Source: Candidatus Bathyarchaeota archaeon
GTDB lineage: Archaea > Thermoproteota > Bathyarchaeia > 40CM-2-53-6
DNA length: 64,000 nucleotides
Direction of reading: 5' to 3'
Assembly: GCA_963833125.1 (NCBI GenBank)
Contig: CAWHWX010000016.1
Span: 416,001 to 480,000, forward strand
Shown: one piece after another, positions 1-64,000 of the stretch
How the letters are laid out: every line of letters starts with the position of its first letter
How positions within the stretch are numbered: the first letter of the stretch is position 1
Made by a program: the position numbers and the translations under genes
Notes under the pieces: generated by a model
What the model saw: the letters and a program-made list of their open reading frames with translations, nothing else
The model's database searches: none
What the model was told of the DNA's origin: nothing

Positions 1-112
1 GCCGGCCTTCGGCATCCAGACACAAACGGAGAACCCACAACTAGAATAATAAAACAGGAATTAGCCCAAGCTCTGCATAGAACAAAATAACCGCAGTCCC
101 GAACACGAACGA

Positions 113-499
113 CGAGCGATTGCCGACAAACAACCTAAGACGCTAATTACTGACGGCGCACCAAACTTCCATGAAGCCTACGAGAAAGAGTTCTACACAA
201 ACCGACTAGAAACAAGAACGGAACACATTCGCGATATTCGTATGGATGGAACGGTTCACCACAACAAAATGGAAAGAATGAATGGGGAAATTCGTGACCG
301 AGAACGCGTCATGCGCACTCTCGAAAAATCAAACAGCCCAATAGTTGCGGGCTATCAACTATTTCACAACTATATTCGCCCACATATGTACTTAGAAGGA
401 AAGACCCCCGCAGAAGCGGCAGGAATCAAAGTTGAGGGAGAGAACAAGTGGTTGACTTTGATTCAGAACGCAACCCGTAAAGGTAGAGATACCAAATAG
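113..499 (+). mobile_element. 5'-truncated DDE transposase remnant (IS6-like, archaeal type)
   Basis: Frame upstream of the listed ORF reads PKTLITDG...; then NKMERMNGEIRDR and FHNYIRPH..L.GKTPAEAAGI, typical of a DDE/integrase C-terminus. In-frame stop at 62-64; no N-terminus or inverted repeat found. Confidence 0.75.
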
Positions 500-546
500 C
501 CCACGCATGCCAAAAGCTGCAATTTCTAAGGAAAGATGGTTGTGAA

Positions 547-2335
547 TTGGGGGCGCTAGGCGATTTTGATGCTCGTGCTGGCTTTCATTATCTGAGAAAG
601 TGGGTTGTCGTAGCGATTGCCACTGGCATCGTCGCTGGTCTCGGAGCATTAGTCTTAATTCGAGGCATAGATTTCTTCACGAAACTATTCCTCGTCGGAA
701 TAGTGGGATATGCGCCGCCGCTACCCGGTGGCGAGACACAAAATCATCTGATCACCATCATTATCGCCCGACCATGGCTAATACCAGTCTCCACAGGCTC
801 TGGGGGGATTGCTAAGTGGCATATTGGTTGCGAAGTTAGCTCCTGAAGCCAAGGGTGTTGGAACTGACGCTGCGATAGGCGAATTCCATAAAGGACACGC
901 TCTGATTCGCACTCGCGTGCCACTGGTTAAACTCCTCACCTCAGCCATCACGATAGGTTCAGGGGGTACTTCCGGCCGTGAAGGACCGATAGCCCAGATA
1001 GGCGCTGGTTTGGGCACGCAAATTGCGAAGTTATTCAACCTTACAGAGCGTGAGAGGAGAATCGCCCTCGCAGCGGGACTTGGAGCGGGTATTGCTGCGA
1101 TCTTCAAGGCTCCTCTAGCTGGGGCAATTCTGGGTGGTGAGATATTCTACAAACATGATTTTGAAGCTGAAGCCATGATTCCAGGATTCATAGCCTCAAC
1201 AGTAAGCTACACGATCGTAGGCTTCGTGACAGGATGGCAACCAATCTTCAGTACCGGAGTCACCCCAGTAGCATTCATACATCCAGAGGCACTGCTCCTC
1301 TATGGAGTGCTAGGGGTTGTATGCGCTGCGTTCGCGCACTTGCTCTTCAAAGTCTACTTCACGGTTCATGACATCTTTGAGAAGATTCGAATACCCCTCT
1401 TCATCAAACCTGCGATTGGCGGGCTTTTAGCAGGAGTCATTGGCATTTTCGTTCCTTCCGTCTTGGGCGTAGGTTATGGTTGGGCTCAGCTTGCGCTTAA
1501 CCAGAACTACCAAGTTTTACCCCCGACGATAATGATACTGGCTATTTTCGCTGAGATTTTTGCTATGTCGTTTACATTGGGTTCAGGTGGTAGTGGAGGA
1601 TTATTTGGTCCCTGTGTTGTTACGGGTACGATGATTGGTGCCGCTTTCGGTTACTATGCGCATCAAGCCTTTCCCGCAACTGTGACGAACCCATCTAACT
1701 TCGCCATTGTTGGGATGATGGCTTTCTTCGGTGGTGCCGCGAAGTCACCCTTAGCAGTCATCGTAATGATCGCAGAGATGACTGGCGGCTATGGTTTGCT
1801 CGCTCCATCAATGATCGCTGTGGTTGTTGCATACTTGCTCACTGGAAATTTGAGCATATTCTACAATCAGGTGGACAGTGTTGAAGAATCTCCTGCTCAC
1901 ATTGAGGAGTATGAGACGTTAGCCCTGAAGAGGATTAGGGTCGCTGACGTTATGACAAGGAACGTAGTATCGATAAAGCCAGCCATCAGCGTTCAAGTAG
2001 CTTTAGACTTGATGGAGGCGAACCTTGTAGGCGGCTTGCCTGTGGTATCGAACGGCAAATTGGTGGGGATGGTTACAAGGACTGACATACTGAAGCTTGA
2101 GCCTTCAAAACGCGCAGAAAAGACCGTTAATGATGTTATGACGGTGCAGTTGCTGGTCGCGTCACCTGAAGAAGACTTGTTTTTGGCGTTGACGAGAATG
2201 ATGAGCAGAGGCGTAGGCAGACTTCCAGTCGTTCCGAACGACAACCCAGAGGCAATGATCGGCATAATCACACGCACCGACATTTCGAAGGCAATCGAAA
2301 AACATCGTCTCAGCCAATCGTCTATGAGCAAGTAG
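547..2335 (+). CDS. ClC family chloride channel/antiporter with C-terminal CBS pair (frameshift near 810)
   Basis: GSGGTSGREGP, FKAPLAG and GSGGSGGLFGP ClC motifs; two CBS domains; ORF 547..846 supplies the N-terminal helices. Confidence 0.9.
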
Positions 2336-2352
2336 CGAGGAAGAAAAATCGG

Positions 2353-2625
2353 GTGACCTCGCTGCCAAGAACGAAACGAATCAAACAGGTTCGGAGAACA
2401 TTAGATTACTTGGCTTACGCCTCTCTCTTCTTCGATATCTGCATCGCAATAATTACCTCTATGAGCATCATTGGGTTTGGCGATAACCGCATGCTGTTTC
2501 TGGTTCCAATCAACTACCTCCTTACAGGCGTAGTTATCCTTTCTCTAGTTTCCTTTGCTACATTGCTGATTCTGAAACATGAAGAAACAATCCTCGTAAA
2601 GTTACTCCGCATCAAGAAATCTTGA
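2353..2625 (+). CDS. small two-TM membrane protein
   Basis: Two hydrophobic helices; directly follows the ClC gene. Confidence 0.55.
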   Translation: MTSLPRTKRIKQVRRTLDYLAYASLFFDICIAIITSMSIIGFGDNRMLFLVPINYLLTGVVILSLVSFATLLILKHEETILVKLLRIKKS

Positions 2626-2792
2626 GCAAGAATCTAAACCCGTATCTGGCGGAGACTGGCGTTACCACGGGAGAACTCCCGCTGAAGCAACTGGAATACG
2701 CGTTGAATGTAAGAATAAGTGGCTAACTATCGTGCAAAATTCTTCGTGCGAGTATTCTTAAGTTACTGAGGCAGATTTCGCTGCGATAAGCC

Positions 2793-3250
2793 TTGTCAGC
2801 AGAAGAGAGACCAACGGTTGCGTTCGTCCTCTCACTGATTGGAGGCATCTTCATTCTGCTCGGCGGAGCAATGATGTCAATGATAGGTCCATTCGGGTTT
2901 GGCGGGATGATGAACGACTATGCGGTTACGGAGGATACGGAGGGAATAGTTGGTTTGGGGGAATGATGGGCCGATACTCCGGTCCAGCGTTCGGCATAAT
3001 GGGGGGATACGGGTTCGGCAGAATATTCGGCGTTGCAGGCGTACTGTTCGGAACAATCGTCGTAGTCAGTGCCCTAATGCTATACAACGAACCGATCGAA
3101 CACTTCAAGTGGGGCCTCTTGATTTTGATCTTCTCGGTCCTGAGTATACTCGGGAGTGCGATGGCAGGCTTCGGAGTAGGGTTGATACTTGGAGTTCTCG
3201 GTGGAATATTCGCGTTGATTTGGAGACCACCAAGCACATCGAAAACGTAA
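2793..3250 (+). CDS. Gly/Met-rich membrane protein (frameshift near 2920)
   Basis: TTG at 2793 gives MSAEERPTVAFVLSLIGGIFILLGG...; continues in ORF 2963..3250 with GFGVGLILGVLGGIFAL. Confidence 0.65.
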
Positions 3251-3569
3251 ACGCCCTTGGAGCTTAGCGATAAAGCAGACGAAAAGCAACAGCCCTCTGC
3301 GGCTGACGAGAAGGTAATGTTACCCTTGATTGGTTTCTCTCTAATCGCCTGTAACATTAAATCCTTCATCTACCCCGCGCGACTCGCATTCGTGTCAGTT
3401 GAAGAGTACGAGAAACAGGTTTTGGGGGTTGTGACGAAATTGGGAAGCTTCTGGGTATAAATTGGGCATAACCGGAAATATTCAGCCTGGAGCGCTTGAG
3501 TCAATTCTCTTACCTCTAATCGATAGATATCATTCGTGAGAACTACAACCGACAGGAGAGTGACAGCTG

Positions 3570-4649
3570 GTGCATACACTTGTTACGGGGGGCGCGGGCT
3601 TCATCGGTTCCCACATTGTGCAAGCCTTGGTCGCACGCGGGGACCAGGTTAGCGTACTCGACAATCTCAACCAGAGAGTCCACGGCGACGAGCCCCCAAA
3701 CTTCTCTGAGAACGTCAGATTCATTCATGGTGATCTCTTGTCACCCTCTTCAGTGCGTGATGCGGTCGGAGATGAAGTCGACGTGGTGTTTCATGAGGCT
3801 GCAATGGTAGGATTCGGAAAAGGCGGGACCGATGCACAGGACTATGTTACAACAAATGTGATCGGTACAATCCGGCTAATGGACGCCATTGCTAAGAATG
3901 GAAACTCCAAACACCCGCGTTTTGTTCTCGCTTCGACAATGGCCATCTATGGTGAAGGTTGCTATGTATGCAGCGCGTGCGGCGAAGTGCAAGATGGGGT
4001 ACGCCGACACGAAGACCTGGAGAATCTCAAATGGGACCCACTCTGCGTCAAGTGTGGAGAGAAACTTGACCCACGCCCGGTAACCGAAAGCCAGCCTCCT
4101 CGGCCTGGAACCGTCTATGCGATTACTAAGTTAAATCAAGAACTAATTTGCATGAGTCTTGGTCGCGAATCCAATATTCCTGTCGTCGCTCTTCGATATC
4201 ATAACGTTTACGGACCTCGGATGCCTCGCGACACACCCTACGCGGGCGTGGCATCCATCTTCAAGAGCCGCCTCCTCTCAGATCTTTCCCCCATCATTTA
4301 CGAAGACGGGAAGCAACTTCGGGATTTCGTCCATGTTGAGGATATTGTTCAAGCAAACCTTATCGCGGCAGACGCTCCCGAGGAGGATGTTGCCTTTGAA
4401 GCATTCAACGTGGGAACCGGACTGCCGCACGCAATCATTGACTTCGCACATGAATTAGCCAAATCCCTAGCTCCTGATATTCGACCCGAATTCCCCGGGT
4501 TATTCCGCTTAGGAGACGTACGTCATATCTTCGCGAATGTTTCGAAAATAGAGCGGCTGGGTTTTAAGCCCCGGGTTTCCTTTGAACAGGGTGTTTCAAG
4601 ATTCGCGCAAGAACCTGCGCGAGCCCCACCGAAGGTTGTGTTTTCGTGA
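3570..4649 (+). CDS. NAD-dependent epimerase/dehydratase (extended SDR) with a CxxC...CxxC insert
   Basis: TGGAGFIG, YAITK (YxxxK), RYHNVYGP and RDFVHV motifs. Confidence 0.92.
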   Translation: MHTLVTGGAGFIGSHIVQALVARGDQVSVLDNLNQRVHGDEPPNFSENVRFIHGDLLSPSSVRDAVGDEVDVVFHEAAMVGFGKGGTDAQDYVTTNVIGTIRLMDAIAKNGNSKHPRFVLASTMAIYGEGCYVCSACGEVQDGVRRHEDLENLKWDPLCVKCGEKLDPRPVTESQPPRPGTVYAITKLNQELICMSLGRESNIPVVALRYHNVYGPRMPRDTPYAGVASIFKSRLLSDLSPIIYEDGKQLRDFVHVEDIVQANLIAADAPEEDVAFEAFNVGTGLPHAIIDFAHELAKSLAPDIRPEFPGLFRLGDVRHIFANVSKIERLGFKPRVSFEQGVSRFAQEPARAPPKVVFS

Positions 4650-5346
4650 CTGGGCACCAGGTTGCTGTAATTCTTCCTGCATTGAATGAAGCGCAAGCTG
4701 TCGAAGCCGTCGTTGAGGGTTTTCTTCGCGAGGGCATGCGCGTTATCGTTGTCGATAACGGAAGCACAGATGGCACGGGACCGACGGCTGCGCGAGCCGG
4801 GGCAGAAGTCGTATACGAAAAGACCCGAGGATACGGTAGCGCATGTCTTGCCGGTCTATCTTACCTCACTCCTCACTCCCCTAGCATTGTAGTGTTTGCA
4901 GACTGTGATGGAACCCTCGATCCTCATGATATTCGAAGGTTGATTGCACCAATTGAGTCGGGGGCTGCGGATGTGGTTCTCGGCCGAGCACGTCCGGGTG
5001 GAAAAAGGAGCTCTACCGACCCACCAAAAACTCGGGAACACAATTTCATGTATCCTTTTGCAAACATTGTACGGACTTGCTGTTAGGGATGTCCCACCAT
5101 ACCGCGCTCTCCGGTGGTCCTTCCTTTCCGAGCTAGGCCTTTCCGATAGGACCTATGGCTTCCCCGTCGAAACCGTTGCGCTTGCGGCGCGAAGAGGAGG
5201 CCGACGTTGAAGAAGTTGATGTAAGTTATCGAGTTCGAGCTACAGGACAGAGCAAAGTTACCGGGTCACTCAAAACCTCTCTTCGAGCAGGGATGATCAT
5301 GATAGTTTTACTGATAGGACTGCGGTTCAGGAAGCTGCCGAATTGA
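4646..5346 (+). CDS. GT2 glycosyltransferase, DPM-synthase-like (two frameshifts)
   Basis: PALNEA, VVDNGSTDGT, GYGSAC, DCD and YRVRATGQSKVTG spread over ORFs 4646, 4944 and 5155. Confidence 0.85.
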
Positions 5347-6077
5347 AGAGGAAAGCAGTTCTTGTCTTCGCGCGAAGACCCGAACTTGGCCGAGTTAAGA
5401 CACGCCTTGAGACCTGTATCGGGGCTCCTAAAACGCTGTCCCTCTATCGAGCATTCCTCACCGACACCTTGCTCGCGGCGCGTGAATCTCGGGCGCAAGT
5501 AATATTGGCTCATACGCCTGGCCCTGATTTTCCCGAGCAAAGCTTTGCCGATGTTACGCTTGAACAGCGAGGTAACACGTTTGGAGAAAGATTCGACGCA
5601 GCTTTAGAGGACGCGGCTAATCAACTACCCAAGAAAACGCCCCTGGTATTAATCGGAGCAGATACACCGCATCTGTCACCCCAGTTTCTTCGAAGAACAT
5701 TCGGCATCCTTAGTCAGAATGATGCGGTGATTGGGCCAAGCACCGATGGCGGATTTTATCTTCTCGGATTCTCGTCCCGACCCATCCCAGTGTCTGAAGC
5801 ATTTTCTGAACCAAGCACGGCAAACTCAGAGGCTGTTCGACTCTTGCGCGAAGCTTGCATCGAACCCATATTCGTTCAAGAGCAGTTTGACGTTGATTGT
5901 CCACAAGACCTAATGAAGCTCATTCACCTTATCAATAACTTACAAGCGTCCCACGCTGATTGGATCCCTAAGAATACTCGAAAGGTGTTACATAATGAGG
6001 GAATCCTCGCTTTGATGGTCAAATTGGAGAACGCTCAGACGGCAGTAGGCATGGCGAGAGAATCCGTAGGGAATTGA
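5343..6077 (+). CDS. DUF2064/TIGR04282-like GT-A glycosyltransferase
   Basis: ARRPELGRVKTRL, Q.G.TFGER, IGADTP, GPSTDGGFYLLG and DVD motifs. Confidence 0.85.
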   Translation: MKRKAVLVFARRPELGRVKTRLETCIGAPKTLSLYRAFLTDTLLAARESRAQVILAHTPGPDFPEQSFADVTLEQRGNTFGERFDAALEDAANQLPKKTPLVLIGADTPHLSPQFLRRTFGILSQNDAVIGPSTDGGFYLLGFSSRPIPVSEAFSEPSTANSEAVRLLREACIEPIFVQEQFDVDCPQDLMKLIHLINNLQASHADWIPKNTRKVLHNEGILALMVKLENAQTAVGMARESVGN

Positions 6078-6141
6078 ATTAGATTAGTTTCCTTCGGTAA
6101 CATGCGAAAGCAGATAATTTGAACGAGCGTATGGATCTGAC

Positions 6142-7300
6142 TTGTTCCAAAGAACAGAAGCAATGATACATCACCTGGTTGCTCGAACGCCGTTAAGGAC
6201 TGTAATGGTTGTCGCGATCTTATCTCGACTATTCGTCTTTGTAGTAGCGGTTGCTTCTAACCATGTTTTCGGAATCAATCCCACCTGTCCCTCATTCGGC
6301 TGCTGGAGTATTGATCTTCCCTTCTTCAATCTATTTTCGCGCTGGGACAGCGGCTTTTACGCGGACATTGCTCGCTCCGGGTACGGAACTCAAATTTCGC
6401 CTAGGTGGGAATTCTTTCCGTTCTATCCTATCCTCATGGGAACTTTCGGACGTCTATTGGCATTAATTTCTCCCATCCCATTAGATTTGGCGGTTCACAT
6501 CGCAGGGTTCGCCATAAGCAACCTCGCATTCCTAGGCGCCGTTATCTTCCTGTACAAACTCTCGGAACGAATTTTGGGAGAAAAAAGGCTGGCTTCCGAA
6601 GTCGGCGATCTTACTCGCCATCTACCCCGCGGGCGTTTTCTTCTCGGCCACGTATTCCGAATCGCTGTTTCTATTCCTGACGCTAAGTTCTCTCTACTAT
6701 TGGTACGTGAAGCGAATAGGCAAAGCGGGAGTATTGGGGTTTCTTGCAGCGTTAACGAGACCAGTTGGAATTTTTCTGGCTGTCCCCTACCTGTATGAGG
6801 TATTAGTTGACTCGACCGAACGGAGATCGGCACGCATGTACTTGCCAGTTGTGAGTGTGTTGCTGGGATATCTTAGTTTCATGGCGTATAGTCAGTTAAT
6901 GACCGGAACGCTCTTCGCGAATTTTGCTGCTGCACGCGTCTTCTGGAAAGTTACGCCCGATGCAATTGCCATCCTGATTTTGGCTCGAAACGAGATATTT
7001 GACCATCCAATAATTGTCCCATATCTAGCGCTTGGCATAGGTGGAATAGTTGCTTCTCTAGCCACTGCGCAGAGCCGACCTGAAAAGGTGATGGGTCTGT
7101 ACGCGATCTGTTTACTTGCCTCATACGCTCCTATTCCCATAATCTCTTTCCCGCGCTATTCGGTTACGTTGGTGCCAATGTACTGGGGACTTGCGAAGTT
7201 GTCACGGTGGCCCTTGGTGAAGGGTTTAATTTACGCCATTTTCCTGATCCTACTCGCCGTTGGAACTGGGCTGTTTGTGAACTGGTACAGTTTCTACTAG
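6142..7300 (+). CDS. GT-C membrane glycosyltransferase, PIG-V/mannosyltransferase-like (frameshifted)
   Basis: RWDSGFY, FFPFYP, LAALTRPVG and FPRY motifs; multiple TM helices across ORFs 6142 and 6707. Confidence 0.8.
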
Positions 7301-7434
7301 AATTGCGTATGTTGCATTGCTTCAACCGCATTCAATCTTTGTGACAGAACTGAACTTTCAGGTGGTTTTCGGAACAGAATCTGGTCAAAGATTATTAGGT
7401 GACCGAATAGTCACGACTGGAGTGGAAACGTAGA

Positions 7435-8193
7435 TTGCCGGATCAAACGAGAACAAGCCCACAGAGAAGTAAAATGATTGTGGCTTCAGCAATCGTTCTC
7501 GCAGTGATTGTTCTTGGAGTAATAGGATGGCGCCTAATCCCGCCCGCGTCGACAGCATCAACCAGTACAGCCGTCACCCTTCCAACTTCGTCAAGTATGG
7601 CCGACGCTTCAATATCCGGCGCATCAAACTCGTCTAATTTGGCGTCCACGCTACTCGCAGGTTCTCCGCCGACATTGGGTTCACCCAACGCCTCGGTGAC
7701 AATAGTGGAGTTCGGCGACTACCAATGCCCAACCTGCGGCGCATGGTACAACTCGCAAGAAGCTTCGTTGATTCAGAACCTCGTCGATAGCGGGAGGGCT
7801 AAGCTAGTATGGCGGGATTTCGATTACTATGGACCTGACTCAGTTTCAGCGTCAGAGGCAGCGTACGCAGCGGGAGAGCAGGGCAAGTTCTGGCAGTTCC
7901 ATGACCTCCTCTTCCAGAGTCAACAGACTCCAAACAGCGGATGGGCTAGCCGACAAAACATGGAGACGTTCGCGAAACAACTAGGATTGAACATGACAGA
8001 GTTCGACCAGTCATTCAACAGCGGAAAATACGACCCACTCATCAACGCAAATCACGCCCTAGGAGTTCAGGCGGGAGTAACTGAAACACCCACATTCTTC
8101 CTCATCGGACCAAACGGTAAGATGATAACTATTGCGGGCGGTCAACCGGAATCAGTGTTTGAACAGGCCGTCGCCTCGCTGACTAGTGGGTAA
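7435..8193 (+). CDS. membrane-anchored DsbA/thioredoxin-fold oxidoreductase
   Basis: N-terminal TM; EFGDYQCPTC; GVTETPTFF. Confidence 0.9.
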   Translation: MPDQTRTSPQRSKMIVASAIVLAVIVLGVIGWRLIPPASTASTSTAVTLPTSSSMADASISGASNSSNLASTLLAGSPPTLGSPNASVTIVEFGDYQCPTCGAWYNSQEASLIQNLVDSGRAKLVWRDFDYYGPDSVSASEAAYAAGEQGKFWQFHDLLFQSQQTPNSGWASRQNMETFAKQLGLNMTEFDQSFNSGKYDPLINANHALGVQAGVTETPTFFLIGPNGKMITIAGGQPESVFEQAVASLTSG

Positions 8194-8698
8194 AATGGCC
8201 TCTCCGATCCTGGACACATTCAAAGACGCCAGATACGTTCTGCTTAGCCTGGTGATCATGGTTGGCTACGGAACCATGCTCCTCTTCTTCGATTCATTTC
8301 TCTTCTTCGTGCCTTACTTCACATTCTACGTCTCAACATCGGCGTATGCGAGCCTTCTGCTTGATTTGTTGTTGACCTTCTTGACGGCGATCGTGCTTGC
8401 AGTATCAATTAGACAGATTTCTCTTCAAAGGCAGGGCGGAAGCGCTTCCAAGACTGGAATGCTAGGAATCTTTGCAGCTCTACTTGCGGGGGCGTGTCCC
8501 TGTTACTACTTAATTCCCCTTTTAGCGGTTGCTGGCACGATTGGAGGAGCACTAGGAGCAGTGGGCATTCTTCTAAACGCGTTCCAAATTCCAATCAAGT
8601 TGGGTGCCATGCTGATTCTCGTAGTGGCGACGTACAAGTTGAACAAATCGGGAGTATGCAAAATTAGGCCTTCGTCTCACACTATCTTACAAAAGTAA
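8186..8698 (+). CDS. membrane protein with conserved-looking Cys motif (GACPC)
   Basis: About four TM helices; overlaps the dsbA stop. Confidence 0.65.
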   Translation: MGKMASPILDTFKDARYVLLSLVIMVGYGTMLLFFDSFLFFVPYFTFYVSTSAYASLLLDLLLTFLTAIVLAVSIRQISLQRQGGSASKTGMLGIFAALLAGACPCYYLIPLLAVAGTIGGALGAVGILLNAFQIPIKLGAMLILVVATYKLNKSGVCKIRPSSHTILQK

Positions 8699-8917
8699 TC
8701 GCTCAATTGACCCACAGTCTTTCGATGACATTATCGAAAATAGTGGCCGTACTGTTTAGTGGTGCCACTTGATTGGGCGAAAATCTGGTACAATTTGGGC
8801 AAAGGCTTTTCGTAAGCCCAAAGCAGACCCGCCATCGAACACTCTTGATGCAGGCAAGTCAAGCCGCGACTAAAATCGTCTCAAGCTTCTACCCGGTATA
8901 GCATTCCATCATGCAAC

Positions 8918-10000
8918 TTGACGGAGCGATGGATCACAGTCACCCTCAGCCACGGGATTTGGAGTAGATTATTGGTGCAAGGAACGTACGCCAGAAAGCT
9001 TGCACTTATACTGTTACTCATTTTGAGTGCTTCTTCTCAGGTGTGGGCGCCATCTTCTCAATCTTACTTGCCAGAGATCGAGCGTGCTGTCAGTTACTTG
9101 GTTTCACATTACAATTCGAAGGTTGGGTTAATTTATGAATCTGAGGACGCGGGGAAGACGCATTGGCTTGCTCGAACCGAGTACCCTAACTTTCATTGGC
9201 ATTACTCTCAGGTCTTTTGGTTGTACTCGGACAATCTGTTCGCCGCGTATGCTCTGTTGCCATATGATCCCGAATTAGCACATGAAATCAATGCTACGCT
9301 ACATCGCTACAACCCGCCGTTCAGCAACAAGTTCGAATCTGTGATAGGATTCCCAGTTGGCCCAGACAGAAGCGCCCGTGACGTAATTGTCAATCAATCC
9401 GACACGTTTGTGGTACTTTACAGGATTCATGACGGCCCCATCGGGAATCCTAAGATTCCGTTCGCAGACGCGATCATGTATCGTGCCCTCAGCGAATACT
9501 ACCTGGGCGAGACGGAATCGGCTGTAAAGGATGTTAATTGGGCTGCGAGCTTATGGAACGGCACTTGCCTCGTGGATCATGGAGTAACACAGAGTACCCT
9601 GACCGCCAGTGATGCTCCCTCGGACATTCAATGGTGTACGAACATGAAGGTGGCTCTGCTACTATACGGCGCACAAGTAATAGGCGTCAACCTGCCGAAC
9701 TTCAATCAACTAGAATCACACTTGTGGAGCATGCAAAACAAGGAGGGTGGGATAACTACACTGGCCACGGGGCAGGGGCAACCTTCGGGAAGCGCAAACT
9801 GCGAAACAACTGCGCTAACCCTACTCGTGTACAATCGAGCACTAATCAGTCGGTTGCATGAGCAACCTATCTCGAAACTAACTAACCTCCCCCGCAACAC
9901 TGTCGACCTTCACACCTTAACGCTCATGCATGTGTTAGAATATCTGACGAAGAAGACAGGACTGAGGGCTCAGTCGGCTTTTGTTTCAGCACGGTTTTGA
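8918..10000 (+). CDS. secreted hypothetical protein, possible alpha/alpha barrel
   Basis: Signal-like N-terminus; LWSMQNKEGGI resembles a QW-type repeat. Confidence 0.55.
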   Translation: MTERWITVTLSHGIWSRLLVQGTYARKLALILLLILSASSQVWAPSSQSYLPEIERAVSYLVSHYNSKVGLIYESEDAGKTHWLARTEYPNFHWHYSQVFWLYSDNLFAAYALLPYDPELAHEINATLHRYNPPFSNKFESVIGFPVGPDRSARDVIVNQSDTFVVLYRIHDGPIGNPKIPFADAIMYRALSEYYLGETESAVKDVNWAASLWNGTCLVDHGVTQSTLTASDAPSDIQWCTNMKVALLLYGAQVIGVNLPNFNQLESHLWSMQNKEGGITTLATGQGQPSGSANCETTALTLLVYNRALISRLHEQPISKLTNLPRNTVDLHTLTLMHVLEYLTKKTGLRAQSAFVSARF

Positions 10001-10248
10001 CCTTGTAGCTCAAGTATTCTTGTGGCAATTTCTTCATTGAAGTCTATGAAGGTCTCTTCGCCAACGATTACTACTGGTACATGAGTAGCCGAACCTGTAC
10101 GTTCAACTAGTTCCTGAAGCGCGGAACGGTTCCGATCTATGTCGAACTCTTCAAACGCCACGAGATGGTCTGAAAGAAACTTGCGAGCTGCATCGCACGC
10201 GGCGCATTCCGAACCATGTGCAAGAAGCTTCACCGTGAACATAGACAT
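9970..10248 (-). CDS. glutaredoxin/NrdH-like protein
   Basis: CAAC motif; TGSATHVPVVIVG. Confidence 0.8.
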   Translation of the reverse strand: MSMFTVKLLAHGSECAACDAARKFLSDHLVAFEEFDIDRNRSALQELVERTGSATHVPVVIVGEETFIDFNEEIATRILELQGQNRAETKAD

Positions 10249-10464
10249 TGATACCTCTTCCTAGAGGATTTGCCTGGAGGTAAAATAGGTTCACCAAACT
10301 CATTCCCAAAAGAGACCCAAATCAAATTGGATCTAATGTTGATTCTGGTTTATCAAACAAGCTTAACGAATTGGTTCTGGTTCGGTTGACCGTCGAGCGT
10401 TATGGAACCCTATGTTTGATCTAAGCGTTAACCTAATGATCCTTCTCGTAGGGCCCAGGAGACT

Positions 10465-10485
10465 GCGGGCTCGCGCACTCAAGAT
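10465..10485 (+). repeat. 21-bp direct repeat, copy 1 (GCGGGCTCGCGCACTCAAGAT)
   Basis: Identical to 20222..20242. Confidence 0.85.
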
Positions 10486-10567
10486 GCGGACTCTCGAAGT
10501 GATATGTTTCCTTATTTTCCGCCGCTGGTGGATTGATGCCTCATGTAGGGATTCTGAACTTAAGGTA

Positions 10568-10591
10568 TGGCGCCGGGAGAGGGATTTGAAC
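10568..10591 (-). other. isolated tRNA 3' fragment (T-arm to CCA, tRNA-Ser-like), probable att remnant
   Basis: Minus strand reads GTTCAAATCCCTCTCCCGGCGCCA; no 5' half adjacent. Confidence 0.75.
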
Positions 10592-10656
10592 TAAAGGTTC
10601 AAGCTCCCTACATTTGGGGTTTCTACCGGCCACCCTCCCCAGAAGGTACGCACCTG

Positions 10657-11879
10657 CTACACCAACATAGCTTTCAGATCAACTCTTGGGACTCTTTCCG
10701 AAGGTAGCTGGTGCTCTGTTCTCAGATCCACGTCATCCATTACTAGGGCCTTTAAGGCGTTCCGCATTCCTTCAGACACATCCGGTATTCCCAACTCCAA
10801 AAGTATTTCTGCGGTAAATTGCACATGCAACCTCGAAAATTGTCTTCCAGTCAGCGGAAGGGTCGAAATCGCTTTCGAAGATGCTTTTGCCTCTATCAGG
10901 GGGAAAGAAGTCACCTTCCTAATCTCAATGGTGATCGAGAAGGAAGCACTTCGATGTTTTTGAACCCACTGAGCTCTATATGAATCCTTTGCTGAGCCGT
11001 TACATTCCTGAACTTTAGGACTCTAACCGTATAGAACAGAAAGCTGCAAATGCGAAATACTATGTTCCCTACCCAAACAGTGTTGTTGTTCTCTAACGGT
11101 ATCGGGAAAGTCGAATGGAAATATCCGTCGACATAAACCTCAAAATGAATCGGTTTCTCGTATGATTCGAACTGATATCTATCTCGTCTTGGGGTAGTCT
11201 TGGTATAATCAATTAACAAAAACGATGGAGTGAAAGACGTAAACATCACAGCATTCTCCTTGGTTACTTTCAAATAATCATCAACTTTCGTGATCGGGCC
11301 CACTAGAATCTGAGCATTAGGGCCTATCTCCTCTCTCCGGGGGGTTAAGATCTGACTCAGTTTCCGTTCAAAATCTATCGAGGCAGTTCCAGAATGTTCT
11401 ACCGTTTTCATTGGTGATCCACTGTCATCTATTTCCAGATTCACGTTCCTGGCAAGATCGACCTTGTCCGCAAAATCGATTTGTTGAAAGTTGGCTGTAT
11501 CGAATCCAGTCTTAGATAGAATATCCGCTGATGTTCTCGGGATTTTTTGATACCGGCAAATCATTAATGCCATAGTAGCATCAGTTTTCTTTCGCTCAAG
11601 AGCCAGACCTACCTCCCACGTCATTTCGGTGGTTAGTTGAGCGTCACTGAGAACTAGGATGAAGATATTGCAAGAGGCAATTGCTTCATTTATCTGCGTT
11701 CTCCATTCATCGCTTAGATTCTTAATCGATTTTGGAATATCTTCGCTCGCAACAAATGCGCTGATGTTCCGCTTCACTAGGGCATGCCTAAGATGAATCG
11801 CGAGATCAATCCCCGTGGCATCTTCGTACGCTATAAAGACAGAGTACTTTGGTGGTACAGTGGTCAATTGACTCATCAC
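10657..11879 (-). CDS. TIR-domain protein with C-terminal domain of unknown function (probable frameshift near 10912)
   Basis: YSVFIAY, W...I..AI..C.IFILVLS and WEVGLA (catalytic Glu position); ORF 10657..10914 likely continues it. Confidence 0.75.
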
Positions 11880-11955
11880 ACCCGCGGTCTTTTTCTTTAT
11901 GCCAGCATTAAATTGCTTTCATCATTCGGGTTCTACTTCTTCGTCTAGTGAGGAG

Positions 11956-12363
11956 CTAATGCCCAGTATCTTCAAAGAATTGCAGAGCGACCTTGCAGAG
12001 ACGGTCTATTTTCGTAATGTCTTCCTCAGTAGGGTTTCGCCATATTCGTGAGGTGTGAGCGACATCTCCCCTTGTGTCCCATAGGTCTTTCAGATCCTTT
12101 GCTACTTGATGAGACACTAAGTTGAGATTCTCGCAAATGCTGAGTCTGGTCTTTGGTCCTCGAATGTCATCCAGTTCCGAATGTATCTTCTTCCACTTGG
12201 CCTCGTCAGGTTGAAGCCTGTTTGTGAGCAATGTTCTCGATCTAATGTCCATATAGATTGCAGATAGCAAAAGCGCGGAAATGTAGTCTCCCTTGCGCAA
12301 GTCATCTTTGATTCGTTTAATGGCATCTTTCGTAGTCACTTCTAGTTCGTTTAGATCCACCAA
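11956..12363 (-). CDS. stand-alone HEPN/MtlR-like domain protein
   Basis: All-helical, 135 aa, with an Rx4H motif (RGDVAH). Confidence 0.65.
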   Translation of the reverse strand: MVDLNELEVTTKDAIKRIKDDLRKGDYISALLLSAIYMDIRSRTLLTNRLQPDEAKWKKIHSELDDIRGPKTRLSICENLNLVSHQVAKDLKDLWDTRGDVAHTSRIWRNPTEEDITKIDRLCKVALQFFEDTGH

Positions 12364-12489
12364 TTGGGAGTGCCTCCGAGTTCTGTATGCGTGTTAGCCT
12401 ACTATTCTGTCCTTCGACTTTAATGCCCACAATATCTTCGAGTTTTGCCGGTTGCTTTATTCATTAAGTTCAGATAAACCCCAGGAGCG

Positions 12490-12534
12490 TTCAGCTTCGT
12501 TGAGAGCTTCCGACTTTGGGAGTCTCTAATTGCC
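12490..12534 (+). repeat. degenerate ~45-bp repeat, copy 1
   Basis: Shares exact core GAGAGCTTCCGACT and similar flanks with 16854..16900. Confidence 0.6.
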
Positions 12535-12653
12535 TGGAACCCTTTTGCCGAACCAAGTATTGCGTTGGGCCGATCTGAATCACGTCCCCTACGGATAGAT
12601 CGCGGACGTTTTTGAGTTACGAAGGCACGTAATTTCGCAAATATCTAATTTAG

Positions 12654-15600
12654 CTAAGAGGAACTTTCAAGAAAGGCAAGTTCCTTTTCTCTTTGCATAA
12701 TGTCAGGTGTCGCCCCGACCATGATGCGCCGATACTCTTCAAGCGAAGCTTCTCGCAAGTAAGGGGCGGATTGGGCTCCCGAAAGAACAGTTTCCAGGAA
12801 ATCTGCGCCTTGTTGGCTATCCGGCTCTAGAAACCTCTCCATCAGTAGTTCTGTCCATACTCGTGTCCCATGCGTGGTCGCCGCCACCTTGACAATATCC
12901 TTGATGGCCTGAAGACTGACGGAACTCTGAGCCAGTAGAAGAAGCGCACCCTCACGCAAATCCTGGGAATATTCAGCGTTTCCAAGAATCGACATGACTT
13001 TTTGATTATCGAGGGCGAGCCTAACAGGTCCGTGGTGTGTGCGTCGCAACAGGTATTCCAGAGGGCTCAGTATCTTGAGAAAACCAAATAACGCTTCGTT
13101 GGACTTCGTCGCAATGGCCAAAAGCTTCGCAACCGTATCTTCGTACGAGTGGTTCGCAGCGCGCGAACGAGCAACCGAGGTCATGAACGCATAGTCGCCC
13201 ATGTTCTTCGGAATTAAATTGAAGATTTCTAAGAGTTTACATGTATTCCAATTATTCTGGTCATTTTGTGCAAGCTTGGTCATTAGAGCTATTAGCGCAA
13301 ATTTCCTTGGCGTGTGGGCGAGCCTCTTTTGAACAGTATCACAGAAGATGGAGATTTCACGCACTAGGTCGGAATTTCCGTCATCTGCCCAGCTCAATGA
13401 ACACAAATGCTTCAGTGTTTCCAAGGCACGCCATTGCTGCGAAACATTGGAAGCGATGACGCCAGTCAACGCTGCAAAAGCTGCAACCACAAATGCGCAA
13501 GGAAGAGTGATATTTTCCAATTGGTGGTGATATCCGGTGAGTATTCGCTGTCCTGCTTTCACGTGGCTCACAGTAGTTGTCCCAGTTGAGCGCCCGTTCT
13601 TCGTGAGCACGACAGCGCCGAAGACTTCAGTAACCTGTTGGGTCGTTAGTGGATTAAGTGCTTGGATCTTTAGCAAGTCAATGGGGCTAACACCCTGCAG
13701 GTGGGTTCTTAGTTTATGCCGATCTATTGATTCTTTCACCTCGAGTATGGTCTCAAGCGGTGGGGCGTTGGTGGCATAAAGCACTTGATCGAATAATTCC
13801 ACGTCTATAGCATCTAGAGATGTCAGCCATGCAGGCAGAATCTTAGATAGTACATCCTCAGAAAAATAGAGAAAGCCCCCTCCCTTTATTACTAGCGCAA
13901 GAGCTGCCGCACGTAGCTCCAGAACTGCTGACGCATCAAGAACTATTTTTTGGGCGTCTTCCACGAGTTGATTGTGTATGTCACCACCTGTCGGGCCTCT
14001 GGTAAAGTCGGACGATCCTAAGAAGCCAATTATCTCCCACGCCTGCGCAATTTGACCTATAGCATCGGAAGAAATGGGAAACAAGCGTTCGGATAGTTCC
14101 TTGTGTACGAGAGAGGTAACGTTGCAATGGCATCGCCAAGTAGCTCGTGTGCAACTTCTTTTGATAGTCCAACCTCCCGCCACACCCTAGTTACATATTC
14201 AGGGTGGTTTAGGAATGGGAATAGGAAGAGTTGACGAGTCTCATCTTGTGACAAACTCAGGCACATCTTTCCAAATCTTTGGGCCACAAACCGAGGGTCA
14301 AGGGTGTACCTGAGAGATCTCTCCAGAAGGTACTCAGGACTGATGTCGTTTCTGGGATATTCTTGATAATTACTTCCTTCAACGGAGTTAAGTCATCGCA
14401 AACTCCATGATAGACTTCCATTACATTGAATCCGTCAGGGAGGTGAATCCTGTAAAGTCGTTGCCGGAGTATAGGTATCACATGTGATCCCAGATCCTCT
14501 GGTGGGAGCTCACGCAGTTTTCTGATTAGGTCATATGTCTTGGCAAAATCCAAATCGTCGTCGAGTAATGTAAGCCCATACTCGATGGCACTTCTTTGAA
14601 GGACCCGATCATGCCCAAATGATCGGTCAGCCGCGATCTCTAGAGCCAGCCAAGCACCACGTCTGATAAATAAGTCTGGTTTATGCCTATCAATTTCCCG
14701 GCAAGCCTCAAGTATGTGAGCAGATTCTTCCGAGAAACTTCGTCCAATTCGTCCAGCAAAGAATAGAGCGACATTTCGCCAATGCGGGAGGAGGGCTATC
14801 GCCGTAAACCTGTCAAACCGCTGCTTGTCGTCGCGAGCGTCTGCAAGATATCCAGCAGCGAAGAATTCTTGAATAGATCGCAGCTCAAATCCGAAAAACC
14901 CTTCGCCCAAACCGACGATGAGAACCAGTCTTTCTCTGGCCTCCTGAATCATTTGTGACGCCTTATTCTGGAGAACCTTTACGTCTGAGTACGGATCCTT
15001 GTGGCGTAGATATCGTAATACTTCAACAGCAAACTCGTCTTCTTTCATGTGCGATCTCGGATCAGAGGTTCCAGCTGCTTTGCTCTGGAGTATGTATCCC
15101 AAATAATAGTGAAGGCCGAAGAGCAATCTCTTCTCAGTCTGAATGATCGTCTTGGATTTCGATCTCTCGCGTTTTGTAGATGATTTCTAAGTATTCATCA
15201 AAAAGTTCTTCCCTCTGCCGCGGCGGGGTTCCCCCGTTAAGAATAATCAGAATGAAAATTGTTACCTGCAGAATCGTCGTCATCAATTGTGAAAAATGCT
15301 GATCGGTTAGGCAATCTTGCATGGATAAACGCAGGGAGTTACCTTTGGCAGTGTCAAGGCCCCGTGCCCGAATCCACTTTTCAGTGTACTCTGCGACTTT
15401 TTCCTTATCTAAATCAACGAGACTAAGATGCATGAAATGTGATGGATCAAATTCCTCACCGAATTCAGTGGGACGGGAAGTCGCCAAGACTTGAAGATCA
15501 GCCTTAAGAACGTCGTCACAGCGCCCCAAGAACTCCATGAGGAGCCCGAGCATCCGGGCACGCAAGGCCCTATCCGTGACCTCGTCCAAACCATCTAGGA

Positions 15601-16720
15601 CAAGCAAAGATGGATTAGCTTTCAGAACCTCTTGAACTTGGTCGGCCGAAATCTGACGACCAGCCCGCTCCTGCATGAGTCCTGCCAGAAAACTCTCCAT
15701 GGTGTATGGTCCCTTGGAGTCTACAATCCATTGTACAAAGTCTCTCAAAATTACGCGAAATGGGACTCGCACGACAAAAGGTGTCCACCTCCCCTGGCTC
15801 TCCCCCAAGTCAGATGTCTTGTCAAGGAGGTAGGCTCTATGGATTTGCGCGACAAATTGTCCCAGTGTTGACTTTCCTTGTCCAGGACCCCCTATTAGGA
15901 GGGCCCTAGGCACGCTGCGCCTCATTAGCAATTCTGTCGTGAGTACTGTTCTTTCGTGAATTCTCTCTGCCAGAGATAGTCTTCGTTCCGCCAACGGAGA
16001 ATAATCCCTATCGCCTTGTGTTCGGACGAAAAGGTCGATGAAGACTCGTCGAAGTTGCAGTGGTTTCTCATTGATTTCCCCGGCTTGGTCCAGTAGAGCA
16101 TATTGTTCATTTTCGAAGCATCCACGAACGTAAAGTAGAACCGTTTCAGCAAGTTGACTCTTGCTCGGTTTTCCTCTGTCCATCAGCTCTGCTATCAAAT
16201 CACCTGGAGTAATCAGGTGGAGGTAAGCTCGTCGAACATCGGCATAATTATCTATGAACCTAGCGAGATCATCATAGCCCCACACATGGATGTGTGGAAT
16301 CTTCTCCGAAAAATCTGGAATAATCTCCTCAGAAATTTTGTCGTGAGTTCCCAAAGCGGCTACTGACGAAAGGGGTACATTAGTGATGAGTATATAGTTC
16401 TGACATTGACGCTTATATTTGAACACGATTTTTTCCAGTTCATTTTTCAAATCCTTCATGATTTCCCTTCGTGCAGTATCAGGTCCGATTCGACTTATCT
16501 GGTGAAACTTGGCTTGGAAGACCCACGTGCCGTCCCACTGATCGGCTATTGATGGATATGGCGCCTTTCCGTGGAAAGTTGCCTCTCGACCACCATCAGG
16601 TCCGTCTCCAAACGTAATTGTGCCAAAGCCAATAATCTTTTTCAGAAGAGCTTGAGCCAGATGTTCGAATTCCTCATGGCCTAATCTCTCTAAATCATAA
16701 TTGGCCATTTGCGACGACAA
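12654..16720 (-). CDS. NACHT/STAND NTPase with N-terminal Mrr-like PD-(D/E)xK nuclease, antiviral STAND-like (three ORFs, two frameshifts)
   Basis: FEHL...DGPDGGRE...FQAKF nuclease motif; Walker A GGPGQGKST; Walker B LLVLDGLDE; TSRP; winged helix FELRSIQEFFAA; long helical C-terminus. Confidence 0.85.
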
Positions 16721-16853
16721 ATACTGCTACGCGGGATTGTAAAACTTAAAGATACTTATCCCTGTAGATCGAAGGCATTCCGATCTCTTTTTGTGCGTAC
16801 GATTTAGACCACCCGTCAAACGCGAAATGGGCTTGGCATCGACCTGATGGTCA

Positions 16854-16900
16854 TTCAGGTCGGTTGGGAGAGCTTCCGACTCTAGGAATTTCTAGTTTCC
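16854..16900 (+). repeat. degenerate ~45-bp repeat, copy 2
   Basis: See 12490..12534. Confidence 0.6.
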
Positions 16901-17041
16901 GGAGTGGAATCGCTTTTACATGTGTGAGGCCATCGTGGTCCAACTAACTGAAGAAGGCTAGAATCATTTTCATCGATCACTGACTCCTCGCCCTGCGATG
17001 ACTTCTGAGCTTATCCGGTAGCATTGTTTACGGCAAGTTTG

Positions 17042-17194
17042 ATGATTGGTGTGAAATGTCCGTTTTGTCTAATTGAACTTCTAGGTCAAGAGAACTATCC
17101 CTTGAAACGTTGTGACCAATGCAACCTCTGGTTTGAACTACAGAACGATGAGCTTGTGCCCTTACGGGCCGACCCACTGCATTTGCAGCGCTGA
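17042..17194 (+). CDS. 50-aa zinc-ribbon protein (absent from the ORF track)
   Basis: MIGVKCPFCLIELLGQENYPLKRCDQCNLWFELQNDELVPLRADPLHLQR has two CxxC and ends 11 nt before the next Zn ORF. Confidence 0.6.
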   Translation: MIGVKCPFCLIELLGQENYPLKRCDQCNLWFELQNDELVPLRADPLHLQR

Positions 17195-17205
17195 GTTGCA
17201 GTGTT

Positions 17206-17613
17206 TTGGAAATTGACCATTATTCGACCGATTGTCTCGATTGCCGCAAGCCACTAGTTTGGATAAGTCGAAGTAAGCGGTTACTTCAGGGTCTGGATGT
17301 TGATGAGTTCGGCTTCCGCTGCGACTCATGCAAACGTGAGTATCGATTCAGAGAGGGCAGGCTAAAGGAGCTGAAGATTGAACGAAACCCAGTCGCCGAA
17401 CGCATCGCCATGCAGAAGGCGGAAGTGGACACGGTCCGGAACCGGCGTTGTCCTCATTGTGGAGGACCACTCGATGATTTCCTGACCTGCGAGTGGTGCC
17501 ATGAAAGCTACTCGGTGGAGAGCGGAGAACTTGTACCTAGAATCGAAGACAACCTCCTCGAGCAGCGTAAACCTCAGATGAGGGAGTTCTATGCCCTTAA
17601 CGCGCAGCGGTAA
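17206..17613 (+). CDS. double zinc-ribbon protein
   Basis: Four CxxC motifs (CLDC, CDSC, CPHC, CEWC). Confidence 0.7.
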   Translation: MEIDHYSTDCLDCRKPLVWISRSKRLLQGLDVDEFGFRCDSCKREYRFREGRLKELKIERNPVAERIAMQKAEVDTVRNRRCPHCGGPLDDFLTCEWCHESYSVESGELVPRIEDNLLEQRKPQMREFYALNAQR

Positions 17614-18124
17614 CCACTACACCCTCCGCGCCAAACGACCCTGCACTCAATGCCATGAGATAACAGACCAGACGGCGACAAGTTGTCGCTCCAGCGCTCC
17701 GGAAATACCTCAAGTTCCTCCTACCCTAATCAAACGCATCGAATGGTTATGCGACTGGTGCGGTAATAACGAGGAAGAGGTCAAAGAGACCCTTCAGCCA
17801 ACACAGAGAATAATGATTTTGAAACGGCTGCTTAACCTTCCGGAGGATTACGACGTGCTGGGCTTCACCCTAAGCTCGGAAGCGAATAATGTGATCTCAT
17901 TAAAGATTCGATTGCCCGACTTCGATATGGGCGAATTGAGGGCTATTCAGTACAAGCAGCAGGAGACCGGCTTCATAACCGTCGACGAACTCATCAAGGT
18001 GCAACGAGCCGGCTACCGACAACATACAGCCGTCCCTCCTAAACCTGAGCCCAGCGACGTGGTGACGCTTCGGAAGAAGGAGAAGCAGAGGGCATTCGTT
18101 GGGGACCTAAGGCCCTTGCGCTGA
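17591..18124 (+). CDS. zinc-finger hypothetical protein
   Basis: CTQC and CDWC; overlaps the previous ORF. Confidence 0.6.
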   Translation: MPLTRSGNHYTLRAKRPCTQCHEITDQTATSCRSSAPEIPQVPPTLIKRIEWLCDWCGNNEEEVKETLQPTQRIMILKRLLNLPEDYDVLGFTLSSEANNVISLKIRLPDFDMGELRAIQYKQQETGFITVDELIKVQRAGYRQHTAVPPKPEPSDVVTLRKKEKQRAFVGDLRPLR

Positions 18125-18238
18125 CAAGTTAGCAGGGAGAACACAGGATTCATGAGTGCATTGCACGTCGCCTTCGTGAGAGCAGTCAATCCTAAAGAGA
18201 ACAGATCGTCCATCGGACCTTGAGGTAGACTTACTCCA

Positions 18239-20068
18239 ATGATCTCCGAGAGTCAGACCGCATGGCTGGTCGGCGCGTATCACAAAGCAGACGGAGTCGA
18301 ACTCAGACTATTCACCTCACCCGACTTGAAGCCAATCGAATGGGTTGACAGAGACTTTCAACCCTACTACCTCACCAGGCATCAGCAGGGTGAGATGGTC
18401 AAGAAGATAGATCTCTTTACCGGAAATGAAATGGAACTAGAGAAGGTAACCCTCAGAGGAAAACCCGCAAAGGACATCAAGGGCTGGGAGGTGGACGTAG
18501 ACCCTGTCATGAGCTACGCGTACGATAAGGGGCTTCGATTCGGTGTTCTCCACCGCCTCACCAGCAATGGTTGGGTTCCGGAACCGTCACTAGACGAGGA
18601 GGCGAGTTCCCGATTTGAAGCATTATTCGGAGCGATTCGGCGAAGGGATCCACTCAAGTACGCATCTCTGAAGGAACTGTACACATACATCAGCCAACCC
18701 GTACCAAGAATTCCACAGCAAGACCCCCACCCAGCTGAAGTAGATTCGGACGAAGACTACCTCAACGCCTTCCTACTCAGCCGCATCGCGAACCTGCCGC
18801 TAAACCGAACCTACCGTAACTATTCCGTCTCAGACTGGATCCGCTCAATGCTCAACACGTACTACCGCTCCCATAACATACTCATCCCCAACCCTGAAGA
18901 ACTCAAACTCGGAGACACGAGAAAGCAGGTAACAGGCGCCCTAGCTATCGGGCCGGAGCCGGGTACTTACTTCAACATGCATGTCCTCGACTTCGAATCC
19001 CTCTACCCAGGGTGCATAGACGTCTTCAACCTCTCATATGAGACCATGCAATGCCCCCATCCAGAATGTCAAAGCAACCATGTTCCCGGCCAACCACAGT
19101 TGCACGTTTGTACGAAACGACGTGGAATTTACTCCGCTCTCGTAGGCGCTATCCGTGATTTGCGCCTACAGATCTACAAACCAGAGACCAAGAAAGCCGG
19201 CGAAGCTGATGGCAATGCGTTGGCCGCATCCAGACTTTTGAAACTATTTCTAGTCTCCAGCTACGGCGTGACTATCAGGATTCATGGCTTAGCCAGCCCA
19301 CTCCTCGGTGAGGCGATCACCGCCTATGGTAGGCATGTGCTCCAGTCAACTTGGGATTTGGCGAAGATGATGGATCTCAGGCCGAAGTATGGTGACACCG
19401 ACTCCGTCTTCCTAGACAACCCAACCGTGGAGAAGACGGGGAAACTCATTCAACAAGTCAGTAGTGAGTTTAGGCTTCAGTTGGCTTATGATCGCGTCTA
19501 TTCCGTTTGTGTTCTCAGCACCATCAAAGCCTACTTCGGCATCCTACCCAACGGCGAACCAGAAATCAAAGGCTTAGCCATCGCCAAATCCAACTCACCC
19601 CGATTCTTCCAACAAACCTTCCAACAATGCCTAACTCAACTAGCCAAAGGGCGCCGCTCACCTAACGACTTCGAAACCGTCAAACAGCAGCTCCCCCACT
19701 TAGTTGCTGAAGCGATCAATAGGCTTCATAGCAGATCCGTGTCTCTGGCCGACTTAGAGTATCGGGTTGAGCTTAGGGAGGAGCCAGCGGAGAAGTTACG
19801 ATCGAAGAGACTTGCGCAACCCTACCAGGCGGCATGGCTGCTGACAAGGAAAACGCCCCGAGCGAGGGAGACGATTGGGTTTGTGAAGGTGCTTCCGTTC
19901 AGATTACAGGGAAGACAGTTCACCGTCAAACCTACCTCACAAGCAAACCCGAAAGAGATCGACGTGGACGACTACGCCCTCAGCCTCTACGCCTCACTCT
20001 CGCAAGCCTTCGACCCCATGAACATTAAACTCGCACCGAATCCAACCAGCCTCTCAGATTTCGTTTGA
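18239..20068 (+). CDS. polB: family B DNA polymerase, PolB1-like, lacking the 3'-5' exonuclease domain
   Basis: DFESLYP (motif A), KLFLVSSYG (variant motif B), YGDTDS (motif C), KAYFG; C-terminal PIP-like TSLSDFV; only 609 aa. Confidence 0.9.
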   Translation: MISESQTAWLVGAYHKADGVELRLFTSPDLKPIEWVDRDFQPYYLTRHQQGEMVKKIDLFTGNEMELEKVTLRGKPAKDIKGWEVDVDPVMSYAYDKGLRFGVLHRLTSNGWVPEPSLDEEASSRFEALFGAIRRRDPLKYASLKELYTYISQPVPRIPQQDPHPAEVDSDEDYLNAFLLSRIANLPLNRTYRNYSVSDWIRSMLNTYYRSHNILIPNPEELKLGDTRKQVTGALAIGPEPGTYFNMHVLDFESLYPGCIDVFNLSYETMQCPHPECQSNHVPGQPQLHVCTKRRGIYSALVGAIRDLRLQIYKPETKKAGEADGNALAASRLLKLFLVSSYGVTIRIHGLASPLLGEAITAYGRHVLQSTWDLAKMMDLRPKYGDTDSVFLDNPTVEKTGKLIQQVSSEFRLQLAYDRVYSVCVLSTIKAYFGILPNGEPEIKGLAIAKSNSPRFFQQTFQQCLTQLAKGRRSPNDFETVKQQLPHLVAEAINRLHSRSVSLADLEYRVELREEPAEKLRSKRLAQPYQAAWLLTRKTPRARETIGFVKVLPFRLQGRQFTVKPTSQANPKEIDVDDYALSLYASLSQAFDPMNIKLAPNPTSLSDFV

Positions 20069-20221
20069 GATTGTTGACTAATTGCCGAAAGCAGGTAAGC
20101 CACGGTTACCCCTCTCGGTCTTCCCTTTTGATTTATTCAACAATGGAAAAGCGTCGATCCATCCAGGCCAGTTTCGTTTCGGTCTCTGACCCAAGCGATC
20201 TGGATCCTCGAGAATGTAATC

Positions 20222-20242
20222 GCGGGCTCGCGCACTCAAGAT
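20222..20242 (+). repeat. 21-bp direct repeat, copy 2
   Basis: Identical to 10465..10485. Confidence 0.85.
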
Positions 20243-20390
20243 CAATCTCACATTAAGATCAATTGGGCCAGACTCGTCATCGCCCGCCCCGATCATTTCC
20301 TCTTACGTGCTAATTTGCGTATCTGACTTGCATGCTTATTTCGCCGTAGCCCACTCTCGTGCCAACCACGAAAGTTGAAAGTGCGGAGAA

Positions 20391-21364
20391 ATGCCCATTA
20401 TTCATGTTACGCCAGTGGGCTTCGAAAGCCTAGGCGTCAGGTCCATGTGTACTTTTGTTGAGACGCCCGACGTTAGGCTGCTGATTGACGCGGGCGTAGC
20501 GTTGGGGCCTCGTCTTAGGAGGTTACCGCATCCACGGGAGTACAAAGCCGAAATGAATGCCGTGCAAGAATTCGAAACTACTCGGCGAAGGCAGATGCGA
20601 TTGTAATCTCACACTATCACAATGATCACCATACACCAAACTACACAGAAAACGTATGGCTCGGATCGAGTGCAGATGAAGCGGAAGAGATCTATCGAGA
20701 AAAAACTGTTCTCGCGAAAGATATTCGTAACGCAATCAACTTCAACCAGCGAAGGAGAGGCTGGATGTTTCAACGATTCGTGAAACGGATCGGCAGCAAG
20801 TGCGAGATAGCTGACGGTAAAACGTTCGACTTTGGAGCAACCAAGGTCACACTCTCGCAGCCTGTGCCGCATGGAGAGGAGAGTTCCGACTTGGGATGGG
20901 TCCTAATGACTTGCGTCAGGTCAGGAGAGGAAACTTTCCTGCACGCGTCCGACGTTCAAGGACCAATGACCAAGAAAACGGCCAGACTGATACTCGAAGA
21001 GAAACCAGACTGTCTAGTGCTTGGAGGCCCACCCACGTATCTAGAAGGGGTGAGAGTGGCTCAGGCTCCGATTCAGGCAGGCATCGAGAACGCCTCTAGA
21101 CTTGCAAGCAAGATACCGATCGTAATCTTTGAACATCACATACTCCGCTCCGAAAAATGGCGAGAGCAATCAAACTCGGTATATGATGCCGCCTCAAGCG
21201 CCGAGCATAAGGTCATGACGGCGGCTGAATACCTCAAAACCCCAAACATGCTTCTAGAGTCTCAGCGGGAACAGTTGTATGAGGAAGAGGCTCCATCGCC
21301 AGAGTTCATTAAATGGACTGAGCTTCATCGAGAGAAAAAACGGTTACAGACTCCTCCAGTCTAA
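20391..21364 (+). CDS. UPF0282-like metallo-beta-lactamase-fold hydrolase (frameshifted)
   Basis: ESLGVRSM, IDAGVALGP, SHYHNDH in the second frame, PVPHG, SDVQGP and EHHILR. Confidence 0.85.
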
Positions 21365-21424
21365 GGCAGTTGACGGAGGAAAAGATCGGACCCAAGAAAA
21401 GGGTCCGCCAAGGATCTGGTTGGA

Positions 21425-21586
21425 TTAGGCGCCTGCCAGCTTTGTCGCCAGTCGGAATTTCTTTCCACATGATGGGCAGGAGAAGTGTTTGATGTGTAGG
21501 GCGGGGCCACGTCCGTCCTTTGGATGCATATCCCATTCTTTCGCCGGGCCAATTACTTCGCCACCGCATTTGAGACATTTCACCAA
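21425..21586 (-). CDS. Cren7-like chromatin protein with two CxxC
   Basis: KEWDMHPK.GRG...I..F.CP.CGKKFR matches the Cren7 pattern; SD GAGGTGA precedes the TTG/GTG start. Confidence 0.7.
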   Translation of the reverse strand: MVKCLKCGGEVIGPAKEWDMHPKDGRGPALHIKHFSCPSCGKKFRLATKLAGA

Positions 21587-21834
21587 GAAGTCTTCACCTC
21601 GATGGGGTCGGCAGTCGGATGTTGGACACGAGGTGCGGAGCACGTTTGATGGTGACGCCACTTGGGTTTGGCTTGGGGGTGTGGCGTCATTGGGTGCGTG
21701 TTATCCTCGTGTCCAACGACGCTGACTGCCATGGACGGTCCATACACTTTTGATGGTATATTAATGTTTCATTTATGGTACGTTAATATACCGCCGTGAC
21801 TAATCTCTCTTAGAAATTTAGAGGAGGTTGCAAC

Positions 21835-21992
21835 ATGAACGGAGATTCAAAGCGAAGCTTCGCTGTAGCCCTTGCTTCATTCGCGATAGGCGCCGTAGTC
21901 GCCGGGGTACTCGGAAACCCGAAGACACGACAGCGCATCGCGGTCTGAGCAAGAAGCTGGCTAAGAGAGCTAGGGCAGCTGACCTAGCGTAA
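21835..21992 (+). CDS. small single-TM protein, YtxH-like (probable frameshift)
   Basis: Strong SD GAGGAGG; MNGDSKRSFAVALASFAIGAVVAGVLGNPKTRQRI. Confidence 0.4.
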
Positions 21993-22139
21993 ACAACCCA
22001 CGGGAGCGGCAATCGAACCGCTCCTTTCCTCTCATTCTAAATTCGAATCTGATCCGGCCTCTCTGTTTTCCGTCCCGACTTGATGAAGCTTAGAGCCTTA
22101 GGAAGGCTTAATTCTCAAGTCCGAATTCTCCATTGCAAT

Positions 22140-22202
22140 TAGGGCGCGTGAGTGGGGCCTCCCACCCGATTGCGCCAAACAAACCCCGGAGTAGGGAGGT
22201 AA
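22140..22202 (+). promoter_or_regulatory. structured 5' leader of queT, candidate riboswitch
   Basis: GGCGCG/TGCGCC stem, inner GTGGG/CCCAC stem, and CCTCCC complementary to the SD GGGAGG. Confidence 0.45.
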
Positions 22203-22206
22203 ATGG

Positions 22207-22743
22207 ATGAAAGCTAAGAGTTCAATCAATATCGCATTGACCGCAGTATTCGCCGCACTTTATTCTCTAGGCGTAGTATTTCTTGCCCCGATCAGTTTTC
22301 AAATCTTCCAAGTTAGAGTAGCAGATGCCCTGCTGCCTCTCGCTATGCTATTTGGTTGGCCTGCCGTTCTAGGACTATCGCTAGGTGCTTTCGTGGCAAA
22401 CATATTCGGCGGTCTTGGGCCGGTCGATATGATCGGAGGTTCCGTAGCGAATTTCATAGCGACATTCGTTGCCTGGCGATTGGTAGCCAGTAGGGGAAGG
22501 CGTTGGGCGTTGGTTGGGGTTGGGGCGGAGATTGTTATCGTCACGCTTGTGGTTGGGTCCTACTTGAGCTACTTGCTCGCTATGCCGATAGAAATTAGCT
22601 GGTTAGGGGTCTTCCTTGGAAGCGTAATCGCGATTGGAGTGCTCGGATCGATACTGTTCTTTGCACTCTCAACCGAAAGAATTGCAGCCCTGTTGAGGTC
22701 ATACGGTCTAGGAATCTACACGCAGCGGCCCGAGAAGAAGTAG
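22207..22743 (+). CDS. queT: QueT-family (COG4708) ECF S component, 7-deazaguanine precursor transporter
   Basis: AALY...LAPISF..FQVRVADAL..L, G...G.FVAN.FG..G..D...GS signature. Confidence 0.85.
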   Translation: MKAKSSINIALTAVFAALYSLGVVFLAPISFQIFQVRVADALLPLAMLFGWPAVLGLSLGAFVANIFGGLGPVDMIGGSVANFIATFVAWRLVASRGRRWALVGVGAEIVIVTLVVGSYLSYLLAMPIEISWLGVFLGSVIAIGVLGSILFFALSTERIAALLRSYGLGIYTQRPEKK

Positions 22744-22750
22744 GAAGGAT

Positions 22751-23430
22751 TCACCTCTTCGGTCTGGAGCTGATGCGCGAGGTCTTCGAGAGTAGAGTAT
22801 TCGGATCGCGAGCGAGCCGCCGCATGATTCGGATTGGTGGGGGCGCAGGTGGACGGCCTCGCAGGACCATTCGATCAATCCACAGAGTCGTCGGTGGTTC
22901 GACATTCAACTGCCACAACATCGCCTCAACTTCGCCAAGGTGGAGTAAGTGCTCCGTCGTGCACTGCGCTAGGGCTGCCTCGCGAGTTACCTTCAGAGGA
23001 TGCCCGAGCCGAACCCAACGGACGACTTTCTGAAGCGCTTGCTCGTTGTCCCATCGTGATAAGTAGTTCTCGGACAGGTCGGTGATAGTGCGCAGACGCT
23101 CTCTGACAGAGGCAATGTCGTTATACCGCCGCTTTGACACTTGGCAGAATCGTTGGGCCACGGCTCCGCTATACCCTGGCAGAATTTCGTTATGTGATGT
23201 TCCTCGACGTACGCGAGATGGAGAAACAGATTTCGAAACGAATTGAGGCTGACTTCCCGATTTCGAGTAAATTCCTTCCAACCAAGACTCGCGGCGGTCT
23301 CGAAGAAGTCGCCTCTTAGTTCATGCACAAACCGCAAGAGAGCGATTATGTTGACCTTCGTTCGGCGAGTCGGACCGTCGAAGTTTTTCCCAGTCAAGCC
23401 CATATTCTCCAGCACTGATTGGCGCGCCAA
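22751..23430 (-). CDS. DinB/DUF664-family protein (frameshifted; start uncertain)
   Basis: SFRNLFLHLAYVEEH and TEHLLHLGE metal-site pattern across two ORFs. Confidence 0.65.
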
Positions 23431-23529
23431 TGATAATTAGCTGTTTTCGCTTCCGTAGAATGTTGAGATATGGAATCGATAGAGTTTGATGCAAGGCTGT
23501 TCAGGTTGGTACCGTTGAGAGGTAGTCTG

Positions 23530-24041
23530 CGATCGCATCCATTCAACTGATCCTTGGCGACATCACGGGGCAGAGGGTAGACGCAATTGTGAACGCTGCG
23601 AATACAAGTCTGCTCGGTGGCGGTGGTGTGGATGGAGCGATTCATCGAGCTGCGGGTCCTAGACTGCTTGAGGAATGCCGTAAGCTGGGAGGTTGTCCAA
23701 CTGGTCAAGCGAAAATAACCACGGGAGGCAATTTACCCGCTAAATTTGTCATTCATACCGTTGGCCCGATCTGGAGAGGGGGCGAGAATCAGGAAGATCA
23801 ACAACTACGTGCCTGCTACTTGAATTCTATGAAACTCGCAGAGCAGAATGGGGTTCGAACAATCGCTTTCCCATCAATTAGCACAGGCGCTTATGGATTC
23901 CCGATTGAGAGAGCCTCAAGAATCGCTGTAGCCACCGTCCGCGAATGCCTCGATAAAACGCCACACGTTCAAACCGTTCTCTTCGTCTGTTTTTCCCAAT
24001 CCGACTATGAAGTTTACCAAGAAGCGCTCAAGGCGGAATAA
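23530..24041 (+). CDS. macrodomain O-acetyl-ADP-ribose deacetylase (YmdB-like)
   Basis: GDIT...[27 protein letters not shown] and [11 protein letters not shown]; the frame extends upstream of the listed ORF, true start unclear. Confidence 0.92.
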
Positions 24042-24059
24042 GTTCGCGAGATCTGCGTG

Positions 24060-24850
24060 CTAAGAGTTTAGTTCGGCTTTGAAGACTGTTACCGCCTTGC
24101 CGCCGATGAAAACTCTTCTATCCCCCACTCTAACCCGGATTACACCGCCTCGCCTCGAAGCCTGGTAGGCTAAGAGTTCACTCTTGTGAAGCCTGGATTG
24201 CCAGAACGGTCCCAGGACTGAGTGGGCGGATCCGGTTACTGGGTCTTCATTGATTCCTGCTCGGGGGGCGAAGAAGCGGCTGACGAAGTCGTATGGTTCT
24301 GTTTTGGCTTTGGCGGTTACGATGAGCCCGCGGATGGGAAGTTTGGAGAGCAGGGTCAAGTCGGGTTTCATGCTGCGAACAGAATTCTCTGAACTGACTT
24401 CGACAATAGAATCGAACCTGCTTCTTCCCATGTACCTGGGCTTGACTCCAAGTGCCTTTGACAACCCTTTGGGAACCTTAACTTGTCTGTCCGGCAGGGA
24501 TGGGAAATCAAGTTCGATCCATTCGTCTCGCCGTTTCGCGGTTAGGAGGCCACTATGCGTGTGAAACCTGGCCTTATCCTCAAGACCAAGCAGCCCAGTC
24601 TCCCAGAGGATATGAGCACTGGCAAGGGTTGCGTGTCCACAGAGGTCAACCTCGACTAACGGCGTGAACCATCGCAAACCATACCCGTCCTCCCTCTTAT
24701 GGAGGAATGCCGTTTCGGACAGGTTCATTTCCTGAGCTACCTTCTGCATCCACCCTCACTACGCGGTTCCTGCAGGATGCATACGGCGGCTGGGTTGCCG
24801 CCAAACACCGTATCCGTAAAGGCGTCAACGTGAAAGATCGTCAGACCCAT
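24060..24850 (-). CDS. PhzF-family epimerase/isomerase (frameshift near 24750)
   Basis: ATG at 24850 gives HVDAFT..FGGNPAAV; then EMNLSETAF, DLCGHATLA and EDPVTGSAH. Confidence 0.92.
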
Positions 24851-24971
24851 ATTCTCGGGGATAAGGATGCGGGCGTATAACCTTTGATTCTATTTCTGGT
24901 CATGGTAAGCTGCCGTTCCCTCCTGAAAACAGTGCCGCATTGGGTAAGCCATGAATGTCTGAAAAAGCATG

Positions 24972-25831
24972 CTATCTGCTTGAGCGATCATATTTTCTTA
25001 GAACATTCGGAAGGGCCTCGATAAGGTCGGAGGCGACCATATGGAATCCCTTCTGTTCGTAAACGATGTCCCCCGCCGCGCCATGAATGTACGCTCCCGC
25101 TACAGCTGCGGAGAATAGTTCGACACCTTGTGCGAGAAAAGCCCCGATTATTCCTGATAAAACGTCGCCAGCTCCGGCGGTAGCCATTCCAGGATTCCCA
25201 GTATGGTTAACCTTCGCTCGGCTTCCGTCCGTAACAATAGTGTCGTGTCCTTTCAGGAGAAGCACGCAACCATGTTCCTTGGCGAAATTCTTGCAAATAG
25301 GCAACCTATCCCGCCACAGTTGAGGCGCTTCCACACCGGAGATTGCTTTGAACTCACCCGCTGAGGCGTAATGAGAACGCCTTTGAGCGATTCCTTTGCG
25401 TCAGCGAGCGCTCGGATGGCGTCGGCGTCAATTAGGAGTAACTTGCCTAGCTTGCGAGTCTCCTTGACGATCAGCGGGATCGCTTGAATGGTTTCGGGGT
25501 GACGTCCGATTCCGGGACCTAACACAACGGCATCAGAGGCTGCAAGTAACCCAGAGAGTTGCTCGATCTGTTCAGAGTTGACTACGTCGCCGTGCAGTGA
25601 ATGTACGATCAGGTTGGGGGAATATCCACGAATGGTCGGAGCAACGGGTTTCGGTGCTGCAATAATCGCTAAGCCTACTCCGGTTCTTAGGGCGGCCATT
25701 CCAGCTAAGGCTGGAGCGCCAGAATAGACATCACTACCGCCTATGATTAGCAGGCATCCGAAATCTCTCTTAGACGCATACCGGCCTCTCGCCTTGACTA
25801 CGCCTCTAACGTCTCCAGGGCCAGAATACAC
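24972..25831 (-). CDS. nnrD: ADP-dependent NAD(P)HX dehydratase (frameshifted)
   Basis: GGS..YSGAPAL, GPGIG, IDADA, LLKG and GNPGMATAGAGDVLSG. Confidence 0.9.
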
Positions 25832-25972
25832 ATCCCATCCCCACGGTTGACTTGGACGGTATGTAGACGCCGCTTAACTTCTGCCTTGCCTCTTGGAGAG
25901 TAACTCACCTTTACCGACGGAACACAAAAAACGGTGTTCTCACCACAATTCGAACGAGGCGTTATCGCGGAG

Positions 25973-27690
25973 ATGAAGAACCAGCTCGTAGCTCAGATTC
26001 TTAACGAAGTCGCCGACATGCTCGATATGCAGGGCGTCGAGTTCAAACCACGTGCATACCGCAGGGCCGCACGAACCATAGAATCGCTTGGTGAACCCAT
26101 AGAAGAAGTGTACGCGAAAGGCAAACTCGAAGAGCTACCTGGTGTCGGCGAAGCCATCGCCAAGAAAATCGGAGAGATAATCGAGACTGGCTCACTGAAG
26201 TACCGTGACGAACTCAAGGCAAAGACACCAATGGATTTGGAAGGCATACTGGCGGTGGAAGGAATCGGGCCAAAGACCGCGGCCGTACTTTTCAAGAGGC
26301 TGGGAATAAAGTCGCTAGATGATCTCGAACGTGCAGCAAAAGAACATAAAATCAGAGAGATCAAGCGGTTGGGACCGAAGACTGAAGAGAACATACTCAG
26401 CAGCATCGAACTCGCCAAGAAGAGTAAAGCCCGCATACTACTTGGGGACGCGCTCCCAGTTGCTGAAGAAATATGCAAACACCTACGCGGCAACAAGAAA
26501 GGGGAAGCAACCCAGGTCGAAGCAGCAGGGTCCTTGCGAAGAATGAAGGAAACCATCGGTGACATCGACATACTCGCAACTTCGCCTCACCCGACTCAAT
26601 TGTCTGACACCTTCACCAAAATGTCAGACGTTCGAAAAGTTCTTGAAAAAGGAGAAACCAAATCATCAATCCTCCTACAAAGCAACCTTCAGGTCGATCT
26701 TCGCATCGTAGAACAACAGAGCTTCGGCTCGGCATTGATGTACTTCACAGGGTCGAAGGATCATAACATAGCGCTACGAAAACTCGCCATATCCCAGGGC
26801 CTCAAGCTCAGCGAATATGGTTTGTTCAAAGGCGACGCATCCAGTGGCGGGGCGCACCGAGGAGGAAGTCTACAAGAAACTCGGCCTGGATTACATTCCA
26901 CCCGAACTCAGGGAGGACCGAGGAGAAGTTGACGCGGCGATGAAGCATGAACTCCCCGACCTGATTCCCTACGACGCGATACAGGGAGATCTGCAAATGC
27001 ACACCAAGTGGAGTGATGGGCAGAGGACTATCGAGGAGATGGCTCAAGCCGCAAAAACCTTGGGCTATTCATACATCGCGATAACCGACCATTACAGCAC
27101 AATGCCAATCGTCAACGGCCTCAACGAACTGCGCTTGCGACGAGCAAATGAAGGAAATAGACCACGTAAACCAAAAGTTAGAAGGAATTACAGTTCTCAA
27201 AGGGGCTGAAGTGGATATTGCACCCGACGGCGAATTGAAAGGTGAAGAATCTGTCTTGCGAGAGTTGGATCTAGTCGTTGGGAGTATCCACGGAACTTTC
27301 AAACAAACGAAAAAGCAGATGACTCAACGTCTAATCACGACAATGGAAAGCGGCCTCGTTAACATCATCGGCCATCCAACGAGCAGAAAGATAAACGAAA
27401 AGAATCCATGTGAAATGGATTTCGATGAAATCTTCGAAGCTTCAAAACGAACCGGAACCTATCTTGAAATAAATTCATCTCCCCATCGACTCGACTTAGA
27501 CGACGCGAACGCCAGACTGGCTTTGAAAGCAAGGTGCAAACTCGCCATAAACACAGATGCTCATGACACAGATGAGTTGAGGAATATTCGGTTCGGAATT
27601 GGTGTGGCTCGAAGAGGCTGGTTGAGCCGAGCCGACGTGATTAACACAATGCCCTTAGAGAAACTGAAGACGATCCTGAAAAGGCACTGA
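25973..27690 (+). CDS. polX: PolX DNA polymerase with PHP domain (two frameshifts)
   Basis: HhH LPGVG, AGSLRR...GDIDIL, FTGSKDHN; PHP motifs HTKWSDG, TDH, GHPT and NTDAH. Confidence 0.93.
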
Positions 27691-27756
27691 ATAAGTGAAA
27701 GAATTCTCCAAAGTTTTATATTTAAAACGGACTAATCCGACTCTGAGGCAACCTCA

Positions 27757-28121
27757 GTGGACATTAGTCGGCACGATTATTCACCTAGTAATTGCTGGTA
27801 TTATTGGCGGAATTTTCGTCTGGCTTGCCGCAAAAGCACTGGGCGCACCTCGGGCGTCATATTGGCACGGCATTTTGACGGTTGTCTGGGCGATCATACT
27901 CACCGATATTATTGGCTATTTCATCGGCGGGTTGGGGATGGATTACGACAATAATCGAGATCGTCATAATCCTACTGTTGATCAAGCACTTCTTCGGTGT
28001 TGGCTGGATTAAGGCGATTGTAATCGCAATACTTGCTGTGATCATACTGATCATAGTGCTCTTCGTACTAGCGGCGATTGGAATCACAGTACTCGGCGGA
28101 ATGTTCCCGGGCCTCCCATAG
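27757..28121 (+). CDS. small multi-TM membrane protein (frameshifted)
   Basis: Hydrophobic helices continue across ORFs 27695 and 27882. Confidence 0.55.
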
Positions 28122-28165
28122 GCTGGATAGGGAGAAAGCGACGACTCGGCCTCACGTACTGGACC

Positions 28166-28465
28166 TCAAAGCTGAGATCTAGAAGTAGCCGATAACGCTA
28201 AGCGACTTACGATTCCTGAGTCGAAACTAGTTGCATTCTTCCGGCGGGCGAATCGTCGTCCCACCACAATGAAACTCCCTAACACTAAGCCGGCCAGTAC
28301 TGATTCTGGGGGGAAGCCTGGTATCGCAACCACCATAACGTTTCCTCTACCCTGCATAATCAAGAAAATTATGACTACTAGCGATATGAGGCTCAGAAGC
28401 GTGATTACTAGCAAAATGATGCCTACAGGCCCTCTGTCGCGGACAACCACTACCATATTTTCCAC
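28166..28465 (-). CDS. membrane protein ending in an IPGF-type sorting tail
   Basis: IPGFPPESVLAGLVLG followed by TM and basic residues; may extend upstream via ORF 28347..28571. Confidence 0.5.
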   Translation of the reverse strand: MENMVVVVRDRGPVGIILLVITLLSLISLVVIIFLIMQGRGNVMVVAIPGFPPESVLAGLVLGSFIVVGRRFARRKNATSFDSGIVSRLALSATSRSQL

Positions 28466-28676
28466 CGATTAGCAGATCTTGCAGATTGGACGGTAAGGAC
28501 TTTTCGTTGCCACAAGAGATGGAAAGGGCAAACACCACCCACTGCACTATTGCAGTAGGTTGAACAACCAACTTTTACACGGCAAGACAACCCCCCCAAT
28601 ATTCGTAGCGCAAATGAAATCCTCTTGAACTCACTTGGTAGAGGGGCTGGTCTGGAGGTCGTTTCTTTGCCTTTTG

Positions 28677-29379
28677 TTAAAGGTAGAGATACGTGATGTT
28701 CACTGTTGCAGTGACTTGTTGTGGTCCGGAGTTTATCGGCGTCGGCTGTTTGGTCCCACTAGTGTTGCCGTATATGATTGGTTGTGGGACAATGCCGTAG
28801 CCATAGTTGGTCGATACAGAAGCGACTCCGAGAATCACCCCTCCTAATCCGCTAACTATCGCTGACGCTTGTGAGTTGGCGTCCTGGACCGCTTTATGAT
28901 ACGCTTGGCCTTGCAAGGTGTTGTAATTCGGGTCGCTGAACGTGAAGGAAATTCCGTCAATCTCATTTGCTCCCGCTTGTACTGCCGCGGTCGATGATTC
29001 TTCCGACGTTCGGTAAATTCTCAGTTCCAGTAACGATTACCTCCATTGAATTCAAGGCAACGTAACCGACGACCTCACTGTAATTGTATGCATCGTATGT
29101 TGGCGAGAGTGAGTAAGAGAGTGTCTTGATGTCGCTCTTGTTGACTCCGAGAGCAGCAAGCGAAACAAAGACCGCATTCGCCTGAACTCCGTTCTCCGCC
29201 GCCGCTTTGGCTGCAGATGAGTCTTGCGTGCGAATTGAAAACATTATGTCCGCTTCGTCGGGATACGCTGTTACGGTTCCTGTCCCGGTGACGCTGATTC
29301 TCGGCACCGCGACGAAGTACAGAAAAGACGCCAGGATAACTATGCCAACTAATCCTATGCCGATCATTCGTTTCTTCAT
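28677..29379 (-). CDS. SIMPL/DUF541 domain protein (frameshifted)
   Basis: ISVTGTG.V...PD, DIKT..YSL.P.Y and C-terminal ATVNITY. Confidence 0.85.
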
Positions 29380-29476
29380 TGCGATCGAATTATCATACTT
29401 CTAATTGACCTAATAGTCTAGGCAATAGAACATGGTCGCATCACTGTTCTAATTCATAGTACCTATCATCTGAGGC

Positions 29477-30466
29477 TCAGTGGGTTCTACGATTGACCAA
29501 CTTCTTCCAGACTGGGCCAAAACAGTTCTGGGGTATCATGAGGCCTACGACCCAGTTGGGCTTATCCACAATCTCGTGTATTCTTAGATCCCCGGCTACG
29601 CTACAGAATATGTACGCCTCCTCCCTACTGATCCCGGCGCTTTCAGTTAGTTCGAAAATCATTCTGCTAATTGCTTGCCTGCACGCATCCATCAAGTCCG
29701 TCGCTATGCCCGTCGTCACGTAACTTCTCCCAACGGGACCCTCGGCCGCTGTGAAATAGTGTGGGGCCTCAAGGTTTGATCCCCTAATCAAACTGATTCG
29801 CACGGTGACTGCTCCGGGGCATTCGATGGCCGTCACGCAAACCTCCCCATCCCCCTGAGCTGCGTGAACGTCGCCGACTGAAAACAGGCCACCGTCCACC
29901 TGAACTGGGAGCAGGAGTCTACTTCCAGCGGTCAGATGGCGTATGTCCATATTGCCGCCATGAAATCCAGGGGGCATGACCTCCGTGGGCTGGTCGAGGT
30001 CCGGTGCCACTCCCATCACTCCGCAAAACGGCCTATACCGGACTCTCAACCCGTTCTTGAAATCCACCCAACTTTTCTTACTGATCTTCCACGTCCACAG
30101 GAAGGGTTCGTTGAATCCATCGAGCGCTCCAAGTCCGGGAATCACTGCGGACCAGCCCCAATCAGCAGTATTGACTTTCAATATGTCAACCATCAACGCG
30201 TCGCCTTTTCCAGCGCCCTTCACGCGGACTGGTCCAGTAAGAGGATAGAACTTGGCCACGTCAAGTTTGCTGATCTCACTGCTCGTGCTTTTCCGAGTTA
30301 ATTGGGACGACGTAACCTCATGAATCTGGAAGGTAACACGGTCGCCCGAATCGATCTCTAGGACGGGTTTATGGTTTTTGTTCCACATGTAGTGGGAGCT
30401 TTCCTTCTTCACGAGATAGGAATGTGGCAAGTTTTCTCTGCTAACAAAAGTTGCAAGCGTCGCCAC
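29477..30466 (-). CDS. acetamidase/formamidase family protein
   Basis: LTGPV.V.GA..GD, PG.HGGNMD and GDVHAAQGDGEVC.TAIE. Confidence 0.92.
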   Translation of the reverse strand: MATLATFVSRENLPHSYLVKKESSHYMWNKNHKPVLEIDSGDRVTFQIHEVTSSQLTRKSTSSEISKLDVAKFYPLTGPVRVKGAGKGDALMVDILKVNTADWGWSAVIPGLGALDGFNEPFLWTWKISKKSWVDFKNGLRVRYRPFCGVMGVAPDLDQPTEVMPPGFHGGNMDIRHLTAGSRLLLPVQVDGGLFSVGDVHAAQGDGEVCVTAIECPGAVTVRISLIRGSNLEAPHYFTAAEGPVGRSYVTTGIATDLMDACRQAISRMIFELTESAGISREEAYIFCSVAGDLRIHEIVDKPNWVVGLMIPQNCFGPVWKKLVNRRTH

Positions 30467-30571
30467 TATTTAACATCCGCATAAGTATCGCGTCTGTCGG
30501 CATCACATCCAGCAGACATCTCCGGCTAGTCTTCAGCGTTTTCCATCAGAAATTTGGAAGGGAGCTACATC

Positions 30572-30649
30572 TATTGGTGGACCTTTCAAAATCGGACTGT
30601 CGTTGTTTGAAAAGTGTGTGTGCGCACCATTAGTACCACACACACGAAG
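30572..30649 (+). repeat. dispersed repeat copy A (TCAAAATCGGAC...GTGTGTGTG-core-CACACACAC)
   Basis: Flanks match 33243..33326; the core is the reverse complement of the cores at 31245 and 33290. Confidence 0.75.
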
Positions 30650-30768
30650 AAGTCCCACTCAAGCGACGATAAGACGCCATTAGTTCGCAATAGTGATTGA
30701 TGGAATTCTTATATGACATGAATGTAGTGCAGGAAATAACTATGCCACCAACTGAGGAGAATTGAATA

Positions 30769-31194
30769 ATGGGAAAACGAAATCAAGTTCAGCATGTTAT
30801 CGAGTGGACTATCTCCGCCGGAAAAGCCGATGCCTTCAAAAATAGTGTCAGAATAATTTCAATTATGATCTCGGTTATTATCTTTTACACTTTTCTAGCA
30901 AGTCAATTAGGCAGAAATGTCTGGACGAGTACACTTCTAATGGTTCTGTTTGGTGTCATCGGAATAGCTGGACTTGTTAAACTTAGAAATCCTGTAATCT
31001 TAGAACTTGGTGCTATTGGTTTTGTGGCGGATATAGTGTGGGAGCTTTATGGAACTAGAAATCGATTGTGGAATTATTATCATTCGCCGTTTTACATGAT
31101 AGGTGGAACTTTGCCAATAGAAATAGCAGTGCTATACTTTTTCTTAGGGATGACTGCAGCTGTTTATGCGCTATACAGATTGGAAAAAAAGTGA
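30769..31194 (+). CDS. AT-rich membrane protein, apparently chimeric
   Basis: First ~25 aa look like the start of an ABM/Dabb domain, followed by three to four TM helices. Confidence 0.5.
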   Translation: MGKRNQVQHVIEWTISAGKADAFKNSVRIISIMISVIIFYTFLASQLGRNVWTSTLLMVLFGVIGIAGLVKLRNPVILELGAIGFVADIVWELYGTRNRLWNYYHSPFYMIGGTLPIEIAVLYFFLGMTAAVYALYRLEKK

Positions 31195-31244
31195 ATAGTG
31201 AAGGATCGCATTCAATCTGCTCCTATCAGTCACATAGTCCGGTG

Positions 31245-31268
31245 GTGTGTGTGGGTCTAATGGTGCGC
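31245..31268 (+). repeat. dispersed repeat copy C (core only), inverted relative to copy A
   Basis: GTGTGTGTGGGTCTAATGGTGCGC matches the reverse complement of the A core at 22/24 positions. Confidence 0.75.
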
Positions 31269-31372
31269 CGCCCCCGCCGCCGCCGGCGTTACGGTAGGTA
31301 CGACGACGACCACGACGAACAACTACGACGACGCTAATACGAACGAGGGTAGGAACGACGACGAAGCGGCGA
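31268..31372 (+). repeat. (GCC)n/(ACG)n low-complexity tract
   Basis: Runs such as CGACGACGAC and ACGACGACG. Confidence 0.6.
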
Positions 31373-31475
31373 TGAATTATAAATTATAGAACTTGAACGA
31401 CATGAAAGCTACAATACGGCGGCGAAATCGACAAGTCGGATAGTTATTTTAAGACGCCTTTTTTCTAGGCTTGAG

Positions 31476-31694
31476 TTGGTGGAGTATTTGACATTCCCAA
31501 GAATCATTCGTGAGCAAAAGCAAGAGCTGAGGCGCCTCAAACAAGAGGAAAACGCCCTGCGACGAATTGGGCTCAAGCGTATAGGCAACAGCGATTGGTA
31601 TGAGTGCATAAAATGTGGGAAAACATGGAACTCGAAAAAAAGCCCGACACCTTGGACCTGCCCAAATAAATGTAATGAAAACGTCTCTAGTTGA
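31476..31694 (+). CDS. small zinc-binding protein
   Basis: Coiled coil followed by CIKC and CPNKC. Confidence 0.45.
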   Translation: MVEYLTFPRIIREQKQELRRLKQEENALRRIGLKRIGNSDWYECIKCGKTWNSKKSPTPWTCPNKCNENVSS

Positions 31695-31791
31695 CACCTC
31701 TGATAGTCACTCAGTTCCGCAACGCACACAACGCAGCATCATGCTAAACCTGTATGCTCTGCAATAACGCAACCTTACAGCAAACCTCACC

Positions 31792-32337
31792 TTACGGATA
31801 GTTCTTTCTTAGCGTTTCAACGAATCCTCTCAAAGCATTCAAAGTGTACTCACAAAGTGTGGGAATATCATCATTCGGCCAGTCTTGTAGAAAGTATTGC
31901 CTTTGGGGTGGAAAATCCAGCTTTTTAGGCTGAGGGGTTGAGGGTGAGTGAGCAGTAGAAATCACATTGCCTTTTTCATCCCTTGCCACAAGATATGCAT
32001 CTGTGGTAAGCTGAACGCTAACGGTCATCTTCTTTGGCAAATCCTTGCGATGTATCGCAATGTCCCTTGAACGATGATGACCTAGCAGCTTCTCGCATTT
32101 GGGGTCTGTCAAGAGCTTCTTTCTCTCAGCGATGTAAGAATCTATGAACGATTTCGCTTTCGGATTCCTGCCATCTTTCACTCTATCTTTGAAGCTGCCC
32201 ACATTCAAATCCTCATTTTCGCCGATTCCGACCGAGTATTTGGAATTGTATTCCTCAAGAATATAGTCCACAATTCCTTTCAGAGACGCAAGCGTACCTA
32301 TGAAGTAGAAATCGAATGGGTCAGCATTCGCCTTCAT
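31792..32337 (-). CDS. HEPN-like hypothetical protein (N-terminus possibly clipped)
   Basis: Rx4H motif RDIAIH; helical N-terminus. Confidence 0.5.
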   Translation of the reverse strand: MKANADPFDFYFIGTLASLKGIVDYILEEYNSKYSVGIGENEDLNVGSFKDRVKDGRNPKAKSFIDSYIAERKKLLTDPKCEKLLGHHRSRDIAIHRKDLPKKMTVSVQLTTDAYLVARDEKGNVISTAHSPSTPQPKKLDFPPQRQYFLQDWPNDDIPTLCEYTLNALRGFVETLRKNYP

Positions 32338-32341
32338 TTTC

Positions 32342-33063
32342 TCAATTCCATACTGAGCACGTGAGGAGGCGGAGTCTGCGGATTGAACTTGGAGACCTAC
32401 CGTTCGCTACGGCTGATTCGTTAATGACAGTCTGGGCATTCATGATTTTGTCTGTTGGAAGGTAGCTTTGTAGTGGACATATCCAACCATCGGCCAATCG
32501 ACCGGTCAACTCCAACATGCGTTGTCCGGCATTATTCCCTACCCAGACGCGAATTGGATTATCGGGTTGAGGACCTGGATGAGCATCTTTCAGGTTATAG
32601 AATTGCCCATTAAACGTAACCGGTTCGTGGTTTTCGCTTCCCCAGATTAGCCGCATCACTTTGATCGCTTCTTCCAAGGCTCTAACCGTTCTCCTGGAGT
32701 TCGAGATACGCCGCCGTAGGATTGGATCTGTTCTGGGATTGCTCCAGCGCCTATTCCGAGTTCTACTCTACCTTTGGTGAGTATGTCGAGCGTCGCTGCT
32801 GCTTTAGCGAGCATTGCGGGGGGTCGTAGAGGAATATCTGCCACGGTCGGCATGAAACGTATTCTCTTGATAGAAATTGCCAAAGTGGCCAGGAGAGTCC
32901 ACATGTCCATGAATTCTGCGTGATATGGATGGTCTTGAACACCAATTATGTCCAAGCCGAAGCTTTCAGCAGCTCTGGCAATCTCGAATGCCTTCTCCAC
33001 TTCTCCCACGTAAGGATTAACGTTAACGCCAAACATCATTCGAGGGAGAGATTCATTTGACAT
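32342..33063 (-). pseudogene. LLM-class (luciferase-like, F420/FMN) oxidoreductase, frameshifted and C-terminally truncated
   Basis: QDHPY, RPPAMLAKAAATLD.L..GR.ELGIGAG and LADGW; homology ends abruptly at the HEPN gene. Confidence 0.75.
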
Positions 33064-33242
33064 ACCGGTGATTACGAATTTTTCTACGATAAGGCGCTTT
33101 CGATTGATGAGTTACTTCCAGCAATATTCTTCGTTAGCTCATCAGGCAGATTGTACCAATGGGTAAGATACGCTACGCTGTAGCTTACCCTTGCTCGGTA
33201 TCGTTTTCGTTGGTTTCGGTTTTTCGTGTGTATATGCGCATT

Positions 33243-33326
33243 TATTGGTGCGGCCGTTCAAAATCGGACCGTCGTCGCTCGATCAAAAAGTGTGTGCGTG
33301 GGTCTAGTGGTGCCGACACACGAAAA
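33243..33326 (+). repeat. dispersed repeat copy B
   Basis: TATTGGTG...TTCAAAATCGGACCGTCG...AAAGTGTGTGCGTGGGTCTAGTGGTGCCGACACACGAA. Confidence 0.75.
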
Positions 33327-33432
33327 CTACCTGAGCCGTACATTTCTCTGGTTGAAGGGGTTGCTTTAGATCGAACGCATTGCCATCTGGGTCGAGAAAT
33401 TCGCAGAGCCACTCCCCTAGCACAAAATGCAT

Positions 33433-33520
33433 TATGCAAATATTATTCATCGCTAGCCTGAGTATCATAACCCAGAATCCAAAAGCTAGTTCGAAGCTAT
33501 TCGATGATACACTTCATCTG
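33433..33520 (+). pseudogene. N-terminal fragment of a VOC/glyoxalase protein
   Basis: MQILFIASLSIITQNPKASSKLFDDTLHL, after which homology is lost. Confidence 0.4.
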
Positions 33521-33726
33521 TGTTTGTCGCATTTGTTTGGGTTCTATTGGGGATTAAACGGCGGACAAAGCCAGCTTTCTGGCAGAAGTGCACCTGCCTT
33601 TCCGCACCACTGCATACCTGAAGCCTTGTCGGGTGCTTGTTTCTACCGCCCGCACGAGGCTGAATTTCCTATTACATTCTCTAACCTGTAGCGTTGCTAT
33701 TGCCGTTCGCAATTAAGAGGGTGGAG

Positions 33727-33762
33727 CCACCCCTCGAGGGGTGGTGCCAAACGGTGCCAAAC
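33727..33762. promoter_or_regulatory. perfect 18-bp palindrome plus tandem 10-bp repeat
   Basis: CCACCCCTCGAGGGGTGG at 33727..33744; GGTGCCAAAC twice at 33743..33762. Confidence 0.55.
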
Positions 33763-34338
33763 CAAGGTAACGCTCGGCTCAGTTTACGCCTCGATCCCCT
33801 CATACGAACCGGTTTGCAGGCCCGGGCCATGTCGAGGGGAGTTTCCCTCAACGAGTTGGCAAAGTTCGTGCTGGTCGAGTATGTGAAGCAGTCCGCCGAA
33901 GCAAAGGAAGGCACCCCAGCCCTCCTCCGCCACCTAGACACCCTAGTCCGCAAGTTGCAACTCCAAGCCACTGCCCTAACACTACCAGCGATCGAAGCGT
34001 CTGGTCCAGCGTCTGGTCCAACGAAACAACCGATGAAGGCCAGCAAAAATACACAGGAAGGTCGGCTGGATCTTCACGAGACTGTGGACGCGATTCTGAA
34101 GACGGTTGTCAAGCTCTGCGAGAGTGAGGAGGCAGCTAGGAATTCAAAGGCACGTATGGAAGCAATGCGGTTGGCTAACACCACCGTCCGGACCGACATG
34201 GCACTTCTGCAGGGATACGACCGTCGCGACATCCAAGTTCTGCTAGACGAGGTTCGTGAGACGAATGAGCAATTCAGAGCGCAGATTGCAACAAGCCAGA
34301 GAGGAACAAAGGAAACTCCGAAACAAGCGGGAAGCTGA
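33754..34338 (+). CDS. RHH-like DNA-binding protein, candidate terminase small subunit
   Basis: LSLRLDP.....L...A...GVSLNEL RHH pattern; helical C-terminus; overlaps terL. Start taken at GTG 33754 within ORF 33694..34338. Confidence 0.55.
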   Translation: MPNQGNARLSLRLDPLIRTGLQARAMSRGVSLNELAKFVLVEYVKQSAEAKEGTPALLRHLDTLVRKLQLQATALTLPAIEASGPASGPTKQPMKASKNTQEGRLDLHETVDAILKTVVKLCESEEAARNSKARMEAMRLANTTVRTDMALLQGYDRRDIQVLLDEVRETNEQFRAQIATSQRGTKETPKQAGS

Positions 34339-35729
34339 AGAGGCAAGCCTCGGCGCCTTCCAACGGCTCAAGGAATTCGCCGAGAAAGGCCCCATAGCCT
34401 TCTGCAAAGAAGCGTTAGGCTTCGAACCGACCAACTACCAAGCCAAGTTCCTCAATGATCCCGCCCAATTCATTGCGCAGCTATGGTGTCGCCAAAGTGG
34501 AAAAGACCACTCGGCGTCTAGCAAACTTTTCTGGTACGCAGTCAAGAACGACGGCGTTCAACTAGCGGTTGTGGGCCCAAGCTTTCGCCAGAGCAAACTG
34601 GTAATCCGGAAAATCAACGCATTCATTCAGAAACTACCTAAGAGTGTCCCCTATCGCGAAGTCCTAGTCGGCCGGAAACCACTCAAAACGAAGGTGTCGC
34701 TGTGTAACGGCTCAAACATTGAAGCTTATCCCTGCAACCCCGACACGATACGAGGCCCGACACTGCACGGCATTCTTGCGACCGAGTTCAACTTCGTACG
34801 GGATGACAAGGAGCTCTATGATGCAGTTCTCTTCACGCTGAGCACGACGAACGGGTTCTTCATAGCCAACTCGACACCCTGGTCCCGCGATCACGTTTTC
34901 TATAAGATTTGTAAGGATAAGGAGTTTGAAGATTTCAGCCGCGATCACGTGACGTGGGAACAGGCACTTGAACCGAACGGCCCCCTGAGAAAGGGCATCT
35001 TGGAGAAGATACGGAAGCAGATGGCGAACGATCCTTGGCGTTGGCGGCGTGAGATGGAGGCGGAGTGGGGCGAGGACGACGATTGCTGGCTCCCCACCTC
35101 CCTAATCACGGATTGCACCGACGCGGAGCTTGAAATCAGAGAGTTCGGCGGAGAGTTGCGAAGCTTCTGGGCGACGGAACTTGGCAGTGAACTCCCGCGC
35201 TGACTACTGGGCCGGCCTCGACCTGGGCAAGAAACAGGACTATAGCGTCTTGGCCCTCGTCCGAAAAGACGGGGACATCTTCCGCCTGGTGGGCCTGAAG
35301 GTTTTCCCGCTAGAGACGGAGTACACTGGTGAGGCAGGCGTTATCGGATTCATTCGCGTAGTGACCAGTAAGCTGCATACAGTTCATAGAATCCTAATCG
35401 ACCAAACGGGCGTCGGAGAGAGCGTCCTAGAAGAAGCGAGAAAATCGCTCCCTAACGCAGAAGGCATAATCCTCTCCGCACCGGTCAAACAGGACGTGAT
35501 GAACTACCTCAAGATAATGATGCAGCAGAAACGATTCCTGATCCCCTACCAACTCGAGTTAGCCAACGAGTTGAACCTCGAACGATTCCAGCTCACCAAG
35601 GCTGGCCAAATTCAATTCAGCCACCCAGACGGAACGCATGACGACCGCGTCTGGGGCATCGCATTGGCCATGTTCGCGACGAAGACGCGGCCGGTCCCCG
35701 GGTTCAAGCCGATTACCCGAGTGTTCTAA
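34256..35729 (+). CDS. terL: terminase large subunit (frameshift near 35190)
   Basis: YQ adenine motif, CRQSGK Walker A, IRG, STP, REMEAEW; RNase H-like GLDLG..QD, IDQTGVG and HDD. Confidence 0.9.
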
Positions 35730-35919
35730 CCGATTGAGAGTAACGAAAGGAAATTCATCCAATACTAAAACTACGAACGACCACACATGGCACTAAACTA
35801 TAAACCGCCAGCAGAAGTCTACTTCAGAGATGTGCCAAATCCGATGTGATAACACAGCTCGCAATCCTCTTTGGAAAGTCTTAAATTAAGATCGAGTCGT
35901 TACCCGGCAGCTGATTCGA

Positions 35920-38043
35920 TTGACCACTTCGTCTCCTCGTTCTATTAGTAAGGCTGTGTTGGGAGTTGTCGTTATCGTTATCATCGTGGTTGCAGGCGTA
36001 GCCGCCTACTACCTAACCGCTAACAGGACTCCATCTTCAACGATGACTACGAGTTCAGGAGCCTCGGGAACTTCAGGTGTTCAATCAATCACATACGAAA
36101 CCTTGTCCTCCATCCAATATCTGGATCCTCAGGTTTCATACGATATCTACGGTGCGTCCGTTGAGCAGAATGTCTATGAACCGCTCCTCTGGTTTAACGG
36201 CACTAACGGCCAGCAAGTTGTTCCGTGGCTTGCCCAGAGTTACACCATCTCGCCAGATGGTAAGACTCTTACAGCTACATTGCGGAACGGCATTAGTTTC
36301 GCTGATGGCGAGCAACTGAATTCGACAGCCGTTTACTTCAGCTACAACCGGCTTCTCGTTATGGATGGAAGCGCCCCAGTGGGACACGGTACTCAAGCGT
36401 CTTGGATTCTGCAGCAACTCCTTGATCCAACGCTCAGCACAACACTGTGCGCATGCAGTCAGACCTACGGGAACCAGTACGTACAGAAAGTGTTGGCCGA
36501 GAATTTCGTTCAGATAACCGGCTCCCAGACACTTACGCTTAATATTATGACCCCGAACGGTGCGTTACCATATCTCCTTGCAAACCTTTGGTCGAACATA
36601 GTTGCTCCGGATTATGTCATGCAACATGACATCGCGCTCTGGAGTCAGTCAAGCAATGGATACTCGTTACCCTACCCCACGCTAAGCGGAAACGTCACGG
36701 ATCAGATGAACCAATACTTCATGGATTACCAGGCAACCTGTAACGCCGGCGCGACGCTGAAAGGATGCGCAGCAACATATCTTGATTCATCAGCGAACGG
36801 CTCGATGGCAGGCACAGGCCCCTATACAATTCAGAGCGTGGACACGTCAGCGAACGTAATCACCATGATCGGCAACCCCAACTATTGGGGCGGGCCAAAC
36901 TCGAATATCCACGCACACATCCAAACGGTGACGTACAAGTACGTGCCCGACCAGACAACGAGAGAAATTGACCTCCGCAACGCCGCCGCAGCAGGCCAAG
37001 CGATGGTCATAGACGTGACACCTACGAACATTTACGATGTGGCAGACAGAACGAGTTGGCTACAGCAGAACAAACTCGTATCAACCATAAACGGAGTTAC
37101 AATCTACGGTCCCTATAGTCAATACGCCACCCTCTTCATCCCTCTAGACACGAACGTCACGAACCCATTTACTGGATTGTATTACAAGTTTCAACCCTTC
37201 GCCGACCTGAGGATGAGGTTGGCGATTGCAGACTCAGTCAACTTAACGCAGATCAACCAGCAAGTAAACAACAATTTGGGACTAGTGGCCAACAATCTTG
37301 AACCACCAGGAATTCCACCAACCGGTACGAATGCTTCAATGCTGCAGACCAGATACAGCTACAACCCTGACGAAGTCCAGGCGCTCTTACTAGACGCAAT
37401 GATGCACCCCTTGACGCAGTTCACATTCACCAATGGAACCAGGGCTCCCTCGGGGATTTTCGACAATACCTTTGGATGTTCGACTCTGAACGCAAACGGT
37501 CGATGTGACAATCCGGTTCCGCAAAACATTCCACTGACCTATGCTACGGGCGATACGGTGGACGAGGCGATTCTCAACCAAATCGCGGGAACTGTAAACA
37601 ACGTGAGCCTAACCTACAACATGGGGCTATCGGTGCAAGTCACACCGCTGCCATGCGGTCAGATGACGAGCGAAGCCTTTTCCGGGCAAGTCTACGCGTG
37701 GGCTGAAGCATGTTACGGTTGGTATGACGATTATCCATGGGCTTTGGATTTCCTCGGACCAATACTGTCCCCCGGAGGAATTTACACGGCTCCCGGAGGA
37801 TGGAATTCAAAGCAGATGGGAGCATACTGGAGTGAGACGCAACAGGCAAACTCCCAGGGGAATATGGCCGGTCTCGTTCAAGGAATTAACTCGATGACAG
37901 CTCTGGGTAACCAACAGGTCTCCGACATCTGGACATTCTATCCATCAATCTACATGGTCATGACATCAAACGTTCAAGGCTTCTACTTCAACCCAGCCAT
38001 CTACACGACCGGGGAACCGCAATACTTCGCCGCGCTCTACTAG
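35920..38043 (+). CDS. oppA: oligopeptide/dipeptide ABC substrate-binding protein
   Basis: LDP...YD, NVYEPL, PWLA.SY..S.DG, GTGPY and NPNYWG. Confidence 0.9.
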   Translation: MTTSSPRSISKAVLGVVVIVIIVVAGVAAYYLTANRTPSSTMTTSSGASGTSGVQSITYETLSSIQYLDPQVSYDIYGASVEQNVYEPLLWFNGTNGQQVVPWLAQSYTISPDGKTLTATLRNGISFADGEQLNSTAVYFSYNRLLVMDGSAPVGHGTQASWILQQLLDPTLSTTLCACSQTYGNQYVQKVLAENFVQITGSQTLTLNIMTPNGALPYLLANLWSNIVAPDYVMQHDIALWSQSSNGYSLPYPTLSGNVTDQMNQYFMDYQATCNAGATLKGCAATYLDSSANGSMAGTGPYTIQSVDTSANVITMIGNPNYWGGPNSNIHAHIQTVTYKYVPDQTTREIDLRNAAAAGQAMVIDVTPTNIYDVADRTSWLQQNKLVSTINGVTIYGPYSQYATLFIPLDTNVTNPFTGLYYKFQPFADLRMRLAIADSVNLTQINQQVNNNLGLVANNLEPPGIPPTGTNASMLQTRYSYNPDEVQALLLDAMMHPLTQFTFTNGTRAPSGIFDNTFGCSTLNANGRCDNPVPQNIPLTYATGDTVDEAILNQIAGTVNNVSLTYNMGLSVQVTPLPCGQMTSEAFSGQVYAWAEACYGWYDDYPWALDFLGPILSPGGIYTAPGGWNSKQMGAYWSETQQANSQGNMAGLVQGINSMTALGNQQVSDIWTFYPSIYMVMTSNVQGFYFNPAIYTTGEPQYFAALY

Positions 38044-38193
38044 GAAAATCAGTAATCGACTGAACGGATGGCTACGTCACCGAAGACCTATACTTTACCG
38101 CTCAATCCAGGATACATCGACCGAAAATCACTGCCTCTCGGTCTTAGACGAACCGATTGTTTGCTCCCGAAAAATGATTCGGAATAGTAACGG

Positions 38194-39312
38194 TTGAAAC
38201 TTTACGAGTACATCATCAGGCGCCTCGCCCTGATGGTGTTCGTGTTATTTGCTCTCAGTCTTTTGATATTCTATCTGACACGTGGCCTCTTACCGCCGAC
38301 CACGGCCCTTGCACCCTACATCAATCCTAGGATAGGGCCTGGAGGCAAGTTATCCCTCGCTCGCGCTTTAGGTGTCGCAACAGCCTCCTGCCCCTCCTAC
38401 GAAGCTTTCGCGTCGGAGGCTAGCGGATGCATTGTACCACTTTGGGGACAATATTACGGTTGGCTGACCAATGTTCTGACAGGTAACTGGGGTTTCACAT
38501 TACTTCCTGGGATAACCGGCACCGCAACTACTTGGCATGTATTCTTTTCCCGGTTCGCTTACACCGCCGAGTTGGCAATTGCGGCAGCGATACTTACCAT
38601 CGTCATAGGGATTCCACTCGGCATTGTTTCAGCGACCCACAACAACCAACTGCCGGACCATGCTTCGAGGATAGTCTCACTCGGTGGATATTCAGTTCCA
38701 CAGTTTTGGTTTGGTGCGATGCTTCAGATCCTGTTCGTATTGTATGTACGGGTGAACGGTAATGGGCTTCTCTCTGCAACCGGAGCTCTAGCTACAGCGT
38801 GTGGCATCTGCTTCGCAAACCCAGGCCGAATAACTGCATATTCTGGCCTTCCAATGCTAGACGCACTGTTATCGTTTAACGTGCCTTTCTTTTGGGATTC
38901 GATGGTCGCCCTCACCCTCCCTGCCCTTACCCTCGCCATTACCTCAATTGGTGCACTGACCAGAATCGTTCGGTCAAGCATGGTCGAAGTTCTGAAACAA
39001 GATTACATTCTCCTAGCTAGATCCAAGGGCCTCACAGAAAGCGTCGTTGTCTACAGACACGCGCTTCGCAACGCAATCCTTCCCGCTGTCACAGTTTCAG
39101 GCCTACTCGTAGCATACCTCTTGGGTGGTGCGGTTATTGTCGAGATTGTGTTCTCTTGGCCTGGAGTCGGCAACGCTTCACTTGCCGCTGCCGACGTGCT
39201 CGACATCAACTTCCTGGAGCTATACGTGCTCGTAACAGCAGTTATCATAGTCGTAACTAATCTCATCGTGGACGTTCTCTACTCGATAATCGACCCGAGG
39301 ATCAGATACTGA
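38194..39312 (+). CDS. oppB: peptide ABC permease
   Basis: YIIRR, RSSMVEVL.QDY...ARSKG and DPRIRY. Confidence 0.92.
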   Translation: MKLYEYIIRRLALMVFVLFALSLLIFYLTRGLLPPTTALAPYINPRIGPGGKLSLARALGVATASCPSYEAFASEASGCIVPLWGQYYGWLTNVLTGNWGFTLLPGITGTATTWHVFFSRFAYTAELAIAAAILTIVIGIPLGIVSATHNNQLPDHASRIVSLGGYSVPQFWFGAMLQILFVLYVRVNGNGLLSATGALATACGICFANPGRITAYSGLPMLDALLSFNVPFFWDSMVALTLPALTLAITSIGALTRIVRSSMVEVLKQDYILLARSKGLTESVVVYRHALRNAILPAVTVSGLLVAYLLGGAVIVEIVFSWPGVGNASLAAADVLDINFLELYVLVTAVIIVVTNLIVDVLYSIIDPRIRY

Positions 39313-39324
39313 GACGGTTTCCAG

Positions 39325-40254
39325 ATGGAAACAAAACAACGTCCGGAAGAACAGATCCAGTTTGGTCGCGCAGACATCAAGTATTCACTTTACCTTCTTA
39401 GAAAGAATCCGATCGTGCTCGCTGGATTTTTCATTTCCGTGACCTCCATTCTCCTAGCGCTTCTTTCACCGCTTCTCGTCAATCCGTCTTCTTGGCTTCA
39501 AGAGAACCTCAATCTACGCCTATGCTGGAACAATCAGATATTCAACTGGCAGATCGGTAATGTGTTCGACTGCTCAGGGTCGGTCTTCCCGCTCGGAACA
39601 GACCAGTATGGCAGAAGCCTCTCGAAGATGATCATTCTTGCGATCCCTATCGATCTGCAGATTGCACTAGAGGTCGTCCTGTCAGCAGTCGTGATCGGCG
39701 TAATATTCGGTAGTGTAGCGGCATACATTGGCGGTGCAATTGATGAAGTGATTCTGAGAATAACAGACGTATTTCTCGCCGTGCCCGGCATCCTCCTAGC
39801 GATCGTGATGATCGTGGTAATTGGGAGATCGCTACCGGTGCTCACCTTCGCGGTGCTCATCACTTGGTGGCCATTCTATGTGAGGCTGGTGAGGTCTCAG
39901 GTCTTGAGCGAGAAAGAGAGGCCGTACGTGGAACGACTCCGTGCGATGGGAGCGGGTGCACCAAGAATCCTCTTCAGACACATTGTGCCGAATTCAATCT
40001 ACCCAGTGCTAGTACAAGCTACGCTCGACATTGGTTCCGTCATATTGACAGTTTCAGCGTTGACATTCATCGGTCTTACCCCAAGCCCCCTCCTTCCAGA
40101 GCTTGGCAACTTGGCCAACCAAGGAATCCAGTATCTCTTCACCGCCCCTTGGCTCATACTCTTCCCCGGCCTAACTATCTTGATAATTTCACTCGGCTTC
40201 AACCTGCTCGGCGACGGAATACGGGACATCTTCGACCCCAGATTGAGAAGATGA
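39325..40254 (+). CDS. oppC: peptide ABC permease
   Basis: LGTDQYGR, RHIVPN and NLLGDGIRD..DPR. Confidence 0.92.
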   Translation: METKQRPEEQIQFGRADIKYSLYLLRKNPIVLAGFFISVTSILLALLSPLLVNPSSWLQENLNLRLCWNNQIFNWQIGNVFDCSGSVFPLGTDQYGRSLSKMIILAIPIDLQIALEVVLSAVVIGVIFGSVAAYIGGAIDEVILRITDVFLAVPGILLAIVMIVVIGRSLPVLTFAVLITWWPFYVRLVRSQVLSEKERPYVERLRAMGAGAPRILFRHIVPNSIYPVLVQATLDIGSVILTVSALTFIGLTPSPLLPELGNLANQGIQYLFTAPWLILFPGLTILIISLGFNLLGDGIRDIFDPRLRR

Positions 40255-41391
40255 TCAAAGAAAAATCCGAGAGTGGCACCGGGCAGGATATTCTCACCGT
40301 AAGAGACCTGAAAGTTACCTTTCACACCTACGCAGGAGATGTGAAGGCACTCGATGGAGTCGAACTATCCCTCAGAAGAAAGGAACTTCTCGGATTGGTC
40401 GGCGAAAGTGGCTGCGGCAAGTCTGTGACTAGCCTATCCATTGTAGGGTTACTTCCTCCGAAACGCGGAAATAGTCAGCGGAGAGGTCCTGCTCGATGGA
40501 ATAAACCTACTCCAAATGAAGAAGGAAGATCTGCGGCTGATGAGGCTGAAGGATATCGCAATGGTCTTTCAAGACCCCATGACGTACCTCAACCCGGTGC
40601 TCACTATTGGGTCACAAATAACAGAGATTATCGCCTGCAAACCTGAGCTATTCGTGCAAGAACTCATCAGAGACCGGCTTCAAGAACTCGAAAAATTAGA
40701 TTCTGCGAGCGGGCTTGCAGAAGAATTGAAGAATGAGAGGGATAGGCTGCGAGCCGCGTCAGCGACCGACCGGCTAGGGAATGATGAAATCAAAAAACTT
40801 ACTCGCCTCTATGCCATCTCAATTCTGAAGTCAGTTAGGCTCGCAGAACCTGAGAAGGCCTTCCAGTTGTACCCATTCGAGTTATCGGGTGGGATGAGGC
40901 AGAGGGCTATGATTGCCATGGCCCTCGTACGGCGACCGAAAGTTCTTCTCGCCGACGAGATTACGACCGCACTAGACGTCACTGTCCAAGCCCAAACATT
41001 GCAGCTTCTAACGCAACTGAAACAGACGATAGACACTTCAGTTCTACTCATAACTCATGACCTCGCCGTAGTCGCAGAGGTCTGCGACAGAGTTGCCGTG
41101 ATGTACGCCGGTAACGTCGTCGAAGTGGCGGACGTAGAAGAACTGTTCAGAAACCCCCTACACCCCTACACACAAGGCCTTCTGGCCTCGGTGCCGCGAG
41201 CGGATATCACCGCCGTTGAACAGAAATCAATCCAGGGCTCCGTGCCAAATCTCCTCTCTCCACCAAGCGGATGCAGATTCCATCCAAGATGCCCGAAGGC
41301 GTTCGACAAATGTCCCCTCAAGAAGCCGACTTTGCTAGAAGTAAGCCCCGGACACTACGTCTCATGTTTTCTGTATGGAGGTGAGAGCTAG
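40251..41391 (+). CDS. oppD: peptide ABC ATPase (frameshift near 40460)
   Basis: GESGCGKS, LSGGMRQR, ADE.TTALD and GCRFHPRC; carries a ~50-aa helical insert. Confidence 0.92.
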
Positions 41392-42402
41392 TTGGATGAA
41401 TACTTCCTACAGACTGATGGTCTGTTCAAATGGTTTCCGATTAGAAGTGGCATGCTTAGTCGTACGAAGAATTTTGTGAAGGCAGTCGACGGCGTCTCGT
41501 TAGCCGTGAAGCGAGGAGAGACGTTCGGGCTCGTCGGAGAATCGGGGTGTGGTAAGACGACCTTAGGTAGAACGATTATGCGATTGACTGAACCTTCTAA
41601 AGGATCGATAACCTTCGACGGAGAAAACATATCACGTTTACGGGGAAAGGATCTCAGATTGGTTCGGCATAAGATGCAGATGGTCTTCCAGGATCCATAC
41701 GCCTCTCTTGACCCTAGACAAAGCGTCCGCTCAGCTCTGACCGAGCCCATGAAGATTCATCGAACGGTATCCTCCAAACGAGACGCGAACAAACGTGCTG
41801 AAGAGCTCATAGAGCTGGTGGGCCTCAACCCGGACCACTTGGCTAGGTTTCCCCATGAGTTTTCGGGTGGACAAAGGCAGAGGATTGCGATAGCCGTTAC
41901 GCTTGCAGTGAATCCATCATTCATAGTCTTAGACGAACCCACCTCATCCCTTGACGTTTCAGTTCAAGCCCAAATTCTCAAGCTGTTGAAGCAAATACAG
42001 AACGACATGGGGCTAACCTACGTCTTCATCTCACACAACTTAGCCGTAATCAGGCAGATGTGTGCGAGAACAGGCGTCATGTACCTCGGAAGAATCGTCG
42101 AACTGGCTGACACTTCGAGGCTTTTCGAAAATCCCAAGCATCCCTACACGAAGGCGCTGCTCTCATCCGTCCCACTCCCAGACCCGACGAAGAGGAAGCA
42201 ACTTGCACCACTCGAAGGCGATGTGCCAAGCCCCGTAAACATACCAAATGGCTGCAGGTTCAGAACCCGCTGTTCCTATACGACCGATAGATGCGCGAAC
42301 ATTCCACCGCCTCTCGTGGAGGTGGAGAAAAATCACTGGACCGAATGCCACTACGATATCGATTTCCAAACCAAAACTCAAAGAGAAATTGGCGGTGATT
42401 AA
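41392..42402 (+). CDS. oppF: peptide ABC ATPase
   Basis: GESGCGKT, FSGGQRQR, DEPTSSLD and GCRF..RC. Confidence 0.93.
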   Translation: MDEYFLQTDGLFKWFPIRSGMLSRTKNFVKAVDGVSLAVKRGETFGLVGESGCGKTTLGRTIMRLTEPSKGSITFDGENISRLRGKDLRLVRHKMQMVFQDPYASLDPRQSVRSALTEPMKIHRTVSSKRDANKRAEELIELVGLNPDHLARFPHEFSGGQRQRIAIAVTLAVNPSFIVLDEPTSSLDVSVQAQILKLLKQIQNDMGLTYVFISHNLAVIRQMCARTGVMYLGRIVELADTSRLFENPKHPYTKALLSSVPLPDPTKRKQLAPLEGDVPSPVNIPNGCRFRTRCSYTTDRCANIPPPLVEVEKNHWTECHYDIDFQTKTQREIGGD

Positions 42403-42417
42403 CTGCCAGGTCCGATC

Positions 42418-43077
42418 CTATTCGCCAATCTCGGCGAAAGCCCGCACTGGAAACGAGGCACCGTTTACAATTCGCGGTGGGACGGCGTAGAATCTGAAGC
42501 CCGTTCTCGGAAGCGCAGAAAGGTTTGCCAAATGTTCCACGATTACGATATTTGCTTCCAAAAGACGAGTGTGAACCGGCCGAGCCTTATTTTCGGTGTC
42601 GTCAATGTTCCAAAAGTCAACTCCGGCAAGTTTAGCCTTTGAACGAATCAAGAGATCGATGGATTCATCGCTCAGGAACGGACCAAGCTCCCAGTACCTC
42701 TCTGTTCCCCACCTCTCATCCCATCCCGTCCGTAGAAGAACCGCTCTATCGCGCAATTCCGATTCTTCACAATCGATCTTAATGGAACGGTTGGCAGATG
42801 GTTGTCCGTCAATTACAATGCCGGCTACGCCTGCAATGCTTTCAAGAGGAATTCGGCTCAGGTCGAGACCCTTGGCGTGTCGATGAAACGGAGAGTCAAC
42901 GTAAGTCCCAACGTTACCCACCATATCGACTCTCCCAATATAGAATTCAGCCTTCCCGTCATACCGGGACCGTGAATCCTCCCGTGTGATGAACGCCTGA
43001 ATCTTGGGACCAGGAAAACCAGGGTACGCCTTCATGCCATCCTCAATGGGGTGACTAAGATCAATGAACCTCACCAA
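42418..43077 (-). CDS. cyclase family protein (kynurenine formamidase-like)
   Basis: DLSH, GTYVDSPFH, VH..LL...I.IVEHL and FPVRAFA. Confidence 0.88.
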   Translation of the reverse strand: MVRFIDLSHPIEDGMKAYPGFPGPKIQAFITREDSRSRYDGKAEFYIGRVDMVGNVGTYVDSPFHRHAKGLDLSRIPLESIAGVAGIVIDGQPSANRSIKIDCEESELRDRAVLLRTGWDERWGTERYWELGPFLSDESIDLLIRSKAKLAGVDFWNIDDTENKARPVHTRLLEANIVIVEHLANLSALPRTGFRFYAVPPRIVNGASFPVRAFAEIGE

Positions 43078-43093
43078 GTGAAACGACCTGATC

Positions 43094-43648
43094 TCAAGCC
43101 TTTCCGATTTTCTTTCGAGATAACCGTTGGCATAAGGTCAATGGTATTGCAATTACGGCGAGTATGGTGACGACTGCTTGGCCTTGTTGAAACTCAGGTA
43201 GAGGAGCATCCCCCACCTGGATTGCGACTGTCGTTGCATTTAGCAAATATTTTCCGCTTGCAGCACCTGCTTGATTCATGTACGTGTCAACGTCTACCGG
43301 CCAGGTTCCGTTACTCAACGGTGCCGTCGCGAAGTTCTCCACGCTTACTGAGAAGTTATTGGCATTATAACCGATGGAAGTACTGTTCGATGAAAGGATG
43401 GACTTTGACGCACTGTCTGCCAAGTCCACTCTCACGGAAAAGTAGTCTTCTCCGTCTGACGTACAGGAACCGGCAACAGTAGTCACAAACTGAATCTGTT
43501 GCCCGGGTGAGGCTTGGTGAAGATATGCGGATGAAACTGTAACAGTTTGACAGAGGTTCGCCTTCACAGTGGAACCTGAAAGAGCGAGAAGTAGGATCCA
43601 TCCAATCAGGGCTATGTGAATCGCAATCCGCCGGCTCAACTGAATCAT
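43094..43648 (-). CDS. secreted surface protein with PEF-type tail
   Basis: Signal peptide; LPEF followed by TM and basic tail. Confidence 0.65.
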   Translation of the reverse strand: MIQLSRRIAIHIALIGWILLLALSGSTVKANLCQTVTVSSAYLHQASPGQQIQFVTTVAGSCTSDGEDYFSVRVDLADSASKSILSSNSTSIGYNANNFSVSVENFATAPLSNGTWPVDVDTYMNQAGAASGKYLLNATTVAIQVGDAPLPEFQQGQAVVTILAVIAIPLTLCQRLSRKKIGKA

Positions 43649-43819
43649 GTCTTCGAAGATATCTTCACGTATATCAACCGTTCAGAAATCACGTAGACCG
43701 TTTTTAATCGGCAATCCTAGGTCCATCACGACACTTAGTGCGTGAACAGTTTTCGTCGATTGAGAGGTTGCGGCGGGCCATGCCAAATCTAATAAACACA
43801 TAGAGTTGTATGAATATTC

Positions 43820-45433
43820 ATGAAAACTACCGAGGTTTTCGCAAGGAAATCTTCCGGCCTCGTCAGAGTGATGTCGCCTTACTCAGCTTTCGCGTATAAT
43901 GTCTTGAACATCGGCGTCATCTTTCCGTGGGTCTATCTCTCGGTTGGCCTTTGGCCTGACGCGAACGTACCCCTCGCAATATTAATCGCTGGCATCTTCA
44001 CCGCCTTCCTATCACTCGTGTACTCAGGCCTAGCGGCGGCGATGCCTCGAACTGGCGGTGACTACGTGTTTCAAAGCCGTACCTTGAAACCTTGGCTTGG
44101 TTTCGCGATTGTTTCAACAATGATAGTTACATTTTTCCTTCTGTGGCAGGCTCTAGGAGGATGGTTGACGGCGATTTTGGGACTCGCTCCTCTGTTCACA
44201 GGTTTGGGTTTGGCGATGGGCAACACCCAACTATTGAACCTGGGAATATGGTTCACCACTCCGCTCGGGATCTGGATTACCACCGTAGTGGCGTCAACCT
44301 TTGCCGCCGCGGTTCTAATCAAGAGCTTCAAATGGTTCGTTCAAGCCCAATGGGTGATGTGGTACGGTTTCCTCCTCAGCTTCGTCGTAATGATCGCCTT
44401 CTTCCTAATCACTCCCACAAGCGTTTTCATCGAGCGCTTCAACCATGCCATGACTATACTCGCACCGGGAACACCCAACTACTACAGCTACGTCATGACC
44501 CAGGCACAAGCAAACGGATTCGCGCCTGTCAGCGGCTTTTCATGGAGTTCCACTTTCATCGTCATGGCCGTGGCGCTAACTAGTCTCGGCTGGGTTGGTT
44601 ACGCGCAAGAACAAGCGGGAGAAATTCAAGGAGCGTCGAAACTCAACAACCAGTTGTTCATCAACCTGGGTGGTTGCCTTTTCAGCACATTACTAATGAT
44701 GATTCTCGCATATGCCTTCATTAATACTGTCGGCCAGGGTTGGCTTGCAGCCGCAGCATATGGCAGCTTCTATACTGGAACAGTCAGCATGCCCATCCCG
44801 CCATGGTTCAGCAACCTCGCAGCCGTCTTAACGGACAACCCATTTCTCGTCTTCTTCATGATCATCGGAATCTTCCTCAACGCCCTCCAAGTCGTATTCA
44901 ACGTAATCATTGGTTGGACGAGGGTGGCAGTTGCCATGTCGATTGACGGCGTCCTACCAAAATTTGTCAGCCACGTCAGCGAACGAACTCACACACCAGT
45001 CACCGCCCACGTAATCTTCCTAATTTTGGGCGGAGGTGTGATGAGCTTCGTTTACAACTTCTACCCAGGCTTTCTCACATACACACTTGCGGTCACGATG
45101 GTTGCTACCGTGATGTATATCGGAACATCCTTGGGTGGCGCCGTGTTCCCATGGACAAGGAAGGCGGTCTATGAGATCTCTCCGATCGCAAAGTACAAAG
45201 TTGCAGGAATCCCGCTTATAGCCATATGCGGGGTCGTTGCCGCCATATTCAGCGCATGGATGTTGGTCTACTACCTGACAGTCCCAGGACTCGGCTTTGC
45301 AAACGTAACATCAGAGATAGTGATGCTTGGAATTTTCGTAGCGTGGAGCGCTTACTACTTTATTCGGCGCTGGTACCTTAAACGGTCAGGCATCGACCTA
45401 GAGCTTGCCTTCAAAGAAGTGCCACCGATCTGA
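43820..45433 (+). CDS. APC family amino acid permease
   Basis: F.RKSSGLVR, MPRTGGDYVF.SR and DG.LP...SHVS.RTHTP; about 12 TM. Confidence 0.9.
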   Translation: MKTTEVFARKSSGLVRVMSPYSAFAYNVLNIGVIFPWVYLSVGLWPDANVPLAILIAGIFTAFLSLVYSGLAAAMPRTGGDYVFQSRTLKPWLGFAIVSTMIVTFFLLWQALGGWLTAILGLAPLFTGLGLAMGNTQLLNLGIWFTTPLGIWITTVVASTFAAAVLIKSFKWFVQAQWVMWYGFLLSFVVMIAFFLITPTSVFIERFNHAMTILAPGTPNYYSYVMTQAQANGFAPVSGFSWSSTFIVMAVALTSLGWVGYAQEQAGEIQGASKLNNQLFINLGGCLFSTLLMMILAYAFINTVGQGWLAAAAYGSFYTGTVSMPIPPWFSNLAAVLTDNPFLVFFMIIGIFLNALQVVFNVIIGWTRVAVAMSIDGVLPKFVSHVSERTHTPVTAHVIFLILGGGVMSFVYNFYPGFLTYTLAVTMVATVMYIGTSLGGAVFPWTRKAVYEISPIAKYKVAGIPLIAICGVVAAIFSAWMLVYYLTVPGLGFANVTSEIVMLGIFVAWSAYYFIRRWYLKRSGIDLELAFKEVPPI

Positions 45434-45481
45434 GGCACTTCCCTCCCTTCCTATCCTGACGTAAGCTGATAGCTCAGCACT

Positions 45482-46436
45482 TTATCTTTCTGAAGGCTTC
45501 ACAATTACTCCGCGCAATATCCCTGAACCATATTCAGAACCTGGGTTAATGCAGGTCGTACGCTTAATCTTCGCCGCATTCTTAGTCTCATGAATGTGGC
45601 CACAGAGCATTAGCAATGGCTGACTCTTCTCAATCAGTGCACGCACCTGCGGTGCTTCCGACAGGGATCCAAATAGCGTTGCCCGCTGAAGTGACTGCTT
45701 TCGGTGGGTCAAAACTCGCATCCAGTTTGGCGGCAATGTCCAATGTAGAGTCGAATGGGGGTGGGTGAATGTTGAAAACACAATTCGACATATCCTGCAC
45801 TTGGCTTGCCACTTTTGCCAACCTCGTCGTGAGCTCCTCCTCGCTGCATTCGCGAGGTGTCTTCCAGGGGGTTGGGTTGCTCCAGCCAACGCTCATCATC
45901 TCATGGGCATCATCCAACCTGATTACTTTCTCCTCCACATTCATGAAGTACTCATTACCTGGAACGCTGTCCAATATCTTCTGTTGGTCGTCATTCCCAC
46001 CCGTCCAGTAACACTTCACTCCAAGCGGCTCAAGGTGCTGCTTAGCTAAACTCGCCCAACTACTCAAACGTTCAATCATTAGTTTCTCGAAAATAGTCGA
46101 AACCTTCTCGGGGTCAGACCGCACGCTTTCATACTCGGCTTCGTTCACCCTGTACTGGTAAATTCCAGAGTTCATGATTCGGGTCTCGTATTGCGGTAGT
46201 TGACTCTCGGGGATCCCATGGAACTCTTGGCCTTGGAAGTTGAAGCGATACTTTCCATCCTCACCTTTCACGAAGGGGACTACGTTCTTTCCTGTCACGT
46301 CGCCGCCCATGATCAACGCATCTGCTTCGTAAAACTCAGCGGCTCCCAGGAACCTCCTGAACACAATTTCTGAGGAATGCAGGTCTGTCGCGAAGAATAT
46401 GCGGCGGTACTTTCTCTTTGCCCTCTGGTCAGCCAC
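45482..46436 (-). CDS. Icc-related metallophosphoesterase (frameshifted)
   Basis: TDLHSS, GGD.TGK, GNDD, H.PP, GHIHE and NPGS. Confidence 0.88.
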
Positions 46437-46554
46437 AGTGAATCATTTGGGAGTGCGAATCAACTCGGCATTAAGCCTTCACTTGCAACGGTCACCGCAA
46501 CAACGGAAGAAAAGGCAGATTAGCCGACACGAGCCAGATGAGTTGTGACGCGGT

Positions 46555-46827
46555 ATGCTCTTTATGGTGATTGAAAGGTTCAAGAACAGGAACGCTCGCG
46601 CCGTCTACGTGCGCTCCCTGGAACAGGGTCGAATGCTTCCGGAAGGGCTGAAGTATGTTGACAGTTGGGTTGAAGCAAACTTTGATCGTTTCTTCCAACT
46701 AATGGAATGCGAAGATCCAAAGCTTTTCCAGCAGTGGATCCTGCACTGGCAAGATCTAGTCGACTTCGAAATCATTCCCATCGTCCCATCCAAAGACACA
46801 ACCGACACGATCGCTCCCATGCTCTAG
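46555..46827 (+). CDS. DUF3303-family protein
   Basis: MLFMVIERF...GRMLPEGL.Y..SW...FQLME...WQDLVDFEIIP. Confidence 0.75.
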   Translation: MLFMVIERFKNRNARAVYVRSLEQGRMLPEGLKYVDSWVEANFDRFFQLMECEDPKLFQQWILHWQDLVDFEIIPIVPSKDTTDTIAPML

Positions 46828-46854
46828 ATTACCCCTGTTAGTGCGCGCCCCAGA

Positions 46855-46906
46855 AAAGCGTGTTTGATGTGCACACACCCTTTACGACCGACGGCCGCAT
46901 TTTGAG
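46855..46906 (-). repeat. dispersed repeat copy D (degenerate)
   Basis: Minus strand TCAAAATGCGGCCGTCG...GGTGTGTGC...AACACG resembles copies A and B. Confidence 0.45.
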
Positions 46907-46956
46907 ACACTCAAGACAACAAAACGCTGCACTAACAGTAAGCCGTTAGATTTTCT

Positions 46957-47586
46957 TCAAGGCTTAGCTTTGCGTCGAATCAACCCATAGCCCACGACCA
47001 TGAAGATTGCTAAGAATGCAAGCCCAAATGGGTATTCCGGAATGACTTGAGCAGAACCCACTCCAAATGGTGTACCTACAAGCTGGCTGACGGTCGGTGA
47101 GCTAGTCGCGCCGAAAGTGATAGTAATCGTGTGGGCCGTCGTGTCGATTACTGGATCGCAGCAGATCGGCACCCATTGATTTCCAAGAGAGTTATACCAG
47201 AACAAGCTAGGGTTGGTGATCGTTGACGGGTAGAAGAATGTAACAACAACTTGAGTTACGCCGGTAATGCTAGTCATGCGTACATCATAAAAGGTGGGCG
47301 TGTTGAACGGAGTTGGCCCGCCTGGATTGGCACTATACGTCCCAACCGTTACAACGGTCGACGTCGTGGTTGTGGTGACAGTCGCCGTCACGCCTACGCT
47401 GGGATCCCCGATGGTCGTCGTTGCTCCTGGTGAAACGGGACCGGAGGCGCAATTACTCAAACCGAGAACATCGCATGGCGCATATGCCCGAGGAATAAAC
47501 GTCGGAATCAACAGAATAATTACTACAACAAGAATGCACGAGGTAATTTTGAGGACTCGCCTCGGAATCATAGGCAAGAGAATCAA
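46957..47586 (-). CDS. Thr-rich surface protein with IPEY sorting tail
   Basis: Signal peptide; IPEYP followed by TM and RRK. Confidence 0.7.
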   Translation of the reverse strand: MILLPMIPRRVLKITSCILVVVIILLIPTFIPRAYAPCDVLGLSNCASGPVSPGATTTIGDPSVGVTATVTTTTTSTVVTVGTYSANPGGPTPFNTPTFYDVRMTSITGVTQVVVTFFYPSTITNPSLFWYNSLGNQWVPICCDPVIDTTAHTITITFGATSSPTVSQLVGTPFGVGSAQVIPEYPFGLAFLAIFMVVGYGLIRRKAKP

Positions 47587-47648
47587 TGCCAGCGAATCAC
47601 GTTAGCGGTAACTCGGAATAAAGAATTTTCTCCTGTGTGTGAGTAAGT

Positions 47649-47744
47649 TGGTGCGGCCGCCGGGATTCGGACCCGGGTCGTTGGCTTGGAAGGCCAATGG
47701 ACGCGCAAAACGCAATGTCCTAGACCAGACTAGACTACGGCCGC
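47649..47744 (-). tRNA. tRNA-Gly(TCC) with 18-nt intron at 27/28; CCA encoded
   Basis: GCGGCCG/CGGCCGC acceptor stem; TTGGC-CTTCCAA-GCCAA anticodon arm after splicing; BHB with GGAC/GTCC helix and two ATT bulges. Confidence 0.9.
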
Positions 47745-47830
47745 ATGGTTACGCGTTGCGCAACTAGGCATCTATCGTTTAGATAATAAACTTCGTTAAC
47801 AATTCTGACCTTCTCGAAACTACTCTAGGT

Positions 47831-49952
47831 TTAGGATCGCCGGCGTCCACGTCTCAAGAGATACGTGGATGATACTAATGCTGAGAAGAGGACTACTGCA
47901 ACCCCGTTGAACTCCGGCACTGGAGTCGCTTGCGTGAAGTTGGCGGTAACGATTTCTGCAGCCGGTGGTACAGTGTAAGTTATCGAGGTGGAGTAAACGG
48001 CGCCGATGCTCGGGGCAGTCCAGCTGTTGAACGGGCATGTACCCAGCGGGCAGTTTACCCCTGTTACCGAGACCGAGTGCCGCGATCCTGCCGTCCAGAA
48101 GAATGTGTGCGGTGTTGAGGTTAGCACGCCGTCTACGGCTACTGTTGGACCCGTGGCGCTTGTGGTTATTGTGATGGGTATCAGCATCTGTGGCGCCGGA
48201 GCATTGTAATATGCTGCCACTGTCTCACCGTAAGAGGGGACGACATATGTGATCGTGTTCATGTTCGTTGTACCAATACTCGGCGAAGCCCAGCTAACGA
48301 ATTGTCCGTTGCCGTTCTGGGCTGAGAGAGTGTGCGTGCTTCCCGCAGTCCAGTAAAATGTCTGCGGGATGATGACCGGGGTCCCGTCCACTGTCAAGAA
48401 TCCGCTACCGGGCGGCAGTTCCACCAACTGTATGGGTACGTTCTGTGATGCCTGGTAGTAAGCGGTCACTGTTTCAGAGTACCTTGGGACAGTGTACGTG
48501 AAGGAAGGCGAGTTAGTCGTGCCGACACTTTGCGACTGCCAGTAGCTGAACTGAGTCTGGCATCCCGAGGTGCCACAGTAGCGGTTTGCGGACAACGTGT
48601 GCGTGCTGCCCATCTGCCAGTTGAACGTTTGTGATGTAGTAATCTGGGTTCCGTCGACGTAGATATAGTTCAATCCTGATGGAGAGGATGCTATGGTTAT
48701 GGAAACCGTTGTTTGTGGTTGAGTTATTTGGTACACTGCAGTGACGGTTTCCGTCGAGGACGGGACGGTGTAGGTTATGGATTGAGAGTTCACTGATCCG
48801 AGGCTTGGAGAGGTCCAGAAGAGGAACGTCGCCTGACAGTTGTAGTTGCATGGTGGGTTGTATGTCGCAAAGAGGTTGTGGGTTGTTCCTGGAGTCCAGC
48901 TATATATCTGCGGGGTGGTTATGGATGAGCCGTCAACCTGTATTGCGCCGCTGCTTGAAGGATTCGATCCTACAGTTATCTGCACCGTGCTCGTCGGACC
49001 AAAAGCCTGCGGTTTCCGTGATCGGGGCGTTCATAGTGACCGTAGCTGAGGCTGAAGAGCCGCTAAAAGAGCCTGAACCGGAACCAGTCCACGAGACGAA
49101 CGAGAAACCGGTGTTAGGCGAGGCAAGTATCGGTATTACGGCATTAGCATTCTGATATCCTGTGGGCGGAGCAACTGAGCCCCCAGCGTTGGATTGGATT
49201 GTTAGAAGATACTGCTGCTGATAAGTGGCTGAGTAGGACACAGCAAAATTGGGAACCGTGATCGTGTGGGTTTGTCCTCCGCCGTCTGACCACGACTGAA
49301 ATACATACTGGCACGAAATCCCGCAGTTCAAAGAGCCGACTGCGGATAGGGTGTGCATTGAGCCGCTTTGCATGTTGAATACCGTAGGAGTCGTAATTGG
49401 ATTTCCATCCACCGTGACCAACCCCATCCCGTGCGGAGAAGAGTCAACGGTTACGCTCACGATCGGGATGGTCGTGGTCGTGGATGCTGTTGTACCGGTA
49501 GCGGTAGTGCCTGTGGCTGTAGTGCCCGTGGCGGTTGTGCCTGTTTGAGTCGTCCCAGTGGCAGTCGTACCTGTGGCGGTTGTTGAGGCGGTTGTACCCG
49601 TAGCCGTAGTGCCAGTTGCAGTTGTACCCGTTGCAGTAGTGCCTGTAGCTGTCGTACCTGTAGCGGTCGTGCCAGTAGCCGTGGTAGTTATCGGGTCCGT
49701 GGAAACAGTTGAACCAGAAGCGGTTATGCCCGTGGCGGTTGTACCCGTTGCAGTAGTACCACTTGCTGTCGTCCCTGTTGCGGTTGTACCGTTAACTGTT
49801 TGAAAGGGAGAGATTCGTGCGAACGCATGCAACACGCTTGTACCATACACGGGTTGGGACATGTACGGAGAAGCCGTGGCAAGGGCCATGATGGACACGG
49901 CTACCAAAAGGGCGATCGCCCAGCGCTCACGCATGAACCGAATGTTGGTCAA
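47831..49952 (-). CDS. large surface glycoprotein with TTATG repeats, repeated beta-sandwich domains and VPEF tail (frameshift near 48985)
   Basis: Signal peptide; repeated VDG...TP..F.W..GS.H.LSA...F..W units; VPEF followed by TM and RRGRRR. Confidence 0.8.
49485..49792 (-). repeat. 15-bp codon-degenerate tandem repeat encoding (TTATG)n
   Basis: About 14 exact TTATG units plus variants in the translation. Confidence 0.85.
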
Positions 49953-50151
49953 CTACGACAAGTAGTCGAACCAGGCTCTAATAATAAGATTTGTAGCAAA
50001 TCTCAGATCTTACCAAGATTTGAAGAAGGTTGTTTTTTGCGCTTGATCTGCCTGTATTCACCTGAGAATCCGAACGCCGTAAAGTTCAACCGAGGTTCTA
50101 CTTTGAGAATTAGTAGGAAACTCTATCTCCTATCTGACTCGGGGCGCATGT

Positions 50152-50572
50152 GTGATGATCTTGTGTCCCGTTGCTCTGCGAGTAAAAGATGTCATTGAAG
50201 GCAAAGTGGTAACAATGGAAGCGACGAGATCCGTGGCCGAAGCCGTGAAGGAAATCTTAGCGAATGACGTCTGGTCCGTGGTTGTCACAAGGAGCGGGGT
50301 GCCCGTTGGAGTAGTGACGGAACGCGACATAATTCGTCGCACTTACGAAAGGGTTGCCGCCTGAAAGGACCACGGTTGAATCAGTTATGACCAGCCCATT
50401 AGTTACCATAACTCCTGAGGCTTCGCTTGGTGAGGCAATGCTGTTAATGGAGGAGAAGAAGGTCCGGCGCCTCTTCGTCGTCGAGAACGGAAAGATCACA
50501 GGCAGGATCACCCAGACAGGCGTCTTGAACCAAATGCTTGACGTATTGATCGCACTTTCCGCTGCAGCATGA
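50152..50572 (+). CDS. CBS-pair protein (frameshifted)
   Basis: VGVVTERDI, VMTSPLVTI and VRRL.V...GKITG. Confidence 0.85.
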
Positions 50573-50654
50573 ACCGGGGAAAATGAGCGATAGTATGTCA
50601 GCCTGTTGTTCGCCTTTAACCCTCTAGCGCAATGAATAACTTCATCCGACAACA

Positions 50655-51302
50655 ATGGGCAATGGGCACACTGGGTTAGTATTGAGACTAATTTGGGCGA
50701 TTCTAATCTGTACCTTGACAATCTCCTCAGCTAGCTCTCTGCTCATCCCGGTTCAATCTGAACCTGTGATCTGGTTTGGCGGCGGCTCGAGTCATAACGT
50801 CTCATTTACGGGTATGGGCTTCCTGCCTACTGACACGACGTGTTCTGTGTCAAGTCCTTCATCAAACCAGGTCTTCCTCTCCTCGGCCTGCGTAGTTCAA
50901 GTGGGAACAGGTGCGCCATATGGTGGATTCACTATTGGAAACGTGTTACCGGGTTCCTACGTGATTCAGGTCACCGGGAATGACGGAGATTTCGCGCAAG
51001 CAATAGTGCAAGTGGGTGAGGGTGCTAGCCAATCGGGAATGAGTCACGTAGCGGGCCTTCAGGCGGGATCGAGAGTCTCAGTTCAGGCCACTGGCTTACT
51101 CCCAATCGATACGACTTGCCAACTCTCCAGCCCCTCATCACCCAACGTGATCCTACCAGATACAGCTGCGTGCGTGATTCAAGTTGGGAGCGGCGATGCG
51201 TATGGTGGTTTTATTATCGGGAATGTTCTGCCGGGGTCATATGTGATTCAGGTTACGGGGAATCAAGGAGACTTTGCTCAGACGCTTTTGACCGTAGGCT
51301 GA
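50655..51302 (+). CDS. secreted protein with an internal two-domain duplication
   Basis: G.LP.DTTC..SSPSS...ACV.QVG.G..YGGF.IGNVLPGSYVIQVTGN.GDFAQ occurs twice. Confidence 0.7.
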   Translation: MGNGHTGLVLRLIWAILICTLTISSASSLLIPVQSEPVIWFGGGSSHNVSFTGMGFLPTDTTCSVSSPSSNQVFLSSACVVQVGTGAPYGGFTIGNVLPGSYVIQVTGNDGDFAQAIVQVGEGASQSGMSHVAGLQAGSRVSVQATGLLPIDTTCQLSSPSSPNVILPDTAACVIQVGSGDAYGGFIIGNVLPGSYVIQVTGNQGDFAQTLLTVG

Positions 51303-51395
51303 ACCGAAGAATTGGTATCCAGAGTGCCGTGTAAACTTCCGCGATAGAAATTAATACTTATTAGCGTACTAGGACAATTTCGTCTTGACATTCGG

Positions 51396-52860
51396 ATGAA
51401 ACTCCGAATACTTGTTGTTGGGCTGTTGGTTGCGGCTTTCTGCCTCTCCATCCTCTCGGTCCCATATGCGAACAGTCAATCTTCCACCTCAACGACTACG
51501 ATGACGATTACCCAACCCGCAGGTTCCGGTCACTGTACAGTTCGCTCAATAGCCTTCCAGGCAACGAAGGACGACGAGATTGTGGGAAAATATGGATCTG
51601 ACGCGCAAATCAATTTCTATATAATCTCTCAAGATGAATTAAACTCAATTCAAAATTGCCATCTTCCGTCAAGCGCACGACCTCTTCTTGATGAGGAGAA
51701 TGCGATCGGCTACGGCAATCCCTATCGTTCTCTTCCTGTCCCAACCAGCGGAACCTATTACTTCGTATTCATCTTCAATGGTCCTGCAAGTGTTCCGTCA
51801 GGTTATGCAACTGTTGAGCTTAGTTTTCCAGCGGCTACGGTTCTAATCAACAGTACATCAAGCTCTAGCAGCGTAATGAATGTCTCCAGCAGAACAAGTC
51901 ATTTCCAACACAACGGCAACCACCATCACTCTCCCGACTTCCACCACATCCGGCTCGTCTTCGACCTCTCAATCCAGTTCGGGATCAGCGTTCGGTAGAT
52001 TCGGGACTGTAGGAGCAACTGTTTTGGTTGTCTTCATCCTACTTCTAGGGTCCTTTGTACTCTATATGAAAAGAAAGACCCCGAGAAAAACGTCGCAGAG
52101 CACAGTTACGGTAGAAGAGAAGTCTTCTCCAAGAGCCGTGCCATTGGCTCCTCAAACTGCTCCTCAACCAGCCCCTCAACCTGCTCCACGTGAACCCCCA
52201 GTTAGGGTTAGCGACTTGGACAGGCTCTTGGCGGCAGGTTTGCCACAGCGTGCTGCGGTCCTTCTGCTCTCTCCGCGCTGCGAGGAAAGAGACCTACTAT
52301 TGCGGAAGATCATCCGCTCCGCAATATCTGCCGGGATGCCGACCGTTTATTTGTCCAGCGATCCAACCAAAATTCAGGACATGGCGAGCACGTACAAAGA
52401 GAATTTCTATATCGTTAGTCCACAAGCCGCCATAGTTTCAGCCCCTCCCGCGAACGTGTACAAGGTCCCCAGCATAGACAGCTTAAGCGACTTGGATGCA
52501 GCATTTGCAAGGATTATGCAGATCCACTCACAGCCGACGTCGCTCAATAGATTGCTCGTAGTTGATCTTCTCACATATTCTCACATGTTCCTTCTTCATC
52601 AGGGAGTGACAGCCAGAAAATGGTTTTCCGATTTTCTTGCCAAACGCAAAGCCCAGAGTTTCACAGTCCTCGCATTTCTCAACCCACTCGTAACCTCCCA
52701 CGAGGAGACGCAGACGCTCAGCGATGTGTTCGATGGGCTCATGGAAATCTACCAGAAGCAAATCCACGGGAGGTCGCCACGATTCTTAACCATCAGGAGA
52801 ATGTTCGGGCGTAAATATTCCGACTCAGACGTGATGCTCGATAAAAACAAACTATTCTAG
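51396..52860 (+). CDS. membrane-spanning protein: extracellular domain, TM and degenerate KaiC/RAD55-like ATPase domain (frameshift near 51885)
   Basis: Signal peptide, Ser/Thr linker and TM; RecA-fold cues LDRLL..G, VVDLL, FDG..EI and FL.IRRM; Walker A lost. Confidence 0.65.
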
Positions 52861-52888
52861 CTGATTTGAGTGCTGTTCTTTTCTACGA

Positions 52889-53629
52889 TTGTTGATGCCG
52901 CAAAACTATAATGCGCCAGTGATTCTACGATGGCCTATGCTTCCAGCCTGCTCAATATGCAAGTGTGAGGAGTTCTCGTGCGAGAATTGTCAGGCTCCTG
53001 AAGAGTGTGGCAATCATGTTTCATGCTGTTGTCCGGAAACCCACTTGGTCTGGCGGCGGGGGAGAATTCATCAAGGGTTAATGGTGGAGTATGTCAGTCT
53101 CGGATGGATGACTGTTGAAGTAATTGGTTCGATAGGTATCGGGTTGCTATCAGGTAGTCTTGCTCTGATCGCTTTTGGAAGCGATAGTCTCGTCGAAATG
53201 ATTTCTGGATTAATGGTTGTAGCGCACCTGAAGAGCAACTCTGCCAACCCGAGTAATCTTGAACTGACTGAGAAAATTACAAAACTACTTCTGGTTGCGC
53301 TGATTCCGATAATTGGCGCCGGTGCTGTCTACTCTTACGTTACGGGTCTAAGGCCTGAATCCTCGCTTTTGGGTATAGGTGTGGCTGTTGGAGCCGTGGT
53401 AATCATGCCTATTCTATGGGTTCAAAAGAAGACGATAGGACGTGAAACTAACTGTACGCCTCTTTCAATTGATGCGGTAGAATCTGTTACATGCTTCCTC
53501 ATGGCACTGGCGCTGCTGTGTGGCTTGCTCATTAACTACTTCTTTGGGATAAGTTGGGTCGATTATGCCGCCACCGCCGTGATTCTGGCGTTTGTGGCAA
53601 AAGAGAGCGTGGAGGCATTCCGTGAGTAA
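52889..53629 (+). CDS. CDF-type cation transporter TM domain with Cys-rich N-terminus
   Basis: GSLALIAFGSDSLVE, PE.S..GI, L..DA.ES..C and W.D motifs. Confidence 0.8.
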   Translation: MLMPQNYNAPVILRWPMLPACSICKCEEFSCENCQAPEECGNHVSCCCPETHLVWRRGRIHQGLMVEYVSLGWMTVEVIGSIGIGLLSGSLALIAFGSDSLVEMISGLMVVAHLKSNSANPSNLELTEKITKLLLVALIPIIGAGAVYSYVTGLRPESSLLGIGVAVGAVVIMPILWVQKKTIGRETNCTPLSIDAVESVTCFLMALALLCGLLINYFFGISWVDYAATAVILAFVAKESVEAFRE

Positions 53630-53771
53630 CCCATTCGATCAGATAATGAAACCTCGTTAAATTCCTTCAATCCATGACTTGAATTGTGTGAATAATCGGC
53701 CTTGTGTTAAGGATAGGATGACGTACTCACAAGTGTGAAATAACCCTCTGAATCTGTTACAGTGAGCCAAA

Positions 53772-54266
53772 TTGTCTGAACGGAAGTTGCGGTTCAGGAT
53801 TCGTAGAGGGAATTTCGAAATCGAACTCGAGGGAGAATTCGACTATGTGCAAGGGAAATTCGAGGAGCTAATGAGATCCCCGCCAGTGGGGGCTGGGGGG
53901 GTGCAAGCCTTAGGTGACCAATCGGGCCAGGCATTTGTGCCAGGGGAGGAGCTTGCCGGAATTCTAGAAACTACTTCAGAAGGTAAATTGCATTTCACTA
54001 TACCCTTCGATAGAATCTCGGCGAAAGAAGCCATCGGAATCATTGTTTACGGAAGTAATCCTGCACCCATCGAAGACGCCAAACTAATCGAACTTCTTGG
54101 AACAAGTTGGAAGGCGGTCAAGGATAACGTTGTGCGAGCGAGGGTTAGCGAGTTGAGAAAGGAGGGCAAGCTGATCGCCGAACAAGGCAGGTACTCACTT
54201 TCAGGGGCCGGACTCCAATGGATAAGTCAAGATGTGCTCCCTAAGCTGAGACCGGCAGCAGCATAG
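53772..54266 (+). CDS. beta-hairpin/helix N-domain plus winged-HTH protein
   Basis: RFRIRRGNFEIELEG...; VRARVSELRKEG.L....GRYSLS..G wHTH wing. Confidence 0.65.
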   Translation: MSERKLRFRIRRGNFEIELEGEFDYVQGKFEELMRSPPVGAGGVQALGDQSGQAFVPGEELAGILETTSEGKLHFTIPFDRISAKEAIGIIVYGSNPAPIEDAKLIELLGTSWKAVKDNVVRARVSELRKEGKLIAEQGRYSLSGAGLQWISQDVLPKLRPAAA

Positions 54267-54441
54267 TACTGGATAATCCTAAGAGTACTAATAAGGGATA
54301 ATAAGACTCGGTGTACTCATAATTCTCAAAAGGCAGAACCCAGGCGCCGATTGTTAGGCTCTGGGAATAAAGGGGGAAACGTCCTCGAGTGGGAACCCGA
54401 GAACGCACAGTCGGATCTACAGTGAGGAATGCCGGAGCGTT

Positions 54442-55077
54442 CTAACCGCCCTGCGGAGGTGATGTCGGGGTTATGGAACTAACGGTGAGGGTGTTGGGTG
54501 AGCAAGCAGCAGAATTGGCAACGACGAGGCTTGTGCTTGTGATCGATAGCTGTCCGATTACGTCAACCCAGCTTCCGATCGGTGGGGATGATGCTGGCAA
54601 GTTTTGTAGCGTGTAGTGTACGAATTGGAGGCCTGACCTCCAATAGTTCGGGTCTGTCGTTTGAACTGAAAGTTGGGTGCATCCGTTTCCGTTTTGGACT
54701 AGGTAGCCATAGCAGGTTACTTGGTTGCTGCCATTGCCGCCGACAGGGGTGCATGGTGTGTATGTGTAGCCTTGTGCGGGCGAACATCCGTAGTATCCAC
54801 ACGTCTGATAGAACCCAGGCTCTCTACCGTTCAAATTGATCGCATTATTGACTGCTGCGGCGCTGGTTACTGTATTGGTGTTGGTGGCGGTGACGGTTTG
54901 GGTTTGTGTGCTGAAGAAGTTTTGAGTATTCGTTAGGTACTGTTGCTGGGTTACTGTCGCCACGTGCGGGATTGACATCGTGTACCCTGCGTATCCTAAG
55001 CTGAGAATCGCAACGAGAGCAGCTCCGATAATTGTCAGAGTGGTTTTGTTCATTTTCAACACGTTATAGTGGGGCAC
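54442..55077 (-). CDS. secreted Thr/Cys-rich hypothetical protein
   Basis: N-terminal TM/signal; Thr-rich linker; Cys pairs. Confidence 0.6.
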   Translation of the reverse strand: MPHYNVLKMNKTTLTIIGAALVAILSLGYAGYTMSIPHVATVTQQQYLTNTQNFFSTQTQTVTATNTNTVTSAAAVNNAINLNGREPGFYQTCGYYGCSPAQGYTYTPCTPVGGNGSNQVTCYGYLVQNGNGCTQLSVQTTDPNYWRSGLQFVHYTLQNLPASSPPIGSWVDVIGQLSITSTSLVVANSAACSPNTLTVSSITPTSPPQGG

Positions 55078-55195
55078 ATGGAAAACCGGTTAAGGGTATT
55101 TCCACCCAGTAGAAAGCGACTTCACTAGGTGGAATCAAATTCACCGCGACAAGATCCGACGTCGCCATCGAATACCTTGCGATCATCATCGAAGT

Positions 55196-55474
55196 CTAGT
55201 TTGAATTCGATTTAGCCTGTCCATCAAGCCATTCAAGACGCCGAATCCCCCTGTCCGTCAACGAGTAGGTAAATTGCCCTCCGCTGCGGACACGCTTCAA
55301 CAAGCCTTGTCGGTAATAGCGCATCAAAGCCATACGGATCGCATGAATCTCAGACTGTACTTTTCCCGAAGAGATGAGAATCCGCAAAAGCGAATCGCTA
55401 TCCAACGGCCCCTTGTCCGCCAAGACTCGTAACAGAACCCGTTTCAACTGATTATAGTCCAAATTACACTCCAA
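55196..55474 (-). CDS. small winged-HTH protein
   Basis: IRMAL.RY.RQGLL.R.....F.Y.LTDRG. Confidence 0.7.
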   Translation of the reverse strand: MECNLDYNQLKRVLLRVLADKGPLDSDSLLRILISSGKVQSEIHAIRMALMRYYRQGLLKRVRSGGQFTYSLTDRGIRRLEWLDGQAKSNSN

Positions 55475-55694
55475 CTCTACACCATTATGCTTTAAAACAT
55501 TGCATTTCCGTGCTATTGCTCGTCAGATTCCATCTGAACCGAACGTAAGTAACACCTAGCAGAACTATCGATTCTGACGTAATCCTGCTCGAACCCGCAC
55601 AAACGGCAACGTGCAAATCGAGTAACACCTAGCAGGGTTAATGTGCACTTCAAAGCTTTTATACTGTGTAGGATTGAAACTGAAATGAAAGTAA

Positions 55695-56228
55695 ATGCCG
55701 GAAGGCCAACAGGAACTCACAAGCCTAGCACAGCCGCTAGAAGTCATCATCAGATACGGAACTCTCGAGAAGAAAATTACCGGTCCACCAGACCAGGTCG
55801 CAAATGAAGTTCTATCATTCCTCAACAAAGCTATTCCCCAACTCGAACTCGCGTCCCACCTGTCCTTATCCGTCGACATCAACGAACTCGCAAAAGCCTG
55901 TGAGGGGATTCTCGCGGTGACGCCCGAAGGGGTCGTCGTCACCGTCCCAGTCGATAAGCTGGCGGACCGCGAACTCCTCCTCCTCTACTTAGCGAAGGCA
56001 TCGATCGCGCAAAAGCTGGGTAAGGCAGACAAGGATCTCGTGCAATCAGCTGATTTGATCGTCGCAACCAAGAAATCTGCAGGAACCGTGGCAGGCAGAC
56101 TCAGCGAACTCTGTGGTGAAAGTTTAGCGGAGAGAAAGGGCAAGGGTGAGTACCGGGTGACAACCCTCGGGTTGCACTTATTTCGCGAACAGGTTATTCC
56201 CAAACTAAAATCCAGCTTGGGGAAGTGA
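55695..56228 (+). CDS. beta-hairpin/helix N-domain plus winged-HTH protein
   Basis: TVAGRLSEL..E.L.ERKGKGEYRVT..G. Confidence 0.7.
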   Translation: MPEGQQELTSLAQPLEVIIRYGTLEKKITGPPDQVANEVLSFLNKAIPQLELASHLSLSVDINELAKACEGILAVTPEGVVVTVPVDKLADRELLLLYLAKASIAQKLGKADKDLVQSADLIVATKKSAGTVAGRLSELCGESLAERKGKGEYRVTTLGLHLFREQVIPKLKSSLGK

Positions 56229-56232
56229 AGAC

Positions 56233-56742
56233 ATGACTCAAGCTGAAACTTTGCAGGTTAAGGTGCAGATAGACGTGGAAGGCATGCACTACGAGGGCAA
56301 CGGGTCGGTCGAAGAGATCGTACCGCAAGTGATGCAGTTTCTCATCCAAGCCGTCCCCACATTCAATCTCGCGAAGAAACTCGTATATGTTCCCGATCTT
56401 GCAGGACTCGCTGACAAAGTCGCTGATTTCGCTAGGATGACTTCGACCGGGCAATTACTTCTAACTCGCATTAACCTACCAGCTGAGAAAGCGATCACGG
56501 TGATACTCTTCATGGCCCAATTGGCGGGCAAGATGGGCAAACGAGGATCAGATTCATTGAGTATTGAGGAGATTTCGACCGGAATAGGCAGGGCGCCGAA
56601 AACGATTAGAAACGTCCTCGTCCAGCTTCAACGGTCTAGTCAAATTGATCGTGCCGACCGAGGTAGGTATCGAATCACTTCCAAAGGCCTCATGGAACTC
56701 GAGCGATCCCTAGTGGAGTTACGCGGAGGAGGTAACGCCTAG
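56233..56742 (+). CDS. beta-hairpin/helix N-domain plus winged-HTH protein
   Basis: LSIEEI...IG.APKTIRN.L..L.....I....RGRYRIT.KG. Confidence 0.7.
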   Translation: MTQAETLQVKVQIDVEGMHYEGNGSVEEIVPQVMQFLIQAVPTFNLAKKLVYVPDLAGLADKVADFARMTSTGQLLLTRINLPAEKAITVILFMAQLAGKMGKRGSDSLSIEEISTGIGRAPKTIRNVLVQLQRSSQIDRADRGRYRITSKGLMELERSLVELRGGGNA

Positions 56743-56805
56743 GTTCTAGGAAAGTGTAGGTTTCATGGCCGCACATAGAGAGAGGGTGCGGCGGCCGCGG
56801 GGGAT

Positions 56806-57951
56806 TTGGGGAATCGACCCGCTAACGGGGGCTGGAATGAAATGAGCCGCCACACCCACCAAACCACAGCTACGCAACAGAAGATAAGTAACTTTCTCTG
56901 CCCGGAGGACTCCGGTAGCGTAATTCCAAAGCACTTCCTAGACTTCTGCCGCGATTCAGTGGAAGCGATCAGAGGAAATCAACTCTACACTGTACCCGCT
57001 GTTCCACCGGACTTCGGGAGCACACAATATGATGGAGCCGACGGGTTCACGTTGGACCTAGCCGCCGATAGCGAGCACATCGCCAAACTTGACTCTATTA
57101 CTACAGACCGGCCAGTAATCGCGGTTGACACATCATCCATCAAACTCGGTGAACTCGCAGACGGAGTGCTATGTGCGTTGCGAGGAGCCGTAGTTGTTCT
57201 TGAAGCAAATCAATATCGCTATGTGAAGTATGGCCCGTTCGTCTTTTCGCTTGGTTACAATAGTCCTCTCGTCTCTCAAAGTTTCACCAACCTTGGCCTA
57301 CCGCCGTTCTCAGGCGAGCCAAATATCGACAGTTTACTGAAACGAGTTCGGAACATGCTTGAGCGATGGCTTCAATACAATGCAAGTTCCTCCGTTAGAA
57401 ACGCTTTCCTCCTCATCGACGGCTCGCTCACTGCTGGAACGCCTGACAACCCTTCCAGAGACCTCGAACGTATCTTGCAAAACGCGCGCAGTTCAGGTAG
57501 CGCTCTAATCGCCATATCGAAGAAAACTAAGCTGCGAATAAGAAATGAAGGACTAACTGCGCTGCTCGAGCATGAATCTGATCCTTGTTTACTGGATGTT
57601 GACACTGAGATTACGGAGCAGTTTCCTCCATATCCAGTGCAGTTCTTGGGTCGGGTTTTTGTGGCAAAACTTGCCAGGTTCGGTTTTCCGTTCAGAATCG
57701 ACATCGACAGGCAAATTCCCGCCGACGCCGCCGTGAATGAGATTGCTCAGCTTTCTGGCACAGACATTGTAGATCAAGGTTATCCAGAAACCCTCAGAAT
57801 GGCTCACGTACTATCGACTTTCACAGCCATGGATGTACTTGCCATGCAAGCTTTCGCTCAGGCTGAATTCGGAGTCCAGATGATGCCTAAACTTGCCCTA
57901 CGGCATTCACTATTTGGTCCGTTCGGGACCGCGTGGGAGGCTCTTCATTGA
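56806..57951 (+). CDS. nurA: NurA-family 5'-3' nuclease
   Basis: IAVDTS, LIDGSL, ISKK, FRID and GYPE.L.MAH. Confidence 0.85.
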   Translation: MGNRPANGGWNEMSRHTHQTTATQQKISNFLCPEDSGSVIPKHFLDFCRDSVEAIRGNQLYTVPAVPPDFGSTQYDGADGFTLDLAADSEHIAKLDSITTDRPVIAVDTSSIKLGELADGVLCALRGAVVVLEANQYRYVKYGPFVFSLGYNSPLVSQSFTNLGLPPFSGEPNIDSLLKRVRNMLERWLQYNASSSVRNAFLLIDGSLTAGTPDNPSRDLERILQNARSSGSALIAISKKTKLRIRNEGLTALLEHESDPCLLDVDTEITEQFPPYPVQFLGRVFVAKLARFGFPFRIDIDRQIPADAAVNEIAQLSGTDIVDQGYPETLRMAHVLSTFTAMDVLAMQAFAQAEFGVQMMPKLALRHSLFGPFGTAWEALH

Positions 57952-59406
57952 AGATTCTCAAAAAAGAAGCTGACGACATGCACCTCTTATGCTTCCCAGA
58001 TGAGGAGGTCGACAAAGGGGACTACTTACTCGTAACGGATAGAGTCAAACAACGTTCCCTAATCGTACAAGTGATCGACATTCAATACGCAAACATACCC
58101 GGTATCCTGGAAGATCTACTCAGGGACGGCATATCCGAAGGTTCCCTCTCAGGCGATGAAGTCGACCCTTTCAAAGTATCATCGCAGATCAGAGTCCTGA
58201 AAGATACGAGATTGTTGGTTGGAAAAATCAGAGGGGCAATCGAAAACGGCCGCATAAGCAGAGATGTTGCCTGGTTGCCGTCCAGGAACCATTCTCATGT
58301 GGAAGCAATGCCGGCGAAACTATTCCTAGAGAATCTGTCGTCAAGGCACGCGTTTGAGATCGGGTCAACGCACCGTTTCCCTCATATCAACTCAGACCTA
58401 GCGGCCCTCGACGGACGGCTAAACATAGTCACGGGTAGGAAAGGGACGGGCAAGTCACATCTTACAAAGCTTCTCGTGACGAGCCTCGTTCAGGAAGGCG
58501 CGCCGGTGGTCGTTTTGGATGTGAACGGGGAATATGTCAACTTGGGACGCTCTACGGACGGACGCCAAATGCATTTATCACCAAAGATAATTTCTTTGAT
58601 CCCAGGCCTAAACCTGAGGTTCAGCCTAAGGGAAGTTGGGCTTAGCACCCTGTTGGGGACATTGATTTATGCGCTCGCGCTCCCCGAGAACTCTGCCCGC
58701 ATATTCAGCCGGATCTGGCGCGACCTCGAACGGCAGAATCAACTTACTATGGCGGCTCTCGGCGCAGCAATTGCCAACGCCGACTGCCACGAAAGTATCA
58801 AAGACGCACTCCAGGCCAGGTTCAACACCCTCGACGATTCCGGCATATTCACCGACGACAACCGCACAGCCCTAAACCTTGAAGAACTCTTCAGAAACCA
58901 TTCCACTGGCTGCGCCCTGATCGTGAATATGAAGAACCAGTACTCGGCCCTGCGACGAATCGTTGTTGAGTTGCTTATCAGTAAATTCACGGAACTCCTA
59001 TCCACCCAAAAACTCCGCCGCACTCTTCTTGTTCGCAGAGGAGGCCCACTTGTACCTGAAGGAAACTTACTGGGATGACGTCGTTACACGAATGCGGCAC
59101 TTGGGCCTATTCACCACTTTCGTTACAAACCAACCGGATACGATTCAGAGCAGTATCTACCGTCAGGCTGACAACGTGTTCCTATTCAACTTCAGCAACG
59201 AACACGATCTCGAGATCGTTTCAAAAGTAGCTAAAGTGGACGCAGATACAATACGTATGGTTGTGCGGGATCTTCCACCACACCGATGCTTGGTGATCGG
59301 TGATGTTGTAGCGAACTTTCCTTTAGTTGTGAATGTGCGCCCGCTAGAGATTCAAACCCTAGGAGCAACGCGTTACTTCTTCGAAGACGCACTAGCAGTG
59401 GCCTAG
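57948..59406 (+). CDS. herA: HerA/FtsK-family ATPase (frameshift near 59015)
   Basis: HAS-barrel-like N-terminus; GRKGTGKS, D.NGEY, AEEAH, RMRHLG and TNQP; TTGA overlap with nurA. Confidence 0.88.
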
Positions 59407-59454
59407 CGGATACAAGGCGAGCCTGGTTGCAGACTGACCTGCTTTAGACGTGGT

Positions 59455-59601
59455 CTATGAGCTGACGGTTAGGACTCGTTCGGAAACCTCGTGTCCGTGG
59501 GTTGTGGTGTGGAAGAAGCAGTAAGGGCGTCCACATTCCGAGCACGTCCAATTCGCGGCACTCGTACATATGAAAGCGGAACAGCGACCCATTCGCATCA
59601 G
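59455..59601 (-). CDS. small AN1-like zinc-finger protein
   Basis: C....C.......CSECGRPYCFFH....H. Confidence 0.5.
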   Translation of the reverse strand: MMRMGRCSAFICTSAANWTCSECGRPYCFFHTTTHGHEVSERVLTVSS

Positions 59602-59790
59602 GCCGCGCACATATCGAAATTCGATATAAGACTTCGCCCAATGGTCGCAAAAAGACGCAACAAATCGCAGAAAAAAGACTAGAAATCCTTGAGAGCGATC
59701 AAAGGAAGCCAATTCTCGGTAACCCTACGCAGTATAAAGACTAAATACGCTGGGGCGTCCTTTCGCTGATCATAAGTGGAGGTGTGAGAG

Positions 59791-59957
59791 TTACCAACTC
59801 ACGGTTCGTTAACTAAGGCAGGCAAAGTCCGCTCCCAAACCCCGAAAGTTCAGGGACGTGAACGACATTCCCCTATCCCCAAGATAAGGGTGAGAAGGAA
59901 TTCTGAGAAACGTTTCGAATTGGGACGGAAGCCGGTCAAAACTACCTACGCACATAA
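59791..59957 (+). CDS. rps30e: 30S ribosomal protein S30e (absent from the ORF track; 1-nt deletion near the 3' end)
   Basis: PTHGSLTKAGKVRSQTPKV; SD GGAGGTG upstream. Confidence 0.92.
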
Positions 59958-60325
59958 TCGCCGGTTTTTTTCTCGGCGCCCATACCCTTTCTAGAATTTA
60001 GTTCCGAAGCTACCCCGCAGTGCCGCGATTGCCCAGAGTGCGGCCGTTTACCGTTCTACCGGAAGATCCTTGCTAGCCTCTGAAGCCTCGACAGTTCCTT
60101 TTGGTATGCCCCAAGGGACATGATTTCCTCAAGGCCATCGAAAGAGTTCATCTATACTCACAACAAGGAAGAGTGGTGTGCCAATAAAATTGATCGTATG
60201 ATTTTCAACATGTCGAAATATTACTCGTCTACACACTCGGAATGGTAGGCTAGAATTTAGAGCACCCAAAAATCACGCGGTGAATTGCATCACTATTTGC
60301 CAATGCGAAATATCTGGCAGCTCGT

Positions 60326-60532
60326 TCAAGTGGCGCGCTTGCGAGACCCAACAATGAGAGCTGCACAAACAACGGCTGCGACCGCTAAAGCGATGAGAAT
60401 GTAGAATTGGTCTCCAAGACCAGAGGACGTATTGGTAGTTACTGGTATGTTTTCTAGTGAAAGCGGTGTTTGGCTTGTAGCGGTCGTCGTTTCGAGCGTG
60501 CTTGAGCTCGTTGAGGGTTGTCTGTGGGGCAT
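60326..60532 (-). CDS. C-terminal fragment of a membrane-anchored Ser/Thr-rich protein
   Basis: S/T linker, TM and RKR tail; no clear N-terminus. Confidence 0.35.
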   Translation of the reverse strand: MPHRQPSTSSSTLETTTATSQTPLSLENIPVTTNTSSGLGDQFYILIALAVAAVVCAALIVGSRKRAT

Positions 60533-60649
60533 TAGCCACGGCGTTTCCTACCTGGCAACCAGTCGACCGGAACCTGAACCAAGAACCGCTTTTTTCATTC
60601 AGCTTTTCCGTGGGGGATCGAGCAGCATGACTCGTTTCAATGAGTGAGG

Positions 60650-60751
60650 TGGCGGGCCCGCTGGGATTTGAACCCAGGATTTGCGGCTCCGCAGGCCTTC
60701 GGGAGAGTTGTAGCTCTCTCACCGTCCTGATCCAGACTAGACTACGGGCCC
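60650..60751 (-). tRNA. tRNA-Arg(GCG) with 23-nt intron at 29/30; CCA encoded
   Basis: GGGCCCG/CGGGCCC acceptor stem; GTGGC-CTGCGGA-GCCGC after splicing; intron hairpin GAGAG/CTCTC; T-loop TTCAAAT. Confidence 0.9.
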
Positions 60752-60891
60752 GTTGCCCCTTTGGTTGTTCCTTTAATGGTTCGCATTAAGGGCGGGCACC
60801 AAAACAGTAACGACTGTCGGATAAATTAACCTCGTTTCATGGGTTCTTAGACGGACCGTACAAAGCTCCGTACCTGGATTCCGGGTGAAAT

Positions 60892-62524
60892 CTAACTTAA
60901 GAGGCCATGGCGGTCCCGATCGCTCGACCTAAACTGCCGGGCCACGTTTTCGCTGCCCATGGCTTTGATGTAGGGCCCTAATCGGGGTCCGCGGGGTGAT
61001 CCTAATAGAATGGTGTAAAGGAGTTTGAAGAAGTTCGAAGGTTCGATGGCGTACTTCTTCGCCAGGTTGAAGATGCTGTTTTGTAGAATCCTCTCGTCGC
61101 TTTCACTTCGTACAATCGATATAAGGTCCTCTATCGCGAGTTTCTCTGTGTTTTTTATTTCAATTTTTGTCTCCGGGATCTCTTGAAAATCTTTCGCCCA
61201 ATTTGTTGCATAATTTAGCTCCTGCTGGATCTCAGGTGTTACTCCATTCTTGAGATAGCCGTATTCGCGAAGTTTTTTTTCGATATAATCGATTCGATTA
61301 TCGGCTGGCGAAATGGTCACAAGGTACACTAACAAATTGTATGGGACGTGAGCCCTTGCGGCTTGGGGTGGTTTGAGGAAGTAGGCGTAATCATAGAGCC
61401 CTTTGAGTTTAGCAGCTTCCTTCTCATCGCTCACCGTGCGTAATCCAAAGTAGATTTCTTCCAAGCGGTTTAGTTCGTTGACGAACGTGGGGATGTCCTC
61501 AACTCCAACGTTTCTCGCACCTGTAATTCGTTTGAACATGAGAAGGTTGAGAGAGGCGGGTGGAGCGTACTTGAACCATGTCTGCGGAGTGAGCACGTCA
61601 ACAGCTGACTTCGATTTGGAGATCTTTTGCCCACCTTTGTCGAGGAAAAGTTCGTAACGCACATGGTAGGGTGGAGGACAGCCGAGTATCTCTTCACAGA
61701 TTCTGTCGTTGATCCGCACCGAGTCGGAGAGTTCCTTTCCGTAAGCTTCGAAATTTATTTCAAGCGCCGCCCACCGTGCCGTCGAACTCGCCTTTCCACG
61801 GAAGCTTTCCCCTTCCATCCGTGATATTCGTCTCTCCCTTGTAACCGCAACCAGTGAGTTGTTGGCCTCTGATTTCGGCCGTACCTTCGCATGAGTAGAG
61901 TACTTTGTCGGATTTCTGGACAAACGAGGTTGATTTTGTTGTGTATATTCGTCCGCAAGAGCCGCAAATCGGAAAGTAAGGCAGCACAGCCGTGAACTTT
62001 TCCTGACCCACTTCTTCCTTGACTATCTCTCCTACTTTCTCCGCTGACGTGAGTATTTTTCTGACCTGGTCGAGGAGGAGTCCTTTTCTGTAGTCTTCCG
62101 TTGCGGAGTGGAAAACATATTCAACTCCGCATTTGTCCATCGCATCCCTGAGTAGGGAATTAATGTGAACGGCGTAGCTTTCGTGGCAGTTGTATGGGTC
62201 TGGAATTGCGGAAACCGGTTGGCCTAGAAAATTCTTGAGCGAGTCGGGCATTCCAGTTGGGATTTTTCTCAGCCCGTCGAGATCATCTGAGTAAGCGATG
62301 AATTCGGCCTTTCGGCCTTGGGTTTCGAGAGCGATCTTTACTCCATAGGCCCGGATGGCGTCTCCTAAGCTACCTATGTGTGGGATTCCTGAAGCTCCCA
62401 GACCACTTTCGGTCCGGAGTACGATTACTTTCCTGCCGAGTTTCTCTTCGTGTTCTATCACCCGGCGGGCGACCATATCGAGCCAGGTGCCGCGGCCTAT
62501 GATTTCGGTTCTTTGGTCTGACAA
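60892..62524 (-). CDS. lysS: class I lysyl-tRNA synthetase (frameshift near 61780)
   Basis: SG.PHIG (HIGH), D.LRK.P, GKL.W, FEAYGKE, KISKS (KMSKS) and GPRLG. Confidence 0.95.
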
Positions 62525-62614
62525 AGCTAATTCCCTTGTAATGTTGCGGCAGATATTCTTTATAGCCCCTGTGCGTACGGTAACAAATTCGTCAAGACGT
62601 AACTGATAGAGGAA

Positions 62615-63175
62615 GTGGAGAGTTCGGCATCGAATCGCTCAAACAAGACTGCATCAATTGTGGGCGTAACCGTCATCGTCCTCTTACTTGATTTGCTCTT
62701 CGTCTTCTACATGACCTCCCATGGACTTAGTTCCATGACCAATGAGCTCAAGATCGGTGGGGTTGGTTTTCAGCTACAATGGTTACCGGTTCTCGGAGTC
62801 CTGCTAGTATCATTAGTGGCCTGGTACGATGCGTTCACGAGGATATTCCCTCGATGGGTTGGCACCGAGGTAGATCCTCTTTCACGCCTTCGTTTGATTA
62901 GAGTCATCACCTTATCGCTCGCAGTTTTTGCCTGCTTTCTATATGTTCCATTCCTGCTAGGGTCAAACTGGTACTGGGATGGAATAAGCTCCATGAGTCG
63001 GAGCATCACTCAGTTTCAGGGCTTTGGAAACTGGTTGTTAAGCATTGAAACGCCTCTGTTGTCGCTGGATCCATTGTGGCAATATTCCATTATCCAAATT
63101 CTGGCATGTGGGGCCATGATCTGCTGTACATGGGCGTTTGTGCGGCCGATGAGACGCCTGAGAAAACCCAGATGA
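62615..63175 (+). CDS. multi-TM membrane protein
   Basis: About four hydrophobic helices. Confidence 0.65.
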   Translation: MESSASNRSNKTASIVGVTVIVLLLDLLFVFYMTSHGLSSMTNELKIGGVGFQLQWLPVLGVLLVSLVAWYDAFTRIFPRWVGTEVDPLSRLRLIRVITLSLAVFACFLYVPFLLGSNWYWDGISSMSRSITQFQGFGNWLLSIETPLLSLDPLWQYSIIQILACGAMICCTWAFVRPMRRLRKPR

Positions 63176-63251
63176 GCGACAGCAAAGCCAATCCCTTTCG
63201 CTCAGCGAACCCGCCCTTCGCCAGCTCAGATGTTAATTGACGGTTGGCAAA

Positions 63252-63485
63252 ATGGTCGATCAATGTTCTGTCTGCGAAAAACCTCGGAATGAACATTCAG
63301 AATACTGCAGCGTCCACGAAGCCGCGAAGACAAACCTAGAAGCCGAATACGCCAATTGGTTTAGGGCATTCAGCGGAGCTATTTCCAAGGAGGAGTATTT
63401 TTCGAGGTTGCTAGACCTTGAGGAAACGGGTGAGGCAGTCAAGAGGCTGATACTGCGCAGTCAAGCGAACGCGGTGCCTCAATAG
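63252..63485 (+). CDS. small zinc-binding protein upstream of topA
   Basis: CSVC...YCSVH; abuts the topA start. Confidence 0.6.
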   Translation: MVDQCSVCEKPRNEHSEYCSVHEAAKTNLEAEYANWFRAFSGAISKEEYFSRLLDLEETGEAVKRLILRSQANAVPQ

Positions 63486-64000
63486 TTGAAGACTACGCTT
63501 ATTGTTACCGAGAAACCGGATGCCGCGCTACACGTCGCAGAAGCATTGAGCGGTAGAACCCAAGGAAGAAGGATCAACGTTAACGGTGTTCCCTTCTTTG
63601 AAGTGAAAAACGGAGAGCGCATCCTAGTCTGTTCTGCGCTTGGCCATCTGTACACGGTTGCGGCGAAAGGAAGTGGTTTGAGATCCCAATATCCAGTCTG
63701 GGATTGCTCGTGGAAGCCGAAGCATTTGGCAGAACGAGGGCAGCAGAGACAGGAAAAGTGGATCCAGTCCATCACACAAGTTGCGAAGGAAGCGGACCAT
63801 TTTGTGAATGCGTGCGATTATGACGTTGAAGGGTCATTGATCGGTTACACCGTTCTGAAGTATGCGTGCAACGGTGCAGATAGGAAAGCTCGTCGTATGA
63901 AGTTCTCAACCCTAACTGAGAAGGAACTAAGGGAAGCGTATGCGAAACTGCTTCCCCAGCTAGACTTTCCACTTGCCTTCGCGGGTATGTGTCGTCATGA
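63486..64000 (+). CDS. topA: DNA topoisomerase IA, N-terminal TOPRIM domain (runs off the window)
   Basis: TTG start; LIVTEKPDAA...AEAL, SALGHL, NACDYDVEG and RMKFSTLT. Confidence 0.93.
   Translation, partial: MKTTLIVTEKPDAALHVAEALSGRTQGRRINVNGVPFFEVKNGERILVCSALGHLYTVAAKGSGLRSQYPVWDCSWKPKHLAERGQQRQEKWIQSITQVAKEADHFVNACDYDVEGSLIGYTVLKYACNGADRKARRMKFSTLTEKELREAYAKLLPQLDFPLAFAGMCRH

Follow-up and report, generated by a model that had tools for sequence, protein, structure and literature searches.

The queT gene of a Bathyarchaeota genome is preceded by a conserved RNA element whose pseudoknot probably represents a new riboswitch class. In the window, i.e., the whole 64,000-nucleotide stretch of DNA that was analyzed, this element lies at positions 22140–22209 of the forward strand, which carries all features described below; it makes up the entire 5′ UTR of queT and ends at the start codon. 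A covariance model (R1) built from 30 orthologous leaders, with that of the window among its training sequences, matches 22140–22209 over model positions 1–69 with 87.8 bits (E 3.6e-18). The downstream gene and presumed target (22207–22743, 178 aa) had been called queT in an earlier reading made from the letters of the DNA and their translations (henceforth termed the sequence-only reading), and its match to the Pfam family QueT (PF06177) with 94.6 bits against a cut-off of 33.7 (E 8.5e-27) bears this out. We consider it likely that 22140–22209 is a cis-acting riboswitch of a new class that shuts off queT translation, most likely in response to a 7-deazaguanine in free form, preQ0 being the prime candidate. 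The element appears to unite the general traits of a riboswitch, namely a structured, covarying 5′ UTR, association with the genes of one pathway, and an expression platform of mutually exclusive pairings.

Conservation and distribution of the leader

Across 28 orthologous loci, the 60-nt leader shares a mean identity of 86% with that of the window, while the 60 nt upstream of it reach 60% and the first 180 coding nucleotides 70%. At the nucleotide level, the leader has diverged less than the gene behind it; the QueT proteins of the same loci are 40–71% identical to that of the window. Of 151 genomes sampled from the class to which this genome belongs, its relatives there being titled Bathyarchaeia, 91 contain the motif, while the covariance-model search returned no match in the other 60. 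It usually occurs once per genome, spans 55–80 nt with the Shine-Dalgarno (SD) sequence inside it, and is also present in other archaeal orders, in records titled Methanomethylicota, Nitrososphaerota, and Asgard (Hodarchaeota/Promethearchaeota). Among the 120 scored pattern matches, the motif appears under archaeal titles and, in addition, on three contigs with bacterial MAG titles that are perhaps misbinned.

For the alignments, a small number of matches was set aside. Alignment A1 omits a divergent leader (L028) and a duplicate (L002). The 157 distinct matches were reduced to 156 by dropping L133, a probable false match (E 0.0086) upstream of a methyltransferase-like ORF, and alignment A3, drawn from these 156, omits L116, which is cut by a contig end, the near-duplicates L037 and L057, and the weak matches L184, L131, and L132.

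Likely promoter and predicted transcript start

Upstream of the leader lies a likely archaeal promoter, composed of a BRE-like purine-rich stretch (22101–22106) and the TATA-like box CTTAATTC (22107–22114), the latter already pointed out in the sequence-only reading. The signal recurs among relatives: counted from model position 1, the A+T content of 154 loci is highest between −32 and −22, reaching 82–87% at −28 to −25, and an A-rich stretch precedes this peak at −37 to −32. The box of the window falls at −33 to −26 in the same numbering. Given the usual archaeal TATA-to-start distance, transcription likely starts at the 5′ edge of the stems, around 22140, with a predicted range of 22138–22142 just 5′ of the first helix. 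The sequence-only reading had held that a start downstream of the stems would speak against its proposal; the conserved BRE/TATA-like signal instead places the likely start ahead of them. We infer the start from this signal because no RNA reads cover the leader. A search of sequencing runs returned low overlaps that did not exceed 0.18 of the sampled words, and contigs from four metatranscriptome runs yielded a single 167-nt contig on 21700–23000, about 91% alike and located at 21828–21944; none fell on the leader or queT, and they are uninformative on expression or start.

Fold and covariation

The leader folds into an H-type pseudoknot. Its first helix, P1, joins GGCGCG (22143–22148) with UGCGCC (22171–22176), and the second pairs the anti-SD strand CCUCCCACCCG (22158–22168) with 22187–22199, a strand reading CGG-A-GU-A-GGGAGG that ends in the SD sequence GGGAGG (22194–22199). 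Three stretches connect these helices. Loop L1 (22149–22157) contains a conserved UGAG followed by a G-run, and junction L2 (22169–22170) is AU in the window and a single U in most relatives (alignments A1 and A3). Loop L3, AAACAAACCC (22177–22186), consists of an A-rich linker plus CCC and is nearly invariant in the alignment of 150 sequences, in most of which it comprises about 10 unpaired nucleotides; columns A40, A42–A44, and C46–C48 are invariant or nearly so. From its conservation, L3 is a candidate for a ligand-pocket or minor-groove strand.

The anti-SD strand has a second possible partner. The sequence GUGGG within the G-run of L1 (22152–22156), which may be termed the “anti-anti-SD”, can pair with CCCAC at 22161–22165 to form an inner hairpin within the P1 loop. 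Since both pairings of the anti-SD strand use 22161–22165, they are mutually exclusive: pairing with 22187–22199 hides the SD, and pairing with the upstream G-run leaves it free. The named elements of the sequence-only reading are present as it described them, namely the strands of P1 and of the inner hairpin, CCTCCC (22158–22163) and its partner GGGAGG, GGGG (22154–22157), CCCC (22184–22187), and the AAACAAA linker (22177–22183).

Both anti-SD pairings and P1 covary. Taking P1 and the pseudoknot together, 91–95% of cells are paired, compared with 41–60% in controls with slid partners. In the MAFFT alignment A3 (150 sequences), the share is 91.0% against 41–60%, and the covariation score of 0.265 (at most 0.090 for slid partners) was reached by none of 500 shuffles, although some of the two-sided changes in A3 arise because the CCUCCC and CCUCC forms are offset in register. 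In the broad, model-fitted alignment A4 (84 distinct sequences), 95.2% of cells are paired against 47–59%, with a score of 0.268 (controls 0.071 at most). Each of the 8 outer pseudoknot pairs shows changes in both partners across these lineages; the A4 counts lean towards the pseudoknot because the alignment was fitted to it. The RNAalifold consensus of 30 leaders likewise contains an 11-pair pseudoknot helix, 5 pairs of which show changes on both sides. Whole strands have been swapped in some relatives, with CCUCC:GGAGG replaced by CCACC:GGUGG, CAUCUC:GAGAUG, or UCCGAC:GUCGGA. The helix is not uniform along its length: the outermost bases fail to pair in 77 of 150 sequences and those of two middle pairs in 33–37, while the three innermost pairs, CCG:CGG, are retained in 144–149 of 150. 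This CCG:CGG core and L3 lack covariation because both hardly vary.

In P1, 99.1% of cells are paired in the 150 sequences, with compensatory changes at pair 8–37 (GC 129, CG 21) and pair 4–42 (GC 104, AU 24, GU 8, UA 5, CG 2), and a closing G-U retained in 149 of 150. The inner hairpin (columns 13–17 with 26–30) is paired in 93.4% of cells and covaries at pair 14–29 (UA 118, GC 15, CG 3). In 95% of the 150 sequences, the P1 loop has a folding energy of −3 kcal/mol or lower, with a median z of only −1.0; the hairpin is only about one standard deviation better than shuffles, as pairing comes easily to a G-run with a C-run behind it. An extension of P1 by the G-run via CCCG, suggested by the variant leader L008, was dropped, as RNAfold put the G-run on CCCAC in the inspected loops. 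By a crude estimate, the two states are close in energy: P1 plus hairpin amounts to −18.5 kcal/mol, compared with P1 (−9.0) plus the pseudoknot duplex (−16.0) for the other state, not counting the loop penalty. Folding of the single sequence 22125–22215 is no better than chance (z −1.23; 23 of 200 shuffles at least as good). The long-range pairing between the 5′ flank and the start region in that fold probably uses bases upstream of the transcript.

These data reshape the switch outlined in the sequence-only reading. Its pairing of CCTCCC with the SD and its GTGGG/CCCAC hairpin both covary, and orthologous leaders, which it had proposed to compare, are conserved and covarying. The GGCGCG/TGCGCC stem forms and covaries as it had suggested, but is not part of the switch: P1 persists in both states, so that the SD-hiding state is a pseudoknot. 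A further helix, GGGG with CCCC, has three G-C pairs without changes on both sides and a fourth that is paired in only 64.6%; it was dropped because it crosses the anti-SD:SD helix, which already uses C22187.

Genes behind the motif and the proposed switch

Among 202 distinct instances of the motif, 178 precede a QueT-like ORF, 9 a second family of ECF-S-like membrane proteins of 224–234 aa, 5 queE (one of these in this genome), and 1 queC; 7 stop at a contig end and 2 are unclear. QueE and QueC assignments were checked against NCBIfam. Pfam QueT is matched by 84 of 92 downstream ORFs (E up to 0.001), and 84 of the 92 ORFs of set A2 entered a local QueT HMM, eight having been excluded by eye. 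The third motif copy of this genome lies upstream of queE-queC, and operon partners of motif-led genes include QueC and a GAT-QueC-like ORF. In another order, where five more QueE-like cases came to light, a QueE-like ORF follows 7 of 28 instances; these five calls rely on a residue-pattern match only. On one contig of this genome, a complete preQ0 cluster carries no motif copy in the covariance-model search.

Non-homologous genes for transport and synthesis of one metabolite (QueT, QueE, QueC, and the second membrane family) thus share a leader. A regulon that reaches beyond queT to queE, queC, and a second transporter family is what a sensor of 7-deazaguanines predicts, and a single leader over transport and synthesis of the same metabolite suggests end-product repression. 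The gene set is thereby consistent with the translational switch put forward in the sequence-only reading. In archaea, preQ0 is the free base that is inserted into tRNA (PMC5372724). This genome also contains a QueF-like match; it is weak (27.8 bits), and it keeps preQ1 or another derivative in play as ligand.

Building on the observed conservation, the three covarying helices, the exclusive anti-SD pairings, and the gene association, we propose a model that adds to them a presumed start, ligand, pocket, and ligand-favored state. The RNA would begin at about 22140, and P1 would be present in both states. Without ligand, the G-run at 22152–22156 would pair with 22161–22165 and occupy the anti-SD strand, leaving the SD (22194–22199) free and translation ON. 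With ligand, 22158–22168 would instead pair with 22187–22199 to form, together with P1, the H-type pseudoknot that buries the SD and turns translation OFF. The ligand may be held at the junction, in contact with the closing G-U, the U of L2, the A-rich/CCC loop L3, and the invariant CCG:CGG pairs.

Alternative explanations

A riboswitch of the same fold might bind a ligand other than preQ0 or preQ1, such as 7-carboxy-7-deazaguanine, archaeosine base, queuine, or guanine. The analysis does not separate 7-deazaguanines from one another, a regulon of QueT, QueE, and QueC fits any late pathway product, and a 2024 review (PMC11625349) assigns preQ1 transport to bacterial QueT. We nonetheless regard such a ligand as rather unlikely: QueE and QueC act before preQ0, which would make an intermediate upstream of both an odd repressor, guanine would leave a regulon of 7-deazaguanine genes only unexplained, and the archaeal pathway has preQ0 as its final free base (PMC5372724).

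The conserved unpaired UGAG and AAACCC could also be contacts for a protein, e.g., a regulator responding to tRNA modification or 7-deazaguanine status, in which case the leader would be a translational operator that binds no small molecule; protein-binding and metabolite-binding RNAs look alike to sequence analysis. Such an operator is unlikely, as no candidate regulator gene accompanies the motif in the loci read, and several archaeal orders retain the motif next to different neighbors. Small riboswitches are usually made up of a compact pseudoknot, an invariant junction, and a built-in helix that hides the SD, and the leader resembles them in all three.

An SD-hiding helix by itself would reduce translation, and the 5′ UTR could in principle be a structured element that works independently of any ligand, for instance by constantly damping translation, by acting as an RNA thermometer, or by affecting RNA stability. 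This we consider very unlikely because the same element heads non-homologous genes of one pathway, and a damper or thermometer needs neither near-invariant unpaired nucleotides nor two competing pairings, both of which are present.

It is scarcely credible that the conserved sequence acts as a DNA operator just downstream of the TATA box or as a short leader peptide: P1 does form an inverted repeat at +4 to +37 of the predicted start, a region around which archaeal repressors often bind, and a 20-codon frame runs from GTG at 22148 to TGA at 22208–22210, but a G-U wobble in 149 of 150 sequences and the alternation of G-U with G-C or A-U in several pairs make sense only in RNA, the second helix is asymmetric and includes the SD, and indels of 1–2 nt in L1 and L3 break any frame. 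A K-turn reading was rejected alongside these two.

Implications

Few riboswitch classes are, to our knowledge, known in Archaea. Returning to the metabolite-sensing pseudoknot as the preferred reading, we lean towards a broader proposal in which it is the first archaeal member of the preQ riboswitch family and a fourth distinct class, probably tuned to preQ0 rather than preQ1, widespread in genomes titled Bathyarchaeia, governing salvage as well as de novo synthesis of 7-deazaguanine, and marking the ECF-S-like family as importers of 7-deazapurines. If true, the motif would extend the natural aptamers of 7-deazaguanines by a new fold and indicate that Bathyarchaeia and related uncultured archaea control tRNA-modification precursors translationally through SD sequestration. 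It would likewise offer a handle to predict whether a given archaeon salvages preQ0 or makes it, and suggest a function for the unannotated membrane protein family behind the same leader. As an RNA of about 70 nt, the element is directly testable in vitro.

Comparison with known riboswitches

In a search against Rfam 15, no family reached E 10 on window positions 21950–22300 or on 20 diverse representatives of the motif, and the models of the three preQ1 classes (RF00522, RF01054, RF02680) gave no match in the window at gathering score, nor at E up to 10. This agrees with the sequence-only reading, which had noted no evident resemblance to preQ1 classes. The literature searched does not describe a queT or preQ riboswitch from archaea; supplementary motif lists could contain one. 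The 2024 review (PMC11625349), on which the following descriptions of the preQ1 classes are based, traces all three of them to phyla of bacteria, and its main text does not use the word “archaea”.

Closest in genetic context is preQ1-II (RF01054, the “COG4708 motif”), which also resides in queT 5′ UTRs, acts by translational control, and places the SD in a pseudoknot helix (PMC11625349); the metabolite family and the OFF logic proposed for the archaeal motif would be the same. PreQ1-II differs in adopting an HLout pseudoknot with four pairing regions (P1–P4) and a hairpin in its 3′ loop, and in being confined to Bacillota (PMC11625349), whereas the archaeal motif is a plain H-type fold with two helices plus a competing hairpin and no hairpin in L3. 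PreQ1-III (RF02680) was likewise discovered by looking upstream of queT and shares a pseudoknot and anti-SD:SD pairing, but it is about 100 nt long, of HLout type, has its expression platform far from the pocket, and occurs in Ruminococcaceae and metagenomes (PMC11625349).

In topology, and in topology only, the motif is more like preQ1-I types I–III (RF00522), which are H-type pseudoknots with an A-rich strand between the 3′ strands of P1 and P2 and with the SD in P2, and which control both que biosynthesis operons and transporters in phyla that are all bacterial (PMC11625349). In preQ1-I, a specificity cytosine lies directly 5′ of the P1 3′ strand, as UC or AC (PMC11625349); at this position the archaeal motif has G-U (G-A-U in the window), and the 150 sequences show little or no variation in columns T31 and T32. 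PreQ1-I is also about half the size of the archaeal motif, whose L1 has at least 9 nt and forms the alternative hairpin, and whose P2 has 11 pairs.

SAM-II and guanidine-III are further small H-type pseudoknot riboswitches that bury the SD. They are alike in topology and translational control and differ in conserved nucleotides, ligands, and gene sets, a comparison drawn from general knowledge of these classes and, for the motif itself, through Rfam only. The TPP and fluoride riboswitches reported in Archaea are members of classes first defined in bacteria. With these, the queT leader would share the principle of a metabolite-sensing leader in an archaeon, whereas its motif, among the 120 pattern matches scored, is found almost solely under archaeal titles.

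Conservation of the queT leader

The open reading frame at 22207-22743 (+) encodes a QueT transporter (PF06177, E 8.5e-27, 94.6 bits vs. a cut-off of 33.7). The leader in front of it had been proposed, in a sequence-only reading, to act as a translational preQ0/preQ1-type riboswitch, and all sequence strings named in that reading were found in the window where it had placed them. Taken alone, the window's sequence does not lift this observation above chance, since a single-sequence fold of the leader reaches a z of -1.23 and 23 of 200 shuffles fold equally well. A protein search recovered QueT homologues in 43 of 61 related genomes, and in 30 loci encoding proteins with 40-100% identity to the window's QueT, the ~60 nt leading up to the start codon show a striking resemblance. 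A MAFFT alignment of these leaders (A1) contains 23 invariant columns. Across 28 loci from related and non-independent genomes, a set that excludes a divergent locus as well as the copies belonging to the window itself, mean identity to the window is 86% in the leader, 60% in the 60 nt further upstream and 70% in the first 180 nt of the coding sequence, i.e., the leader is better kept than the gene.

The flanking family-B DNA polymerase (18239-20068 (+), PF00136, E 6.7e-31) and Macro-domain protein (23589-24041 (+), PF01661, E 4.1e-49) bear no relation to 7-deazaguanine metabolism. A small hydrophobic open reading frame of 38 codons at 21835-21948 (+) has a strong Shine-Dalgarno (SD) sequence ahead of it (21821-27) and, downstream, a GC hairpin that carries a U-rich tail (21999-22028); one metatranscriptome RNA contig of 167 nt, about 91% alike, covers 21828-21944. 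The sole Rfam 15 matches at gathering score in the 64 kb are two tRNAs at 47652-47744 (-) and 60653-60751 (-), whose spans of 93-99 nt vs. a 71-position model suggest intron-bearing archaeal tRNA genes.

A covarying pseudoknot that can hide the Shine-Dalgarno sequence

RNAalifold on A1 returned an 11-pair helix between CCUCCCACCCG (22158-68, the anti-SD strand) and CGG-A-GU-A-GGGAGG (22187-99), in which five pairs are changed on both sides. The pairing of CCTCCC with the SD (GGGAGG, 22194-99) anticipated by the sequence-only reading lies within this helix and covaries on A1 and on two further alignments, A3 and A4. Because the helix crosses P1 (22143-48 with 22171-76), their combination is an H-type pseudoknot. 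The two stems of the reading, P1 and an inner hairpin, were not returned by RNAalifold on A1 but are supported on A3, which comprises 150 distinct hits of R1, the covariance model built from the 30 orthologous leaders, aligned with MAFFT and fitted to no structure. On A3, 91.0% of cells in P1 and the pseudoknot are paired, vs. 41-60% with the 3' partners slid by 1-3 columns, and the covariation score is 0.265 vs. at most 0.090, a value reached by 0 of 500 shuffles. One P1 pair is GC in 129 sequences, CG in 21 and broken in none; the outer pair occurs as GC (104), AU (24), GU (8), UA (5) and CG (2), and the closing G-U persists in 149 of the 150 sequences. In A4, which draws 84 distinct sequences from several orders, the paired share of cells is 95.2% vs. 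47-59%, and each of the eight outer pseudoknot pairs shows changes in both partners. Fitting to the model biases these counts to the modelled pseudoknot helix, but P1 is absent from that model.

In some variants the whole SD-like strand is swapped together with its partner (CCACC:GGUGG, CAUCUC:GAGAUG, UCCGAC:GUCGGA), so it is the pairing itself that is kept and not only the SD. The core pairs hardly vary, so no covariation is possible for them. The orthologous leaders, to which the reading had looked for corroboration, thus show both conservation (28 loci) and covariation (A1, A3, A4).

The inner hairpin (22152-56 with 22161-65) is real as well: it is 93.4% paired and contains a covarying U-A pair, which becomes G-C in 15 sequences and C-G in three. 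In 95% of the 150 sequences, the P1 loop reaches a folding energy of -3 kcal/mol or better, although its margin over shuffles is only about 1 sd. Since 22161-65 is common to both, hairpin and pseudoknot are mutually exclusive. A further GGGG:CCCC pairing suggested by the reading was rejected, as it shows no covariation and is topologically incompatible with the pseudoknot.

Predicted promoter

Across 154 loci with sufficient upstream sequence, an A-rich segment (-37 to -32 relative to R1 position 1) precedes an A+T peak at -32 to -22 (82-87% at -28 to -25), which is the pattern of a putative archaeal BRE/TATA promoter; the TATA-like element noted earlier at 22107 is consistent with this profile. 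In archaea, the TATA-to-start distance has a usual spacing, and transcription is predicted to start near model position 1 (window 22138-42), three bases 5' of P1. Such a start would make the motif the entire 5' UTR. An inverted repeat, ACTTGA...TCAAGT (22078-22120 (+)), overlaps the BRE/TATA-like box; it is a chance Rfam match (E 1.2) and is not kept at the genome's second queT locus.

Distribution and downstream genes

R1 hits occur in 18 of 23 genomes of the window's genus, 91 of 151 of its class (69 of 94 high-quality genomes) and 27 of 151 in a phylum sample, where those outside the class fall into four families (9/15, 3/3, 2/2 and 1). By record titles of metagenome-assembled genomes (MAGs), from which taxon names are taken, the motif is further present in all seven genomes of an order with a member titled Hodarchaeota and in 17 of 41 of an order with a member titled Nitrososphaerota. 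Genomes usually carry one copy. A pattern scan of public genomes gave at least 120 matches; among the matches listed, most titles name Bathyarchaeia or Bathyarchaeota and 100 of 120 pass R1 (69/80 and 31/40). The 20 that fail are expected chance matches, with bacterial titles on all 19 checked, and three listed R1-passing contigs with bacterial MAG titles may be misbinned. In a genome of another family, a weak second hit (L259 850-908 (-), 21.1 bits, E 0.0074) lies about 600 nt away from the main one; it has no AAACCC loop and probably arose by chance.

The motif is always in sense orientation and ends at the start codon. In the class search, 84 of 92 downstream ORFs matched Pfam QueT. Pooling 216 loci and removing identical ones left 202 instances, followed by a QueT-like ORF (178), a 224-234 aa membrane protein without Pfam match (9), QueE (5), QueC (1), a contig end (7) or an unclear gene (2). 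For the QueE assignments, each of the top five NCBIfam hits is to full-length QueE, with best E values of 1e-25 to 1e-35 and scores below curated cut-offs; the QueC scores 195 bits vs. a cut-off of 150. By residue pattern only, QueE-like ORFs follow 7 of 28 newly read instances in the Nitrososphaerota-titled order, one genome of which has the motif three times, twice ahead of QueE-like genes and once ahead of QueT. Operons join the motif to QueT-QueC, or to the membrane protein and then an amidotransferase-QueC-like ORF.

The multi-pass membrane protein stands directly behind the motif in QueT's place (L290 837-1508 (-); same family at L294, L047, L053, L056, L057, L152, L174, L198, L306 and L317). 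It has no Pfam or NCBIfam match, and the ESM-atlas clusters closest to it go by the name 'ECF transporter S component' (score 0.95). The protein is a candidate for a new importer of 7-deazapurines. In L290 and L294, about 650 nt past the motif, the next ORF after its gene is at least about 280 aa long; this ORF opens with MCSIAG, reminiscent of the N-terminus of a class-II amidotransferase, continues with a QueC-like PP-loop part, and resembles the GAT-QueC fusion considered in work on archaeosine synthesis.

R1 finds three copies in the window's genome. Besides the leader under study, a near-identical queT locus lies on another contig (G000:C11:11004-11604; L001, L037), its protein 97% identical to the window's; this locus may be either a genuine duplication or the contribution of a second strain to the bin, whose contamination is 6.99%. 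The third copy is diverged (60 bits), pairs its SD-like GGGAGC with GCUCCC, and precedes a QueE-like ORF (TIGR04349, E 9.5e-21) and then QueC. This QueE-like gene (L038 1562-2214, G000:C27) is split over two overlapping frames and a TGT match (G000:C15:15270-16242) over two frames; both are assembly errors or pseudogenes. The genome encodes TGT, two QueC, QueD and a weak QueF-like hit, which indicates that it makes and uses 7-deazaguanine.

Proposed mechanism and comparison with preQ1 riboswitches

One leader before importers and biosynthetic enzymes of a single metabolite argues for end-product repression. The conserved parts (P1, the G-U at its top, a one-base junction, an A-rich/CCC loop and invariant CCG:CGG pairs) all belong to the pseudoknot state, which the ligand therefore most likely stabilises. 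Ligand binding would thereby bury the SD (OFF); without ligand, the anti-SD strand would be held by the G-run (22152-56), leaving the SD free (ON). Crude nearest-neighbour estimates give -18.5 kcal/mol for P1 plus hairpin, and -9.0 for P1 plus -16.0 kcal/mol for the pseudoknot duplex with the pseudoknot penalty still to be paid, which places the two states close in energy. Archaea, according to the accessible parts of two papers (PMC5372724, PMC5485725), do not make queuosine and insert preQ0 into tRNA, where it is converted to archaeosine. The gene set and this pathway point to preQ0 as the most likely ligand.

Over positions 21950-22300, a permissive Rfam scan (E up to 10) yielded four chance matches and no riboswitch. 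Even with E allowed up to 10, no Rfam model, preQ1-I, -II and -III included, matches the motif in the window or in a diverse set of 20 representatives, which bears out the sequence-only reading's impression of no match to these classes. We found no description of the motif in the literature within search reach, outside which lay subscription papers and supplements. The three known preQ1 classes all come from bacterial phyla, according to the accessible text of a 2024 review (PMC11625349). As described there, the specificity C of class I immediately precedes P1's 3' strand, class II, from Bacillota, forms an HLout pseudoknot with P1-P4, and class III spans about 100 nt; by these descriptions, the motif lacks all three features. 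It is a candidate translational switch that would work like preQ1-II or preQ1-I while belonging to neither class.
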